Source: Candidatus Kaiserbacteria bacterium (GTDB lineage: Bacteria > Patescibacteriota > Minisyncoccia > Phycocordibacterales > UBA2100). Taken from it: a DNA stretch of 50,122 nucleotides. Every line of letters starts with the position of its first letter. Position 1 is the first letter of the stretch. The position numbers and the translations under genes were made by a program. The stretch is from assembly GCA_003164215.1 (NCBI GenBank), contig PLSR01000019.1, positions 1-50,122 of the forward strand, given 5' to 3'. Under the pieces are notes generated by a model. That model was given only the letters and a program-made list of their open reading frames with translations. It was not told the DNA's origin and searched no databases. Below are positions 1 to 50,122 of this stretch, piece by piece.

Positions 1-11
1 GTAGTTGGGAG

Positions 12-491
12 CTAAGTCAGCTCGGTGAGGAGATCTTCGAGATCCAAGGGTGCCGTGATCATTTCGACCATGCCGTCGTTGCCGACTTTCCACGTATCGC
101 GCGGCCGGTCCGCATAGAGCTCGACGCCGATCGAATCCGGATCATTGAGATAGATCGCCTCCGATACGCCATGGTCTGCCGTGCCCGTGAGCGGATACCC
201 GGCATCAATGAGCCGCTTCAAGACGAGCGCCAATTCTTTGCGCGTCGGGAAAAGTATCGCGAAGTGATACAAGCCCGAATGCCCCTGCGCCGGAGGCGTC
301 GCGCCCTTCCCCGCCCAGGTATTGAGACCGATGTGATGATGATACCCGCCGGCGGAAAGGAACACCGCCGAATCTCCGTAGCGCGCCGTGACCTCGAAGC
401 CGAGGATGTCGCGGTAGAACGCGAGCGAGCGCTCAAGGTCCGCGACCGTGAGATGCACATGGCCGATCGTCGTTTCAGGATGTGCTTTCAT
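12..491 (-). CDS. VOC/glyoxalase family protein (CatE-like)
   Basis: IGHVHLTVADLERSLAFY, GGYHHHIGLNTW, GLYHFAIL and DHGVSEAIYLNDPD motifs. Confidence 0.9.
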   Translation of the reverse strand: MKAHPETTIGHVHLTVADLERSLAFYRDILGFEVTARYGDSAVFLSAGGYHHHIGLNTWAGKGATPPAQGHSGLYHFAILFPTRKELALVLKRLIDAGYPLTGTADHGVSEAIYLNDPDSIGVELYADRPRDTWKVGNDGMVEMITAPLDLEDLLTELT

Positions 492-492
492 A

Positions 493-1017
493 TCAATCCT
501 CTCGCTCTAAAACTGGAAAATATTTCTCGACGAGCGCCTCGTATTCCTCATACACCTCGGGCGATATATTCCACTCTGCTAACGACATCAAGGGTTCGAA
601 GACGAGTCCGCGCTTGGGCTGGCTGAAGTTCTTGAAGTAGGGCGGTCGGCAGATGCGGAAGTACGGCTTCTCGACGGAATTGATGAACACAATGAGCGCA
701 TTCCAATACTGCTCGACGCGCTCGAGCCGTTCGATCGTCTCATCATGCGGCGAATCAGTCGGATCGCGGCGGAATTTCACCTCCACCAAGGACGGCGTCC
801 CCGCCGTATCAATGACCACGAAATCCGGAATGGCCCGCAGACGCTCTCCCACTTCGCTCGTGCGATCAAAAGCTCCCTCGATCTGCGTGAGGTTCTGCAA
901 GACCGCCTCATACCCAAAGCGATACACCATATTCCCCGACCGTTTGAGCATCTCATCCACCAGCGTCTCCGCCATCCTCCCCTTCAACATATTCTCCGCC
1001 CAGTTTTGTTCCTGCAT
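493..1017 (-). CDS. Putative PD-(D/E)XK nuclease-fold protein
   Basis: G..AE helix then IPDFVV...LVEVKFR; start placed at MQEQ, just downstream of a TACTAT -10 box. Confidence 0.6.
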   Translation of the reverse strand: MQEQNWAENMLKGRMAETLVDEMLKRSGNMVYRFGYEAVLQNLTQIEGAFDRTSEVGERLRAIPDFVVIDTAGTPSLVEVKFRRDPTDSPHDETIERLERVEQYWNALIVFINSVEKPYFRICRPPYFKNFSQPKRGLVFEPLMSLAEWNISPEVYEEYEALVEKYFPVLERED

Positions 1018-1050
1018 ATCCCCATAGTACCATCCCGACTTATCCCCAGA

Positions 1051-1077
1051 AGTTACCAAGCTCTGAGCTTGGTAACT
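1051..1077. repeat. Palindromic REP-like repeat AGTTACCAAGCTC-T-GAGCTTGGTAACT (copy 1)
   Basis: Perfect 13-bp arms; related copies at 1799, 2774, 44686 and 44723. Confidence 0.85.
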
Positions 1078-1152
1078 GGCTTGCGCGATATAGCAATACT
1101 GCTATACTACAAAGAGGTCGGATTACAAGCTTCAATCGCATATTGGGGTCAT

Positions 1153-1452
1153 ATGCAGCTATATATGTTCGCCGACACAAGGGAATACCTTAATTCCCTT
1201 CAGGACTCGGCGCGTTCACAGGTAATGGAAGACATGCATCTGCTCGCTGTCACTGACGACAGAGCGGTGCGGACGAAACAACTGAAAGGTCAGATCCGAG
1301 AACTTATCGTCGGCGATCATCGACTCACCTACTTCAAAATCTTCGACACCTTGTATTTCGTCCGAGGATTCAGAAAGCAGAGCAGAAAGACGCCACCAGC
1401 GGAGATCGAATACGCGGAGAACGTTTACAAAATGGTAAAGCAAACGGTATGA
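1153..1452 (+). CDS. Type II TA RelE/ParE-like (Gp49/HigB-like) toxin
   Basis: 99 aa; TKQLKGQIREL..HRLTYF..GFRKQSRKTPPAEIEYA; ATGA overlap with the HTH gene. Confidence 0.8.
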   Translation: MQLYMFADTREYLNSLQDSARSQVMEDMHLLAVTDDRAVRTKQLKGQIRELIVGDHRLTYFKIFDTLYFVRGFRKQSRKTPPAEIEYAENVYKMVKQTV

Positions 1453-1784
1453 AAAAGAAACAAAAGAAAACATGGAGAAGCATTCCATTCAAAAAAGAGG
1501 ACATGGTTTTGTATCGCTTCGAGGATGTCATAAAAGAGTCGATGAAAAGTCCGGAATTCCGACGCGAATATACCCAAGCCCTACAGCGTATCAAACTAGC
1601 AAAGCAGCTCTATGACATCCGCAAGGCCAAACGAATGACGCAAAAGAACGTCGCCGACAAAGCATCGATGCCGCAATCGGTCATCGCGCGGCTCGAAAGC
1701 GGCGAGCACAGCGCCTCCATCGCAACCCTCGGCAAAGTCGCAAGCGCCCTCGGCAAACAGATCGCCCTCGTGGATGCGACGTAG
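1449..1784 (+). CDS. XRE-family HTH antitoxin (HigA-like)
   Basis: IRKAKRMTQKNVADKASMPQSVIARLESG HTH, downstream of the toxin. Confidence 0.85.
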   Translation: MKKKQKKTWRSIPFKKEDMVLYRFEDVIKESMKSPEFRREYTQALQRIKLAKQLYDIRKAKRMTQKNVADKASMPQSVIARLESGEHSASIATLGKVASALGKQIALVDAT

Positions 1785-1798
1785 TATTCCCCAGGTAG

Positions 1799-1819
1799 TA
1801 CCAAGCTCTGAGCTTTGTA
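1799..1819. repeat. TACCAAGCTCTGAGCTTTGTA palindrome (copy 2)
   Basis: Direct match to the 1051 repeat. Confidence 0.8.
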
Positions 1820-1820
1820 T

Positions 1821-2039
1821 TTAGGCAGTGCGACGCTTCCAACCTAATTCGGTAAGCACCTCGGTGAGCGTGCCTGCTTCTTGTAATTCTTCGAAAAAAA
1901 GTTCGACGACCTCGCTAAAGCGGCGCTTCACTTCGGCCATGTTCTTACCGCTCGTCGAAAGATCAAGCGCGGGCGTATAGGCAACGTAGCGCTTGCCATG
2001 CTTCGAAATATTGACGGAAAGAGATGTCTTGAGTTCCAT
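1821..2039 (-). CDS. HicB-like protein (short, possibly truncated)
   Basis: YVAYTPALDLSTSGKNMAEVKRRFSEVVELFFE; no HicA partner seen. Confidence 0.65.
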   Translation of the reverse strand: MELKTSLSVNISKHGKRYVAYTPALDLSTSGKNMAEVKRRFSEVVELFFEELQEAGTLTEVLTELGWKRRTA

Positions 2040-2085
2040 ACGAAGAATCGTAACAAAGTCTGTGTGGGCCTGCAATGAACCGCCG

Positions 2086-2120
2086 CTATTCGCCTATTCG
2101 CGCGAATTAGACTATAGAGA
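2086..2120. repeat. 35-bp direct repeat CTATTCGCCTATTCGCGCGAATTAGACTATAGAGA
   Basis: Identical copy at 2639-2673; variants at 2488-2522 and 2565-2585. Confidence 0.9.
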
Positions 2121-2121
2121 A

Positions 2122-2427
2122 TTAGAGAAGAGACAGGAGAGAGCGAGTCAGTTTGGGGAGGGAGATGGAGCCGGAGATCCGGTAGAACATATTGAGGCTG
2201 CGCTGATCTCGCTCGAGAATAGCGGCCGATGTGAGGATCGTGAGATGTTTTGAGGTCGCCCTGAAGGAAAGTTTGATCTCGTGTGCGATATCCCCCACCG
2301 ACGCTTCCTTGTGCCCTTTCAGAAATCGCACGATCGCGATCCGGCGCCTGTTGGCGAGCGCCTTGAATATCCGCTCCGTCGCGGAGAGATCTTTCGCACT
2401 ATTGACCCCGTACATGACCCCATTCAT
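2122..2427 (-). CDS. ArsR/SmtB-family winged-helix regulator
   Basis: FKALANRRRIAIV..ASVGDIA..ATSKHLTIL. Confidence 0.85.
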   Translation of the reverse strand: MNGVMYGVNSAKDLSATERIFKALANRRRIAIVRFLKGHKEASVGDIAHEIKLSFRATSKHLTILTSAAILERDQRSLNMFYRISGSISLPKLTRSLLSLL

Positions 2428-2638
2428 GCCTCACTATTCTACCACCGCGCGGCATGCACGCGGCCTGCATACCATTCGTGTGTTCAACTATTCGCCTATT
2501 CGCTTATTCGCGCGAATTAGACCTCAGAAAAAATAGGGACAAGAAAGTACGAGACCGACTGGTACTATTCGCTTATCGCGCGCGACCTACATTTCTCGAT
2601 CACGACGTGATCTTAGAAATGGGAAGTGCCCTTACATA

Positions 2639-2673
2639 CTATTCGCCTATTCGCGCGAATTAGACTATAGAGA
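2639..2673. repeat. 35-bp direct repeat (second identical copy)
   Basis: Identical to 2086-2120. Confidence 0.9.
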
Positions 2674-2743
2674 AATTAGGAAAGGAAGGACGGACGGAAG
2701 GGACGGGGCGAGGTGAATGGATGGTTCTCCTGCATATGCATCT

Positions 2744-2794
2744 ATAGTACCATCCCGACTTATCCCCAGAACCTACCAAGCTCCGAGCTTTGTA
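2744..2794. repeat. Duplicate of the 1024-1074 promoter plus palindrome unit
   Basis: 28 bp identical (ATAGTACCATCCCGACTTATCCCCAGAA) followed by TACCAAGCTCCGAGCTTTGTA. Confidence 0.85.
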
Positions 2795-2803
2795 ATTGTG
2801 TAG

Positions 2804-3718
2804 CTATACCAGAAGTGCATTAAGCTTTTCGCGTATCAACTCCAAATCCCCTACCAGCGGGCTCTTGGGCCACTTCTCGATAAGCGCAGTCATCGTGCGT
2901 ATGTAGTTCCCGAGGAGATCCTTTTTTGGGGCATTGAATCGCGTGAATATCTCTTCCCCGTTCGTCTCAAAATCAGTGAGAATTTCAGACGTGTTACTGA
3001 TGACATCAGCGGATTTCAGGAGAACTGAGTTATTCGAGAATGTCTTGATATGTTCAAGAGCTTCTTGCTTGCGGTCCGCCCAGGGGAGATCCCTTTTCGT
3101 CTCGGTGACACTTCCGACGAGCAGCGCGACCTCCGCGCCAAAACGTTCTTCTATCATTTCCCGCGTGACCTTTTTCGCCGGAATACTATCCTCCATCGTA
3201 TCGTGCAGTATTCCAGCAACAATGGTATCTTCATCCGCCCCCGCCCGAGCCAGAATGAGGCCGACAGTCAGTGGATGCGTGATGTACGGGATGTCTTTAC
3301 CTTTTCGCTTCTGTTTCTGATACACCTCGTGCGTCTTCATCGAGAATCGTACGGCCTTCTGAATCGCGATTGAATAGATCATACCGTTGGGTCCATTGTA
3401 GCCGACTGCGGTCTCATTCATACATTCAGCAATGATCTCGGCGCACAGCTCATCGGTAATGTACTTTCTCGCAGAAAACGGCACTTCCCCATCACCTTCT
3501 GTGAACGGATCTTCACCGAACATCGACCATAGCGCACTAAGCTTTTCGGGCGTTATATCCGGTCCATACATCTCCTTTAGGCTATTTCGCGTTATCCGTT
3601 TGCACGCCTCGATCGCTTCCGGCAAGCTTTCATACGAACCCCCCTCGTAGCGTTCACTCTCGTCCATGTAGTGATAGTTATCGTCTACAAAGACCCTATA
3701 CTTCTTATTCGTTGTCAT
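2804..3718 (-). CDS. HD-domain (RelA/SpoT hydrolase-like, HD_4) protein with an extra N-terminal domain
   Basis: QKRKGKDIPYITHPL..AGILHDTMED..LLKSADVISN; about 110 aa unknown N-terminus. Confidence 0.8.
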   Translation of the reverse strand: MTTNKKYRVFVDDNYHYMDESERYEGGSYESLPEAIEACKRITRNSLKEMYGPDITPEKLSALWSMFGEDPFTEGDGEVPFSARKYITDELCAEIIAECMNETAVGYNGPNGMIYSIAIQKAVRFSMKTHEVYQKQKRKGKDIPYITHPLTVGLILARAGADEDTIVAGILHDTMEDSIPAKKVTREMIEERFGAEVALLVGSVTETKRDLPWADRKQEALEHIKTFSNNSVLLKSADVISNTSEILTDFETNGEEIFTRFNAPKKDLLGNYIRTMTALIEKWPKSPLVGDLELIREKLNALLV

Positions 3719-3774
3719 ATTGCATTGTCTGTTTAATCTTTTAACGACTCTTAGACGTGCCGTTGCGACTACAA

Positions 3775-3955
3775 CAAACAAAAGCGGCTAAGAGAATTAG
3801 TCCAGCTCGATCGCTGAACGAAATCTCCCAACCGCTTTAGTGGTCAGTCATCTATCTCATGTGGCTCCTCGCAGATTTCCCAAGTTGCCTACCCTTTCGG
3901 GAGAGATAAACGGTTCGCAGACTGGCGAACTCAGTGGTAAGTAATCAAAGAACTA
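3775..3955 (-). ncRNA. Putative structured RNA or leader ending in an intrinsic terminator
   Basis: TGcTATACT extended -10 at about 3963-3971; stems GTTCGC/GCGAAC, TTTATCTC/GAGATAGA, CCC-GAAA-GGG; long hairpin 3781-3838 followed by a T-tract. Confidence 0.45.
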
Positions 3956-3985
3956 CTCTTATAGTATAGCACGATTTTCCCCTTC

Positions 3986-4034
3986 CCGCCATCCTCCCGT
4001 TCAACATATTTTCAGCGTAATGATTTTTGTTCAT
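3986..4034 (-). pseudogene. 5' remnant of a homolog of the 493-1017 gene
   Basis: MNKNHYAENMLNGRMA versus MQEQNWAENMLKGRMA; similarity stops abruptly. Confidence 0.7.
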
Positions 4035-4089
4035 ACGGTAATATTACAATTTGATTCCTTATCACGGAGGTTGCGGCTATAATGTGCCC

Positions 4090-4791
4090 ATGAGTGATTT
4101 CAGCATCTACTGCGACGAAAGCAATCATCTGGAAAGGGATGGTATATCTGCTATGGTTTTAGGGGCTGTATATGGACCTTCTGAAAAGATTAAGGCCGCA
4201 AATAAGCGCATACGGGAAATAAAGGAAAAGCACAAAATCGGCCCAACCACTGAAGTGAAATGGACAAAAGTTGCACCTAACAAGATAGCTTTTTATCTCG
4301 ATGTAATCGACTATTTCTTTGATAATGACGACCTTCACTTTCGAGCATTGATCGTAAACAAAGACAATCTTGATCATGAAAAATATAACCAAACGCACGA
4401 TGAGTTTTACTACAAAATGTACTTCGAGCTTCTAAGCAAGATTCTTGATCCTCAACAGAAGTATTACATTTATCTTGATATAAAAGACACACGAGGGAGT
4501 CGGAAAGTAAAAAAACTGAGAGACGTGCTGAGTAATAACATGTATGACTTCGGCGGAAATATCATCAAACGAATTCAGCAGGTACGGTCGAATGAAATTG
4601 AGATTTTGCAACTCACCGATCTGCTTATAGGCGCGATGCAATTCTTAAATCGATCAGACGTTAAAAGCGAAGCTAAAAAAACAATAGTCGAAAGAATGAA
4701 GGCACGATCCGGTTATGATCTCTCAAAGTCTACTCTCGTGCGGGAACCAAAGACAAACATTTTTTACTGGGGAGTATATAACCATGCGTAA
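4090..4791 (+). CDS. DUF3800-family (RNase H-like fold) protein
   Basis: IYCDESNHL, EVKWTKV, YIYLDIKDT, ILQLTDLLIGA; TATAAT 6 nt before the ATG. Confidence 0.85.
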   Translation: MSDFSIYCDESNHLERDGISAMVLGAVYGPSEKIKAANKRIREIKEKHKIGPTTEVKWTKVAPNKIAFYLDVIDYFFDNDDLHFRALIVNKDNLDHEKYNQTHDEFYYKMYFELLSKILDPQQKYYIYLDIKDTRGSRKVKKLRDVLSNNMYDFGGNIIKRIQQVRSNEIEILQLTDLLIGAMQFLNRSDVKSEAKKTIVERMKARSGYDLSKSTLVREPKTNIFYWGVYNHA

Positions 4792-5306
4792 TGTTTATGA
4801 GTTCCCCCCTCCCGGATTGGCTTGATCCTCTTGTGTGCCTTACAGATTTTGACGGAGACCCGAAGGCATATATAGAACACCTCTATACTCTATTCGTGAG
4901 GGATTTTATTACTACCAGGCCACAGTTTAAGGATGCCCCGGTGTTGTTCGACCGTATAATTGAAAGCGGAAAACCAAGAACGTTCACACACATCACTACT
5001 GAGGAGGACAGGGCGACCGGCGATAGAGTACTATCACTGCGAAGATGCGAACGTATCGGTTGGATAAAGGCAATCATCGAACACGTCAATGATCCTGCTA
5101 TTCTTTTTTGGGAGAAGGAACACTTTGCTCCACAAAGAAAAGCCAACCGACTCTACTTCTTTCTAGAGTGTGACAATTTTTTGGTAATTATTGAAGAGAA
5201 AAAGAGCGGACACTTTATGATAACGGCAATCTACGTCGACAATCCTAATCAGAAAAGAAAGCACTTAAAGGCTTACGAGGAGTATAGAAAAATCCAAGGA
5301 TCATAG
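4791..5306 (+). CDS. DUF3800-partner protein (possible RelE/PBECR-like nuclease fold)
   Basis: TAATG-coupled to DUF3800; FTHITT..RRCERIGWIKAIIE..FMITAIY. Confidence 0.65.
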   Translation: MFMSSPLPDWLDPLVCLTDFDGDPKAYIEHLYTLFVRDFITTRPQFKDAPVLFDRIIESGKPRTFTHITTEEDRATGDRVLSLRRCERIGWIKAIIEHVNDPAILFWEKEHFAPQRKANRLYFFLECDNFLVIIEEKKSGHFMITAIYVDNPNQKRKHLKAYEEYRKIQGS

Positions 5307-5314
5307 CCAAAAGG

Positions 5315-5372
5315 CAAGAAACCGCCAAGATAGGCGGTTTCAAGAACTCTTTTTACACTAGGTAAATGAGAT
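5315..5372 (-). ncRNA. Putative small RNA convergent with the DUF3800 operon
   Basis: TTGAAA(5407-5402)-17 bp-TATACT(5384-5379); CTC/TTTAC..GTAAA/GAG stem then GAAACCGCC/GGCGGTTTC hairpin. Confidence 0.55.
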
Positions 5373-5444
5373 AACCGAAGTATAGGCCATTTAGGGTTAA
5401 ATTTCAATGAACTGTGGATAAGTATGTGCTTATCAAAAGTCGCT

Positions 5445-8400
5445 CTAAAAGGTGGTAGTTTCATCAATTTCTTTCATTATGCGAACCGTTTCGGATAGTG
5501 CGACGATCATTTTTTGATAGTGTTCTATATCTTCATTGGAAAGTGTCCTCCCCTTTCGATCTTTAAGCCACTTCTGTGCTGGTTGATAGCCACCGATATA
5601 AAAATTGTATGCAATGGCAGGCACGTTGCCGAAAAATTGTTCTTTGTTGATATAGACATTTCCGTCTTTGTATTCGATTTTTTCTACCATATTGGAGCCG
5701 TCGATCGGATAAGTCGTGATGAACTGATTAACCTTTGGTGATTCGAGAAGATGTAGAGTACGTAATTCCCGGCCGAGTGTGACGAACCTCTCAAACTGCG
5801 TCTTATCAGTTGGATATGGAACGCGCGGAAAATCTACACGCAAAAACTCTTTGTACTTCTCCCGATATTCAGGAGAATGTAGGAAAGCATAAATATAATA
5901 AAGAATGTCCTCCGCATTAACTTTTCCAACAATTTCTTGAATACTTTCGACGATCGATTGCCTGAGATTCAATGTGCGAGTTCCATCCTCGTTAAAACAA
6001 TACAATGGAAAAACAACCCCACCTCCTCTCCGAAATATATTTAGATCGACGAGACTTTTGGAAATGAACAAAACATCCCAATTTGGTCCTCCAGCAGCAA
6101 CTGATTGACGTCCAATAATTAGAGCGACATTATCTCCCCTTACCATGTGTCGCATCACTCTATTTTGCCATTCCTGCACAAGATATTGCTGATAATAAAC
6201 TTGGCGATTATCAAATGGCCTTGCAAGGAAATTATTGATGAGATCTGATTGATAAGTGAACCTTTCTTTAAATTCCTTAATTACAAACTTCCTAAAATCT
6301 TTAATCGAAAAAACTTTTTTAACCTCATCGACTGAGGTATTTGGATCATAAAATCTCTTTATTCGTCCTGATAACTCATCGTGGAGCAGATCGGTCGCAA
6401 ACGCATCACGACCTGTCATAAAACCCAGTGAGTTTTCGAGAAATAGTTCCTTGATCAGGAATCCGCGTTCATAATCTGAATAACCAGTCTGGTCCTTAAG
6501 ATCAAAAAATATTTGTTTCTTATCAAGTTTAAGTGGCACCCAAGTAATATTTGAAGCATCTAGTGCACTGAATTTTGAAATTCTGCTCCCGTATAAATCT
6601 GAGTGTGACACCATGGCAAGATCCGAGGCTTTCTTCTCCCCTGTCTTTATTGCGAGTAATATTGCGACCCCCTGCATGATATCGAAAATATTTTCGTCTT
6701 TAGATCCATTTAACGATGTTTCCTGCCTCTTTGCATTGCCATGTAAATCTAAAATGAAAATTTTGTCGAACGTCTTGGCCAAATGCCATCGCATTCCCCT
6801 AAATGTTGGTCCATCCAGATAACTATGGTCCGTAATCATAGCAATGACTCCTGAGCCATTTTTTTCTATCATATCCTCAGCTAGCGCTATGAATTTCACA
6901 TAATCATTTTTCAGCCATATTTTTCTTTCTTTTAGCGGCAATACTCCCCCAGGTTCATAGCGATATTTATTAACAAGAGAATTTGCATATTCGGAGTCAT
7001 TACTACTTACTCCAGCATATGGTGGGTTACCCATGATAACCATGATGGGTAGTTCGTTTTTGACTTTATTTGCCTGATTAGATTCCTCCGTAATCGCCTT
7101 TCCAAAGCCGATATCGAACAGTGTTTTTTGTTCTTCCTCTCCTTTTTCGAGTGAATTTGTGAGATAAATTCCAAGCCGCGCATTTTCGATCTTTGCCCCC
7201 GACTCTTGAATTGTCGACGAGAGTTTGAGATGGGCGATGGTGTATGAAGCCATCATCAGCTCGAAGCCATGCAATCGCGGCAAAAGGTCGCTATTAACAT
7301 ATTGGCTCCAGCGGCCCTCTTGGCTCTCAAACGTTTTGCGAATATGGAGTATTACTTCGTTGAGAAATGTGCCGGTGCCCGTTGCGGGGTCAAGAATTTG
7401 CACTTTATGCACCTGCTCTTTCTTTTTCTTCCCCTGTTCTTCTCTCGTTATCTCAATCTTGGATGCATCGGCAAGACCTTGCGGAAGATCGAACTCTTTT
7501 TTAAGGATGTCATCGACTGCGCGGACGATAAAATGCACAACGGGTAGCGGCGTATAGAAAACGCCCATCTTCTTACGCTCGACAGAATCATATGCCTGCA
7601 GGAAGTCTTCGTAGAAATGGATGATTGGGTCGCGACTGCTGTCACGTTCCACTTTGTAGTAATTGTGGACGATTGCCTGCACATCAGCGTGTGTGAATTC
7701 TTCGCATAATTCGTTGACGATCATCTCGATGCGCGAATCGAACGACGGCCCCGCGATGTGGTCGAAAAAATGCCGTAGAAATGGGTTAGATGCGGGCACG
7801 AGATCGCGCGCCTTTTGGCGTGAGAACGTATCATCGGACTTTTCGTCATAATAACGAGCCGCGAAAAGCCCATAGACGAGCGTCTGTGCATACATATCGG
7901 CAAATTTTGCTTTGTCGAGATCGGCGAGCAGGAGTTTCTTGATCACTTCATAGACAGCCAAGAGATTCTCATTTTTTGCGTTGTTTTCGTCTGCGAGAAA
8001 TTTCTTGATGTTGTCGCGGATGCGGCGTGCTTTGCCCGCCATCACCTTTGCCAAGACTGTGCCTGATTTGATCGGTTCTTTGGATTCTTTGATGAAATCC
8101 TTGACGGTGTCTTCAAGGAGTTGGAATGACGATTCAAATGTCGCGATCGTGTCTCCCTGAAGTTTCCCAATGACTATCGGGTCGGCGTACGGCGCGGTGT
8201 TCCGATAGAACCGAAATTCAAGACCGTTGGTGAGAATAATATTTGAGTAGCCATAGTACCTATCCATCTGTTCGCTTTTTTCTATATCGTCGAGCACGAC
8301 ATTCACATCCTTTGCTTCGGCATAGGCGATGACAACTTTCCCTTTGAGAAATACGAAATCGGGCGCTCCGTATTCACTGCGCTTCGGTTCGTTGATTACG

Positions 8401-8522
8401 ATGAGTCCAGTGATGCCTTCAAACAGTTCCTTTAGAGCAGGGCGGTACGAATGTTCTCGCGCATGGCCACTCGCATGGGTTTCAATGACCTTGGCTATGA
8501 AAGTTCCGACCGGCTTAGGCAT
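5445..8522 (-). CDS. Type IIG-like restriction-modification enzyme (nuclease, N6-adenine MTase, type-ISP-like C-terminal specificity domain)
   Basis: GAPDF..YAEAK, GVFYTP, ILDPATGTGTF, GNPPY, IGGYQPAQKWLKDRK; no helicase motifs. Confidence 0.9.
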   Translation of the reverse strand: MPKPVGTFIAKVIETHASGHAREHSYRPALKELFEGITGLIVINEPKRSEYGAPDFVFLKGKVVIAYAEAKDVNVVLDDIEKSEQMDRYYGYSNIILTNGLEFRFYRNTAPYADPIVIGKLQGDTIATFESSFQLLEDTVKDFIKESKEPIKSGTVLAKVMAGKARRIRDNIKKFLADENNAKNENLLAVYEVIKKLLLADLDKAKFADMYAQTLVYGLFAARYYDEKSDDTFSRQKARDLVPASNPFLRHFFDHIAGPSFDSRIEMIVNELCEEFTHADVQAIVHNYYKVERDSSRDPIIHFYEDFLQAYDSVERKKMGVFYTPLPVVHFIVRAVDDILKKEFDLPQGLADASKIEITREEQGKKKKEQVHKVQILDPATGTGTFLNEVILHIRKTFESQEGRWSQYVNSDLLPRLHGFELMMASYTIAHLKLSSTIQESGAKIENARLGIYLTNSLEKGEEEQKTLFDIGFGKAITEESNQANKVKNELPIMVIMGNPPYAGVSSNDSEYANSLVNKYRYEPGGVLPLKERKIWLKNDYVKFIALAEDMIEKNGSGVIAMITDHSYLDGPTFRGMRWHLAKTFDKIFILDLHGNAKRQETSLNGSKDENIFDIMQGVAILLAIKTGEKKASDLAMVSHSDLYGSRISKFSALDASNITWVPLKLDKKQIFFDLKDQTGYSDYERGFLIKELFLENSLGFMTGRDAFATDLLHDELSGRIKRFYDPNTSVDEVKKVFSIKDFRKFVIKEFKERFTYQSDLINNFLARPFDNRQVYYQQYLVQEWQNRVMRHMVRGDNVALIIGRQSVAAGGPNWDVLFISKSLVDLNIFRRGGGVVFPLYCFNEDGTRTLNLRQSIVESIQEIVGKVNAEDILYYIYAFLHSPEYREKYKEFLRVDFPRVPYPTDKTQFERFVTLGRELRTLHLLESPKVNQFITTYPIDGSNMVEKIEYKDGNVYINKEQFFGNVPAIAYNFYIGGYQPAQKWLKDRKGRTLSNEDIEHYQKMIVALSETVRIMKEIDETTTF

Positions 8523-8608
8523 TAAGCCGAATCATCCCACAAATCTTCATGTTTGAAAATCTCCCCGGCGTACGGGTACAAAAGTATCAATCCGATGCAG
8601 CGAACGCT

Positions 8609-9340
8609 CTACTGCACGTAGAAATTCGCGCGGACGGTGACGGTCACTTGTTTGTCTATGCTCGACGTATCGTATTGGCCGTAGTCTTCGACGTTGGTGG
8701 AATTGGGCGCGAGCACTTGCACGACGCCGGAAGAGGCAGTCTCCAAGGCGCCGACCGTGGATCCCCCGCTCTGTGCGATCGCGCTGGCGCGTGCTTTGGC
8801 GTCTTTGATCGCGGCACCGAGTAACGACACGCGCAGTTGCGGAAGCGTCGAGATGTAATATTGCGGCTGCTCGGGAGAAAGGTTCGCACCGTCCGAGAGA
8901 AGGGCATCGAGCGCGGTGATGTCGTGCGAAAGCGTGTCGATCTTGTGCACGTCGCTCGTGGAGATCGTGACCGAGTCGTTCACCGAATAGCCGGAGATGG
9001 TGCCGTCTTTGGAAGAATAGTTGCCTGATGAGGAAACCGTCGCGCTCGTGATACTGGTCGAGGCGAGCTTTTGGTTGGCCAGGTATTTCGCGATGATGTT
9101 CGCATCGCTCACGACTCGTGCCGAGACCGAGGCGACCTCGCCTGGGTAAGCGTTCTCGTTGATATCAATGGTCCACGAAGCGGTGTCGGCGGTCGCGGCA
9201 GTCGATGCCGAGCCTGTGACCGAGATCGTATTTCCTTGTCCGCGGGCTGATATCCCCCACCCGACGAACGCAAGACCCGCGAATAATGCGACTCCGAGAA
9301 GTACGGCCGGAGCGACGAGGGGCCGATCAAAGAATTTCAT
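8609..9340 (-). CDS. SIMPL (DUF541) domain protein
   Basis: TM segment, ISVTGSA, AIKDAKARASAIA, SIDKQVTVTV; TGcTATACT 6 nt before the ATG. Confidence 0.85.
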   Translation of the reverse strand: MKFFDRPLVAPAVLLGVALFAGLAFVGWGISARGQGNTISVTGSASTAATADTASWTIDINENAYPGEVASVSARVVSDANIIAKYLANQKLASTSITSATVSSSGNYSSKDGTISGYSVNDSVTISTSDVHKIDTLSHDITALDALLSDGANLSPEQPQYYISTLPQLRVSLLGAAIKDAKARASAIAQSGGSTVGALETASSGVVQVLAPNSTNVEDYGQYDTSSIDKQVTVTVRANFYVQ

Positions 9341-9397
9341 GCCGCCAGTATAGCATTGGGTTCTTGTAATTTTCATCGTGGGTACGCTAGAATGTAC

Positions 9398-9452
9398 GTA
9401 CTACGACGAAAAGGGCTCCGAACGGCTAACTACCTAAGGAGGCCTTTTCTTT
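9398..9452 (+). ncRNA. Putative NYN-associated hairpin RNA, copy 1
   Basis: TAGAAT -10 at 9388; GTACTACGACGAAAAGGGCTCC..GGAGGCCTTTTCTTT. Confidence 0.55.
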
Positions 9453-9496
9453 TATCACCCCCGGTTGACAGTCACTCCCAGCCTGCTACAATTCTG

Positions 9497-9549
9497 GTAT
9501 TACGACGGAAAAGGATCCGAAAGGTGTTGGTGCCTTAGGAGCCTTTTTC
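9497..9549 (+). ncRNA. Putative NYN-associated hairpin RNA, copy 2 (overlaps the NYN stop codon in antisense)
   Basis: TTGACA(9465)-16 bp-TACAAT(9487) with extended TG; GTATTACGACGGAAAAGGATCC..GGAGCCTTTTTC. Confidence 0.6.
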
Positions 9550-10074
9550 ATTTATGGCCCCTATGTAAGTTCTGAGATTCTCCAGATTATCGAAATATTC
9601 TGAGCCGATTTTCTTATACAAAGAAGATGCCCGCTTCCTGTCGGGAAATAACAGCTTCTTGAACCGCCCTTCTTCAATAAGAAAATCGACTAGATTTTTG
9701 TAATCACCATCACCCGACACGAGAACGATCTTCCCGAACGCTTCTCGTTTATATAACCGTTTCATTACCGAAAAGATAATGTCTGAATCGACATTCCCCT
9801 TTTTATTACCGATCATCGGTTCGCTATGTTGTCTGAATACCAGAATAAAACCCGCATTCTGGATCTTCTCATATAATTTCTCGGCGCTATCGGTATCTTG
9901 AACGTATCCCAAATGATAGAACGCTTTACTAACAGAGTATTTCTCCTTCAAGTAGATTCTGAATCGGTAGAGGTCGATCTCCCAGGGATTAAGATCCCGC
10001 TTCGCCGTACCCATATACAAATTTTGCCCATCGATAAAGGCGAAATTACCGACCCCGGTAGTGACCCCCGTCAT
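9535..10074 (-). CDS. NYN domain (LabA/DUF88, PIN-like) ribonuclease
   Basis: AFIDGQNL, KKGNVDSD, IVLVSGDGDY. Confidence 0.9.
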   Translation of the reverse strand: MTGVTTGVGNFAFIDGQNLYMGTAKRDLNPWEIDLYRFRIYLKEKYSVSKAFYHLGYVQDTDSAEKLYEKIQNAGFILVFRQHSEPMIGNKKGNVDSDIIFSVMKRLYKREAFGKIVLVSGDGDYKNLVDFLIEEGRFKKLLFPDRKRASSLYKKIGSEYFDNLENLRTYIGAINEKGS

Positions 10075-10098
10075 CGCACTATTGTAACACTGTCGTTA

Positions 10099-11763
10099 TT
10101 ACATTCTTTCTGGTGCGGGGATGGCGAGGATGGAAAGGCCGTTTTTGAGGGTATGCGAGAGGGCCTCGACGATCGCGACCTTGTGCGGTTCGTCTTTGGA
10201 CTGATCGAGGATTTGAACTTGTCCGTACCAGCTGTTGAATGCGCTCGCGACCTCGATCAAGTAGGTGGCGAGATGGTGCGGCTCATATTCGCGTGCGGCG
10301 CGGGCGACGATCTCCGGGAATCGGGCGAGCAGGCGCATGAGGTCCGTCGGCTCCGTTCCTGCATCGAAAGCGGGTTTGATATTGGCGACGTGTACCCTAT
10401 CGAGGATCGCATGTGTGCGCGCAAAGGTGTATTGCAGATAGGGTCCTGAATCGCCTTCCATCGAAAGCGCGCGTGCCGGATCGAAGATGATGTCCTTGCC
10501 TGCCGCTTGCTTCAGAATCTGATATTTGATCGCAGCAACGGCGATCTCTTGTGCCAACTTCTCGTGATCCTTGGCCCGGCTCTCGGCGGCGCGCGCCTTC
10601 GCCGCTTCGGTGAGCTCGGTGAGCAAGGATTCCCCGGTCACGACGTTGCCCTTACGGCTCGACATCTTCCCTTGCGCGAAACGCATCATGCCGTGCGTAA
10701 CGTGTTCGATCTTCGGTGCGATATCGGGCATGACGAATTCCATCACCTTCTTGATGACCTTAAAATAATCCATCTGCTCGCTCGCAGTGACCGTTATAGA
10801 AGTGTCGAAGGTGGCAGTGTCGGCCTTGAGCTTGGCGAGGCCGAGGTCTTTCGTCTCATACGTGGGCAATCCCAGGCCCGTGACGAAAACGCGCGTATGG
10901 AGGCCGTACTTCTCGCCGACGAATATAATGGCGCCTTCGCTTGGCGTAAATACTTCCGGGTGTGCGCGGACGATCTCCATGCCGATAGGCGCCGTCTCGC
11001 TCTCGAAGAAGTAATAATCGAATTTTGTGCCGAGGACCGTATAGATATCTTCGAAATGTGCGAGTGTGATCTCGCGGCCTTTGGCGTACATCTCATTAAC
11101 CTCAGGATCGGAGCGATCGTAGACCTTCTTGTTGATCTCGTTGATCGCAACCGCGATCTGGCCATCGGCTTCGTAGCGCGTCGAACCTTCGACATATGCG
11201 GAGGATATTTCTTCGATCGTGGGCTCGGTCGTGCCGCGCTCAAGAAGCACATAGAGCGCCTTCGCAACGTGCTGGCCGACATCGCCCTGGTAGTTGGCGC
11301 GCAGGACGGAGGCACCCGAGTGTTCGAGCAGACGCGTGATCGATTCGCCGATCGCGTTGCTCATGAGGTGACCGATATGAAATTGCTTGAAGGGATTTGG
11401 GTCGGTGTATTCGACCATGATGGTCTTCCCGACGAGCGCATCGCCCGTTCCCCACTTTTCATCCGTGCGGGCATGGTCGAGCCGCTCCACGATCGCGGCG
11501 GGAGATAATTTGAAATTGATGAAACCCGGGCCGGCGATGTCGACCTTCTCAACACCTTCGATCACACCGAGCGAGGCAACGATCGCTTCTGCAAGCTCAC
11601 GGGGATTCTTGCCCGATTGCTTCGCGAATTTCAAGGCGACGCCGGTCGCGTAGTCACCATGTGAGAGCTCGGCCGAGTGTTCGAGCGTTATGGTGCCTGA
11701 CGTGACGCCCAGCTCAGTAAGCGCCCGTTCGACGGCTTTTTCAATGCATCCCCGTACATCCAT
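10099..11763 (-). CDS. argS: Arginine--tRNA ligase
   Basis: HGDYAT, AGPGFINF, PNPFKQFHIGH, KMSSRKG, GDSGPYLQY; start set by TACAAT spacing (ORF extends to 11772). Confidence 0.97.
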   Translation of the reverse strand: MDVRGCIEKAVERALTELGVTSGTITLEHSAELSHGDYATGVALKFAKQSGKNPRELAEAIVASLGVIEGVEKVDIAGPGFINFKLSPAAIVERLDHARTDEKWGTGDALVGKTIMVEYTDPNPFKQFHIGHLMSNAIGESITRLLEHSGASVLRANYQGDVGQHVAKALYVLLERGTTEPTIEEISSAYVEGSTRYEADGQIAVAINEINKKVYDRSDPEVNEMYAKGREITLAHFEDIYTVLGTKFDYYFFESETAPIGMEIVRAHPEVFTPSEGAIIFVGEKYGLHTRVFVTGLGLPTYETKDLGLAKLKADTATFDTSITVTASEQMDYFKVIKKVMEFVMPDIAPKIEHVTHGMMRFAQGKMSSRKGNVVTGESLLTELTEAAKARAAESRAKDHEKLAQEIAVAAIKYQILKQAAGKDIIFDPARALSMEGDSGPYLQYTFARTHAILDRVHVANIKPAFDAGTEPTDLMRLLARFPEIVARAAREYEPHHLATYLIEVASAFNSWYGQVQILDQSKDEPHKVAIVEALSHTLKNGLSILAIPAPERM

Positions 11764-11869
11764 GAACGGCATTGTAGCAGGGAGTTATCCCCTTTGCTTG
11801 TGGCTTGACGGTGCGGGATACGGGCGTATGGTGGGAGTAGGAACGAAGGCATTGCGTCTTCTGTCCATT

Positions 11870-11934
11870 TACATCGACTAAGCGTCGATGTACTGGGGCT
11901 TACTAAATTCATCTTTGATGAATTTAGTAAGCCC
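11870..11934. repeat. Two adjacent hairpins (9-bp and perfect 18-bp arms)
   Basis: TACATCGAC/GTCGATGTA; GGGCTTACTAAATTCATC-TTT-GATGAATTTAGTAAGCCC. Confidence 0.8.
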
Positions 11935-11949
11935 TTTTCCATTTGGATT

Positions 11950-11990
11950 AAAACAAAAAGCGCCCGATGGGCGTCTTTTCTTTTTTGTTT
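11950..11990. terminator. Probable bidirectional intrinsic terminator after rplK
   Basis: CGCCC-GAT-GGGCG flanked by A- and T-tracts. Confidence 0.6.
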
Positions 11991-12001
11991 GCGTTTGGAA
12001 A

Positions 12002-12421
12002 TTATTCCGTATCTATCCCCATCGATCTTGCCGTACCCGCAATGATGCGCTTGGCGTGATCGAGGTCGTTGGCGTTGAGGTCCTCCATCTTTTCTTTGGC
12101 GACATTCTCAAGCTGGGCCTTGGTCATTTTGGCGACTTTGTTCTGCGCCTTCTCGGAACCCTTCTCCTTGCCGACGGCTTTGAGAATGAGGCGAGAGGCC
12201 GGCGGCTTCTTGACGATGAAATCGAAGGTGCGGTCGGAGTAGACCTTCATAACGACCGGCAGGATCGAGCCCATCAAGGGGCGCGTCTGGTTGTTGAATT
12301 GATTGACGAATTCGCCGATATTCACGCCCGCAGGGCCCAGCGCAGTGCCCACCGGCGGAGCTGGCGTCGCTTTGCCGGCTTCGATCTGCAATTTGATGAT
12401 CTTTGTTACTTGTTTAGCCAT
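12002..12421 (-). CDS. rplK: 50S ribosomal protein L11
   Basis: [25 protein letters not shown]. Confidence 0.98.
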
Positions 12422-12506
12422 GTGGGGAGACTATACCCTTTTACTCGCCAGAATTCAAGCTCCGCGCCATTTGGCGGTCCAGGGAACCTTTCGCGAGAGC
12501 CGGCGG

Positions 12507-12833
12507 CTACGAAAGCAGCAGCCAGAGCGCGAAGATCGCGAGCACAATACCGATGATCTGCCGAGGCGAAAGCACTTCGTGGAAAACGACAAGGCCGAGG
12601 AAGAGCGTCGTCGAAACGGCGACAAGATCCCAGGCGATGCCGATCGTTGAGAGTTGATCGCGGTACAAAAGTGCCGGAAGCCAGATGAGCGATGAGACGG
12701 CGTACGCGAGAACGGCTAAAGCAGCCATCGTCCACGTCGGTGCGAGTCCCCAGAGTTTCGAAAGATATTCGCCGAGCGCTTGGAAAACGCCCGACGCCAG
12801 GAGTGCCGCGATCGCCCCGCCAAGTCCTACCAT
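12507..12833 (-). CDS. SMR/EamA-like small membrane protein
   Basis: 108 aa with four hydrophobic segments; GLVVFHEVLSPRQIIGIVL. Confidence 0.7.
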   Translation of the reverse strand: MVGLGGAIAALLASGVFQALGEYLSKLWGLAPTWTMAALAVLAYAVSSLIWLPALLYRDQLSTIGIAWDLVAVSTTLFLGLVVFHEVLSPRQIIGIVLAIFALWLLLS

Positions 12834-12856
12834 GCGGGATATCGTAGCATGAGAAT

Positions 12857-12901
12857 AAACAAAGGTCGGTCCTTTGTACGAAACAAAGAACCGACCTTTG
12901 T
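12857..12901 (-). terminator. Terminator after nusG
   Basis: ACAAAGGTCGGT/ACCGACCTTTGT inverted repeat. Confidence 0.6.
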
Positions 12902-12917
12902 ACGATTTATTTTAAAT

Positions 12918-13463
12918 TTATACGCGCTGGACCTGATCGGCTTCGAGCTCGACCGGCGTCTCGCGGCCGAACATCGGTACGAGCACTTTGACCTTGCCGC
13001 GCTCTTCGTCGATCTCCCCTACCTTGCCTTCGAGATCCTTAAACGGTCCGTCGATGATGATGACTGCATCGTCCAAAGCGAGATCGATAGCGTGGCGTAC
13101 GACGTCGCCGCCGACGCGCTTCAAGATCTTGTCCACTTCGTCCTGTTCAAGCGGAACCGCCTGATTGGCCGTACCGACGAAGCCGGTGACCTGCGGTGTG
13201 TTGCGGACGACGCTCCAGGCGTCATCGGTCGCGATCATGTCGACGAGGACGTAGCCCGGGAAGGTCTTTTCCTTCATTTCGGTACGGCGGCCGTTCTTGA
13301 TCTTGATCTTCTTTTCGGTCGGGACGACGACGTTGAAGATCTGCTCGCTCATACCGAACGATTCGATGCGCGTCTTCAAGTTGCGGGCGACCGCGTCCTC
13401 ATAGCCCGAGTAGGTGTGGATCGCGTACCACTTGCGCTCCCCTCCGTGTGTTTGTTTTGCCAT
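12918..13463 (-). CDS. nusG: Transcription termination/antitermination factor NusG
   Basis: WYAIHTYSGYE, FPGYVLV, VRNTPQVTGF, KOW, FGRETPVEL. Confidence 0.98.
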   Translation of the reverse strand: MAKQTHGGERKWYAIHTYSGYEDAVARNLKTRIESFGMSEQIFNVVVPTEKKIKIKNGRRTEMKEKTFPGYVLVDMIATDDAWSVVRNTPQVTGFVGTANQAVPLEQDEVDKILKRVGGDVVRHAIDLALDDAVIIIDGPFKDLEGKVGEIDEERGKVKVLVPMFGRETPVELEADQVQRV

Positions 13464-13464
13464 A

Positions 13465-13809
13465 TTATTTTGTGGGGGTCTTAACGGGCGTCGGTGTGGT
13501 CGGTGTGACCTGTGTGGTGAACGGCAAGGTCGGCGCGGTATTCGTAGTGGCCGGCGTCGGCGTGGTCTGCGCCTGTTGCGCCGGGGTGACCGGAATCGTT
13601 TGTGCGCTCGGAGCGGAGACCGGAAGATTCGTCACCAACTGCGAAAGTCCTGTGGTGAAAAGAAAGTCGAAGAACCCCAGGTAAGCGGCGGTGCCGAGTG
13701 AAATGCCGGCGACCAAGAGCGTGTAGACGATCGTCTGCGTCTGCGTCGGCCACGCGACGTGCCGTAATTCGGCGCGCGTGTCCTTCAAATATTGCATGAG
13801 GCCTCCCAT
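13465..13809 (-). CDS. secE: Preprotein translocase SecE with Pro/Thr-rich tail
   Basis: ELRHVAWPT plus TM segment; upstream of nusG. Confidence 0.92.
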   Translation of the reverse strand: MGGLMQYLKDTRAELRHVAWPTQTQTIVYTLLVAGISLGTAAYLGFFDFLFTTGLSQLVTNLPVSAPSAQTIPVTPAQQAQTTPTPATTNTAPTLPFTTQVTPTTPTPVKTPTK

Positions 13810-13904
13810 AATGTTTCTTTTATTTTAGCGCCAATTTAGGCATTTTTAAAACCCCTCGCGGGGCTTAAAGAAATAGTAATCCAATTTCGGAGGAAGTCAA
13901 GGGC

Positions 13905-13933
13905 GCGGCACCCGCCCCTGGGGCGGGTGCCGC
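13905..13933. terminator. GC-rich hairpin after the SIMPL gene
   Basis: GCGGCACCCGCCC/GGGCGGGTGCCGC. Confidence 0.5.
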
Positions 13934-13944
13934 ACTCACATTCA

Positions 13945-14760
13945 CTATCGAATTTCGTACGTCACCGAAACGTCCGAGGTGATCGTGTTCTGGCCAACCG
14001 GGATCTGCGGCGCGACGGCAGCCGCACTCTCGGCGCCGCCGCTTTCCGCCGCGTACATCGGCATCGGTACGACGCCACCCGAATTTTCGCTGAAGCCAGT
14101 GACGCGAATGAGCGAAACTCCTAAAGCCCCCGCGAGTTCCTTCGCTTTCGATTGCGCATCTGCAATCGCCTTGTCGCGCGCCTGCGCATCAAGCGCATCC
14201 TGACTCGCGACGGTGAAGGTAAGGCCGCTTACATCTGAGACGCCGCGTGATCCGACTCCCGCGAGCAGATCGCCTGCCTTGGTGATGTCGGTCACTTTTA
14301 CGCTCACCGTCTGCGTGACCTCATAGCCGCTGATGGTCTGCTTCTGCGGCGGGCAGTAACCATTATTGGCACAGATCTGTGAACTGTATTCATACTGCGG
14401 ATTGACGTTGTAGTCGGTCGTCTGAATGTCGGTATCGGCGATGCCCTGGGATTTTAGATAATCGATGACCGCGTTGCCGGCGGTCGTCGCCTTCGTTTGG
14501 GCCGTTGCGACGTCAGCTGCGGTCTCGTCAACCGTGAAGGTGAAGGTCGCAGTGTCGGGAATCGCAGTCACCTTGCCCTCGCCAGTCACGGTAATCGTAT
14601 CGGCCGGCTGAATGCCCGCCCCGATGTAGTTGTACGAGCGAAGCTCACTGATCGTGCCCACCAGGAGAAAGAGCGCGAGCATGCCCAAGGCGAGCGCGCC
14701 CATTTTGCGCACACTGCGCGAGGCGTTGATAATCTTCTGCACTGATGATTGATCGTCCAT
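13945..14760 (-). CDS. SIMPL (DUF541/YggE-like) protein
   Basis: ITVTGEGKVTAIPDTA, AIADAQSKAKELA, VSVTYEI. Confidence 0.9.
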   Translation of the reverse strand: MDDQSSVQKIINASRSVRKMGALALGMLALFLLVGTISELRSYNYIGAGIQPADTITVTGEGKVTAIPDTATFTFTVDETAADVATAQTKATTAGNAVIDYLKSQGIADTDIQTTDYNVNPQYEYSSQICANNGYCPPQKQTISGYEVTQTVSVKVTDITKAGDLLAGVGSRGVSDVSGLTFTVASQDALDAQARDKAIADAQSKAKELAGALGVSLIRVTGFSENSGGVVPMPMYAAESGGAESAAAVAPQIPVGQNTITSDVSVTYEIR

Positions 14761-14820
14761 ATGATTTTCTTTAAAATTTGACCCGTCCGGGACCTTTTAC
14801 CCTTTAATAATGTAATTGTA

Positions 14821-15546
14821 TCATGCCCTAAACTTGTGCGATCTGAGGGAGATGGGCTCGTCCATCGAGAATCGAGCATGTGATCGCGGAAAGAGATAGA
14901 GCGCTATATGATAGATCGCGAACGTGATGAAGAACGCCGCGAAGACGTCGATCGAGTAGTGGAGGTGCCCCAGAAGCACGACGACACCGAAAAATACCGA
15001 CCAGGCGAGAAAAATGTATCGGAGATATTTCTCGCGCCAGTAGACGAGGGCCATCAGGAAGGGCGAGCCCGTGTGGCCCGAGAAGAAGTAATCATCGCCG
15101 AAGAACATGCGTTGCACGGTCGCACCGAAATCTATCCCCGTCTGCGGAGTGAAGGGACCAAGGTGCGTCATAGTGACGAACGCGGCACGGATGACGAAGA
15201 AGAGCGCGAGCGAATAGAGCGTGAACGGGATGCGTTTCGGATATGCGAGGATGATGATCGCAATGAACACGATGAGGCAGATCGCGCCGTACACATAGAT
15301 CCCGTCGACATCGAAGGCCGGTGTATTGGAAAGAATGAGATCGGTAACTGGATTGCTCGCGCGATCAGTCGCGAACACGATCGCGTATGAACTTATGACA
15401 AGACTCAGGAGGAACGCGCCCAATGACAGAAAAACTGACAGGAGGTAGCGGGGCTCGGCGTACGCGGCATGATAACGGCGTCTCAGCAATGCAAAAATAC
15501 CGGTCTTCTCCGGGCGTATCGAGCTACCAACGCCTGCCGGTGGCAT
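14821..15546 (-). CDS. PAP2/sphingomyelin-synthase-like membrane protein
   Basis: DYFFSGHT and GHLHYSIDV motifs; multiple TM segments. Confidence 0.8.
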   Translation of the reverse strand: MPPAGVGSSIRPEKTGIFALLRRRYHAAYAEPRYLLSVFLSLGAFLLSLVISSYAIVFATDRASNPVTDLILSNTPAFDVDGIYVYGAICLIVFIAIIILAYPKRIPFTLYSLALFFVIRAAFVTMTHLGPFTPQTGIDFGATVQRMFFGDDYFFSGHTGSPFLMALVYWREKYLRYIFLAWSVFFGVVVLLGHLHYSIDVFAAFFITFAIYHIALYLFPRSHARFSMDEPISLRSHKFRA

Positions 15547-15619
15547 ACAGGGTCAGTATACTCCCGCACAAGGGGTAAGCCACATACAAACTTCATGATG
15601 GTCGTGGTATCGTGGGCGT

Positions 15620-16312
15620 ATGGAAATAAAAAACAAGATCGCGATCGTGACGGGCGCATCCTCCGGCATCGGTCGTGCGCTCTCACATGAGCTTACCAAG
15701 CGCGGCGCGACCGTCGTACTTGCGGCGCGCTCCAGCGATACACTTTCCGCGCTCTCGGCGGAACTGCCGGGATCATTTGCGGTACCGACCGATATGACGA
15801 AGCTTGCCGATATACAGAATCTCATCGCACAAACGCAAAAGAAATTCGGACGCGTCGATCTTCTCGTCAATAACGCAGGGCAAGGCATGCGATCGGCCGT
15901 CGAGGACATCAAGATGGACGATTATCGGGCGATCATGGAGCTCAATGTCTTTGGCATCGTCGAGGCGATGCAGGCTGTCATACCGACGATGCGCGCACAA
16001 GGCAGCGGCATGATATTGAACATCAGCTCAATGGTATCGAAGAATTACTATCCCCTGCTTGCCGCGTATTCATCCACCAAATTCGCCCTGAATTCCATTT
16101 CGCTCACCGCGCGCCAGGAGCTCGCCGACGACAAAATAATCGTGAGCGTCTTCCATCCCAAAATGACCGCGACCGATTTCGGCAAGAACTCGCGCGGAGA
16201 AAAATACTCATCGTCGGCCGGTCGCCCCGGCATGACGGTTGATACTCCTGAAGAAGTCGCGCTACATATCGCGGATCAAATCGAGTCCGAAGACGCGGAG
16301 GCGAATATGTAA
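15620..16312 (+). CDS. SDR-family oxidoreductase
   Basis: TGASSGIG, NNAG, YSSTK. Confidence 0.95.
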   Translation: MEIKNKIAIVTGASSGIGRALSHELTKRGATVVLAARSSDTLSALSAELPGSFAVPTDMTKLADIQNLIAQTQKKFGRVDLLVNNAGQGMRSAVEDIKMDDYRAIMELNVFGIVEAMQAVIPTMRAQGSGMILNISSMVSKNYYPLLAAYSSTKFALNSISLTARQELADDKIIVSVFHPKMTATDFGKNSRGEKYSSSAGRPGMTVDTPEEVALHIADQIESEDAEANM

Positions 16313-16330
16313 CGAAGGCGGCGGCACTGG

Positions 16331-16447
16331 GGCGTATCCCATAGGTATGTGTTCGACGGGGTCTTTGCAGCGCGACTGGCGCGAAACAGAGGGATTTTCC
16401 AGTAGGAAAATCCCGACCCCGACGAATACATACCTATGGGATACGCC
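16331..16447 (+). repeat. Long inverted-repeat element enclosing the conserved GWC-loop and CAGYAG-loop hairpins
   Basis: About 33-bp arms GGCGTATCCCATAGGTATG.. / ..CATACCTATGGGATACGCC; internal GGGATTTTCCAGTAGGAAAATCCC. Confidence 0.85.
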
Positions 16448-16471
16448 GGCACACCATCCCCATCTCCCCTC

Positions 16472-16517
16472 TTGACGCGATAGCTGGCAGCATATATCAT
16501 TCAACTATATGGTTGAA
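16472..16517 (+). promoter_or_regulatory. Promoter and putative ArsR operator
   Basis: TTGACG-17 bp-TATCAT; TTCAAC-N6-GTTGAA spanning the start codon. Confidence 0.7.
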
Positions 16518-16832
16518 CATTGTTCGCCACTCGATTCGATATTTAGTTCGCTCGCTGATCCGACGCGCCGCGACATTCTGCGACGCGTGAGTCGTCACGA
16601 GCTCTCCATCAATGAGGTCGCCGCTCCCTACGACCTCACGCTCGCCGCGATCTCCAAGCACCTGATGGTGCTGGAACACGCGAAACTCATCAGTAAGCGT
16701 CGCGCCGGCAAGCAACACTTCATAGCGATCTCCCCGCCCGCCTTCAAGCAGGCTTCACAATTCTTACGCCATTATCAGGAAGTGTGGGAAGAGCGTTTGG
16801 ATCGTTTACAAGATCTTTTAGCAAAAAAATAA
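16509..16832 (+). CDS. ArsR-family regulator
   Basis: FSSLADPTRRDIL..AISKHLMVLEHAKLI. Confidence 0.9.
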   Translation: MVEHCSPLDSIFSSLADPTRRDILRRVSRHELSINEVAAPYDLTLAAISKHLMVLEHAKLISKRRAGKQHFIAISPPAFKQASQFLRHYQEVWEERLDRLQDLLAKK

Positions 16833-16833
16833 T

Positions 16834-17295
16834 ATGGATGACGAGAATGTATTGACCATACATCGCACACTCGCTGCCTCGCGTGATCGGGTATGGCGCG
16901 CATGCACCGAGCCCTCGACGCTCGCGAAATGGTGGGGCCTGCCAAAAGGTGCCTCGATGCCGGTCGTCGAAGTCGATCTGTGTGTTGGAGGATCATTTCA
17001 CTTCAAAGTTGATCTACCAGACGGAACTTCGCTCTGGTTCAAAAGCATCTATCGAGAAATCGTTGACGGACAGAAGCTCATACTTGAAAGTCACCTTTCG
17101 GACGAGAACGGAAACATCGTCGATACCGCAGATATGCCAGTATCAATGATCACGCTGCTCTTCGAAGATTCGGGCGCTCGAACCGAGCTCACGGTCATTC
17201 ACGAAGGTATGACTTCTGCGGCGCATCAGATCGATCAATACAAAGAAGGGTGGTCACAATCTCTCGACCGACTTACGGGTAGTCTTATTAATTAG
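16834..17295 (+). CDS. SRPBCC/AHSA1 domain protein
   Basis: VWRACTEP..KWWG, EVDLCVGG, EGWSQSLDRL. Confidence 0.9.
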   Translation: MDDENVLTIHRTLAASRDRVWRACTEPSTLAKWWGLPKGASMPVVEVDLCVGGSFHFKVDLPDGTSLWFKSIYREIVDGQKLILESHLSDENGNIVDTADMPVSMITLLFEDSGARTELTVIHEGMTSAAHQIDQYKEGWSQSLDRLTGSLIN

Positions 17296-17305
17296 CAATT
17301 AACAT

Positions 17306-17782
17306 ATGAGCGAAAAAGAATTAACGCTAACTCGCACATACGATGCCCCGATCGAAAAAGTCTGGCAGGCGTGGACGGAACCAAAAAAATTAATGCAGTG
17401 GTGGGGGCCGAATGATGTCTCGATCCCGGAGTGCGAAGTTGACCTGCGCGTCGGCGGAATGTTTTACATCGTGATGGAAGCCGGAGAAGCAATGGGTCAA
17501 TACAAAGGGACGAAGTGGCCAATGCGGGCAGAATTTACTGTGGTCGAGCCTCATACGAAGCTCGCCTATCACGCCAAAGCATGGACCGAAGGGGCATCGA
17601 AAGAGGACACCATGATCGATCAGACCACCGAGATAACATTCGCGGAGGAGAACGGCAAAACGAAAGTCGAGGTCAAAGCGGCCATACTTTCTACCGGTCC
17701 GATGGCCGGAATGGCCGTCCAAGGTATGGAATATGGTTTCAATCAACAGCTTGATAAGCTCGCTGCATTCATTACAAAGTAA
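17306..17782 (+). CDS. SRPBCC/AHSA1 domain protein
   Basis: TRTYDAPIEKVWQAWTEP..WWGP, DLRVGG. Confidence 0.9.
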   Translation: MSEKELTLTRTYDAPIEKVWQAWTEPKKLMQWWGPNDVSIPECEVDLRVGGMFYIVMEAGEAMGQYKGTKWPMRAEFTVVEPHTKLAYHAKAWTEGASKEDTMIDQTTEITFAEENGKTKVEVKAAILSTGPMAGMAVQGMEYGFNQQLDKLAAFITK

Positions 17783-17785
17783 TTA

Positions 17786-18145
17786 ATGATAAAAAATATG
17801 AATACCTATTTTGTGCTATTTAGGATCCCGACGGAGAGCGTCGATGCGTGGATGAAAAATGTCACGCCGGAAGAACGCAAGAAGCAATCAGACGTCTTCA
17901 TGCAAGCGTGGCCGTTGTGGATGGAAAAATATAAAGACGCGATCGTTGATAAAGGTTCACCCTTAGGCAAGACGAAGACCGTCACCAAAGACGGCATCAA
18001 AGATTCACGCAACGACCTCAATTACTACATGTTGATCAAAGCGGATTCGCACGACGAGGCGGCGAAGGTCATCGCAAAAAATCCGCATATGCAGATCCCG
18101 ACATCGTACGTGGACGTCATGGAGATCCCGCACGGCGGGATGTAG
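17786..18145 (+). CDS. YCII-related domain protein
   Basis: VDKGSPLG..YYMLIKADSHDEAAKVIAKNPH. Confidence 0.7.
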   Translation: MIKNMNTYFVLFRIPTESVDAWMKNVTPEERKKQSDVFMQAWPLWMEKYKDAIVDKGSPLGKTKTVTKDGIKDSRNDLNYYMLIKADSHDEAAKVIAKNPHMQIPTSYVDVMEIPHGGM

Positions 18146-18150
18146 AGCAA

Positions 18151-18732
18151 TCACAACACGAACGGGATCAACATCTTCGTGCGGCTTTTGTATGCGGGAT
18201 ATTCGTTCGGAAATCGTTCCGCCATATGTCTCTCTTCGATCGGAGCGCTATAGAAAAAGTACGCACAGTAGATGAGGAGCGGGATGAACCAGAGCACGTC
18301 GATCGTTATGGTCGATCCGATCGCCGCGAGAATGACGCCCGCGTAGATCGGATGGCGAATGTATGCATACGGCCCTGTGGTCACGAGCTCCGGATGCTCT
18401 CGCTGTGTCATCGGCATTCCCCAATTCCTGCCAAGGTATACGCGCGCCCAGATGGCGAGTGCAATGCCCGCAGCGCATAGAATGAGGCCGAACGTGAGAA
18501 TGAATGGGCCCGACGTGGTCGATCCATAGTGACCGACACCGTTCAGTACGTGTTCCCCTGCATAAAAACGGAAATATATAAAGATGAAAATTGCGACGAT
18601 CAAGTAACGGATAGCGAGGCTCCGCTGTAACCGCGTGTTGCGGACGCTCTTTTTTGCCGTAAAGGCGGATACGAACCATACGAGTAGAAATACGATCCAG
18701 CAATATCCGGTAAGTGCAGCGTAGCTAAACAT
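18151..18732 (-). CDS. Isoprenylcysteine carboxyl methyltransferase/PEMT family protein
   Basis: LGRNW, LVTTGPYAYIRHPIY, EE..RFPNEY..Y. Confidence 0.9.
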   Translation of the reverse strand: MFSYAALTGYCWIVFLLVWFVSAFTAKKSVRNTRLQRSLAIRYLIVAIFIFIYFRFYAGEHVLNGVGHYGSTTSGPFILTFGLILCAAGIALAIWARVYLGRNWGMPMTQREHPELVTTGPYAYIRHPIYAGVILAAIGSTITIDVLWFIPLLIYCAYFFYSAPIEERHMAERFPNEYPAYKSRTKMLIPFVL

Positions 18733-18753
18733 AGGTGAAATATTGTGACGCGC

Positions 18754-18945
18754 TTAATGCCACTGGTAGATGTGCGCCGCGATATACATCGTGATCATGC
18801 CGATGAAAAATCCTCCGCAAAATATCGCGAAGATGTCGAAGCGAGCGATGTCCCAGAACCACGTTCCGCCAAGTATGATGATCCACGCAATGATAACCGC
18901 CGTCACGTAAACCCAGAGCGGCCGTTTCGCAGGCATTTCAAGCAT
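18754..18945 (-). CDS. Small two-TM membrane protein (paralog of 22388-22570)
   Basis: PLWVYV..W..IL..CGGF..GM..MYIA shared with the paralog. Confidence 0.75.
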   Translation of the reverse strand: MLEMPAKRPLWVYVTAVIIAWIIILGGTWFWDIARFDIFAIFCGGFFIGMITMYIAAHIYQWH

Positions 18946-18998
18946 GGCTAAATCGTATCATCGAATTGTGAAAGAAGAGTGAGTGCCGGCGCTACTAG

Positions 18999-19388
18999 CT
19001 AGGCTCTCGCCTCGATCTTGCGTCGGAGCACGATGGTTCCAAAGACGTGGTACACGATCAAGAGAGCAGCACCCGCGAGCATGCCGAGCACGGTCGCAAT
19101 TTCACTCATGGATACGAGCGGTTGCGCCGGCGCAGTGCCCATGAGCATCGCTTCGATGTATGGAGCGCCGAGTCCGATCGAATGTGCCGCCCAGAGCCCT
19201 ACTCCGGTGACGACCGCAAAAAGAACGGCATTCTGAAGCATCGACAGGAGTACCAGCTTTTGAAGAGACGCCTTGAGCGGTTTGCCGGACCCTTTCAGTA
19301 GTCGCAAACTATATGGCAGAACTGCCGTACTGCCGATCATGCAGGCAACGAACAGTATGCTGAATTCAAACCAGAAGTTGATAGTCAT
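18999..19388 (-). CDS. Membrane protein, possibly a truncated CPBP/Abi-family N-terminus
   Basis: Hydrophobic; IGLGAPYIE; no EExxxR motif. Confidence 0.5.
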   Translation of the reverse strand: MTINFWFEFSILFVACMIGSTAVLPYSLRLLKGSGKPLKASLQKLVLLSMLQNAVLFAVVTGVGLWAAHSIGLGAPYIEAMLMGTAPAQPLVSMSEIATVLGMLAGAALLIVYHVFGTIVLRRKIEARA

Positions 19389-19391
19389 CGT

Positions 19392-20009
19392 TTAGAGCAG
19401 GTGCGCAGCAACGAGCGCGATCCATATCCAGCCGATCGCAATGCAGAGCCGCTGCCACAAGCCGCCGTATGCGCCGAATCTCGGTCTGCCGCCGAAGCCG
19501 ATGCCGGCAAGCACAAAGCACAGAGCGAACGCGAGACCGGAGAGTATCGAATAGAGCGCCCACCCCCATTGCCCCGATCCGATAACGAGATGCGCGAAGA
19601 CGAAGAATGCTATGAAGAGTGCGAGAAAGACCGGCAAGGAAGAGAGGTCGTGGAAGATCCCGCTCTTTGTGCGTTTGACGATCACCCCTTTTTCTTTAGG
19701 TAGCCCCGTTACGTCAGTAGTGAAAAAGCCTGCGCCAATGAGACCGAGCGCATATATACCGATGAGTACCGGGAACCAGAAGGAACCACCATACGCGACG
19801 AGTGCCAAACGCAAACCGAACGCGCACGCAAACATGAGCACGCCGGTTATGAGAAAATTCGCCCGCTGTATCCAGCCGCGCGAACCGATCGCAAGCGCGC
19901 TCACGGGTTGGCGCATTGCATCATATCCGGGCCGTAGGAATCCTTCGATAAGAAAAATGATTATAAACAATGGGCCTGCAATCGCACCGCACAGTAGTAG
20001 GATTTGCAT
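19392..20009 (-). CDS. DUF998 membrane protein
   Basis: RPGYDAMRQPVSALAIG..GWIQ, GGLWQRL. Confidence 0.85.
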   Translation of the reverse strand: MQILLLCGAIAGPLFIIIFLIEGFLRPGYDAMRQPVSALAIGSRGWIQRANFLITGVLMFACAFGLRLALVAYGGSFWFPVLIGIYALGLIGAGFFTTDVTGLPKEKGVIVKRTKSGIFHDLSSLPVFLALFIAFFVFAHLVIGSGQWGWALYSILSGLAFALCFVLAGIGFGGRPRFGAYGGLWQRLCIAIGWIWIALVAAHLL

Positions 20010-20010
20010 A

Positions 20011-20400
20011 TTATTTAAAAGACCTCCATTTCAATCCAATATAAATCGCAAAGATGATCGCGAGCGCGGTGCCGATGATGATGGAAATATCCTGGAGGTA
20101 TGAAGTGAGCGGATAAAGTCCGGTCAAGACCAAAGCGATACGGCCGATGATAACAAGGATGAGGCATGCCATTGAAAGCTTTGCCGCCCACTTCTTCCTA
20201 GTGAAAAGAAGCAGCCCGCCGATAGCGTAGAGTCCGCCCACCGCCGCAGCTCCATAGGTGGCACGTGCGACAGTGTTGGTAGAAACGAGACCCAGAAAAT
20301 TATGCGTGAATCCTGTCGCTACCTCTGCCAGGCCAAAAATGATCATCAGTATCGCGACAAGCGTAATTCCCCACGGACGACTTTGATTTGATGTATCCAT
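20011..20400 (-). CDS. Hypothetical four-TM membrane protein
   Basis: Start MDTSNQSRPWGIT; hydrophobic segments; same-strand operon spacing. Confidence 0.7.
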   Translation of the reverse strand: MDTSNQSRPWGITLVAILMIIFGLAEVATGFTHNFLGLVSTNTVARATYGAAAVGGLYAIGGLLLFTRKKWAAKLSMACLILVIIGRIALVLTGLYPLTSYLQDISIIIGTALAIIFAIYIGLKWRSFK

Positions 20401-20408
20401 AAAATGAC

Positions 20409-21083
20409 TTACCACACGAACGGCACCAAGTGATACGTAACTTTCTTTTGGTATTCTGTATAGCCAACCAAATCTCGAGCGAGTAACTTTTCTTCGTCGA
20501 ACAATCGCACGACGAATCCTAGCATGATAAGCACCGCAGGGATGAGCGCCCAAAAGGAACCGAGCGCCAAAGCCATGCCGATGAAATACATCGAAGCCCC
20601 GGTGTACATCGGGTTCCGTACGATTGCGTAGGGGCCGGTGGAAATCACTTTTTGTTCTTTTATGACCTCCACGGTCGCCGAACCGAATGAGTTCGCTCTA
20701 AAGACACGATAGACCATCCACATGCTGAAGAGGATCAGGATGTCTCCGAATATGCTGAGCCACAGCGGTACGCTCGACCAGCCAAAACGATGGTCGAGCC
20801 CCGGGAGAATGAACATGGTGATGACAGGAATCATCAAGCACCATACGATGAATTTTTGGAATGGCCGCTGTTCTACAGTCGGTCCGATCTTACTCCTGCT
20901 CTCAAGAAGGATCGGGTCTTTCGCTATGTACAGCACGAGAGGAACGCTCGTCAGGATGCCGACCACGAAATACACCCACGCCTGCCAATAGTCGATCGTC
21001 CCTGCAGAGAGGAACAGCGCGAGAGCTATCGGGATAAAAGTCGCGACGAACTGCAACCACATTTTTGTCTTGGGGTTCTTCAT
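20409..21083 (-). CDS. Isoprenylcysteine carboxyl methyltransferase family protein
   Basis: LDHRFGWS, VISTGPYAIVRNPMY, EEKLL..Y..Y. Confidence 0.9.
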   Translation of the reverse strand: MKNPKTKMWLQFVATFIPIALALFLSAGTIDYWQAWVYFVVGILTSVPLVLYIAKDPILLESRSKIGPTVEQRPFQKFIVWCLMIPVITMFILPGLDHRFGWSSVPLWLSIFGDILILFSMWMVYRVFRANSFGSATVEVIKEQKVISTGPYAIVRNPMYTGASMYFIGMALALGSFWALIPAVLIMLGFVVRLFDEEKLLARDLVGYTEYQKKVTYHLVPFVW

Positions 21084-21106
21084 ACCGTAATGGTAGCACT
21101 TGACTA

Positions 21107-21790
21107 CTAACTCGATCGGCTCGGGCTCGGCGGCGCGAGTTGTATCTGCCTGGCAAGATCGTAGGCATTAGGAAGATCGCTGTCGTCACTCACGAACACT
21201 CGTCCTATAACGAGCACTGAATTGTTCGGCGAAGAGATCTGTTTCATTCCCTGCGGCACGGTTCCTTTCGAGCCGGGGCCACTGATGAGGTAGTCGCCGG
21301 CTTTGGTTCCCGTGGTGCGTTTTCCGACGTAGGCGAAATTAGTGCCGTCGGATGGGTCGGTGAACTGCACTGCGTAATATCGGCCGGCCATGTCCGGCAC
21401 ATGCAGGACCTGTGATCCTTTGGAGAGGTCGAGACAACCGACGGTATAGAGCGTGTCGAGATTTGTGCCATAGCTCATGAGCGGTGAACTTCCGGGCGGC
21501 AGTGTTACATGGAGCGGGTCGGCAAAGAGCGCTTGCGGCTGTGTATAAAGTGTATTGATCTGAATGGGGCCGTCGCCAAAACCTTTAACGAGCGCCGCTT
21601 TCTTGTACACGCCCAAAATGAGGCGCGGCCAAAAGTAGATAAAGAGAAATGTGGCCGTCGGCCATACGATGACTGCCGCCACAGCGAGCGGCATGATCCC
21701 GGTAGATAGGTGTTGATAGACCACCCAGGCGAGGAGCATCAGAAGGGCGAATGTAAGCGGGTATGCATATTTCAGAATAAGTTTGTTCAT
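21107..21790 (-). CDS. DUF1254 domain protein
   Basis: NLDTLY, LHVPDMAGRYY, VGKRTTGT..YLISGP. Confidence 0.85.
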   Translation of the reverse strand: MNKLILKYAYPLTFALLMLLAWVVYQHLSTGIMPLAVAAVIVWPTATFLFIYFWPRLILGVYKKAALVKGFGDGPIQINTLYTQPQALFADPLHVTLPPGSSPLMSYGTNLDTLYTVGCLDLSKGSQVLHVPDMAGRYYAVQFTDPSDGTNFAYVGKRTTGTKAGDYLISGPGSKGTVPQGMKQISSPNNSVLVIGRVFVSDDSDLPNAYDLARQIQLAPPSPSRSS

Positions 21791-21791
21791 A

Positions 21792-22364
21792 TCAATTTAC
21801 TTTGACGACCGGCGGCACTTGGTACAAGCCGTTGAGGATTGCCGCACCGGGTATATACACGCGTAGCCAGAGTATGAATCTGCCGGAGGGAGTGGGCAGC
21901 CAGTTGGATTCATGACCTGCCGGAGCGGATCTTTGGAGGTAAATGTCAGTCGAGCCGTCGGGATTTTGCACGAGGCCGGAGCGGTCGCCGACGAAGTATC
22001 GATCGATCGGATTCTCTACGAAGTCATTTTTTGCATCACTCATCGTCAGCGACCAGAATGCATCGTTGGGCGGCAGACCACCCGACGGGAAGTGCATAAT
22101 GTAGTTGCCCGCACCTGCGACGCTCGTCGTCCAATACATCGCCTCTTCCGGTACGTTTATGGGGCCGGGAAACAGTCGGTAGCTTGCAGCTCGCAGCAAT
22201 ATGCCGTTGCCGGGCACGCCGAATCCGTACATGGTGCGCCAGCCATTGATCTTCGTTACTTTGGTACGCGCGAGAACTTGGAACGTGATGAACGCCAACA
22301 CGGCGCCGATAATGATCCCCTGCACAACGCCGGAGGATGAAAGCCATGCGAGGATATTTGTCAT
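21792..22364 (-). CDS. DUF1214 domain protein
   Basis: EEAMY, PPNDAFWSLTM, DGSTDIY, NWLPTP, LRVYIP. Confidence 0.85.
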   Translation of the reverse strand: MTNILAWLSSSGVVQGIIIGAVLAFITFQVLARTKVTKINGWRTMYGFGVPGNGILLRAASYRLFPGPINVPEEAMYWTTSVAGAGNYIMHFPSGGLPPNDAFWSLTMSDAKNDFVENPIDRYFVGDRSGLVQNPDGSTDIYLQRSAPAGHESNWLPTPSGRFILWLRVYIPGAAILNGLYQVPPVVKVN

Positions 22365-22387
22365 GTCTTGAGCATACGGGCCATAAT

Positions 22388-22570
22388 TTATTTCCATCGA
22401 TACAGGTGCACGGCGATGTACATCGCGAGCATTCCGAGGGCGAAACCTCCACATACTGAGACGACTTTATCAAAGGGTGTCCAGATGATCCCGAACCATG
22501 AAAGACCGAGAATGATCGCCCATACAACAGCAACTCCGATCACGTATACATACAGTGGGAGTTTGTTCAT
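22388..22570 (-). CDS. Small two-TM membrane protein (paralog of 18754-18945)
   Basis: Clear similarity to 18754-18945. Confidence 0.75.
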   Translation of the reverse strand: MNKLPLYVYVIGVAVVWAIILGLSWFGIIWTPFDKVVSVCGGFALGMLAMYIAVHLYRWK

Positions 22571-22604
22571 GAGAACATCATATCAACCTTGCTATGATGA
22601 ATCC

Positions 22605-22709
22605 ATGAAGAATTGGTACTCATGGGGCACGCCAACAGGGTTGGGCTTTTGGCTCATCGCCTGCGGGCTGTTCCTCCTACTCCTGCACTACGCCGGGATC
22701 TTCCCCTGA
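22605..22709 (+). CDS. 34-aa small membrane protein
   Basis: MKNWYSWGTPTGLGFWLIACGLFLLLLHYAGIFP; TGcTATGAT 6 nt upstream. Confidence 0.55.
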   Translation: MKNWYSWGTPTGLGFWLIACGLFLLLLHYAGIFP

Positions 22710-22782
22710 GCTATGAACGTGATCGTCTCCTTCTCGCGGCGTGCGTAGGCACGCCGCTCGCGCTCTTCTTCACTTCGTTCTG

Positions 22783-22855
22783 GGCGGTCGCAGGGAATCG
22801 AACCCTGATCGAGAGCTCCACAAGCTCCAGTGTTAACCGTTACACCACGATCGCC
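22783..22855 (-). tRNA. tRNA-His(GTG) with G-1
   Basis: Cloverleaf; anticodon loop TTGTGGA; GGTTCGATTCC. Confidence 0.93.
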
Positions 22856-22908
22856 ATACTGCTGACCTGTGCTTTATAACAAATAAGCAGCTCCTACGCG
22901 AGAACTTT

Positions 22909-24006
22909 TCACTTGCTCGTGACGACGAGTGTCGGCTCCGTCGATACCTCGACCACACTGAAAGTGACGCGTCCGATGAGCTGGCCGTATTGTGTGATGA
23001 CGTTGACCCGCCAATCCCCTGCCGTCACATTGTCCTTCACCGTATATCCTTCATACCCCGCGCCGCGACCACCGAGGATAGGGAAAGTCAGCGTATCGGT
23101 CGTCACCCACTTGCCGCTTTCATTTTGTTGCCATTGATACTCGATCGTCGTCGAGAGATCATTCGGCGCGAAGATCGCGGTGTACACGTAGACTGGGTCC
23201 CCCGGCACCTGATGGAAGACGTCGTTATAGTTCAGGTATGCCTCGTACCACGGGAGAACTTCACCCGTGAGCTGATAGGTGCCGTCGGATTGATGGATCA
23301 CGCTGTGGTAGACGCCCGCATCTTTGATCGCGAGCGGCAGCGGCGGAATGAGATTGCCGAAGTAGAGCACGTTGAACACGATGTAAATGATCGCTATAGA
23401 GCGTGCGACGCGCGTGCGATTCTTCTTCACGATCTCAGGCACGAGCCGATAGAGCCCCATCAATAATATGGTGATGACAGCCAAACTGACCCCGCCGCTG
23501 ATGAGGAACATCTGCGGACCGATCTGGTGAAAGGCGACCGGCAGGTAGAAGATGAGGAACGAAAAGAGCGAGCCAAAGTAGAGCGAGATCTGGAACGGAA
23601 AATGCGAATAGAAACGCATGAAGCGTTCATTGCCCAAGAGGAGCGCCGCGAGCGCAATGACGAAGATCCAGCTCGTCGCCAGAGACGCGCTACGGCTATA
23701 GAGCGAAAGATAGCCGCTAAAGAGGCCGCCGAACGCGAACTGCATGAAGATCGATATCACGGGGGCAAAGCGTACTATCTTGAGATTTTTTACGCGCCCT
23801 GCCATGATGAGATTGATGGCAACGATGCCAAAGGCGCAGATGAGCAAATAAAATAAGAGGAGCAGATTAGTGCGCAAGAGATCGACGCGCTTCGTCAAAA
23901 AAAGATTGTCTGAAAGAAATCCCGCGACGAGCGAGAGCGGCGAGACGTAGTGCTGATACCACAGCACCATTTCCTCAACACTTTTGGGAAAGTACTTGCG
24001 GGCCAT
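22909..24006 (-). CDS. DUF2914-type membrane protein
   Basis: Multi-TM N-terminus; VYVYTAIFAP..GGRGAGYEGYT..GDWRVNV C-terminal domain. Confidence 0.8.
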   Translation of the reverse strand: MARKYFPKSVEEMVLWYQHYVSPLSLVAGFLSDNLFLTKRVDLLRTNLLLLFYLLICAFGIVAINLIMAGRVKNLKIVRFAPVISIFMQFAFGGLFSGYLSLYSRSASLATSWIFVIALAALLLGNERFMRFYSHFPFQISLYFGSLFSFLIFYLPVAFHQIGPQMFLISGGVSLAVITILLMGLYRLVPEIVKKNRTRVARSIAIIYIVFNVLYFGNLIPPLPLAIKDAGVYHSVIHQSDGTYQLTGEVLPWYEAYLNYNDVFHQVPGDPVYVYTAIFAPNDLSTTIEYQWQQNESGKWVTTDTLTFPILGGRGAGYEGYTVKDNVTAGDWRVNVITQYGQLIGRVTFSVVEVSTEPTLVVTSK

Positions 24007-24146
24007 GGGTGAATAATAGCAGTTGTTTATGAAGATGCGGCCTTAATAACAGAACAGATCGAGAGACATGCTTTCGGTCTGACCGTTTTTGTACAATCTC
24101 GCAAATAAAGTTTGAATCTCTCGCTTTGAATACTTCTTCAAAACCG

Positions 24147-24644
24147 CTATGGAACGTAGACAATAGATTTAATTGCGTAAGGAGTATAGAAATTTCTATC
24201 TTTCGCTGACAAATGAGTACCAAGTGTAGCTAATGCTTCATTGAATTGAGTGACATTGCTTGCAATGCAGTGAGCGACATTTTCAAAATCATCTCGAGAA
24301 GTCGTGCGAGCAAGAACATCGATTTCAAAGGGCCCATTGCCCACCGGCACAGTTTCGATAGGAGTCTCTGGCTGAGACGAAGTCGGATAATTTGGAATAA
24401 TATAGTTCGACAAAAGACGCCCATTGTAGTTGAAATCAAAAGACATCGCATCCCCCTCGAGCCAATTCGGGTTAACGTTGAGTACAAGCGATACTCCGCA
24501 CGAGGATGCATACAGCGTTTCATTTATTTGCTTCGGTTGCGATGAGTTCGACGACTTTACAGTGAACACGAGCACGACCACGATACCAACAACTAATAGC
24601 AATATTACTAGTAGCACCCGCGAAATAACCTTAAGGGTTTTCAT
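24147..24644 (-). CDS. Hypothetical membrane-anchored protein (AT-rich)
   Basis: N-terminal TM; lower GC than flanks; 3' of tRNA-Leu. Confidence 0.6.
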   Translation of the reverse strand: MKTLKVISRVLLVILLLVVGIVVVLVFTVKSSNSSQPKQINETLYASSCGVSLVLNVNPNWLEGDAMSFDFNYNGRLLSNYIIPNYPTSSQPETPIETVPVGNGPFEIDVLARTTSRDDFENVAHCIASNVTQFNEALATLGTHLSAKDRNFYTPYAIKSIVYVP

Positions 24645-24747
24645 GAAAACAACTCTATAATGGCACAAAGAAAATTACTACTCGCGGGTTGGGATAAGAA
24701 ACCGCCCCTGAGAAACTAAAACCTAGGGCCATGACTCTTCTCTGTTG

Positions 24748-24831
24748 TGCCCGGGAGAGGACTCGAACCTCCACGCCCTTACGGGCTATTCCACCTCAAG
24801 GAATAATGTCTACCAATTTCAACACCCGGGC
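24748..24831 (-). tRNA. tRNA-Leu(GAG)
   Basis: GCCCGGG acceptor, loop TTGAGGT, long variable arm. Confidence 0.95.
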
Positions 24832-24862
24832 ATACTTTTGTCAAGAGCTATAAAAATTGCAG

Positions 24863-25534
24863 CTAGAGACGCTCCCCTACTATACGCAACATTTCCTCTA
24901 TTTTCAATCGTTTGCGCGAGAGACAGGGCACTTTCCGCGTGTGGTACATCTTTCGCAGTAGTTTCAATGAATCAGCTTTCGCGTATTTGAGTTGAAAGAA
25001 CACGCTGGCTTTTCCGCTCCGCGTGATATGTCATCGTATTTTGAGTCGCGCATAAATTTCCCTTCGCAACCAAAGAATATGCGCTTCACTGGCAGAAACA
25101 AACGCGGTGTAGAACATAAAACTCGATCGCCATCGGGGATCAAAATATGAGTAGGTTGAACCGTCTCCATCAAAAGAACCCCGAAGAAAATCAAAGAAGT
25201 ACTCAGCTGGGATATTTACCTTTCCTATGAGTTTCGATTTGTTGGACATTAAACCAATTAGCTCAAGGAATCGATAGAAGAGAACGTCGCTGAATTGCGA
25301 CACAAAATAATGCTTCGTTTTTGAGAAATTATTCGCTTTTTTGCCAATATGGATGACGATATCGAGAGACTTTTGGAACAGCCGGATCATCTCTAGATCT
25401 TTCGAAGTGAAGTTGATATGCCGACCGTCTGGAGAAAGGTTCCCATCAGAAACAATAAGGCCGACCGCATACGCGAAATTCGGCGACCACTGAATATTCA
25501 CTCTCCCTTTAGGTTTTGGACCCCTGACCCCCAT
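24863..25534 (-). pseudogene. LAGLIDADG homing endonuclease-like gene interrupted by an in-frame TGA at 25031-25033
   Basis: YAVGLIVSDG and FLRGSFDGDG motifs; frame continues 55 codons past the TGA to TAG at 24863. Confidence 0.8.
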
Positions 25535-25580
25535 CGCGGATAATTATATCATTCCGCGGCAGGACTATTCGTTTCTAGCT

Positions 25581-26009
25581 TTAGGCAACTGCCTCTTCTG
25601 AAACAACTTCTTCAGTAGGAGTTTCCTCGACGGCAGCATCCGCCGATGCGTGCACGGTGCGTGTACGGCGGAGCATGCGGCGCGCCTCGCGCGCGACCTT
25701 CTCACGAATGTAGTAGAGCTTGGCGCGGCGGACGCGGCTACGCTTTATGATCTCGATACTGTCGATCATCGGTGAATACAACGGGAAGATCTTCTCAACG
25801 CCCACACCGGAAGCGACGCGGCGTACCGTAAAGGTGCCACCGGCCTCGGTGCCGTGCTTGCGGGCCAAAACGAGTCCTTCAAATGCTTGGAGGCGGTATT
25901 TGCCCTTTTCCTCGATCTTCTGCCACACACGGACGGAGTCGCCGGCGCGCAGATCAAGCCCTTTGCGGGCTTCCATGTCGATCGGTGAAGTTGTAACCTT
26001 GTTTGTCAT
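25581..26009 (-). CDS. rplS: 50S ribosomal protein L19
   Basis: GDSVRV, RLQAFEG, GVEKIFP, VRRAKLYY. Confidence 0.98.
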   Translation of the reverse strand: MTNKVTTSPIDMEARKGLDLRAGDSVRVWQKIEEKGKYRLQAFEGLVLARKHGTEAGGTFTVRRVASGVGVEKIFPLYSPMIDSIEIIKRSRVRRAKLYYIREKVAREARRMLRRTRTVHASADAAVEETPTEEVVSEEAVA

Positions 26010-26074
26010 ACGTGGCGGGCACTATAGCATTGCTTCGTTCGATGGGCAAATCCGGTGCTTCATTTGCGCTACAT

Positions 26075-27136
26075 TTACGCGTTTACTTCGGGAACAAGCA
26101 GATCAATGAGCCCCAGAAGGAATGCTTTGGTCTTATCGGGAACAGTTAGCTTTTGTGCGACTTTTCGGGCATCGGAAATATACGTTGTAATGTGATCGAG
26201 CACATACGCACGAGCATCGGTCGAGTTAATGATGTCGAGAGCTTCCTGTATTTGTGCCGCAGTCAGCTGGTCCGGCAGTGAATACAATTCCTTCAGTCGC
26301 GACTTCTTTTTGCCACTCACATGCGCGTATGCATACAAGAACGGCAACGTGCGCTTGTGCTCACGAATGTCGCTCTGTGGATCCTTGCCGGTCTCCGCCG
26401 TCGTGCTCCATACTGAGTGATAGTCATCGGCCATTTGGAACGCCGTGCCGAGTGAGTTGCTGAAGCGGCGCAAATTCGTGAGTTCTTTCGCGTTCTTCCC
26501 CGCTGCGATTCCAGCGGCCTCTGCCGCGATTCGAACTAAGGCGCCGGTCTTCTTCCCTGTCATGAGGATATATCGCTCCTCGGAGACGAGCCTTGAGCCG
26601 ATGGGCGCGGTCGCCATTTCAAAATCTAAATGTTGGCCTTCAATGACTTCGATGAAGGTGTCAGTGAGCGCCTTCGAAAGTTTCGCACCGACCTTGGGCA
26701 CTAATGCCGCGCGCGCAATACGCTCGGCGACAAGCAGATTCTGTGCGTCGCCCGAGTTGATCGCGTCGTTGATGCCCCACAGTTTCCAGACCGTTGGCTT
26801 GCCGCGGCGCGTTTCGTCGCGATCCTCCACATCGTCATGTATCAGCGTAAAATTATGGAAGAGTTCGATCGCGACAGCTGCGTCGAATGCGCGCGCGCGC
26901 GCTTTATACGCATCGGCGATGATGAGACACATGCCGGAACGGAATCGTTTTCCGGAATGCCGCCTGACCGGTTTGAGGTGCTCGTCCACATATCCCATGA
27001 AATAACCGAGCATGCCGTACATGCGCGCGGTCGGACCTTTTGCGCGTCCGGCGAAGGAATGGGCGATCTCCATATCAATGGCGGCGCTCGCCTTTCGCAA
27101 TATCACGTCGGATTCTGCAGTAGTTAATTTTTTCAT
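26075..27136 (-). CDS. Polyprenyl diphosphate synthase
   Basis: GKRFR, LIHDDVED, FQMADD. Confidence 0.93.
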   Translation of the reverse strand: MKKLTTAESDVILRKASAAIDMEIAHSFAGRAKGPTARMYGMLGYFMGYVDEHLKPVRRHSGKRFRSGMCLIIADAYKARARAFDAAVAIELFHNFTLIHDDVEDRDETRRGKPTVWKLWGINDAINSGDAQNLLVAERIARAALVPKVGAKLSKALTDTFIEVIEGQHLDFEMATAPIGSRLVSEERYILMTGKKTGALVRIAAEAAGIAAGKNAKELTNLRRFSNSLGTAFQMADDYHSVWSTTAETGKDPQSDIREHKRTLPFLYAYAHVSGKKKSRLKELYSLPDQLTAAQIQEALDIINSTDARAYVLDHITTYISDARKVAQKLTVPDKTKAFLLGLIDLLVPEVNA

Positions 27137-27807
27137 ACACCAAATGTTCGCTCGGTCTCTGCGAATTCCGCAAGCACGCGATCAAGGTCAGCTTCGGAGA
27201 AATCCGGCCACAGCGTGTCGAGGAAAAAAAGTTCGCTATATGCCGCTTGCCAGAGAAGGAAATTTGAAAGTCGATGCCGGCCGCTCGTGCGAATGATGAG
27301 TGCGGGATCGGGCATATCGGCGCTCCAGAGATACTTCGAGAAATTCTCTTCGGTCACCGTCTCTCCCGCGTGAGCCGCGGCAGTTGCCGCGGCGGCGATC
27401 TCAGCGCGACTTCCATACGACATACATATCCATAGTGTAATGCCTGTGTTCGTGGCACTCGTCTCCTCAAGCCGTTTGATCGTCCTTTGAAGATCTTCCG
27501 GCAACATATCGAGCTTGCCGATGAAACGCACGCGCACGTTATCTTTGGCAAGCTCTTTGAGCGTCCGTTCGGCAGTCTCACGAAAAAGATCCATGAGGTA
27601 CGAAACCTCTTCCTCCATGCGATTCCAGTTCTCGGTCGAGAATGCGTAGACGACGAGATGTTTGATCTCGCGATCGCGGACCCACCGCACACACTCGATC
27701 AAACGATCGGCACCGCGGCGATGACCTTCGAGCGACGGAAGACCTTCGCGCTTCGCCCAGCGACGATTACCGTCGAGAATGATACCGATGCATTCAGGTG
27801 CTGACAT
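27133..27807 (-). CDS. uppS: Undecaprenyl diphosphate synthase
   Basis: ILDGNRRWA, FSTENW, IRTSG..RLSNFLLWQ. Confidence 0.97.
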   Translation of the reverse strand: MSAPECIGIILDGNRRWAKREGLPSLEGHRRGADRLIECVRWVRDREIKHLVVYAFSTENWNRMEEEVSYLMDLFRETAERTLKELAKDNVRVRFIGKLDMLPEDLQRTIKRLEETSATNTGITLWICMSYGSRAEIAAAATAAAHAGETVTEENFSKYLWSADMPDPALIIRTSGRHRLSNFLLWQAAYSELFFLDTLWPDFSEADLDRVLAEFAETERTFGV

Positions 27808-27816
27808 CTAGACAAG

Positions 27817-28107
27817 TTAGAAGACAATCTCGAACGAGTCAAACGTTTTTTGTGTCATATCCGAAGGCGGAGCGACATTCCACTGCGCATCAACACGTTC
27901 AACATGTGCAAGCAACGGTCCGCGATGCACATATGCGAGCCAGCGTTCGAGATCTTCCTTCGTCCCTTCGCCGTATGCCTCGACGGAATCATCGGCGAGA
28001 TTGCGCACGTAGCCGACGATACGGCATCGGCGCGCCTTGCGCGTTGTGAAATCACGGAACATCACCATTTGAACGCGACCATAGATGCGGCAGTACAGAT
28101 GTTCCAT
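27817..28107 (-). CDS. acyP: Acylphosphatase
   Basis: GRVQMVMFR, GYVRNLADDSVE. Confidence 0.85.
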   Translation of the reverse strand: MEHLYCRIYGRVQMVMFRDFTTRKARRCRIVGYVRNLADDSVEAYGEGTKEDLERWLAYVHRGPLLAHVERVDAQWNVAPPSDMTQKTFDSFEIVF

Positions 28108-28130
28108 ATCTATGATTTGTATCATAAACA

Positions 28131-28254
28131 ACACATTTTGGTCAGGCGTATTTTTCTGCTGAAAAATCGCCGCGAAGTCTCCCGGCACGAATCTCTATTT
28201 GCCGGCTCGCCTCGTCAGGCTCCGGCTCACAAAATGTGCCCCGCACATTTTGTG
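28131..28254 (-). repeat. Structured tRNA 3' trailer element (Val copy)
   Basis: Aligns with 28338-28475 and 44164-44258. Confidence 0.85.
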
Positions 28255-28325
28255 CATCCTGTAGGACTCGAACCTACGACCTTCCCCGTGTAAAGGGGTT
28301 GCTCTACCAACTGAGCTAAGGATGC
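28253..28325 (-). tRNA. tRNA-Val(TAC)
   Basis: Cloverleaf; loop TTTACAC. Confidence 0.95.
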
Positions 28326-28337
28326 ATTTATTCAACT

Positions 28338-28475
28338 CACAAATCGTGCCTCGCACATTTGGTCACGGATATTTTCCTGCTGGAAAATTCCGCGAAGTCT
28401 CCCGACATGAATTTCTATTCACCTGGCTCGGCCCGTCGGCCTGCGCCCCACAAATCGTGCCCCGCACGATTTGTG
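28338..28475 (-). repeat. Structured tRNA 3' trailer element (Arg-TCT copy)
   Basis: Aligns with the Val trailer. Confidence 0.85.
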
Positions 28476-28545
28476 CCTTCGGTAGGAATCGAACCTACAT
28501 TAAGGCCTTAGAAGAGCCCTGTTCTATCCATTGAACTACGAAGGC
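28474..28545 (-). tRNA. tRNA-Arg(TCT)
   Basis: Cloverleaf; loop CTTCTAA. Confidence 0.93.
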
Positions 28546-28618
28546 GTTCAGTCTCCCTCACCTCTTTCACAAAACACTTCACCAGAGTAGCCGTGCGCGG
28601 CGATGTGGTCAATCGATC

Positions 28619-28963
28619 TCACTGCGACGGGTCAGGTTCCGGCGGAATGGCGCCCGTCTGCAAGCTCTTGAACTTCTCTTGCCGCGCCGCAAAACCATTA
28701 AGCGTCGCGTCGAGTTGTGCGCGATCGAGATTTGATCCACCAGAAATAATGGGCGCCGTCGCAGATGTATCAGTATTCGACGACGGTAGCGCGTCGAAAA
28801 AAAAGATCGCACCATATATCGCCGCCCCGGCGACGACGACACATGCAGCCAACAGGAGCGAGCGCCAATAGAGATCCGCGAACGCCCGCACGTATTCCGG
28901 ATCGTACCGATGTTCGAAGGTCGCGCGAAAATGCATGAGCGTGCTTTTGTCGAACGAGATCAT
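28619..28963 (-). CDS. Hypothetical membrane protein at the end of the pil operon
   Basis: ATGA-coupled; single TM; ends PEPDPSQ. Confidence 0.7.
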   Translation of the reverse strand: MISFDKSTLMHFRATFEHRYDPEYVRAFADLYWRSLLLAACVVVAGAAIYGAIFFFDALPSSNTDTSATAPIISGGSNLDRAQLDATLNGFAARQEKFKSLQTGAIPPEPDPSQ

Positions 28964-29517
28964 GATGATACGTTTGAGGCTGATAATATTTGCACTTGTG
29001 CATTCATTTGCCATACAGCACCCGCGCCGGTCGTGCCCGGCGAGGTCTGTGTGTGTGAGAGCCGTATCGCTTGTACCGAAGATGGTATCGGGAGCGACTC
29101 AAGAAGCGCGGCGGCTTGCATGGCGGACGCGAATTCCCCCTGCGAGGTCGCAAGAAAACTGAAGCCTTGCGCCGTCGTCTTGCCGTCCACGGACGATATA
29201 TTCTCCGCCGATGCGTTGCTGATCGTGAGACTGACGCCGGCTTGCGTTCCCGCGGAATCGATCATGTCGGCGAGCGACGCAGGGTCGACGGAGATCAGCG
29301 TGTCGAGTTGTGCGCGATCGGTAGCGCTACTTGAAACGATCCCGTGAAGGTACGATGCTTGCACGGATTGCTGCGAACGTTGCTGCGAGGACCGCATATC
29401 GGCGGCACGTGCGTTCTCAAGTGCGCCGATCTGATAGGCAAAAAATCCGACGCCCGCCCATGCGAGGACGGCGATTACCGCCAGGAACCATGCAAAGTTT
29501 ATCGTATTGCGTGACAT
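28960..29517 (-). CDS. PilO-like protein
   Basis: TM plus GEFASAMQAAALLESLP; follows pilM/pilN. Confidence 0.55.
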   Translation of the reverse strand: MSRNTINFAWFLAVIAVLAWAGVGFFAYQIGALENARAADMRSSQQRSQQSVQASYLHGIVSSSATDRAQLDTLISVDPASLADMIDSAGTQAGVSLTISNASAENISSVDGKTTAQGFSFLATSQGEFASAMQAAALLESLPIPSSVQAIRLSHTQTSPGTTGAGAVWQMNAQVQILSASNVSS

Positions 29518-29524
29518 ATCGATC

Positions 29525-30049
29525 TCAAAATGTTCCCAAAAGGGTGACACTGAAGCGTCCGCCGTCGGTGCCAACGAGAGCACCGACCGGGATCGTGACC
29601 GACGCGAAGCGAGGGTCGTTCGACAATGCCCGCTGGTACGCGTTAATTTCGCTATTGGTGTCCGCCGATCCGGAGAGTATGAGGGACGATGGTGTCCCCG
29701 CTTGATAGATGATCTGATCGATACGAACTCCCGATGGCCGCAGGGAGAGCGCGTCTGTTATCACATCGGTGGGCGTTGAGCTCGCTTGAGCGATCGGTGC
29801 CAGTACCGCAATGAGCGCATTCGCATGGGCGATCGCAGCGCTGTCGCTCGTCTGTTGCGCAGGTGTGATCGGCGTGAGGCCAAGTGCCGCATGTTGCGCG
29901 TCCAGAAGCGTTGCAAGATAACTGGGCACGAGAAGTACGAATGTGATGCCTGCACAGACCAAGGCGACGAGGGCGCCGGCGAGAATGTATCGCGCACGTT
30001 CATAACGTTCTATATCGCGTCGCATTTCAGTTGGGATCACATTTGCCAT
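29525..30049 (-). CDS. pilN: PilN-like protein
   Basis: MANVIP (NLLP-like), TM, LILSGSA..ALSNDPRFASV. Confidence 0.65.
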   Translation of the reverse strand: MANVIPTEMRRDIERYERARYILAGALVALVCAGITFVLLVPSYLATLLDAQHAALGLTPITPAQQTSDSAAIAHANALIAVLAPIAQASSTPTDVITDALSLRPSGVRIDQIIYQAGTPSSLILSGSADTNSEINAYQRALSNDPRFASVTIPVGALVGTDGGRFSVTLLGTF

Positions 30050-30058
30050 AATTTCGTA

Positions 30059-31192
30059 TCAAAGGCCGCGCAGGGCGAGCCCTGCGGCGGTCGCGTATTC
30101 GAGCGAAAGATGACTGTCGATTGGCGGAATGTATTCATCGAACGAGAACATGCGGTGCCAGATGTCACCCAGGACCACGTTCGCCTGGACCCGCCCCGCG
30201 ACATAATCCGCGAGTCCGTAGAGATTTGAACTGCCACCGACCAAAACCACGCGACCGACCGGCGTGACGCGTTCGCCGTGTTCGTTCCGTCGCGTGTCCC
30301 AGTAGTTATAGTGACGCAAGATCTCGTCCGCGAGCGCAGAAGCGGTCCCGATGATCGCCTCGACGCCGGTAGTTTTTCCGTTGGTCGGTGCCATGAGACC
30401 CTGCTCATTTTTAAATATCTCAATGTCCGCGCCGGAAAGTCCTAATCCCTTCTCGACGGCGCGCGTGATCGCATCACCGCCGATCTCGACGGTCGACGTG
30501 AAGATCGGCACCCCGCGTTTAAGGACCGCGAACCCCGAGCGCGCACGTCCGAAATCGACGACGAGCTCCACCGGTTCATCCGGACGTCCGGTCGATACCG
30601 CGCGCCCGATCGAGCTCGCTTCAACTTCAAGCGACAGCAATGCGAATCCTGCACGGGTGAACGCCGATGCGTAGCTCTCGCAGAGATCACGTGGGAATAC
30701 AGTGACACCGATCTCCTGGTTGTTGTCCTCGTTGTTCTCACCGATCGCATCAAAATCATATACAGCAGCGGATGGCGGGATCGGTACACGCCCCTCGAAC
30801 TCAAATTCGATCAGGCGGAGCGTTTGTTCTCGCGACGTACCATGGGGCACTTGCATACTGAATACGTAGGCAGCTTCTTCCGGGAGCGCGGCATGAACGC
30901 TCACGATGCCGACAAGACGCTTTTTTAGTTCAGAAAGAGCGGATACGAACGCATCGGCATTTTGGATGATGCCGTGAACCACGATCCCATCGGGGAGTTT
31001 CTGGTCGCCATAAGAATGAATGCGGCACCCGTGCGGATCAGATTCGAGCGCAAGCCATTTGATCGACGTATCAGAAACATCGATCCCGGCGGCGGGTGGT
31101 ACGAGAAATTGCGGCGTCGGGAATGCACGCGTGATAATGTCCGCGGATGGTCGCGCCTGATCATCCGCCGCTGTCGCAGAGCGCTCACTCAT
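30059..31192 (-). CDS. pilM: Type IV pilus assembly protein PilM
   Basis: GIDVSDTSIK, VVDFG, VLVGGSSNL, ATAAGLALRG. Confidence 0.9.
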   Translation of the reverse strand: MSERSATAADDQARPSADIITRAFPTPQFLVPPAAGIDVSDTSIKWLALESDPHGCRIHSYGDQKLPDGIVVHGIIQNADAFVSALSELKKRLVGIVSVHAALPEEAAYVFSMQVPHGTSREQTLRLIEFEFEGRVPIPPSAAVYDFDAIGENNEDNNQEIGVTVFPRDLCESYASAFTRAGFALLSLEVEASSIGRAVSTGRPDEPVELVVDFGRARSGFAVLKRGVPIFTSTVEIGGDAITRAVEKGLGLSGADIEIFKNEQGLMAPTNGKTTGVEAIIGTASALADEILRHYNYWDTRRNEHGERVTPVGRVVLVGGSSNLYGLADYVAGRVQANVVLGDIWHRMFSFDEYIPPIDSHLSLEYATAAGLALRGL

Positions 31193-31253
31193 ACGAGAAG
31201 TATATCATCCGCCGTTGCGAACGAGACCACCATCAGCACATCATCTGATGCGA

Positions 31254-31583
31254 CTATCGAAGTTTTGTGCCTGGTAGTAATGCGCGCTCAGGATGTAAGA
31301 GCGCGACACCATCATCATCGCTCGCGGCGAGCAACATTCCCTGGCTCTCTACGCCGCGCAACATTTTTGGAGCAAGGTTCACGACGTACGGTAGTTGTTT
31401 TCCGATGAGTTCTTCGGGTTTTTTCCATTGTGCAATACCGGAAACGATCGTGCGAATCCCGATCTCGCCGAGATCGATCGTGCACTTGAGAAGTTTGTCG
31501 GTCTCCGGAACCGGCTCGACCGAAAGAACGGTTCCGATGCGGATATCAAGCTTCGCGAAGTCCTCGTATGAAATTTCAAGCAT
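31254..31583 (-). CDS. tRNA-binding domain protein (MetG C-terminal/CsaA/Trbp111-like)
   Basis: FAKLDIRIG, RTIVSGI, NLAPKMLRGVESQGMLLA. Confidence 0.9.
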   Translation of the reverse strand: MLEISYEDFAKLDIRIGTVLSVEPVPETDKLLKCTIDLGEIGIRTIVSGIAQWKKPEELIGKQLPYVVNLAPKMLRGVESQGMLLAASDDDGVALLHPERALLPGTKLR

Positions 31584-31592
31584 GGTCCTATT

Positions 31593-31982
31593 CTACGCGC
31601 TTTTGCGCATATCCAAAAATCGCTGGAGGATGAAGGCGGCGGCGGCGGCATCGTCGTGTTCGCGGCCTTTAGGCGCGAGTTTGCTAACCTCTATTGAGCT
31701 CCATGCTTCCCAACTGCGTTCAACGGCCAATCCGGTCTGTTTTTTGAGGTTTTCTGCGAACGCATCGGCTTGTACGCTCACGGGGTTGGGCGCACCGCCA
31801 TGGGATTTCGTATCCCCGATGACGATAGCCTCAATTTTCTCGTCTCGAACTATCTCCTCGATCTTCCCTATCAACTGATCACCGTTATTGAGCGTCGTGC
31901 GGGGAAAGGCGATGGTGCCGTCAGTATCAGAAACTGCGTAACCGACACGTTTTGAGCCATAATCTATGCAAAGATACTTCAT
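31593..31982 (-). CDS. ruvX: YqgF/RuvX family nuclease
   Basis: IDYGSKRVGYAVSD, DAAAAAFILQRFLD. Confidence 0.9.
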   Translation of the reverse strand: MKYLCIDYGSKRVGYAVSDTDGTIAFPRTTLNNGDQLIGKIEEIVRDEKIEAIVIGDTKSHGGAPNPVSVQADAFAENLKKQTGLAVERSWEAWSSIEVSKLAPKGREHDDAAAAAFILQRFLDMRKSA

Positions 31983-32009
31983 TGATGCCAGTATATCCTA
32001 CAAATGAGT

Positions 32010-32122
32010 ACATATCCCCGCAGGCTATAATTTGGGGTATTTCGAGTGCGTCGGCACGAGAACGAAGGGAGTTTTCTAGCAAGAAAACGACCGACCCAAA
32101 ATTATAGCCTGCGGGGATATGT
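32010..32122 (+). repeat. Long inverted-repeat element enclosing the same two conserved hairpins
   Basis: 24-bp perfect arms ACATATCCCCGCAGGCTATAATTT; internal GTGC-GTCG-GCAC and GTTTTCTAGCAAGAAAAC. Confidence 0.85.
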
Positions 32123-32135
32123 GCTTACCAATGAC

Positions 32136-32164
32136 AAACCCTGCTCCGGGGTCTGGAGCAGGGT
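32136..32164 (-). terminator. Intrinsic terminator
   Basis: ACCCTGCTCC/GGAGCAGGGT followed by TTTG on the minus strand. Confidence 0.55.
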
Positions 32165-32200
32165 AGTCACACTATACTACATCCGGGTAAAAAAAATATT

Positions 32201-32932
32201 TCATTCGTCGGATTCACGCACACCGAACGCCTGTACGGTGCTACTGCCTACACGGTCACCCACGACCACGACATTGGTTCCGACGGAGAAATCGACGCCA
32301 TCTGGAAGCCTCGTTCGGTCGTTGATACGGACGGTCGTCGTACCGGCCCCATTTTGATCAACGATGATGAAGCCGCCGGTCGTCGTCGCCAGTATGATGC
32401 CGTGATACACGTCGGGCGGTGGCGGAGCACGAAATGACGCACCGTAGACGAATGCTAAGGGCGGCGGAAGTTCGTTATGATCCGCGTAAAATGCCATCTG
32501 GCGATGGAACGGTGTTGCGGCGATCAAGAATCCGCCGAGGAAAATGATAACGACGATGATCGCGGCCGAGAGCAACAGCGACTTGCGGTAGACGAATGCA
32601 TACCGGCGCACCAATACCTCAAGCAGCACGGCGAATACGACTATTAAAAATACTAAGAGCCACGGTATCGAGCGCAGGAACGAGAACCATCCTCGGCCGC
32701 CGAAGCTCGGGATGAGCCATGCACCGCTGTCATGCAAGAAAAAGACCGACAAGCTGACCATGTAAAAGAGCGACAGGAGCACGAAGAGCGCTCCGACCGC
32801 CACCAGTGCAGAGATCAGTATGAAATGCCAGCGCGGGCGCATCGTGACCCTCCCCTTCACGATCGCATCCATGACGCTCCGCCGGATCGCCGGTGTTTTT
32901 TCTGTATTCTGCTGTCGGGTGTCGTCATTCAT
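32201..32932 (-). CDS. Membrane protein coupled to the ECF sigma factor (possible anti-sigma)
   Basis: Overlaps the sigma stop; three TM segments plus a C-terminal OB-like domain. Confidence 0.65.
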   Translation of the reverse strand: MNDDTRQQNTEKTPAIRRSVMDAIVKGRVTMRPRWHFILISALVAVGALFVLLSLFYMVSLSVFFLHDSGAWLIPSFGGRGWFSFLRSIPWLLVFLIVVFAVLLEVLVRRYAFVYRKSLLLSAAIIVVIIFLGGFLIAATPFHRQMAFYADHNELPPPLAFVYGASFRAPPPPDVYHGIILATTTGGFIIVDQNGAGTTTVRINDRTRLPDGVDFSVGTNVVVVGDRVGSSTVQAFGVRESDE

Positions 32933-33488
32933 AGAGTGGCTGTGGTCCGGCGATCTTAAAGAGCGCGGCTCGGCCGCGCGCGAGCCGCACACCGACCGTT
33001 GAGACCGGGATCTGGAGGATCTCCGAGATCTCTTTATAATCCATTTCCTCTAGGTAATACAATACTAACGGCTCGCGATATTTCGGACTGACCTTGTCAA
33101 GATAGCGGTCGAGCGACGCGCGGGTATCACGCTCGATGGCCGCACTGTCGGCCGTGTCGGGTGCCGTGAGATGCGGAAAGAGCGTATCGAAGTCGATCGT
33201 GAAGACGGTGCCGCGCGATTGGCGCTTTTTCAAAGCGTTCACGAATTCATTGTGCGCAATGCGATAGATCCATGGCGAGAATCGTCGCGTCGCGTCGAAG
33301 CTTTGGATATTTTGGTATGATTTGATGAAAATATCTTGCACGATATCCGCGGCATCATCCGGATCCAAGAGGAATTTGTGCGCATAGCGCGAAAGCTTCG
33401 CTTGATAGCGCTCAATGAGCTCTCCAAAGGCTTCGCCGTCGCCCGCCTGCACGCGCAGTGCTATTGCTTCATCCGTTTCTTCGGCCAT
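32925..33488 (-). CDS. ECF RNA polymerase sigma factor
   Basis: DAADIVQDIFIK, FSPWIYRIAHN, YKEISEILQIPVSTVGVRLAR. Confidence 0.95.
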   Translation of the reverse strand: MAEETDEAIALRVQAGDGEAFGELIERYQAKLSRYAHKFLLDPDDAADIVQDIFIKSYQNIQSFDATRRFSPWIYRIAHNEFVNALKKRQSRGTVFTIDFDTLFPHLTAPDTADSAAIERDTRASLDRYLDKVSPKYREPLVLYYLEEMDYKEISEILQIPVSTVGVRLARGRAALFKIAGPQPLYE

Positions 33489-33520
33489 AGGGAGAAGAAT
33501 ACCGCAGACGGGGGCAAACG

Positions 33521-33931
33521 TTAACTCAGCAATTTTGAGGTCTTGAATTCCTCCGGCTTGTATGGGGCGAGTCGAACGACACGCGTCATGAGTCCGACGG
33601 CACGAAGATCGCGTTCAAGATCTTGTACATACTCGCCGTTTTGATCATACCCGAGCGCAATGATCTCCGGCGCGATCGTTTTGATGTGATCGATATAGCC
33701 GGATGAATCCCCGAGCAGTGCTCTATCAACGAGCGGATGTGCCTGTATTGCGGCGAGCCGTTCTGATTCCGAATGCCTCGGTATCGCTCCCTTGATGCGC
33801 GCGACGGACTCATCGCGTGCAAGCGAGACAACGAGATACGGATCGTCCGCAAGCGCTCGCGCCTGGTGAAAGAGATCCTCGTGACCCGCATGGATCATAT
33901 CGAAGGTACCGAAGACCATGATCTTCGTCAT
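33521..33931 (-). CDS. Cytidylyltransferase-family FAD synthase (RibL-like)
   Basis: [18 protein letters not shown]; lies in the rib cluster. Confidence 0.8.
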
Positions 33932-33937
33932 AGGGGT

Positions 33938-34405
33938 CTAGAATTTGAGAAGCGCAGATTGAAGCGCCGCGATCGCCGCTTCCGGGCCTTTGTTGGTGTT
34001 GCCGGTCGAACGTATGACCGCTTGTTCGAGATCGTTGGTCGTGATGACGCCGAATGCGACCGGGATCGCGTGATCGGTCGAAAGTCGCATTAAGGCGTGC
34101 GACACGGCATCGGCAATATATTTGTCGTGATCAGTGTCGCCTTTGATGACACAGCCGAGCGCGATGACTGCATGCGGTTTTATTTTCTTGATGAGTTTCG
34201 CGCACGCAAAGGGCAGCTCGAAACTTCCCGGTACTTCAACGAGCGTAATATTCTTTTCCTTCACACCCCAGGCACGCAAGGTCTCTAGCGCACCATCACG
34301 CATTCGTCCTGTAATATCTTCATTAAATCGCGATACGACAACGCCGACTTTCAGCTTTGAGGCATCACGACTGGCGACTTTCTTTTTGTAGTGTTTTCTT
34401 TGCAT
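33938..34405 (-). CDS. ribH: 6,7-dimethyl-8-ribityllumazine synthase
   Basis: VSRFN, VPGSFELP, LGCVIKGDTDH, NKG.EAA. Confidence 0.96.
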   Translation of the reverse strand: MQRKHYKKKVASRDASKLKVGVVVSRFNEDITGRMRDGALETLRAWGVKEKNITLVEVPGSFELPFACAKLIKKIKPHAVIALGCVIKGDTDHDKYIADAVSHALMRLSTDHAIPVAFGVITTNDLEQAVIRSTGNTNKGPEAAIAALQSALLKF

Positions 34406-35003
34406 GCCCTACTCTACCACCACCTGCGATAGCGGCAACGATGTAGCGCGCCATGAGATCTGCTTCGATATTCACCATGTCGCCCTTTTTCAGCGCACCG
34501 AGGTTCGTGACGGTAAGTGTGTGCGGAATGAGGGCAACGGTCGCACGACCTTTTTCCAAGCGCGCAACGGTCAGGCTCACCCCATTGATCGCGATCGATC
34601 CCTGCGCGGCGACATAGCGGTGCAATGGTTTGGGAATCTCGATCGTAATGCGTCGGGTGGTTCCCTCTTCGATGACTTCGGCGACGCGAGCACGAGCATC
34701 TACATGACCCTGTACGATGTGGCCGTCTATGTAATCGTTCAGTGTGAGCGAGCGTTCTAGATTCACGACCGAACCTTTGGCGAATGAGCCAGCCGTCGTT
34801 TTCAAAAGTGTTTCAGGCATGTATTCGACTTCAAAAAAACCTTTGGGCAGTAGGGTGACCGTCGAACAGATCCCGTCGACGGAAATACTTTGACCGATCG
34901 TGAGTTTCCAGTCGCGCGGTTTCTCCAGGCGAACTTGAATAACACTTCCCTTCTTCTGTGTCGATACGACTTTGGCTTTCGATTGTATGATGCCGGTGAA
35001 CAT
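34365..35003 (-). CDS. ribE: Riboflavin synthase
   Basis: MFTGII, GHIVQGHVD, GSIAINGVSLT. Confidence 0.96.
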   Translation of the reverse strand: MFTGIIQSKAKVVSTQKKGSVIQVRLEKPRDWKLTIGQSISVDGICSTVTLLPKGFFEVEYMPETLLKTTAGSFAKGSVVNLERSLTLNDYIDGHIVQGHVDARARVAEVIEEGTTRRITIEIPKPLHRYVAAQGSIAINGVSLTVARLEKGRATVALIPHTLTVTNLGALKKGDMVNIEADLMARYIVAAIAGGGRVGHAKKTLQKESRQS

Positions 35004-35005
35004 AG

Positions 35006-35353
35006 TTATTGGTGCTGTGCACCATACTCCCGAACGCGGGCGATGTCATCTTTGATCGTCTCGCTCGCCTCAGCATCGTCTTTAAATTTCACTTTTTCGC
35101 GGATCTTCTCTCCGATCTCCACAGTGATCGTTTTGCCGTACAGGTCTCCCGCAAAATCAAAGAGATGTGCCTCAAGTATGCCCCGTGATGGATCGGCATA
35201 GAGCGCGGCAGTATAGGAATCATTATCCACGAGCACGCGGCCTACATAAATACCCGATAATGCTGCATTATCAAGCTGAATATTCGCGGTGGGATATCCG
35301 AGCACCGTCCCGCGCTTTTTTCCGACCTCAACGACTCCGGTCACCGTTTGCAT
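35006..35353 (-). CDS. Stand-alone riboflavin kinase domain
   Basis: G..RGTVLGYPTAN, EAHLFDFAGDLYG, IR.K.KF. Confidence 0.9.
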   Translation of the reverse strand: MQTVTGVVEVGKKRGTVLGYPTANIQLDNAALSGIYVGRVLVDNDSYTAALYADPSRGILEAHLFDFAGDLYGKTITVEIGEKIREKVKFKDDAEASETIKDDIARVREYGAQHQ

Positions 35354-35465
35354 TGCCACATTGTAGCGACAAATGAAGTCGGACACCATTTCACGTAATT
35401 CCCGAGCGCATGGGCACCATGCGCAGCCCATGTAGTCTGTTGTTCGAGGGCGGCCCTTGTATTCC

Positions 35466-36482
35466 CTACGGTAAGTCCGACTTACTTTTGATCTTCTGAG
35501 AATCGATGAGATCGCGCATGTGGTCTTCCGCGCGGACCGCCGCCGCACGAATTTTTTCTGCATCCTGGGTCAGGCTTTGAATAGCATCGTCCGGATATAT
35601 CATCAGATATGGAATGCCACTTTCTTTCAAAAGGTGCCGACCCTGTGCGTAGTTCTCTTCTTTTGCAAGCCATCCTTTTCTATATTCGGTCGGTAAATAT
35701 ACGGACGACAGTGCATAATCTGCGGCTTGAGCCGAAAATGGAACTTTCGCTGATTTTGGATGGTTAGCTAGAACGAGAATGTGCGTCGGTTTGTAACGAT
35801 TGACGACTTCTTGCACAGGAAAATAAGCACCCGCACTTGCATCTCCGTATCGAACGTTATCGATGATAACCGGCTTCGTGTAGAGCGGGCCTGCTACAGA
35901 TGATGCCTCGATCTTGTCGATGATCGGTTCCTGCTTTCCATCCAACAATACTCCTTTGCCGGTTTCGTATTCCGTGGCAGCGATCAGAAAGTCCGGCTTG
36001 GCGCGCTTGATGCGTTCCGTATCAAGTTTTTTATGGCCTGCCTCGCCTCGATAGATCTGACTCAAGTATTCAACATCCATTCCGTAGCCATCGAGGATGC
36101 GCTTCTTCCGTATGAAGTCCGCTGTCGTGCATTCCTCCGAAAAGATCGTGGTGCCAAGCCGAGGGTTACCCGCTAATAACCAGCCTCCAATGTGGGCTCC
36201 GGTAGAGCCTCCGATCACCACTTTTATACCGTTGGTGAGCCCGGCATCATCTATTGCAGTGACTTCAGCGCCGCCCGACACGCCGCGAATTCCACCGGGT
36301 AAAATAAAAAGTGCGACCCGCGTGTCGGGGTCTTCTTTCCCTTGGTCGACGTATTCTGCCTGATGGATCAACGCTTGAATGACTTTCGGGTCACCTTCAA
36401 TTTCAATGTTTCCGTCCCGTTCAGGAATATACACATCTTCTCGCGCTGCTCGTGACATACCCTTTCCTAGTCGCTCGATCAT
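35466..36482 (-). CDS. Patatin-like phospholipase
   Basis: GGIRG, GGSTGA nucleophile elbow, degenerate DGG (GDAS). Confidence 0.75.
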   Translation of the reverse strand: MIERLGKGMSRAAREDVYIPERDGNIEIEGDPKVIQALIHQAEYVDQGKEDPDTRVALFILPGGIRGVSGGAEVTAIDDAGLTNGIKVVIGGSTGAHIGGWLLAGNPRLGTTIFSEECTTADFIRKKRILDGYGMDVEYLSQIYRGEAGHKKLDTERIKRAKPDFLIAATEYETGKGVLLDGKQEPIIDKIEASSVAGPLYTKPVIIDNVRYGDASAGAYFPVQEVVNRYKPTHILVLANHPKSAKVPFSAQAADYALSSVYLPTEYRKGWLAKEENYAQGRHLLKESGIPYLMIYPDDAIQSLTQDAEKIRAAAVRAEDHMRDLIDSQKIKSKSDLP

Positions 36483-36568
36483 GGCTGGGATTATATCAGT
36501 ATTTCAAAAACCGGTGTCCTTAAGAGATGGGCCGACCAATAGACCGGACGATGTATAATTCCTTGAAT

Positions 36569-37585
36569 ATGACACTTCGTCGCGGGGTCTCGCTCGGAAT
36601 CGCACTTGTTGCGCTCGTTGCATATGGATTCATGCGGGCGCCTGCGGCGCCCGCTATTACTGCCGTTCTCACACCACAGGTGTCGGGCAATGTGTCGCTC
36701 ATCATTGAGCCAGATGCTGGGGTCGCCCCAATACTTTCATATATCACTAACGCATCAACCTCCGTCGACCTCGTTATGTACGAACTCGAGGATACGAACG
36801 TCGAGCAGGCGCTCGCCAGTGATGCTGCGCGAGGTATTGCAGTACGTGTACTTTTGAACGAGGGTTATTACGGTAAGAAAGAAAATACTACCAATGATGC
36901 TGCATACCAATATCTAACCGCACATGACGTCTCCGTGCATTGGACGCCCGCCTATTTCGCACTCACGCATCAAAAGACGCTTATCATTGATGACAATACA
37001 GCGATCATCATGACGATGAATCTCACACCTCAATATTACGCTTCGAGCCGCGAGTTCAATATCGTGGATACCGATGCGAATGATATCTCGGCGATCGAAT
37101 CAACTTTCACCGATGATTGGAACGATGAGAATGTCGCTGCACAAAACGGTAACGACCTCATCTGGAGTCCCGGTTCAGAGAACGCCCTTCTTGCAATTAT
37201 CAACGGCGCGCATTCATCGCTCGACATCTACAACGAAGAAATGGCTGACGCGAAGGTCACGTCGGCGCTCGAGGCGGCCGCACAACGCGGCGTCGTTGTA
37301 CGAGTTGACATGACCTACGCGAGCGAATGGAAATCTACGTTCTCTGCGCTCACGCAAACCGGGGCGCAGGTGCGCACCTATGCCGCGAATGCTCCTTTGT
37401 ATATCCATGCAAAGATGATCATCGCCGATAATGCGCGCGCATTCGTCGGGAGCGAGAACTTCTCGTCCGGTTCGCTTCAAAATAATCGCGAGCTCGGCAT
37501 CATTACTTCTGATCAGACGACGGTCGGCTCCATCGAACAAACGTTTGAAAAAGATTGGACAGGGGCGAGCATCTTCACACCTTAA
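36569..37585 (+). CDS. Phospholipase D family protein (two HKD-type motifs)
   Basis: HQKTLIID and HAKMIIAD..GSEN; N-terminal signal. Confidence 0.9.
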   Translation: MTLRRGVSLGIALVALVAYGFMRAPAAPAITAVLTPQVSGNVSLIIEPDAGVAPILSYITNASTSVDLVMYELEDTNVEQALASDAARGIAVRVLLNEGYYGKKENTTNDAAYQYLTAHDVSVHWTPAYFALTHQKTLIIDDNTAIIMTMNLTPQYYASSREFNIVDTDANDISAIESTFTDDWNDENVAAQNGNDLIWSPGSENALLAIINGAHSSLDIYNEEMADAKVTSALEAAAQRGVVVRVDMTYASEWKSTFSALTQTGAQVRTYAANAPLYIHAKMIIADNARAFVGSENFSSGSLQNNRELGIITSDQTTVGSIEQTFEKDWTGASIFTP

Positions 37586-38280
37586 TTCCCTCCCGTTTCG
37601 ATCCCTTCGATCAACCCGTCCGAAAGACGGATCACGCGATCAACATATTGCTTATCGTCCGGTTCGTGCGTCACCATGATGATGGTCTGGCCGAACTCTG
37701 TCTTGAGCTTGGTGAAAAGATCGAGGACGATCTTCGCAGAAGCGGTATCAAGATTCGCGGTCGGCTCGTCGGCAAAAACGATCTTCGGGCTATTGATGAG
37801 GGCGCGGGCGATCGCGACGCGCTGTTGTTCACCGCCGGAAAGTTCGTTGGGATAATGTTCGAGTCGCTCGCCGAGCCCGACGATGTTCAGAAGTTCCGCT
37901 GCACGTTTTTTATATTGTGCGGAGTCCGTTCCCAGCGCCATCGCCGGCAAGAAAACGTTCTCGAGTGCATTGAGCTCAACAATGAGCGCGTACTCCTGAA
38001 AGATGAAGCCAAGATGGTCGAGCCGAAAAAGCGTCTTGTGCGAATCAGAAAGCGTGGCGGTGTCCAGTCCGTCGATGTGAACGGTACCGGAAGTCGGCGT
38101 ATCAATGAGATTGAGCTGGTGCAAGAGCGTTGATTTGCCGGAGCCACTTCTGCCCATGATGGCGACGAACTCCCCGCGTGCGACTTCAAAGGTGACGCCA
38201 CGCAAAGCCAGTGTCGGAATATCGCCCGGGTAGGTCTTTGCGAGATCCACAACTCCTATGATCGGTGCTGTTTTATCCAT
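37582..38280 (-). CDS. ABC transporter ATP-binding protein (LolD/MacB-like)
   Basis: GRSGSGKST, LSGGEQQR, ADEPT. Confidence 0.95.
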   Translation of the reverse strand: MDKTAPIIGVVDLAKTYPGDIPTLALRGVTFEVARGEFVAIMGRSGSGKSTLLHQLNLIDTPTSGTVHIDGLDTATLSDSHKTLFRLDHLGFIFQEYALIVELNALENVFLPAMALGTDSAQYKKRAAELLNIVGLGERLEHYPNELSGGEQQRVAIARALINSPKIVFADEPTANLDTASAKIVLDLFTKLKTEFGQTIIMVTHEPDDKQYVDRVIRLSDGLIEGIETGGN

Positions 38281-38284
38281 ATAA

Positions 38285-39508
38285 TTAGCCCCAAATTGCT
38301 TTGAGGATATCTTCGCGCGCGACGATGCGCGCAGGAATGATCCCGGCGAAGAATCCCGCGATGAAGAACGCGGCAACACTTTCCGCGGCAAGATTGAAAC
38401 TGAATGTGAGCAACAGCGGGCCGAACGGCAGCTCGATGGGGTACGCGTGAAGCAGGGGTTCGACAATGAGAAATACGATCATGAGGCCGAGCGCAACGCC
38501 GCAGAGCACATAAAAGAGCGCCTGAAGCACGTACGAATACACAATGATATTCTCCTTGATGCCGATCGCCTTCAAGATACCGATCTGTCGCCGCTTCGCC
38601 ACCGCGTTGATGTAGATCATGACGAAGAGCGTGACGGTCGCGACCAAAACGGAGATCGCGCTCACGATCGCCGCGATGAGTGTGAACGCGTCGAGGACCG
38701 ATTGAATAACGGCGAGAAGTTCAGTGTACATTTGTACTTTCAAATTCGGCGCGAGCGATTGGATGCGCGCTTTGTAGTACGAAAGCGGATGAGTTGACGA
38801 ATCGACCTTCACAAGAATCTCCGACGCCTGGTCGGAAGCTGAGAGCACCGACTCGGCTTCGTGCGACGTGACATACGTATTCGAGAGCGCCGTGCCGAAG
38901 GTGATGCTGATGATGCCCTTCACGGTATATTGCCTCTCTACCCCGTTGCCGTAGACCATGTTCACCTTGTCGCCGACCTTAGCGCCGCCCAGGTCGCTCG
39001 GCACCGGGAGTCCATACCCGCCCGCGAGCGCAGCGGGAAGCAATACTTGATCGGTGTCGGAATCATCGAGAAATTGCCCTGCGACGAGATATTGTTTGAG
39101 CGAAAGTGCGTCATCGACTTGTGTCGGATCAATGCCGATGATCTGCGCCGACACCGTCTTGTAGACACCGTCCTTATTCTTGTCATAGGCGATCGATCCG
39201 GCAGTAAGATAGATGCGCGTTGTGCCAAGAACGCCGGGGATCGTCCGTATTTGCGCCTGCAGTTGCGCTTCGTTCTCGATGAACTCCTTCGGTACCGGTG
39301 ATTGTTGCGGAGTGACGACGATGTCGGAGGTCGATGTATTGGTAAGAAGCCCGGTGATCGTATCAAGCAGTCCCGAGAACACCCCCGGGATGAACATCAT
39401 ATTGAAGAATGAGAGGGAGAGAATGATGAGCATCAGCGCGAGCGTCCCTTTGCGCCCGCGCACGATCGACTTGTAGGCGATGAAGCATGCGGTCTGTATG
39501 GTATTCAT
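38285..39508 (-). CDS. ABC transporter permease (FtsX/MacB-like)
   Basis: RRQIGILKAIG; TM pattern. Confidence 0.9.
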   Translation of the reverse strand: MNTIQTACFIAYKSIVRGRKGTLALMLIILSLSFFNMMFIPGVFSGLLDTITGLLTNTSTSDIVVTPQQSPVPKEFIENEAQLQAQIRTIPGVLGTTRIYLTAGSIAYDKNKDGVYKTVSAQIIGIDPTQVDDALSLKQYLVAGQFLDDSDTDQVLLPAALAGGYGLPVPSDLGGAKVGDKVNMVYGNGVERQYTVKGIISITFGTALSNTYVTSHEAESVLSASDQASEILVKVDSSTHPLSYYKARIQSLAPNLKVQMYTELLAVIQSVLDAFTLIAAIVSAISVLVATVTLFVMIYINAVAKRRQIGILKAIGIKENIIVYSYVLQALFYVLCGVALGLMIVFLIVEPLLHAYPIELPFGPLLLTFSFNLAAESVAAFFIAGFFAGIIPARIVAREDILKAIWG

Positions 39509-39523
39509 GCGCTCTTAAAAGCC

Positions 39524-41062
39524 TCAATTGCTCCCGGTCACTATTTGCTCGCCCTGCGAGAGACCGTCGGTGATCTCGACATTTCCGTTTTGATCTTTGA
39601 GACCGGTCGTGACCGGGACCGTCGTCATCGTACCGTTTTGATACACCTGCACGGATGTGCTCGCGCCATTTTGAGAAAGTGCGCTTGCCGGGACGATCAA
39701 GGTGCTCGTCGCGAATCCGGTATCGATCCAGACGTTCGCGGTCATGCCGGGTTTAACCCCTTGATATTGCTGGCTGAAAAGGAGCGTCGTTTGATAGTAG
39801 ATCGCCCCGCCGATCACGGTCTGTGCAGGGTCGATCTCGCTCACGGCGCCCATAAATTCCGTCCCGATTGGGAATGCATCAAGCTCGATCCGTGCCAACT
39901 GTCCCAGTGCAACGCCGACGATATTATCTTCAGAAACGTTGACTTTCACCTCCAAAACCCCCTGCGGCATGATCGAGACGACCGGAACATCCGGCGTGAT
40001 GACTTCGCCGACATTTCCGTTGGTCGCCGTAACGACACCATCCGAAGGCGCGATGATCTCAAGATCTTTGATCTGCGCCTCGATCACAGCGACGTTCGCC
40101 TGTGCCTGTGCAACGCCCGCTTGTGCGACCGCGATGTCGTTGCCCGTTGAACTTGCGCTGGTGAGCGTGAGCTGCGCTTGCGCTTGCGCGATCGCGGCCT
40201 TTTGTGAAGCGATCGTCTGCTCGAGCGCACGCACTTCGGTTATCGCCGCATTGGTCTCCGTCAAACCGGACGACGCGCTTGCACGGTACGCGGTCGCATT
40301 CACACTGGAAAGACCGGTACTGTCGGTGACTGCAGTCACCGCGGCACTAAGTAGCGATTGTATCGGCGCAAGATGTGCGTCTGCTTGCGCGAGCATCTGA
40401 TCAAGCGATGATGTGTTCAATGAGCTTTGCACGTCGGCGAGCTGTGATTGCCACACGGCAAGCTCGGTCCCCGCTTGAACGCGCTCGGCGACAGCGTTGC
40501 TTTCAACCTGCGAATCGCTGGTGGTAAAGGTAAGCTGCGGCGTGGCGGTCTGTGCATTGGAGAACAGCAGCGCGAGCTGGCTCGTGACCGCATCATTCGC
40601 TTTTGCATAGGCATCCGCAAGCGTAGTCGGGACGGTCGCGTATGAATTCTGAAGTCCTTGTTGCGCGGTCGTGAGCGCGGCATTCGATACGGCGATCGTC
40701 TGCGGCGTCGCGCCCGATTCAAGTTTTTGCAACGTTGCGGTCGCTCCCGCGACCGCCGCTTTCGCCTGGGCAAGCTGTGCATCGAGAATACTCGTATCCT
40801 GCTGCGCCAGTACTTCACCCGCGGACACCTGTTGATTGACCGAGACATTCAAGGCGGTCATGGTGCCGCTCGTTTGGAAATGCAGATCGGTCGTCGTCGG
40901 TGATTGCACGTTGCCGCTTGCGAGAACTTCCTGCGTGATACTGCTCTGTGTCACCGTCGCGAGCTGATACTTCGGCTTGCTCGCGGCGCGATAGTACAGC
41001 GCTCCGCCGATCCCGGCGAGAATGACGATTCCTACAAAGACAACGATGGTTCGTGTACGCAT
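39524..41062 (-). CDS. Efflux periplasmic adaptor (MFP)
   Basis: ASGNV, long coiled coil, IIAPSDGVV, KPGMTA, GLSQGE. Confidence 0.9.
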   Translation of the reverse strand: MRTRTIVVFVGIVILAGIGGALYYRAASKPKYQLATVTQSSITQEVLASGNVQSPTTTDLHFQTSGTMTALNVSVNQQVSAGEVLAQQDTSILDAQLAQAKAAVAGATATLQKLESGATPQTIAVSNAALTTAQQGLQNSYATVPTTLADAYAKANDAVTSQLALLFSNAQTATPQLTFTTSDSQVESNAVAERVQAGTELAVWQSQLADVQSSLNTSSLDQMLAQADAHLAPIQSLLSAAVTAVTDSTGLSSVNATAYRASASSGLTETNAAITEVRALEQTIASQKAAIAQAQAQLTLTSASSTGNDIAVAQAGVAQAQANVAVIEAQIKDLEIIAPSDGVVTATNGNVGEVITPDVPVVSIMPQGVLEVKVNVSEDNIVGVALGQLARIELDAFPIGTEFMGAVSEIDPAQTVIGGAIYYQTTLLFSQQYQGVKPGMTANVWIDTGFATSTLIVPASALSQNGASTSVQVYQNGTMTTVPVTTGLKDQNGNVEITDGLSQGEQIVTGSN

Positions 41063-41167
41063 GTTTGTGCCCGAATTAACTAACGGGCTGTTTCGTCAAT
41101 AATCGTAGCATGAAAAAACGGCGGGATTTCATCGCTGACAGATCCACCTGGTGTCGCTCATTATTTT

Positions 41168-41305
41168 GCGGGAGCTTGCGGGTACGCAACTCCACTTGGG
41201 TTTTCTAGCACGGAGTACCGTGAAGAAAATCTCGGCGGGAGCTTGCGGGTACGCAACTCCACTTGGATTTTTATAGTCGCTAGCACTCCTTAAAAATCTC
41301 GGCGG
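41168..41305 (-). repeat. Two 67-bp tandem units at the 3' end of tRNA-Ser
   Basis: 32 bp identical at 41168 and 41235; AAAATCTCGGCGG at 41226 and 41293; variable middle. Confidence 0.9.
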
Positions 41306-41387
41306 ATGGGGTGAGATTCGAACTCACGACACCTTGCGGTGTGACGGTTTTCAAGACCGTTGCCTTAGACCACTCGGCCACCCATCC
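41303..41387 (-). tRNA. tRNA-Ser(TGA)
   Basis: Loop CTTGAAA; long variable arm. Confidence 0.95.
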
Positions 41388-41425
41388 GGAACCCCTTTTG
41401 TACCATGGCGCGGCACTTTACGCAC

Positions 41426-41923
41426 ATGAGTAATGATACAATTATCGCATCTATGCCGCAGTCACACGTGATTCTTCGTTGGAGCGCATTCGAGCACGAG
41501 CATATCGAACGCGGCAGCGATTGGTTTTTGGGATTGGGCATCGTCGCCGTCTCCATCGGGATCGTGAGCATCATATTCCACGATGTGCTCTTCGCGGTCC
41601 TCATCCTCGTAGCCGCGGTGACGATCGCGATCCTTGCGGTGCATCCGCCTGAACTCTCGGAATTCGAGATCTCGGAACGTGGCGTCAGGGTCGCGGGGCG
41701 TCTCCACCGTTACGAAGAGATCATTTCATTCTGGGTCGAAGACGAGAATGGTGATCGTCCGACACTGCTCATCGACACCGTGAAGTTCATGCATCCCAAC
41801 ATCATCATTCCGATCGATCATATCGATCCGCACGAAGTGCGTGCCTACCTTCGGGAACATGCCGAGGAAACGCCGATGAAGGAACCGATGGCGCACAAAA
41901 TACTGGAATTCTTCGGGCTATAG
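41426..41923 (+). CDS. Conserved CPR membrane protein (two TM plus PH-like domain)
   Basis: WSAFEHEH..DWF, two TM segments, FEISERGV; start uncertain. Confidence 0.7.
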   Translation: MSNDTIIASMPQSHVILRWSAFEHEHIERGSDWFLGLGIVAVSIGIVSIIFHDVLFAVLILVAAVTIAILAVHPPELSEFEISERGVRVAGRLHRYEEIISFWVEDENGDRPTLLIDTVKFMHPNIIIPIDHIDPHEVRAYLREHAEETPMKEPMAHKILEFFGL

Positions 41924-41977
41924 TATGCACAAGCATGTGCCATTTTTACTCACCGAGGCCTAACAAGATATTAGTCG

Positions 41978-44056
41978 TTAGTCCGAAGCGGATGATGTAG
42001 TAATCGTACTAGTACTTGTCACGCCACTGACTGTGATCGGGGCGATCGCTTGCATTGTTGTACCGGTCGTCGACTGACATGTCAGTACCGCCGTCATCGG
42101 GGTTGTAAGCACGGGCGTTTGTACGACCCCATTGATACTCAAATTATTCGCATTCGCGGACGTGAACGCGTCGTTGTCCGGACTTGAGATGACGCAGGAT
42201 TGCATGCCGGTCGTCACCCATCCAACGGTCGACGACGCGCCGACGGCGATCGAGTTCGGATTGGCGATGATGACGATCGACGGCTGTGTGACCTGCACCG
42301 CGCACTGTGCACTTGCGGTCTGGCTTTGATTTGTGCAGGTCAATGCGTAATTAATCGAGGTGGCTCCGGAGGCGGGTGTTGTTACCGTCGCTGTTGCAGA
42401 ACCCGAGAGCTGATTGCTCGTACTAAACCCGGTACCCGATGAACCTGTCGCATTCCCGCACGAGTATGAGATCGATATCGACATGCCGACATTGGCCGTC
42501 TGTGGCTGACATGAGAGGGTCGCGGTCGGTGTGTTCGCGGTATTGGTTTGGCATGACCACGTAGTCGGACATCCATTCGACTGACGCTGTTGTTGCCATG
42601 TACCGACGTTGCATGACGAAGCGGCCGGTTGTTGCTGTGGTTGCGGACATGCGTTGCCATCAGAGCCGGTTCCGTAGGGAGCGTTGTTCGTGTTTTGCTG
42701 TTGTGCAGCTTGTTGCATCTGTTGCATCGCCATTCCGCGCGCCAGTCCCTGTGCGAGACCAGTGAGGAACGAGGTGAGGCCGGAGCCGAGACCATTTTGG
42801 GCAGGCGCAGCTGGCGTTTTTTGTTCCGGTGCGGCCGGCGCTGCCTGGTTTGGCGAGCAGGTGCCGCCTATGTTTGAGTAACCGGCATTACACGTGACAC
42901 ACTGGTTACCATTGGCCGTTTGGCAATTTGGCGGAGCGAAAGTGTTTGGAGGAGCTGCAGGGGTATTTGGCGAACAAGTGCCGCCTATGTTTGAGTAGCC
43001 GGAATCGCAGGTGGTACACGTACCGCTCGTGGAATTAGCACAATTTGGCGGTTGAGCTGCATCCGGACTTGCGGGACTTTGACCCGGTGTTTCAGGGGGA
43101 GGAGTCGGGTTACAGGAGCTACCCGATAGGCTGTACCCACCAGGACAAGTGCAGGTACCACCCGCTTCTAGATCACCGCAGGTAGGAGAAGGATTACCCG
43201 GAGTCAGATCGGGATTTGTAGAGATGGGTGATTCCAAATTTGAACAATTGCCAGTACTGCCGTCGGTGCACGTCGTTGGCGTTGGGGTATTCTCAAGTGC
43301 TTGGATCTGTTGCTGTGCCGTATCGATATTTGCCGTCCCACCCGTATTCACGGCACCAGTGCCATCTGTATTTTGCGCAGTCGCAGAAAGATCTGAGCTC
43401 AGTGCGGAAAGGTCACCGCCCTCACTTTTGAATTGGCTGATCTGATTCGGAATTGACGCCGCCGCAGAACCGGGAATGTTCTGGGCGACTGACGCGGTGA
43501 GGAGGCTTTTATCGTTCACACTACCCCCGGCCACACATTTCATTTGTGATGAGCACCCACCGGAACCTGGGGCACAAAACTGCACATAACCCGGCGGGGC
43601 TACTCCTCCTGGCCAGTTATTCCCTACATTAGGAGTCGACATCGTTTGTGTCCCTACAACTTCAACGGTGGGGCCTGTTGCACTCGCATTATCGGTCACC
43701 CTATATTGACATCCAGGTAAACATTGCTGATCGATCGTACCGGAGGACGATGTTGTTTTGTCGCTAGTGCACGGACATCCCTTTTCATTGGTCGTGCTCG
43801 TGTAATCGCAGGAAGGGGTCTTGCCTGCTCCCGAGTTACTTTGAGTAGCTGCCCCAGAATTATCTGTCATAGTAGTGAGACCAGGTTCCAGACGATCGTC
43901 GGTCGCCGCCGTCAGATCTGTCGGTGCATAGGCGAAACTGCCCGCCGAACGTGCATATTGTAGCGTTACGTAGATCGCTCCCAAGACCGCAATGAGTACG
44001 ATCGCCGCGAGAACCGAAGCTCCGCGTTTCTTCCTCCCGCCTACAGACGCATACAT
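41978..44056 (-). CDS. Large Cys/Thr/Gly-rich membrane-anchored surface protein
   Basis: N-terminal TM, many Cys pairs, internal repeat, Ig-like C-terminus. Confidence 0.75.
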   Translation of the reverse strand: MYASVGGRKKRGASVLAAIVLIAVLGAIYVTLQYARSAGSFAYAPTDLTAATDDRLEPGLTTMTDNSGAATQSNSGAGKTPSCDYTSTTNEKGCPCTSDKTTSSSGTIDQQCLPGCQYRVTDNASATGPTVEVVGTQTMSTPNVGNNWPGGVAPPGYVQFCAPGSGGCSSQMKCVAGGSVNDKSLLTASVAQNIPGSAAASIPNQISQFKSEGGDLSALSSDLSATAQNTDGTGAVNTGGTANIDTAQQQIQALENTPTPTTCTDGSTGNCSNLESPISTNPDLTPGNPSPTCGDLEAGGTCTCPGGYSLSGSSCNPTPPPETPGQSPASPDAAQPPNCANSTSGTCTTCDSGYSNIGGTCSPNTPAAPPNTFAPPNCQTANGNQCVTCNAGYSNIGGTCSPNQAAPAAPEQKTPAAPAQNGLGSGLTSFLTGLAQGLARGMAMQQMQQAAQQQNTNNAPYGTGSDGNACPQPQQQPAASSCNVGTWQQQRQSNGCPTTWSCQTNTANTPTATLSCQPQTANVGMSISISYSCGNATGSSGTGFSTSNQLSGSATATVTTPASGATSINYALTCTNQSQTASAQCAVQVTQPSIVIIANPNSIAVGASSTVGWVTTGMQSCVISSPDNDAFTSANANNLSINGVVQTPVLTTPMTAVLTCQSTTGTTMQAIAPITVSGVTSTSTITTSSASD

Positions 44057-44163
44057 GTCGCAATCATGGCGCCTAATGGCTTCATCTGCAATGGCATTTT
44101 GGGGGGTTTGTGGAAAAGAAATTAAAAGCAGGACTTCCACTTCCGATTTTGAAGACAACTCAT

Positions 44164-44258
44164 GGTCACAGATAATTTTCTACTGAAAATTTCGCCGGCC
44201 CCGGCTCGCACCGACGTGCTCCGCCGAGCACAAAACTGCGCTTACTCGTTTTGTGCTC
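44164..44258 (-). repeat. Structured tRNA 3' trailer element (Arg-GCG copy)
   Basis: GGAGCAC-GTCG-GTGCGAGCCGG..AATTTTCAGTAGAAAATT..GTGACC. Confidence 0.8.
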
Positions 44259-44325
44259 CCGGCAGGAATCGAACCTACATCACGACCTCCGCAAGGTCGC
44301 GTCCTATCCGTTGAACGACGGGAGC
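44254..44325 (-). tRNA. tRNA-Arg(GCG)
   Basis: CGACC-TTGCGGA-GGTCG anticodon arm. Confidence 0.92.
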
Positions 44326-44353
44326 ATTGAACAGCCGAACTATACCACGAACG

Positions 44354-44620
44354 TTATTTCGTTGCCGCGCCCAAATGCTTTGCGATGCGAGACTTCATTC
44401 GTGCGGCGGTGTTCTTCTTGATCGTGCCGTGCTTGGCGGCCTTATCGATCGCTTTGTAGAGAGCCGGCATGCTTGCCGCAGCGCCCTTCGTATCTTTACC
44501 AGTGATGAGTTTGCCGGTCTCTTTGACGGCATCCTTCATGACTTTCTTGCGGCGTATATTAAAAACCTTCCGTCGAGTGGAAACGCGAAGTGCTTTTTTT
44601 GCAGAACTTGTTTTTGCCAT
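44354..44620 (-). CDS. rpsT: 30S ribosomal protein S20
   Basis: SAKKA, AIDKAAKHG.IKKNTAARMKSR. Confidence 0.96.
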   Translation of the reverse strand: MAKTSSAKKALRVSTRRKVFNIRRKKVMKDAVKETGKLITGKDTKGAAASMPALYKAIDKAAKHGTIKKNTAARMKSRIAKHLGAATK

Positions 44621-44685
44621 TCCCGCGATACTACCCTTTTTCGCCGCGAGATGCAAGAAATGCCGCCCAATCGCCGCCTCTCGCG

Positions 44686-44745
44686 GTTACCAAGCTCAGA
44701 GCTTGGTGACTTCTGTGGAAAACTACAGAGCTCTGAGCTTTGTAG
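44686..44745. repeat. Two copies of the (T)ACCAAGCTC-W-GAGCTT palindrome
   Basis: GTTACCAAGCTCAGAGCTTGGTGAC and CTACAGAGCTCTGAGCTTTGTAG. Confidence 0.8.
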
Positions 44746-44785
44746 GCGGCGGGACGCGGAATGCGCGGTGCGGTATGATACGGTC

Positions 44786-45370
44786 ATGATCGGCTATCTT
44801 GAGGGTACGGTTCGGGCGATTCGTGACAACCACTGCATCGTTCTCGCCGGTGGCGTCGGATACAAAGTATTCACGACTAAAGAGACGCTCGCACGACTCG
44901 TGCTGGAAAAACAAGTCGCCTTCTGGACGCATCTCGCCGTGCGCGAAGATGTCCTTGATCTCTACGGATTTCGCGGCGAGGAAGAACTTGCCTCGTTCGC
45001 CCTCCTCCTCTCCGTCTCGGGTATCGGACCGAAATCGGCACTCGGAATCCTTGATATCGCGTCTTCGGAAACCTTGCGCAGCGCGATCGCATCGGGCAAC
45101 GCCGCATATCTCACCAATGTCTCCGGCATCGGCAAGAAGACAGCCGAGAAGATCGTACTCGAGCTCAAAGACAAAGTGCAGGCCGGTGGAAGCGCCGGCC
45201 CCGCGATGCCCAAGGGCGACATGGAAGCGCTCGAGGCAATGCGCGCCTTGGGTTATTCCGCCGACGAAGGTCGTAAGGCGTTGCGCAACGTTCCGCCCGA
45301 AATCGAGGGTTCAAGCGAACGTTTGCGTGAAGCATTGCGAATTCTCGGGACACACAAAAATGACTCATGA
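44786..45370 (+). CDS. ruvA: Holliday junction branch migration protein RuvA
   Basis: MIGYLEG, GVGY, VRED, VSGIGPK, GIGKKTAEKI. Confidence 0.97.
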   Translation: MIGYLEGTVRAIRDNHCIVLAGGVGYKVFTTKETLARLVLEKQVAFWTHLAVREDVLDLYGFRGEEELASFALLLSVSGIGPKSALGILDIASSETLRSAIASGNAAYLTNVSGIGKKTAEKIVLELKDKVQAGGSAGPAMPKGDMEALEAMRALGYSADEGRKALRNVPPEIEGSSERLREALRILGTHKNDS

Positions 45371-46668
45371 GGAAGCTCGTCTGGAAATTGAAAACGACTC
45401 TACGAAGGCTCGCACCGCCGCCGGTAGTGAACAGCTACCATTTCTCGATAGCCATGCTCGGCACCTTCCTGTATGGATTCCCTTCCAACGGACTCCTCGT
45501 GATCGCGGTCACCGGGACAAAAGGAAAATCTTCGACGACCGAGATGATCAATGCGATCTTCGAGGGGGCCGGCTATAAGACGGCGATGATGAATTCGATC
45601 CGCTTCAAAACCGGCGGCGACTCGCGGCCGAATGAGTTGCGCATGTCGATGCCGGGAAGGTTTTTTATTCAACGATTCCTGGATCGCGCACGCAGATCGG
45701 GATGTACCGTCGCGATACTTGAAATGACATCCGAAGGAGCGCGACAGTTCCGTCATCGCGGTATCACGCTCGACGCCTTGGTCTTCACCAACCTCGCTCC
45801 CGAACACATCGAATCACATGGATCGCTGCAGGCGTATGCCGATGCGAAATACGAGATCGGCCTCCATCTTCTACGAAGTAGCAAGCGCCCGCGTGTGATG
45901 GTCGCCAATGCTGACGATGCGGAGAGCACGCGCTACCTGACGCTTCCCGTCGAGCAGGCGCTTCCCTTCTCGCTTTCCGGTAACACACCCTATGAAGCCA
46001 CCGAGACGGGCGGACATTTTCATTTTGATGATACCGACATCGCGATCCATCTGCCTGGAGAATTTTCGCTCAAGAACGCGATCGCGGCCGCCACGCTCGC
46101 GCGTGCGTTCAATATTCCTACCCCAACGATCAAGCGTGCCCTGGAAAAGCTCGCGCGCATACCGGGCCGCGCCGAACGCATTGAGGAGGGACAGAATTTC
46201 GCCGTCGTCGTCGACTACGCGCACACGCCGGATTCGCTCACGGCGCTCTATGATGCGTACGCGCATTCCCCCTCGACGACGCTCGGGGCAGGTCGCAAAT
46301 TAATCTGCGTTCTCGGTTCGACCGGCGGTGGCCGCGACTTATGGAAAAGGCCCGTCATGGGCGGCATTGCCGACACGCGCTGCGACGTCGTGATCCTCAC
46401 GAATGAAGACCCCTATGATGAAGACCCTCGGTCGATCGTCGACGGACTCGCACGCGGGATGAAGCGGCAACCGGTCATCATCATGGACAGGCGCGAAGCG
46501 ATCGCAAATGCCCTGGCACTGGCGCATGCGGGTGATGCGGTACTCATCACCGGCAAAGGAACCGATCCGTGCATCTGCGGACCACGTGGCGGCAAAGAGC
46601 CGTGGAGCGATGCGCGGGTGGCGCGTGAAGAATTAGCAAAGCGATCGATCGTTATGCCGGCGGTATAA
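45367..46668 (+). CDS. murE: UDP-MurNAc-tripeptide synthetase (MurE-like)
   Basis: VTGTKGKSST, EMTS, DYAHTPD, GGGRD..KR, TGKG. Confidence 0.88.
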   Translation: MRKLVWKLKTTLRRLAPPPVVNSYHFSIAMLGTFLYGFPSNGLLVIAVTGTKGKSSTTEMINAIFEGAGYKTAMMNSIRFKTGGDSRPNELRMSMPGRFFIQRFLDRARRSGCTVAILEMTSEGARQFRHRGITLDALVFTNLAPEHIESHGSLQAYADAKYEIGLHLLRSSKRPRVMVANADDAESTRYLTLPVEQALPFSLSGNTPYEATETGGHFHFDDTDIAIHLPGEFSLKNAIAAATLARAFNIPTPTIKRALEKLARIPGRAERIEEGQNFAVVVDYAHTPDSLTALYDAYAHSPSTTLGAGRKLICVLGSTGGGRDLWKRPVMGGIADTRCDVVILTNEDPYDEDPRSIVDGLARGMKRQPVIIMDRREAIANALALAHAGDAVLITGKGTDPCICGPRGGKEPWSDARVAREELAKRSIVMPAV

Positions 46669-46684
46669 TGAAGATATTAGGTCT

Positions 46685-46987
46685 ATGATCAAACGTATAT
46701 TTATCGCGATCGTCATAGTCTTCGTGCTCGCGCTCATCGTCATTTGGGTCTTGGGCGGTGGTTATCAAAATATCAAGGCCGCCGTGAGTCACTATCGCAA
46801 TCCGTTCCAATACAGCAGCATTATCGATTATTTCTTCCAAATCGGTTCAACGACGGGCGAAACGTTCAAGATCCCCGGTACGCCGTCGACCTATCCGACG
46901 GTCTCGATGCCGGATTCAGCCGCGACCACATCTATCGGTCCGACGACGGTCTATCAGCCAGGATCGTCCGCACCGAGCGGCTACTGA
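46685..46987 (+). CDS. Hypothetical membrane-anchored protein
   Basis: N-terminal TM; 100 aa. Confidence 0.6.
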   Translation: MIKRIFIAIVIVFVLALIVIWVLGGGYQNIKAAVSHYRNPFQYSSIIDYFFQIGSTTGETFKIPGTPSTYPTVSMPDSAATTSIGPTTVYQPGSSAPSGY

Positions 46988-47448
46988 AGCGTGCTGAAAA
47001 GAATGATCCCCGCGGCAACAGAGACGTTGAGCGATTCTTTCTTTCCATGCACCGGAATTTCGACGAGCACATCACATTGATCGCGTAATCCTTTGGAAAT
47101 ACCACGCACTTCATTGCCGAGGATGAAGAGTGTCGGACAGGTCATTTTAAATTCTCTATAATCGATCGCGCACGGATCCTGCTCGACCCCGACGATCTGC
47201 CAGCCGCCGGTTTTCAGTCTTGAAATGACGGACGATGGGCTTTTCTTATATTCCCACGCGACGCAAAGTTCCCCACCGAGCGCGGTCTTCCCGATCTCAC
47301 GACGCGGCCGACCAAAACGATCGATCGGTGTCGGTGTGTACCCGCTCAAATAGATTTTACTTACACCGGCGGCGTCCGCCGTACGAAATATCGCACCGAC
47401 ATTGTGTGCGCTCCTGATGTTGTGCAACAGCACTGCTGTCTCTGCCAT
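46981..47448 (-). CDS. TrmH/SpoU-family RNA methyltransferase
   Basis: NIRSAHNVGAIFRTAD, LGNEVRG, ESLNVSVA. Confidence 0.93.
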   Translation of the reverse strand: MAETAVLLHNIRSAHNVGAIFRTADAAGVSKIYLSGYTPTPIDRFGRPRREIGKTALGGELCVAWEYKKSPSSVISRLKTGGWQIVGVEQDPCAIDYREFKMTCPTLFILGNEVRGISKGLRDQCDVLVEIPVHGKKESLNVSVAAGIILFSTLQ

Positions 47449-47495
47449 AGCCGGCACACTATCACAAGAACAGGGCTTTGATGTATACTCCTGTC

Positions 47496-47897
47496 ATGCT
47501 TTCACTATTCCCTGGAATACTCTATCTGGCACCGTTCACCTCTACTATCCTGCGCCTCGGCGCCGGGGCAGCGTTCATTTATGCCGGTTATTTCATGTTC
47601 GTACACCGCGATGATTTCACGAAGATCCGCCTACCGATCATCGCCCATCCGGCGCTCTGGATGCTGTGGGTATCCGGTGTTATCACTATCGCCGACGGCG
47701 TAGCGATCGTCCTGGGCTATGGCACACAGCTCGCCGCCATTATCGGTATCATTATCGCGGTCAAACATATGTCGCTCTCGAAACAATATGAATCACTGCG
47801 CCCGCTTCCGCGCAGTACGTATGCATTGCTCTTGCTCATGTGCCTCGCATTGCTCATCTCCGGCGCCGGTCCATTCGGTCTTGACCTGCCGCTCTAA
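47496..47897 (+). CDS. DoxX-like membrane protein
   Basis: ILRL, LGYGTQLAA, SGAGPFGLDLPL. Confidence 0.75.
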   Translation: MLSLFPGILYLAPFTSTILRLGAGAAFIYAGYFMFVHRDDFTKIRLPIIAHPALWMLWVSGVITIADGVAIVLGYGTQLAAIIGIIIAVKHMSLSKQYESLRPLPRSTYALLLLMCLALLISGAGPFGLDLPL

Positions 47898-47951
47898 CCC
47901 TCCTCGGTACTCGCCGAGAAAAACGCGCGATGCTATAGTAGCTCGCAATCC

Positions 47952-47973
47952 CCCTTCGCTAAAGCTTCGGAGG
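47952..47973. repeat. REP-like hairpin CCTTCGCTAAAGCTTCGGAGG upstream of tRNA-Lys
   Basis: Imperfect palindrome; single copy in this window. Confidence 0.4.
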
Positions 47974-47979
47974 ACACAG

Positions 47980-48052
47980 CCGCCCATAGCTCAGTTGGTA
48001 GAGCAGCTCCCTTTTAAGGAGTTTGTCCCTGGTTCGAATCCAGGTGGGCGGA
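47980..48052 (+). tRNA. tRNA-Lys(TTT)
   Basis: Loop CTTTTAA; GGTTCGAATCC. Confidence 0.95.
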
Positions 48053-49612
48053 CTGGAATGGACTTACTATACTCCCGTTTGTTTGTGCGATATCTTGCGG
48101 TTTCGCATCTTCACTGGTGCGATAGTACACCGCTTCGAACTTCGAAATGGCATCGAAAAGAAGGGCAGGATGTGAACTTATTATAATTCCGTTCTGCACT
48201 TCGAAGTGATCCCAGAAGAACAGTAGGTATTTGCGCTTCAGGTCTGGCGATGCTTTTTTGTATGCCTTGTGGATGTCTTTTGTGATGAGAAGTACCTCCT
48301 GTGCGACATCGACACTGACGCCTCGTTGGTCTTCAAGCAGCAATAATTCATCGTCGATCTGCGTGATGTCTTTCTGAATATCACTGCTGATACGAGTGAA
48401 ATCCTCGTCGGATAGAACCCCTTTGAGGAGCTTGTCTTCTGCCGTCTTTCGTCTGTTATCGAGCGCAGAGCGGCGATTGATGTATCCTTGTCGCCGCGCA
48501 TCGTAGGTCTTACGTCTGTCCATGAATATCCGCTGCGCCTTCTCTATGACCATGGAGATGAACTCGTCCGAGAAGTTGAGGTCTCTGAATTTGTCCGCGA
48601 CCATGCCTTCAAGGAGTGTTTGTTCGATGTACTTGCCGCACCCTTTGGGATTCGAGCAATGGTAATAGGCTATGTTCTTCTTACCCATGTGCCATTCCGC
48701 ACAGTACCGATTACCATGCGTTGGGCAGACCACGAGCCCCTTGAGAAGCCAGTCATATTTCCTACGACGGCATCCGCGCTTGTTCTTGTCTTCAAGCGTC
48801 TTCTGCACGCGGTCAAAGGTTTCCTCGTCGATGAGTGCTTCGTGCTTCCCTTCCTTCACGTGTATGCCTCCCCAATGAATCTCGCCGAGGTAAATGCGAT
48901 TGCGCAACAGCGAGTACATTGAGGTTGAGAGCACTCTATGCCCTTGCTGGTTGCGTAAGCCTTTCGCGTACATGATGTCAGAAAGTTCATACACATTCAC
49001 GTCACCTCGTGCGTAACGATGAAAACAGTCCGTGATGAGCGGCCCCATGACAGGATCGATTGCGAGTATGTTCCTGCCAATTCTCGTGAAGCTCGGATTT
49101 GGATTCCGTGCGTTGTAATAGCCTGCGGGTGGATACGTCGGAAAGTATCCTGCTTTTGCAATCTCTCGCATGACACCTTGCACTTTCTCGGATGTGATGA
49201 GGCGCTGCATTTCCGAGAAAGCCATCATCATGGAGTCCATCGTGCGTCCGGTTGCCGAGTCATCGAGCATCGGTTGGTAGATGCAGTTGAGAACAACGTC
49301 CTGCTTGCGAAGGAGTTCTTTGAAAACAAGGTAATCCTTGAGGTTGCGCCCGATGCGATCACTGTGAACGACGTATACCGCTTGAATCTTCTTTTCATTG
49401 ATGAGCCGAATGAGTTCGCGCATCGCCGGACGGTTCATGTCTTTGCCGCTCTTACCTTCGTCCTTAAGCGTCGGGAGCGGCACATAACCATCTTTAACTA
49501 AATGTTCGTTACAGACCTTCTCCTGTGTGTCGATTGATAATCCTTCTTTGGCCTGCTCGTCAGTCGAGACGCGACAGTATGTAACTGCGGTTTTCTTTGA
49601 ATCGATATCCAT
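48014..49612 (-). CDS. Large serine recombinase (integrase)
   Basis: YCRVSTDEQ, SGK..RP, DRIGRN, recombinase domain, Zn ribbon (CPTHG..YYHC), coiled coil. Confidence 0.95.
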   Translation of the reverse strand: MDIDSKKTAVTYCRVSTDEQAKEGLSIDTQEKVCNEHLVKDGYVPLPTLKDEGKSGKDMNRPAMRELIRLINEKKIQAVYVVHSDRIGRNLKDYLVFKELLRKQDVVLNCIYQPMLDDSATGRTMDSMMMAFSEMQRLITSEKVQGVMREIAKAGYFPTYPPAGYYNARNPNPSFTRIGRNILAIDPVMGPLITDCFHRYARGDVNVYELSDIMYAKGLRNQQGHRVLSTSMYSLLRNRIYLGEIHWGGIHVKEGKHEALIDEETFDRVQKTLEDKNKRGCRRRKYDWLLKGLVVCPTHGNRYCAEWHMGKKNIAYYHCSNPKGCGKYIEQTLLEGMVADKFRDLNFSDEFISMVIEKAQRIFMDRRKTYDARRQGYINRRSALDNRRKTAEDKLLKGVLSDEDFTRISSDIQKDITQIDDELLLLEDQRGVSVDVAQEVLLITKDIHKAYKKASPDLKRKYLLFFWDHFEVQNGIIISSHPALLFDAISKFEAVYYRTSEDAKPQDIAQTNGSIVSPFQSAHLDSNQGQTP

Positions 49613-49727
49613 ATACGTTTTGCGATATTAAGTCCCATCGAGGATGAACCACAACCGAGTTTTCCACACTCGATGGGAATTCTTTATAGCGAAGCTAATA
49701 ATAAATTGTTTATAAACTTCGTTATAA

Positions 49728-50114
49728 TTAATTATGGGAACGCTGCCTGTTCGTTCTGTCGATTAGCACCTTGAAGTGCTTCGCAGACTCGCGGACATGG
49801 CCCGTGAGCTTCCAACCATTTGTGCTTTTCATCCGAGCCCTCTCAATGAGCTGTCGACTTTCAAGATCGTGAAGGGCGGTCTCGACTTCCGATATATCCC
49901 CACCTGAATATGCGACCAATTTTGCGGGCGGATATAGGCAGAGCCTTCCGCCACGAGACATGTTCTCGATGATTGAGAATACATGCCTCTCCAGTGGCTT
50001 TCTCACGGCATATTTCTTACAAAGACCATGCATCACAAGGGAGTACTTCGCTTCATCGGGATCGTTTTCTTTATCTTTAGATGTATCGGGATGAGGCGGT
50101 AAAGGGGGCATCAT
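49728..50114 (-). CDS. Hypothetical winged-helix-like protein of the element
   Basis: AGGAG SD; EVETALHDLESRQLIER. Confidence 0.55.
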   Translation of the reverse strand: MMPPLPPHPDTSKDKENDPDEAKYSLVMHGLCKKYAVRKPLERHVFSIIENMSRGGRLCLYPPAKLVAYSGGDISEVETALHDLESRQLIERARMKSTNGWKLTGHVRESAKHFKVLIDRTNRQRSHN

Positions 50115-50122
50115 ATCTCCTA

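Follow-up and report, generated by a model that had tools for sequence, protein, structure and literature searches.

A Structured Small RNA Convergent with an NYN Nuclease Gene in Patescibacteria: A Candidate Toxin-Antitoxin-Like Pair

An NYN (LabA-like, PF01936) nuclease gene of Candidatus Kaiserbacteria is faced at its 3' end by two copies of a structured small RNA (sRNA) gene, and relatives of this RNA stand in the same position beside the homologous nuclease genes of many Patescibacteria classes. The promoter, leader, and covarying hairpin of the RNA are conserved, the fold is selected on the sRNA strand, and the linkage to one clade of NYN genes is strict. From these sequence patterns, we interpret the two genes as a mobile, toxin-antitoxin (TA)-like pair in which the RNA would serve as cognate antidote or regulator of the nuclease, most likely by binding the NYN protein. 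We hold this interpretation to be plausible, if somewhat short of probable.

The NYN Gene and Its Facing RNA Units

The stretch of DNA analyzed, here called the window, comprises 50,122 nt (contig PLSR01000019.1). The features under study are the following.

9364..9393, plus strand: promoter of sRNA unit 1, with -35 TTGTAA (9364-9369), an 18-nt spacer, and -10 TAGAAT (9388-9393); 9 of 12 consensus positions
9400..9455, plus strand: sRNA unit 1 (distal), with leader 9400-9408, hairpin 9408-9449, and T tract to about 9455; from its fold and matches to RNA models R1 and R2
9465..9492, plus strand: promoter of sRNA unit 2, with -35 TTGACA (9465-9470), a 16-nt spacer, and TG-extended -10 TACAAT (9487-9492); 11 of 12 consensus positions
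9499..9555, plus strand: sRNA unit 2 (NYN-proximal), with leader 9499-9507, hairpin 9507-9549, and T tract 9544-9555; from its fold and matches to R1 and R2
9535..10074, minus strand: NYN (LabA-like, PF01936) nuclease gene, 179 amino acids; from the open reading frame (ORF) and a Pfam match
10081..10089, minus strand: extended -10-like box, TG-n-TACAAT, 6 nt before the NYN ATG; read from the sequence, its function putative

The original prediction, made from the letters of the sequence, had placed two homologous plus-strand units with promoters opposite the 3' end of an NYN gene, and they are present as described, at about 9400-9455 and 9499-9555. In each, a promoter is followed by a single-stranded leader of 9 nt, an imperfect hairpin of 42-43 nt, and a T tract. 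The overlap of the second unit with the last NYN codons was also read correctly: the stop codon (9535-9537) lies within the 3' half of hairpin 2, so that the closing codons, E-K-G-S-stop, are the complement of a hairpin arm, and unit 2 and the NYN 3' end share about 20 nt. Transcripts are predicted to start at A9400 (unit 1) and A9499 (unit 2), the latter assigned from the invariant A that is found throughout the family 7 nt after the -10 box; the distance from promoter to leader in unit 1 follows the family pattern. Both promoters were listed by a promoter scan that returned four sites in 2 kb, against 1.5 +/- 1.2 in shuffled sequence.

The 121-nt stretches that hold the two units have 74% column identity. 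Both units fold with an energy of -18.7 kcal/mol (z = -3.40 and -2.65 for units 1 and 2), and 0 and 2 of 200 shuffles, respectively, folded equally well. Units 1 and 2 score 71.6 and 81.7 bits against model R1 and 59.8 and 70.7 bits against model R2; aligned with 84 homologues, unit 1 has the majority-type internal loop (GAAC / UAA) and a 7-nt apical loop. An 18-nt leader-plus-stem motif, with up to three mismatches allowed, matched at three places in the window where 0.15 would be expected. The third match (3169-3186) falls inside an HD-domain coding sequence and was discarded as chance, and the rest of the 1.005-Mb genome has no copy of the motif (reversed-pattern control, 0 matches). An R1 match elsewhere in this genome (C4:2521-2590) is a generic terminator that lacks the leader. 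A covariance-model scan of positions 8500-11000 at E <= 10 yielded no Rfam 15 family; the sole match was a chance hit to a lncRNA model inside coding sequence (E = 8.9; 14 bits against a gathering score of 38). Neither Rfam 15 nor the literature searched contains a description of the sRNA-NYN pair.

The identification of the protein as an NYN nuclease was borne out. PF01936 matches residues 13-152 (E = 5.6e-15) with 56.6 bits, above its cut-off of 24.2, and is the only Pfam match of the 179-amino-acid product. Residues D15, N18, D96, D122, and D124 do not vary among 16 RNA-linked homologues, and we take the invariant acidic ones to be of catalytic type, forming the active site of the PIN-like/NYN fold. 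An AF2 model (pLDDT 78.7) found its best Foldseek match in 2QIP (E = 1.3e-6, TM 0.63-0.69), followed by the MARF1 NYN domain (TM about 0.6) and then by FEN-type nucleases; as modeled, the three-dimensional fold is NYN/PIN-like. The fold and the conserved acidic residues are thus those of NYN/LabA-like proteins (PF01936), such as VPA0982 (PDB 2QIP) and the NYN domain of MARF1. No PADLOC or NCBIfam model matched the window protein, and two of its NYN paralogues had weak matches to NYN models in these sets. In the literature searched, neither a toxin role nor an RNA partner gene is described for NYN/LabA-like proteins.

No Shine-Dalgarno sequence precedes the NYN ATG in the window, and the box at 10081-10089 may be the promoter from which a leaderless NYN mRNA starts. 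Among 76 homologous loci, 43 have a -10-like hexamer whose end lies 4-10 nt upstream of an in-frame NYN start, against 14.9 +/- 3.3 in shuffles, and only nine have a Shine-Dalgarno-like 4-mer ahead of the gene, a pattern suggesting that NYN is often leaderless. Such an mRNA would probably be weakly translated.

Conservation of the RNA and the Case for Antisense Control

The family promoter, TTGACA-17-TGnTAnnAT followed by the invariant start A, is conserved across 82 aligned upstream regions and leads into a 5' leader of the form AUYAMGACG. This leader is common to NYN subfamilies that have only 30-40% identity, and the hairpins differ among them. Compensatory changes affect 9 of the 12 stem pairs, with 91.7% of cells paired (97% in the 84-row alignment), and the covariation score of 0.489 compares with 0.255 in shuffles, none of 500 reaching the observed value; slid controls scored far lower. 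G-U pairs outnumber A-C pairs by 40:7 and 29:5 in two counts, which indicates that the fold is selected on the sRNA strand and not on the NYN mRNA. The T count in the 8 nt after the stem is 5.55 in the sRNA direction against 3.62 in the other. Identity of the RNA is 0.80 overall and 0.83 in its core, compared with 0.65 for NYN amino acids and 0.41 for third codon positions. Coding constraint cannot explain this conservation: from locus to locus the position of the NYN stop codon shifts, within the hairpin or ahead of it, and the C-terminal tails show no conservation.

The arrangement of the two genes raises the possibility of a purely cis-antisense (type I-like) control, in which the sRNA, or read-through past a conditional terminator, would pair with the 3' hairpin of the NYN mRNA and bind no protein; cleavage or loss of the stop codon would then lower NYN synthesis. 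Convergent overlap is by itself typical of such control and to that extent counts against protein binding. Of 21 loci examined, 20 have a facing ORF, and in 18 of these the RNA and the NYN stop region share about 10-45 nt (the exceptions are L019, where the stop lies 47 nt beyond the RNA, and L047, where no ORF was called). Because A and T tracts flank the hairpin on both sides, both RNAs should end in complementary stem-loops, and imperfect hairpins are usual in antisense RNAs. Antisense pairing requires no particular sequence, however, whereas the leader and the internal and apical loops are conserved far above neutral sites; the leader, moreover, lies outside the overlap, and selection of the fold on one strand is not what pairing would call for. 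A par-like interaction of the leader with the NYN mRNA found no backing either: predicted pairing energies were -7.40 kcal/mol against -7.29 kcal/mol for shuffled leaders, the real leader was better in 38 of 81 loci, and no position was preferred. The protein, a 179-amino-acid nuclease, also contrasts with the small hydrophobic peptides given as usual for type I systems in PMC6563280. We consider antisense pairing an unlikely sole explanation.

Linkage of RNA and Nuclease across Genomes

Relatives of the window gene were examined at the best 80 of at least 579 NYN relatives in the GTDB genome collection, spanning many Patescibacteria classes. Covariance model R1 located the RNA at the NYN 3' end, on the opposite strand, at every one of these 80 loci, so that absence of the motif beside NYN homologues is rejected; all 84 R1 matches and all 82 R2 matches at these loci lie opposite NYN. 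In 61 related whole genomes, 29 of 34 R2 matches adjoin an NYN match, and the RNA accompanies 28 of the 30 NYN genes of the clade (E <= 1e-15), the other two being a fragment at a contig end and a domain within a 1549-amino-acid ORF. Fifteen of 20 RNA matches in 150 other Patescibacteria genomes adjoin a convergent NYN gene, as do 65 of 84 exact-core matches on metagenome contigs (NYN no more than 120 nt away), with five more next to a partial NYN. No intact NYN gene of the clade without the RNA was found among the genomes compared; most relatives have a second, distant NYN paralogue, and that one is without the RNA. Generic terminators, which have no leader, reach only 25-31 bits, and three weak matches (L152, L185, and L188) were rejected as such.

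Most loci have a single RNA unit. Tandem copies with their own promoters occur in the window and at three of the 80 loci, and a few other loci have two-unit arrays in which no promoter was recognizable by eye between the units. At a separate locus (L247), a PemK/MazF-like gene has a convergent sRNA of its own, which hints at "RNase plus facing sRNA" as a general design in Patescibacteria.

Mobility, Decay, and the Alternatives to an Antidote

NYN is the only gene common to the best 80 loci (79/80), the next gene cluster being present at five. With near-universal linkage, covarying stems, and no other shared gene, the proposal that nuclease and sRNA form one module is strongly supported. The module has a GC content of 40-44%, against about 58% in its flanks. 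It is patchily distributed within the genus and present in 17 of 150 sampled genomes of the phylum (about 1 in 9), with up to five paralogues per genome, each having its own RNA subtype. The genome from which the window comes has two modules (C22 and C6). Several NYN copies contain in-frame stops, and where deletion has left only the last 11-36 codons of NYN, the orphan RNA genes retain their promoters; in genome G031, orphan RNAs persist and NYN survives only as a fragment. The neighborhoods are of accessory type; the module in the window lies close to a restriction-modification gene and a HigB/HTH-like pair. A tblastn search of phage and plasmid collections gave no match at E <= 1e-5. Comparison with empty sites within the genus revealed no clean insertion boundary, owing to the divergence of the genus (argS about 65-70% identical at the DNA level) and to differing synteny; in G074, ileS comes after argS. 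Hairpins of relatives occur on contigs of one metatranscriptome together with their promoter flanks, and because those flanks are present, the contigs are no proof of transcription.

The linkage would fit equally well with a nuclease that is not a toxin but needs or processes the sRNA. In such a ribonucleoprotein or enzyme-substrate pair, the RNA would be cofactor, specificity subunit, substrate, or product in a regulatory or RNA-processing role, with NYN, for example, trimming the leader. Linkage, covariation, and sequence conservation apply to it without change, and so does a leader that is universal across NYN subfamilies combined with hairpins that differ. The survival of RNAs without NYN points the same way, and the orphan RNAs of G031 could mean that the RNA has a function independent of NYN, which would weigh against an antidote. 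Against a nontoxic pair stand the patchy occurrence, foreign composition, and multiple paralogues, which are traits of selfish or defense modules, as well as the accessory-type surroundings and the persistence of the RNA where NYN decays through in-frame stops and deletions. On balance, we rate a nontoxic pair as improbable, though to be taken seriously.

Two further explanations fare much worse. The hairpin, preceded by an A tract and followed by a T tract, folds on both strands as a bidirectional intrinsic terminator should, and the RNA might be nothing but this terminator, with no functional transcript and a promoter that is fortuitous or coupled to it. Fletcher et al. (bioRxiv 10.64898/2026.08.19.745784) report that promoter-terminator coupling is common in bacteria, but in the geometry set out there, termination occurs no more than 35 bp upstream of a start site on the same strand, unlike the arrangement here. 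Terminator character leaves the promoter, the conserved leader and loops (80-83%), and the strand bias unexplained: a consensus promoter at a fixed distance upstream in 82 aligned loci would yield a mini-transcript only, the element and its promoter have outlasted the loss of NYN, and generic terminators fall far below the family in score and are without its leader. The worry that the hairpins act only as terminators can thus be put down as very improbable. Least credible of all is an RNA-guided NYN nuclease with loop or leader as programmable guide against phages or plasmids, as had been entertained from the differing loops of the two window copies: leader and stem are indeed conserved, but the loops are not free to differ, the 84 homologues sharing a conserved leader and two main conserved loop variants of one RNA family in place of a spread of spacers, and the same leader serving several subfamilies.

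Comparison with Known Systems

The suggestion of a type III-like TA system would fit the anatomy but fails the formal definition, in both toxin family and RNA position. As in ToxIN, CptIN, and TenpIN, an endoribonuclease-type protein is coupled to a small structured noncoding RNA with no protein partner; the RNA gene, to judge from its promoter, would be expressed more strongly than the toxin; tandem RNA units occur at some loci; and the modules are small, mobile, and patchily distributed. The nuclease, in contrast, has an NYN fold instead of that of ToxN, CptN, or TenpN, and the RNA, as predicted from sequence, is usually a single hairpin unit rather than a pseudoknot. Blower et al. 2012 (PMC3401426) define type III systems by an upstream tandem-repeat RNA array on the strand of the toxin, whereas the RNA described here is downstream and convergent (80 of the 80 best loci) with a promoter of its own.

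Among type I systems, we take the closest comparators to be par/Fst RNA I-RNA II of pAD1 and bsrG/SR4 of Bacillus subtilis, with their convergent 3' overlap or shared bidirectional terminator. As in these, a nuclease mRNA and a candidate antitoxin RNA would converge on a common terminator hairpin, with kissing contacts possible between the stem-loops. The RNA is encoded in cis and runs into the NYN 3' end, but no complementarity beyond those roughly 10-45 nt, and none at the 5' end, was found; the protein is a soluble nuclease and not a small membrane peptide, and the RNA is conserved beyond antisense needs. VapC of type II systems shows that a related PIN-like metallonuclease fold can be the toxin of a two-gene addiction module. 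Its antidote is a protein, VapB, encoded upstream in the operon, whereas NYN loci have no conserved protein neighbor.

A Model for the Pair

We return to the TA-like pair with an RNA antidote or regulator, and propose that Patescibacteria carry it as a self-contained module of two genes that moves horizontally. Its ribonuclease of NYN fold would have its own promoter and often a leaderless mRNA. The convergent sRNA, strongly promoted and about 55-60 nt long, would comprise the leader, a U tail, and between them a long imperfect hairpin that doubles as a bidirectional terminator for both genes. It would act as antidote or regulator of the nuclease, which we infer to be potentially toxic, most likely through direct contact with the protein. 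The conserved leader and loops would be the recognition elements, and the leader may occupy the active site in the manner of a substrate. Complementarity to the 3' end of the NYN mRNA may add a second layer of control, and the two tandem RNA genes of the window would raise the dosage of antidote.

We advance more tentatively the broader idea that these pairs represent a new class of RNA-antidote systems, for TA or abortive infection, that is widespread across the Candidate Phyla Radiation (CPR). The sRNA would neutralize the NYN RNase at the protein level, the universal leader acting as a pseudo-substrate and the hairpin conferring cognate specificity. Such systems would be analogous to type III, though unrelated to it in evolution and architecture.

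Implications

A large part of bacterial diversity belongs to the Patescibacteria (CPR), of whose accessory or defense systems few are known, and of whose regulatory RNAs almost none. Comparative sequence evidence defines in them a new structured sRNA family that is strictly linked to one clade of nucleases. Being only about 0.8 kb and self-contained, the module is directly testable in Escherichia coli. If the RNA is an antidote, a PIN-like/NYN nuclease would join the three ToxN-like families in the repertoire of RNA-antitoxin systems, and the widespread LabA-like NYN proteins of bacteria would gain their first testable partner and function.

A Nuclease Gene Faced by Two Predicted Hairpin RNAs

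The NYN gene of the window lies on the reverse strand between argS and a SIMPL/DUF541 gene, with accessory genes nearby. The original prediction placed two homologous forward-strand units just past its 3' end, and alignment, promoter scanning, and folding bear this out: each unit consists of a sigma-70-type promoter, a 9-nt leader, a 42- to 43-nt imperfect hairpin, and a T tract, and the second unit overlaps the last NYN codons, with the stop codon (9535–9537) inside hairpin 2.

745–1784: Gp49/HigB-like and HTH genes, a type II toxin-antitoxin-like pair
4051–4791: DUF3800 gene
5445–8522: Type ISP/MmeI-like restriction-modification enzyme, 1025 aa
8609–9376, reverse: SIMPL/DUF541 gene, flanking the module
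9364–9393, forward: unit 1 promoter, sigma-70-type (TTGTAA, 18-nt spacer, TAGAAT)
9408–9449, forward: hairpin 1, imperfect (−18.7 kcal/mol, z = −3.4)
9465–9492, forward: unit 2 promoter (TTGACA, 16-nt spacer, TG-extended TACAAT; 11 of 12 consensus positions)
9507–9549, forward: hairpin 2, imperfect (−18.7 kcal/mol, z = −2.65)
9535–10074, reverse: NYN gene, 179 aa (PF01936, 56.6 bits)
10099–11772, reverse: argS, flanking the module on the other side

The module forms a low-GC island (40–44% versus about 58%), and Rfam 15 contains no family at the two units. The leader and stem motif matches three times in the window, against 0.15 expected, and has no other copy in the rest of the 1.005-Mb genome; the third match, inside a coding sequence, was discarded as chance.

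Conservation of the RNA Fold

In a MAFFT alignment of 22 sequences, fitted to no structure, RNAalifold identified 12 pairs, nine of them with compensatory changes, and 91.7% of cells were paired. The covariation score (0.489) was reached by none of 500 shuffles (0.255 ± 0.023), and sliding the partners by 1–3 columns lowered pairing to 41–69%. In an 84-row alignment, 97% of cells are paired and 8 of 13 pairs show double changes. G-U pairs are more frequent than A-C mismatches (40:7 and 29:5), which indicates that selection on the fold acts on the sRNA strand rather than on that of the NYN mRNA.

Among 78 loci, identity is 80% for the RNA (83% in its core), 65% for NYN amino acids, and 41% at third codon positions. 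Coding constraint does not explain the conservation of the RNA, since the NYN stop codon has no fixed position, lying sometimes within the hairpin and sometimes ahead of it, and the C-terminal tails show no conservation. Within the main subtype there is almost no variation in the leader, the GAAC/UAA internal loop, or the apical loop; all subtypes share the leader, and their hairpins differ.

Predicted Expression

When 82 upstream regions were aligned on the model start, they shared TTGACA, a 17-nt spacer, TG, a TAnnAT box, and an invariant A 7 nt further on; the predicted RNA therefore has AUYAMGACG as its leader at the 5' end. The T tract is denser on the sRNA side, with 5.55 T in the first 8 nt past the stem as against 3.62 in the NYN direction. 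Because the same strand beyond it holds only the antisense of NYN, the predicted transcript is a mini-RNA of about 55–60 nt. We infer from these sequence features that the sRNA is transcribed. Contigs of a peat-study metatranscriptome, which match window positions 9504–9553, carry hairpins of relatives joined to promoter-like flanks unlike the window's; these contigs extend upstream of the predicted start and were therefore rejected as proof of transcription.

On the NYN side, Shine-Dalgarno sequences are frequently absent (an SD-like 4-mer precedes the gene in 9 of 76 loci), and a −10-like hexamer ends 4–10 nt before an in-frame start in 43 of the 76 (14.9 ± 3.3 in shuffles); in the window, TG-n-TACAAT ends 6 nt before the ATG. 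We take these two features together as evidence that the NYN mRNAs of many loci would be leaderless. Residues D15, N18, D96, D122, and D124 are invariant, and the structural model of the protein most resembles 2QIP and the NYN domain of MARF1.

Linkage of the sRNA to NYN Genes

A DNA search of 60 relatives recovered the hairpin at 80–98% identity in six genomes, every time at the tail of a NYN-like gene. A covariance model built from eight copies (R1) reached weaker, clearly diverged versions beside NYN homologues of only 32–45% identity. At least 579 NYN relatives were confirmed in the species-representative genome collection. The best 80 of these loci (56–74% identity) span many Patescibacteria lineages (among them Saccharibacteria, Paceibacterota, Wolfe-, Taylor-, Falkow-, Kaiser-, Nomura-, Uhr-, Moran-, and Spechtbacteria), and R1 matched in all 80, with 84 of 84 matches on the opposite strand at the NYN 3' end; the motif is thus conserved beside CPR homologues, a point on which the original prediction had depended. 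A broader model covering all subtypes (R2, 22 sequences), run on the same 380 kb, gave 82 matches, every one again on the opposite strand to NYN; one of them belongs to a second NYN paralogue (L073), and another stands without NYN (L090). Within ±2.5 kb, NYN is the one gene that the 80 loci have in common (present in 79); no other gene cluster occurs in more than five.

To avoid the bias of a search confined to the surroundings of NYN, whole genomes were scanned as well. R2 made 34 matches in 61 related genomes: 29 beside a NYN match, four orphans, and one generic terminator. In the same genomes, 28 of 30 NYN genes of the window gene's clade (E ≤ 1e-15) carry the sRNA, one of these RNAs (G004:C53) being diverged and recognized at E = 0.0054 and by eye; of the other two genes, one is a fragment at the end of a contig and the other a NYN domain within a 1549-aa ORF. 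Seventeen of 150 other genomes of the phylum had matches, 20 in all, comprising 15 beside a convergent NYN, three family-like in loci that lack NYN (one of them at a contig start), and two generic terminators. In metagenome contigs, at least 119 stretches contain an exact 22-nt core pattern; of its 84 occurrences in 80 fetched loci, 65 lie no more than 120 nt from a convergent NYN, five are next to a partial NYN, and 14 have none, although for four of these 14 the contig offers less than 300 nt on the relevant side. Some near-identical modules lie in records labeled Gammaproteobacteria, Bdellovibrionales, or Patiriisocius (L102, L115, L118, L120, L123), which may reflect mis-binning or real transfer outside Patescibacteria.

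Most relatives (G001–G060) also encode about one distant NYN paralogue each, with 26–31% identity to the window protein (E 1e-8 to 1e-3). R1 found no sRNA beside this gene in 10 loci (L032–L040, L053), giving at most chance-level matches away from it (E 0.045, 0.95), and the paralogue accordingly looks like a core gene separate from the mobile clade.

Paralogues, Orphans, and Tandem Arrays

NYN paralogues number as many as five in some genomes, and every paralogue there has an RNA subtype of its own. The window's own genome has a second module on contig C6 (L044), with a different hairpin subtype:

C6 1469–2011, forward: NYN gene
C6 about 1964–2039, reverse: sRNA

Its sRNA, missed by R1 and found by R2 at 47.8 bits, has a promoter (TTGACG, 17-nt spacer, TATAAT) that overlaps the start of the next, glycosyltransferase-like ORF.

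Six clade NYN genes have in-frame stops, truncations, or an internal deletion beside an intact sRNA (G059:C5, G034:C1, G055:C10, G015:C4, G033:C4:66310, G031:C7). Four orphan sRNA genes retain their promoters, and for three of them NYN is reduced to its last 11–36 codons. Orphans with intact promoters and no NYN are seen at L148, L149 (1288–1360), L150, L151, L090 (905–976), and the metagenome loci L203, L226, L229, L232, L264, and L268; one orphan context is common to three related metagenome contigs, which means that one orphan or more has been stably inherited.

Promoter-bearing tandem RNA genes occur in the window, L074, L097, and L098. Read by eye, the two-unit head-to-tail arrays of L158 (IMG/VR), L180, and L247 have the conserved leader between units, no recognizable promoter there, and no T tract after the first unit; each array would yield a precursor of two units, much like the RNA antitoxins encoded as repeat arrays. 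Beside its array, L247 carries a PemK/MazF-like toxin gene (287–718, forward; PF02452, E = 6e-13), whose roughly 190 nt of upstream sequence contain no antitoxin ORF and which is faced downstream by a different promoter-driven hairpin RNA. Metagenome contigs L192 and L252 contain the GAAC ... UAA core hairpin within other, larger surroundings; here the hairpin lacks a T tract, a long-range inverted repeat comes after it, and no NYN lies nearby. This may be another RNA reusing the same module.

A Candidate RNA-Antidote System

The data show that the NYN nuclease and its dedicated structured sRNA are a two-component unit, moving and decaying together. The original interpretation is thus partly supported: a nuclease and small-RNA module stands on linkage, covariation, and conservation, RNA guidance is not supported, and a type III-like antitoxin would fit the anatomy. 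Compared with type III systems, as defined by Blower et al. (2012; PMC3401426), toxin family, gene order, strand, and repeat organization all differ. The convergent geometry is shared with some type I loci, but NYN is not a small peptide.

Judged from sequence, the sRNA is most likely an RNA antidote or regulator of the nuclease, in the manner of a toxin-antitoxin system, because a predicted strong constitutive RNA promoter faces a putatively leaderless nuclease mRNA; because the RNA survives without the nuclease, the reverse not being seen; and because the distribution is patchy, the composition foreign, and the paralogues in cognate pairs. Direct RNA-protein recognition between sRNA and NYN is favored over pure antisense action, as sequence conservation exceeds any need of pairing, the fold is strand-specific, and the conserved leader lies outside the overlap, with no pairing found between it and the NYN mRNA. 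An antisense mechanism, in which the complementary terminator hairpins pair, is a serious competitor to this view or may add a further level of control. Possibly the sRNA is instead a non-toxic cofactor or substrate of NYN. That the hairpins are mere terminators is disfavored by the conserved promoter, leader, and loops, and an RNA-guided nuclease by the near-invariance of leader and loops within the main subtype.

Literature on NYN/LabA proteins, type III systems, antisense RNA, and Patescibacteria, seen mostly as abstracts, yielded no description of a NYN nuclease paired with an sRNA in this way. The sRNA family and the nuclease-sRNA module thus appear undescribed and are best filed with RNA-antidote toxin-antitoxin-like systems, the mechanism being a proposal. 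The pairing of an RNase gene with a convergent sRNA may be more widespread among these bacteria.

What the first reader, a model, noticed from the sequence alone, without database searches (positions are those of the whole stretch)
28131..28475. Five-copy covarying structured element: tRNA 3' trailers and inverted-repeat-enclosed copies share one core
Seen: the trailers of tRNA-Val, tRNA-Arg(TCT) and tRNA-Arg(GCG) (minus strand) and the elements at 16331 and 32010 (plus strand) share the order AG-[4-bp stem, GWC-containing loop]-GA ... [TTTTC-type stem, AGYA-containing loop, GAAAA] ... GACC. The first stem covaries fully: GCCT/AGGC, GGCC/GGCC, GCAC/GTGC, GTGC/GCAC, GCGC/GCGC, while the loop stays GACG, GTCG or GACTG. 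Inference: the structure is under selection. Candidates are an undescribed ncRNA or ribozyme acting in tRNA 3' processing, or a non-autonomous ssDNA-hairpin mobile element that targets tRNA and gene ends. I do not recognise it as a named family.
Basis: partly seen in the sequence, partly recalled or inferred. Interest (0 to 1): 0.85.

Follow-up and report, generated by a model that had tools for sequence, protein, structure and literature searches.

The report
Structured mini-element inserted at tRNA genes
The repeated sequence is a real, strongly base-paired 70-base module that has been inserted again and again next to tRNA genes in one group of tiny-genome bacteria, and it looks like a new kind of gene-less mobile element rather than a part of tRNA processing.

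Summary
All five copies and their covarying 4-bp stems are at the stated places. The family is larger: 13 copies in this 1.0-Mb genome and matches in 35 of 41 related genomes, 0-31 per genome. Base pairing is strongly supported in 112 and 98 copies and forms on the tRNA-sense strand only. No Rfam family matches.

It is not a fixed part of tRNA genes. Ten of 16 orthologous tRNA-Arg/tRNA-Val pairs have a 2-29 nt spacer, and an empty and a filled allele align cleanly. Copies also sit nested inside other copies. Of 102 tRNA-linked copies, 45 are followed by an exact repeat of 10 nt or more of the tRNA 3' end, usually 19 nt starting in the T-loop. Thirty-one are preceded by an inverted copy of 10 nt or more.

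Best reading: a non-coding, non-autonomous insertion element that acts as a folded single strand and targets tRNA genes. The enzyme is unknown. A co-transcribed functional RNA is not excluded. A ribozyme role is untested. The family is probably undescribed.

The parts
28473..28545 (-). tRNA-Arg(TCT); no CCA encoded
   Evidence: ARAGORN; Rfam tRNA 69.4 bits
28449..28475 (-). Copy 1, hairpin A. The tRNA end plus trailer (S, CACAAATCGTGC), a GGG loop and the inverted copy X' (GCACGATTTGTG).
   Evidence: sequence; fold
28425..28447 (-). Copy 1, P1/P2 arm: GGC - GCA - GGCC GACG GGCC - GA - GCC
   Evidence: covariation of P1 and P2
28395..28420 (-). Copy 1, extra arm inside the lower stem of P3 (GAATAGAAATTCATGTCGGGAGACTT). 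Other copies carry nested elements at this same place, and the same module occurs in this genome's tRNA-Phe trailer.
28361..28394 (-). Copy 1, P3 hairpin: CGCGGA-A-TTTTCC AGCA GGAAAA-TA-TCCGTG, then ACC, which pairs with GGT at 28421-28423
   Evidence: (R1 hit 28358-28409)
28338..28361 (-). Copy 1, second copy of hairpin A after the core. With the first copy it can close a long stem around the core.
   Evidence: MFE structure
28252..28325 (-). tRNA-Val(TAC)
28228..28254 (-). Copy 2, hairpin A (CACAAAATGTGC GGG GCACATTTTGTG)
28202..28225 (-). Copy 2, P2 arm (GCCT GACG AGGC) closed by CCGG/CCGG
28175..28200 (-). Copy 2, the same extra arm as in copy 1 (AAATAGAGATTCGTGCCGGGAGACTT)
28140..28175 (-). 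Copy 2, P3 hairpin (TCGCGGCG-A-TTTTTC AGCA GAAAAA-TA-CGCCTGACC)
   Evidence: R1 hit 28137-28214
28132..28140 (-). Copy 2, 9-nt direct repeat CAAAATGTG of the sequence that follows A73 of tRNA-Val (28244-28252). Its first C is the last C of the core's GACC.
44164..44255 (-). Copy 3, short form after tRNA-Arg(GCG): hairpin A, P1/P2 (GCAC GTCG GTGC) and P3
   Evidence: 75.1 bits
16331..16447 (+). Class 2 copy. A 33-bp stem with one mismatch is capped by the core, with the P1/P2 arm nested inside GGGGTC...GACCCC. It lies 19 nt after the stop of ORF 15620-16312(+).
   Evidence: z -15.4
32010..32122 (+). Class 2 copy on a 29-bp stem, lying between two minus-strand ORFs (31593-31982 and 32201-32992), so it is antisense to both neighbours
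   Evidence: z -11.2

Best explanation
The five copies belong to a family of small non-coding insertion elements. The core is about 70 nt, and the whole element with its arms is 90-200 nt. The family is common in the window's order of Patescibacteria. Public titles of genomes that hold it name Paceibacterota/Parcubacteria lineages. The core is a conserved fold on one strand, the tRNA-sense strand. It has a short arm (P1, internal loop GSA/GA, P2) and a long hairpin P3 with an invariant G.T wobble, and it ends in GAC|C.

Shown: the element is present or absent at orthologous sites. It sits preferentially just 3' of tRNA genes in the tRNA's orientation. In the commonest layout the order is: intact tRNA, a hairpin, an inverted copy (X') of the tRNA's T-loop/T-stem, the core, then an exact second copy (S) of the tRNA 3' end starting at C56. 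The native downstream flank follows.

Inferred: the element moves as a folded single strand, most simply a small ssDNA circle S-hairpin-X'-core. X' pairs with S across the core, so the stem imitates the duplex target. One strand exchange at T55|C56 (or at A73|C74 in the window's trailer copies) then gives the observed order and keeps the tRNA intact. The core would be the structure the mobilising enzyme recognises. That enzyme is not identified. Because the copy between tRNA-Arg and tRNA-Val lies inside a probable dicistronic precursor, the fold must also exist as RNA. That may explain why structure is kept at individual loci.
For: (1) Family size: 13 copies in the genome. Matches occur in 35 of 41 relatives, at 0-31 per genome, and in 12 of 17 genera of the order. 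Only 4 of 150 other genomes drawn across the phylum match. More than 120 stretches were found in genome contigs.
(2) Structure: 96.5% of 2387 pair cells are paired, against 73.6 +/- 0.6% in shuffles, and 20 of 22 pairs show changes on both sides. A second set gives 96.4%. RNAalifold on a MAFFT alignment of 55 copies recovers P3, and 16 of 18 predicted pairs have compensated changes.
(3) Strand: 320 G.T plus 21 T.G against 14 A.C plus 10 C.A in the paired columns.
(4) Insertion: in 16 tandem Arg(TCT)-Val(TAC) pairs, 10 spacers are 2-29 nt and 4 hold an element; 8 of 16 Val trailers hold one. The empty allele aligns to the filled one from the second tRNA-end copy onward.
(5) Nested copies lie at GGG^TCGCG inside other copies (L087, L089, L149), and tandem copies occur (L104, L015, L027).
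(6) Target copies: a direct repeat of 10 nt or more is present in 45 of 102 copies, against 0.8% of 10,028 mismatched controls. An inverted copy of 10 nt or more is present in 31 of 102, against 1.9%. The repeat starts at C56 in most.
(7) In L029 and L059 the second tRNA-end copy is followed by an older trailer-type element, so it is the native end.
(8) tRNA linkage: 95 of 132 copies in loci of 2 kb or more lie within 300 nt of a tRNA. Across the two sets, 111 copies have a same-strand tRNA upstream and 3 an opposite-strand one.
(9) No gene is linked: clustering of neighbouring ORFs in 30 and in 80 loci gave only housekeeping genes.
Against: No mobilising protein was found. The genome has no RT and no TnpB. 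Its four Y1 HUH genes are flanked by other palindromes of their own. Five element-bearing genomes, two of them with 19 and 10 copies, have no Y1 gene. Most genomes have a single Xer-like tyrosine recombinase whether or not they carry the element. No contig of four peat metagenomes skips an element, though depth was low. No circular form has been seen. Orthologous copies in G003 and G010 kept the fold through compensated changes. That pattern is more typical of a functional RNA than of a dead insertion. Class 2 copies show no clear target repeat, and their arms are homologous between copies rather than target-derived. No matches were found in IMG/VR viral contigs. The pair counts were made on alignments fitted to the model.
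Confidence: 0.55

Rival explanations
1. It is a functional small RNA. It is co-transcribed with tRNAs and released by RNase Z/RNase P, or from long stems by RNase III, and has been kept for a host function. The copies arose by duplication along with tRNA ends.
For: The structure forms on the tRNA-sense strand. Across the two sets, 111 copies have a same-strand tRNA upstream and 3 an opposite-strand one. The copy between tRNA-Arg and tRNA-Val lies where empty relatives have 2-29 nt, so it is probably inside one precursor. Unpaired nucleotides and a G.U pair are conserved (102 of 108 and 96 of 96). Orthologous copies show compensated change.
Against: The element is dispensable at orthologous sites, and one 99%-complete genome of the same genus has none. 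Copy number ranges from 0 to 31. Copies are nested inside other copies. The copy at 32010 is antisense to both neighbouring ORFs. Among 11 non-tRNA copies with clear flanks, orientation relative to the genes is mixed: 4 same/same, 3 opp/same, 2 opp/opp and 2 same/opp. No single-stranded variable segment that could serve as a guide was seen. No RNA run holds the locus.
Confidence: 0.2
2. It is a self-cleaving ribozyme, or a processing signal that trims tRNA 3' trailers and cuts at its own 3' boundary (GAC|C).
For: The junction at GAC|C is precise and conserved. The fold is compact and conserved, with invariant unpaired nucleotides.
Against: No ribozyme family of Rfam matched, even at E up to 1-10. 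The element is not needed for tRNA maturation, because empty sites exist. Class 2 and nested copies have no tRNA. Cleavage cannot be tested with these tools.
Confidence: 0.05
3. It is a REP/BIME-like or IS200/IS605-derived hairpin element (PATE) mobilised by the genome's Y1 HUH (RAYT-like) proteins.
For: The genome has four PF01797 genes. There is partial co-occurrence across relatives: 30 genomes have both the element and a Y1 gene, and 4 have neither. The hairpins are strand-specific and there is no linked gene, as for REPs.
Against: Three of the four Y1 genes were examined, and each is flanked by its own different palindrome, not by this element. Five genomes carry the element without a Y1 gene, including G012 (19 copies) and G029 (10 copies, 99% complete). 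Two genomes have Y1 genes but no element. The 17-21 nt target copy and the inverted copy are not features of that family as I recall it.
Confidence: 0.1
4. The copies are leftover attachment-site ends of larger integrase-driven islands or prophages that once sat in tRNA genes and were later deleted.
For: A direct repeat that runs from the T-loop to the tRNA 3' end is, as I recall, the classic mark of integrase insertion at the T-loop of tRNA genes.
Against: At least 14 different tRNA species are used, yet most genomes have only one Xer-like recombinase. No integrase recurs next to the copies. No viral contig matches. About 70 nt of core lie between the inverted copy and the repeat, which does not fit a duplex core site. 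Nested and class 2 copies have no tRNA.
Confidence: 0.05

Closest known systems
Folded single-strand attachment sites: CTXphi attP(+)/IMEX elements and integron attC sites (recalled knowledge, not tested against sequences)
   Same: A hairpin forms on one specific strand, and its stem provides the recombination site. The sequence of the stem varies while the structure is kept. A central unpaired or branched region lies between two inverted arms. Integration leaves the two arms arranged as seen here.
   Different: There is no cargo gene and no phage genome. The elements do not form a cassette array next to an integron integrase. The target is a tRNA gene, not dif or attI. Here the conserved part is the cap and not the arms. 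The enzyme is unknown.
REP/BIME elements with RAYT, and IS200/IS605 with their gene-less derivatives
   Same: These are also small, gene-less, strand-specific hairpin repeats in intergenic DNA. The target is chosen partly by base pairing with a segment of the element. They use the single-stranded lagging-strand template.
   Different: The Y1 genes of this genome have other cognate palindromes, and co-occurrence is imperfect. The long target copy and inverted copy are not typical of those families.
Integrative elements that target the T-loop region of tRNA genes (recalled)
   Same: Both show a direct repeat from the T-loop to the tRNA 3' end, and the tRNA is restored by a copy that the element carries.
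   Different: The whole insert is only 130-200 nt and has no integrase. Many different tRNAs are used within a single 1-Mb genome.
MITEs and Rickettsia-type palindromic elements (recalled)
   Same: These are also short, non-autonomous hairpin-forming insertions with variable copy number and an unknown or trans-acting mobiliser.
   Different: In MITEs the terminal inverted repeats are conserved and short target duplications flank them. Here the centre is conserved and the arms vary.
tRNA-linked small RNAs, such as plant tRNA-snoRNA dicistrons processed by RNase Z (reference list of PMC12045711, seen as passages)
   Same: A structured small RNA is encoded directly 3' of a tRNA on the same strand.
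   Different: No box C/D motif or other known motif is present. The element is dispensable and insertion-polymorphic.

Membership tests
Any Rfam 15 family (including known self-cleaving ribozymes) | Match to the family's covariance model | tested here: not met
   Gathering-threshold scan of the whole window found only tRNAs. E-value scans of 28050-28600 (E up to 10) and of 16 loci holding all variants (E up to 1) gave no hit on the element.
REP/RAYT system | Repeats flank the RAYT (Y1 HUH) gene in inverted orientation | tested here: not met
   Three of the four Y1 loci were examined. Each is flanked by other palindromes, not by the element.
REP/RAYT system | Repeat family co-occurs with its RAYT across genomes | tested here: inconclusive
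   Element+/Y1+ 30, element+/Y1- 5, element-/Y1+ 2, element-/Y1- 4 among 41 related, non-independent genomes.
MITE | Conserved terminal inverted repeats matching a transposase family, with short flanking target duplications | tested here: not met
   The arms differ between copies while the centre is conserved. No consistent short duplication was seen at class 2 copies.
Integron attC / gene cassette | Array of cassettes next to an integron integrase gene | tested here: not met
   Copies are dispersed. Most genomes have one Xer-like PF00589 protein. No recurrent neighbouring gene was found.
Integron attC / CTXphi-type folded attP | Single-strand hairpin whose stem forms the recombination site, with strand specificity | tested here: met
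   The inverted copy pairs with the tRNA-end copy across the core. G.T wobbles exceed A.C mismatches 341 to 24. This is met by sequence inference only.
Integron attC / CTXphi-type folded attP | Recombination by a tyrosine recombinase on the folded strand | not testable with these tools
   This needs biochemistry.
tRNA-targeting integrase elements | Integrase gene inside the insert | tested here: not met
   The inserts are 130-200 nt and non-coding.
Group I / group II intron | Intron interrupts the gene and has the family's core domains | tested here: not met
   The tRNA upstream is intact. There is no Rfam intron hit on the element.

The most novel reading that the evidence does not exclude
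These are the smallest site-specific integrating elements yet seen. They are gene-less circles of about 130-200 nt. They fold so that a self-encoded complement (X') and a carried copy of the target (S) imitate the tRNA gene. They are inserted by a host enzyme, possibly the single Xer-type recombinase of these reduced genomes, at a fixed phosphodiester in the T-loop. Changing X' and S would retarget them, which would make this a naturally programmable, nucleic-acid-guided integration system.
Probability: 0.2. Interest if true: 0.9.

Novelty: new variant of a known kind. Interest (0 to 1): 0.66.

Why it matters
Patescibacteria have very small genomes, yet this one carries at least 13 copies and a relative carries 31. 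If the elements integrate as folded single strands that mimic their target, they would extend the attC/CTXphi principle to gene-less elements aimed at tRNA genes, and would point to an unrecognised host activity that cuts in the T-loop region of tRNA genes. If they are instead stable RNAs, they would be a new abundant tRNA-linked RNA class in an uncultivated lineage. In either case, annotators should expect tRNA 3'-end duplicates and pseudo-fragments around tRNA genes in these genomes. The covariance model built here could seed a family entry.

Tried and rejected
Rfam: no family matches the element.

Expression: the look-up of sequencing runs found DNA contigs of peat and soil metagenomes. The only RNA-labelled runs held 0.04 of the words, so there is no usable RNA evidence.

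Read laying on four DNA runs gave fragmentary, low-depth contigs. No joint skips an element. Two small variants were seen: 16377 T left out and 32065 A>G. This says nothing for or against mobility.

Partner proteins: RT not found. TnpB domain not found. Y1 HUH is present but has other cognate palindromes and imperfect co-occurrence. The tyrosine recombinase is a single Xer-like gene in most genomes with or without the element. Clustering of neighbouring ORFs gave nothing recurrent.

Viral contigs: two patterns gave no match.

Empty site for the class 2 copy at 16331: the flanking genes are not syntenic in relatives, so no empty allele could be found.

Orientation relative to protein genes: only 11 copies were usable and the result was mixed.

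Orientation along whole chromosomes: one genome shows a perfect split, with 9 minus-strand hits and then 11 plus-strand hits. Two others are mixed. Origins were not located, so no conclusion was drawn.

Literature: six full-text searches returned no description of this element. I read only listings and abstracts, plus passages of PMC12045711, which concerns TIGR-Tas arrays and is not the same thing. Supplements were not consulted.

Hypotheses considered and dropped:
- Hammerhead-like three-way junction: the junction strands do not fit, and there is no Rfam hit.
- K-turn: the internal loop is 3 by 2, not the required bulge.
- Retron, or tRNA-primed reverse transcription: no RT is present, and X' is not complementary to the tRNA's 3' terminus.
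- Simple insertion into the T-loop: the left flank is the reverse complement of the T-loop, not a direct copy.

Full report
WHAT IS THERE. The window is contig C22 of a 1,005,050-base, 28-contig genome with 53% G+C. ARAGORN and Rfam find tRNA-Arg(TCT) at 28473-28545(-), tRNA-Val(TAC) at 28252-28325(-) and tRNA-Arg(GCG) at 44253-44325(-). A covariance model (R1, built from six short copies) also finds 13 at E up to 1. Eight copies follow tRNA genes on the tRNA strand: Val, Arg-TCT, Arg-GCG, Arg-TCG, Arg-CCT, Lys-CTT, Trp and a variant after Cys. One copy (C27) follows a tRNA-end-like sequence. Five 'class 2' copies cap long inverted repeats.

ANATOMY. In the tRNA-linked form (class 1) the core has two parts. 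The first is a 3-bp helix P1, an internal loop GSA/GA and a 4-5 bp helix P2 with a GACG, GTCG or TTGG loop. A GGGG linker follows. The second part is a long hairpin P3: GGTCGCGGA, a bulged A, TTTTCC AGCA GGAAAA, TA, then TCCGTGACC. The two copies inside the finding's coordinates are long forms. They carry an extra 26-nt arm inside the lower stem of P3. The same module occurs in this genome's tRNA-Phe trailer. In class 2 the P1/P2 arm is nested between GGGGTC and the upper part of P3, and the whole sits on a stem of 24-34 bp.

IS THE STRUCTURE REAL? I aligned 112 distinct copies from the genome and 40 relatives to R1. In these, 96.5% of 2387 pair cells are standard pairs, against 73.6 +/- 0.6% after shuffling and 33-51% when the partner is slid by 1-3 columns. 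Twenty of 22 pairs show changes on both sides, in 494 cells against 133 +/- 9 expected. A second set of 98 copies from named Paceibacterota-type genomes gives 96.4%. Those alignments are fitted to the model. I therefore also aligned 55 copies with MAFFT and let RNAalifold predict freely. It recovers P3 and part of P2, and 16 of 18 predicted pairs have compensated changes. Pairing is strand-specific: the paired columns hold 320 G.T and 21 T.G but only 14 A.C and 10 C.A. One G.U pair is nearly invariant, at 102 of 108 and 96 of 96. No Rfam family matches.

IT IS AN INSERTION. The orthologous tRNA-Arg(TCT)-tRNA-Val(TAC) pair was recovered in tandem in 16 genomes of the genus, including this one. 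Ten spacers are 2-29 nt, four hold an element (135-207 nt) and two are 64 and 83 nt of other sequence. Eight of 16 Val trailers hold an element and eight do not. These calls were made by eye on the printed sequences, with R1 hits confirming several. G011 (empty) aligns with G010 (filled) from the second copy of the tRNA 3' end onward for more than 100 nt. Copy number ranges from 0 to 31 per genome in the order, and a 99%-complete genome of the same genus has none. Outside the order, only 4 of 150 genomes sampled across the phylum match. Copies are nested inside other copies at GGG^TCGCG (L087, L089, L149) and stand in tandem (L104, L015, L027).

TARGET SIGNATURE. Of 132 copies in loci of at least 2 kb, 95 lie within 300 nt of a tRNA gene. 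In the two sets, 51 of 112 and 60 of 98 have a same-strand tRNA upstream, against 3 and 0 on the opposite strand. At least 14 tRNA species are used.

Among 102 copies no more than 110 nt downstream of a tRNA, 45 are followed at once by an exact repeat of 10 nt or more of that tRNA's 3' end. In 10,028 mismatched tRNA/element pairs this occurs in 0.8%. Thirty-one are preceded by an inverted copy of 10 nt or more, against 1.9% of controls. The repeat is most often 19 nt and starts at C56 of the T-loop, and that C is the last base of the core's GACC. The full order is therefore: tRNA, a hairpin, inverted copy X', the core, repeat S, then the native flank. In L029 and L059 the repeat S is followed by an older trailer-type element, so S is the original tRNA end.

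The window's own trailer copies show the same logic, with the junction after A73. For tRNA-Val the order is C-AAAATGTGC, GGG, GCACATTTTGTG, the core, then CAAAATGTG again. A mirror form lies upstream of tRNA-Asn and tRNA-Ser genes. It consists of the first 8-11 nt of the tRNA, a hairpin, the core and an inverted copy of the tRNA 5' part. Class 2 arms are not target-derived. They are homologous between copies and species and differ by compensated changes, while the cores stay nearly identical. One example is the six copies in G043.

MECHANISM (inferred). The order S, hairpin, X', core, S is what results if a small single-stranded circle (S, hairpin, X', core) folds so that X' pairs with S across the core. 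The stem then imitates the duplex tRNA gene, and one strand exchange occurs at T55|C56. The carried S completes the tRNA and the native S is pushed behind the core. As I recall them, CTXphi and integron cassettes work on this principle. A variant with HUH-type chemistry, in which X' guides cleavage next to both S copies, fits equally well.

The strand that folds is the tRNA-sense strand. For genes co-oriented with replication this strand is the lagging-strand template. The core would then be the recognition structure. I could not find the enzyme. The genome has no RT or TnpB. The four Y1 genes have other palindromes of their own, and five element-bearing genomes lack Y1. Most genomes have just one Xer-like recombinase. 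No gene recurs beside the copies, and no viral contig matches.

WHAT ARGUES FOR AN RNA ROLE. The Arg-Val spacer copy must be transcribed within the precursor if the pair is a dicistron, as the 2-29 nt spacers of relatives suggest. The orthologous copies of G003 and G010 share unusual P3 sequences yet differ by compensated changes, which implies selection at a fixed locus. This could reflect a host function. It could also reflect the need for an inserted sequence to fold on its own and not disturb pre-tRNA folding. The two readings are not exclusive. No RNA data were available.

COMPARISON AND NOVELTY. The element works most like folded-strand attachment sites and like REP/IS200-type hairpin elements. 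It fails the tested membership features of REP/RAYT, MITEs, integron cassettes and integrase islands, and it matches no Rfam family. Six literature searches found no description. I rate it a new variant of a known kind: a small, structured, non-autonomous mobile repeat. There is a real chance that the integration mechanism is new.

LIMITS. R1 was built from class 1, so class 2 and divergent forms are under-counted. The related genomes are not independent samples. Several counts rest on ARAGORN calls and on loci only about 510 nt long.

Noticed in passing
G000 contigs C8:23647+, C14:137279-, C16:114008+, C4:8753+, C13:3700+ (loci L010-L014): Other tRNA trailers of this genome hold further repeated structured modules. 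One is GGGGTC + GGGGAAC..GTTCCCC + GTGSAGGAAGG, and another is CGACCAATTTCACT..AGTGAAATG. They appear to be sister families that use the same GGGGTC...GACC frame.
   Followed up: partly
L077 (G000:C21:31922-35257), L078 (C8:4496-7723), L079 (C20:7813-11088): Each Y1 HUH (PF01797) gene of 217-246 aa is bracketed by its own palindrome family (CAAAGCTCNGAGCTTTG; CCATGGGCACCATGG; GATGAGGTTTAACCTCATC), as in IS200-like or RAYT/REP units. A fourth Y1 gene at C16:4995-5228 was not examined.
   Followed up: partly
L197:6270-6520 (+): A tRNA-Asn(GTT) gene is interrupted after CCTGT in the anticodon loop by a long structured insert that looks like a group I intron. L023 has a tRNA-Asn 5' part followed by another inserted module.
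   Followed up: no
G011:C2:141719-143509 and G020:C5:80184-81962: The Xer-like recombinase matches PF00589 in two pieces within one open frame of about 740 aa, which suggests an intein or other in-frame insert.
   Followed up: no
G078:C1 (whole chromosome): All 9 element hits between 22 and 339 kb are on the minus strand, and all 11 between 409 and 907 kb are on the plus strand. Two other single-contig genomes are mixed.
   Followed up: partly
G000:C18 (L076): A 2.9-kb contig carries a large serine recombinase (over 418 aa, open-ended) and a 369-aa tyrosine integrase. It is probably a fragment of a separate mobile element.
   Followed up: no
window 16377 and 32065: Metagenome contigs show a variant lacking the T in the P2 loop of the 16331 copy (GACTG to GACG). 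They also show A>G at 32065, which matches the sister copy on C16.
   Followed up: no
G000:C9:60-345 (L009): The tRNA-Cys trailer holds a variant with a long P2 arm and a different P3. It is flanked by the reverse complement of the T-loop/T-stem and by an exact 19-nt copy of the tRNA-Cys 3' end, directly before tRNA-Leu(TAA).
   Followed up: yes
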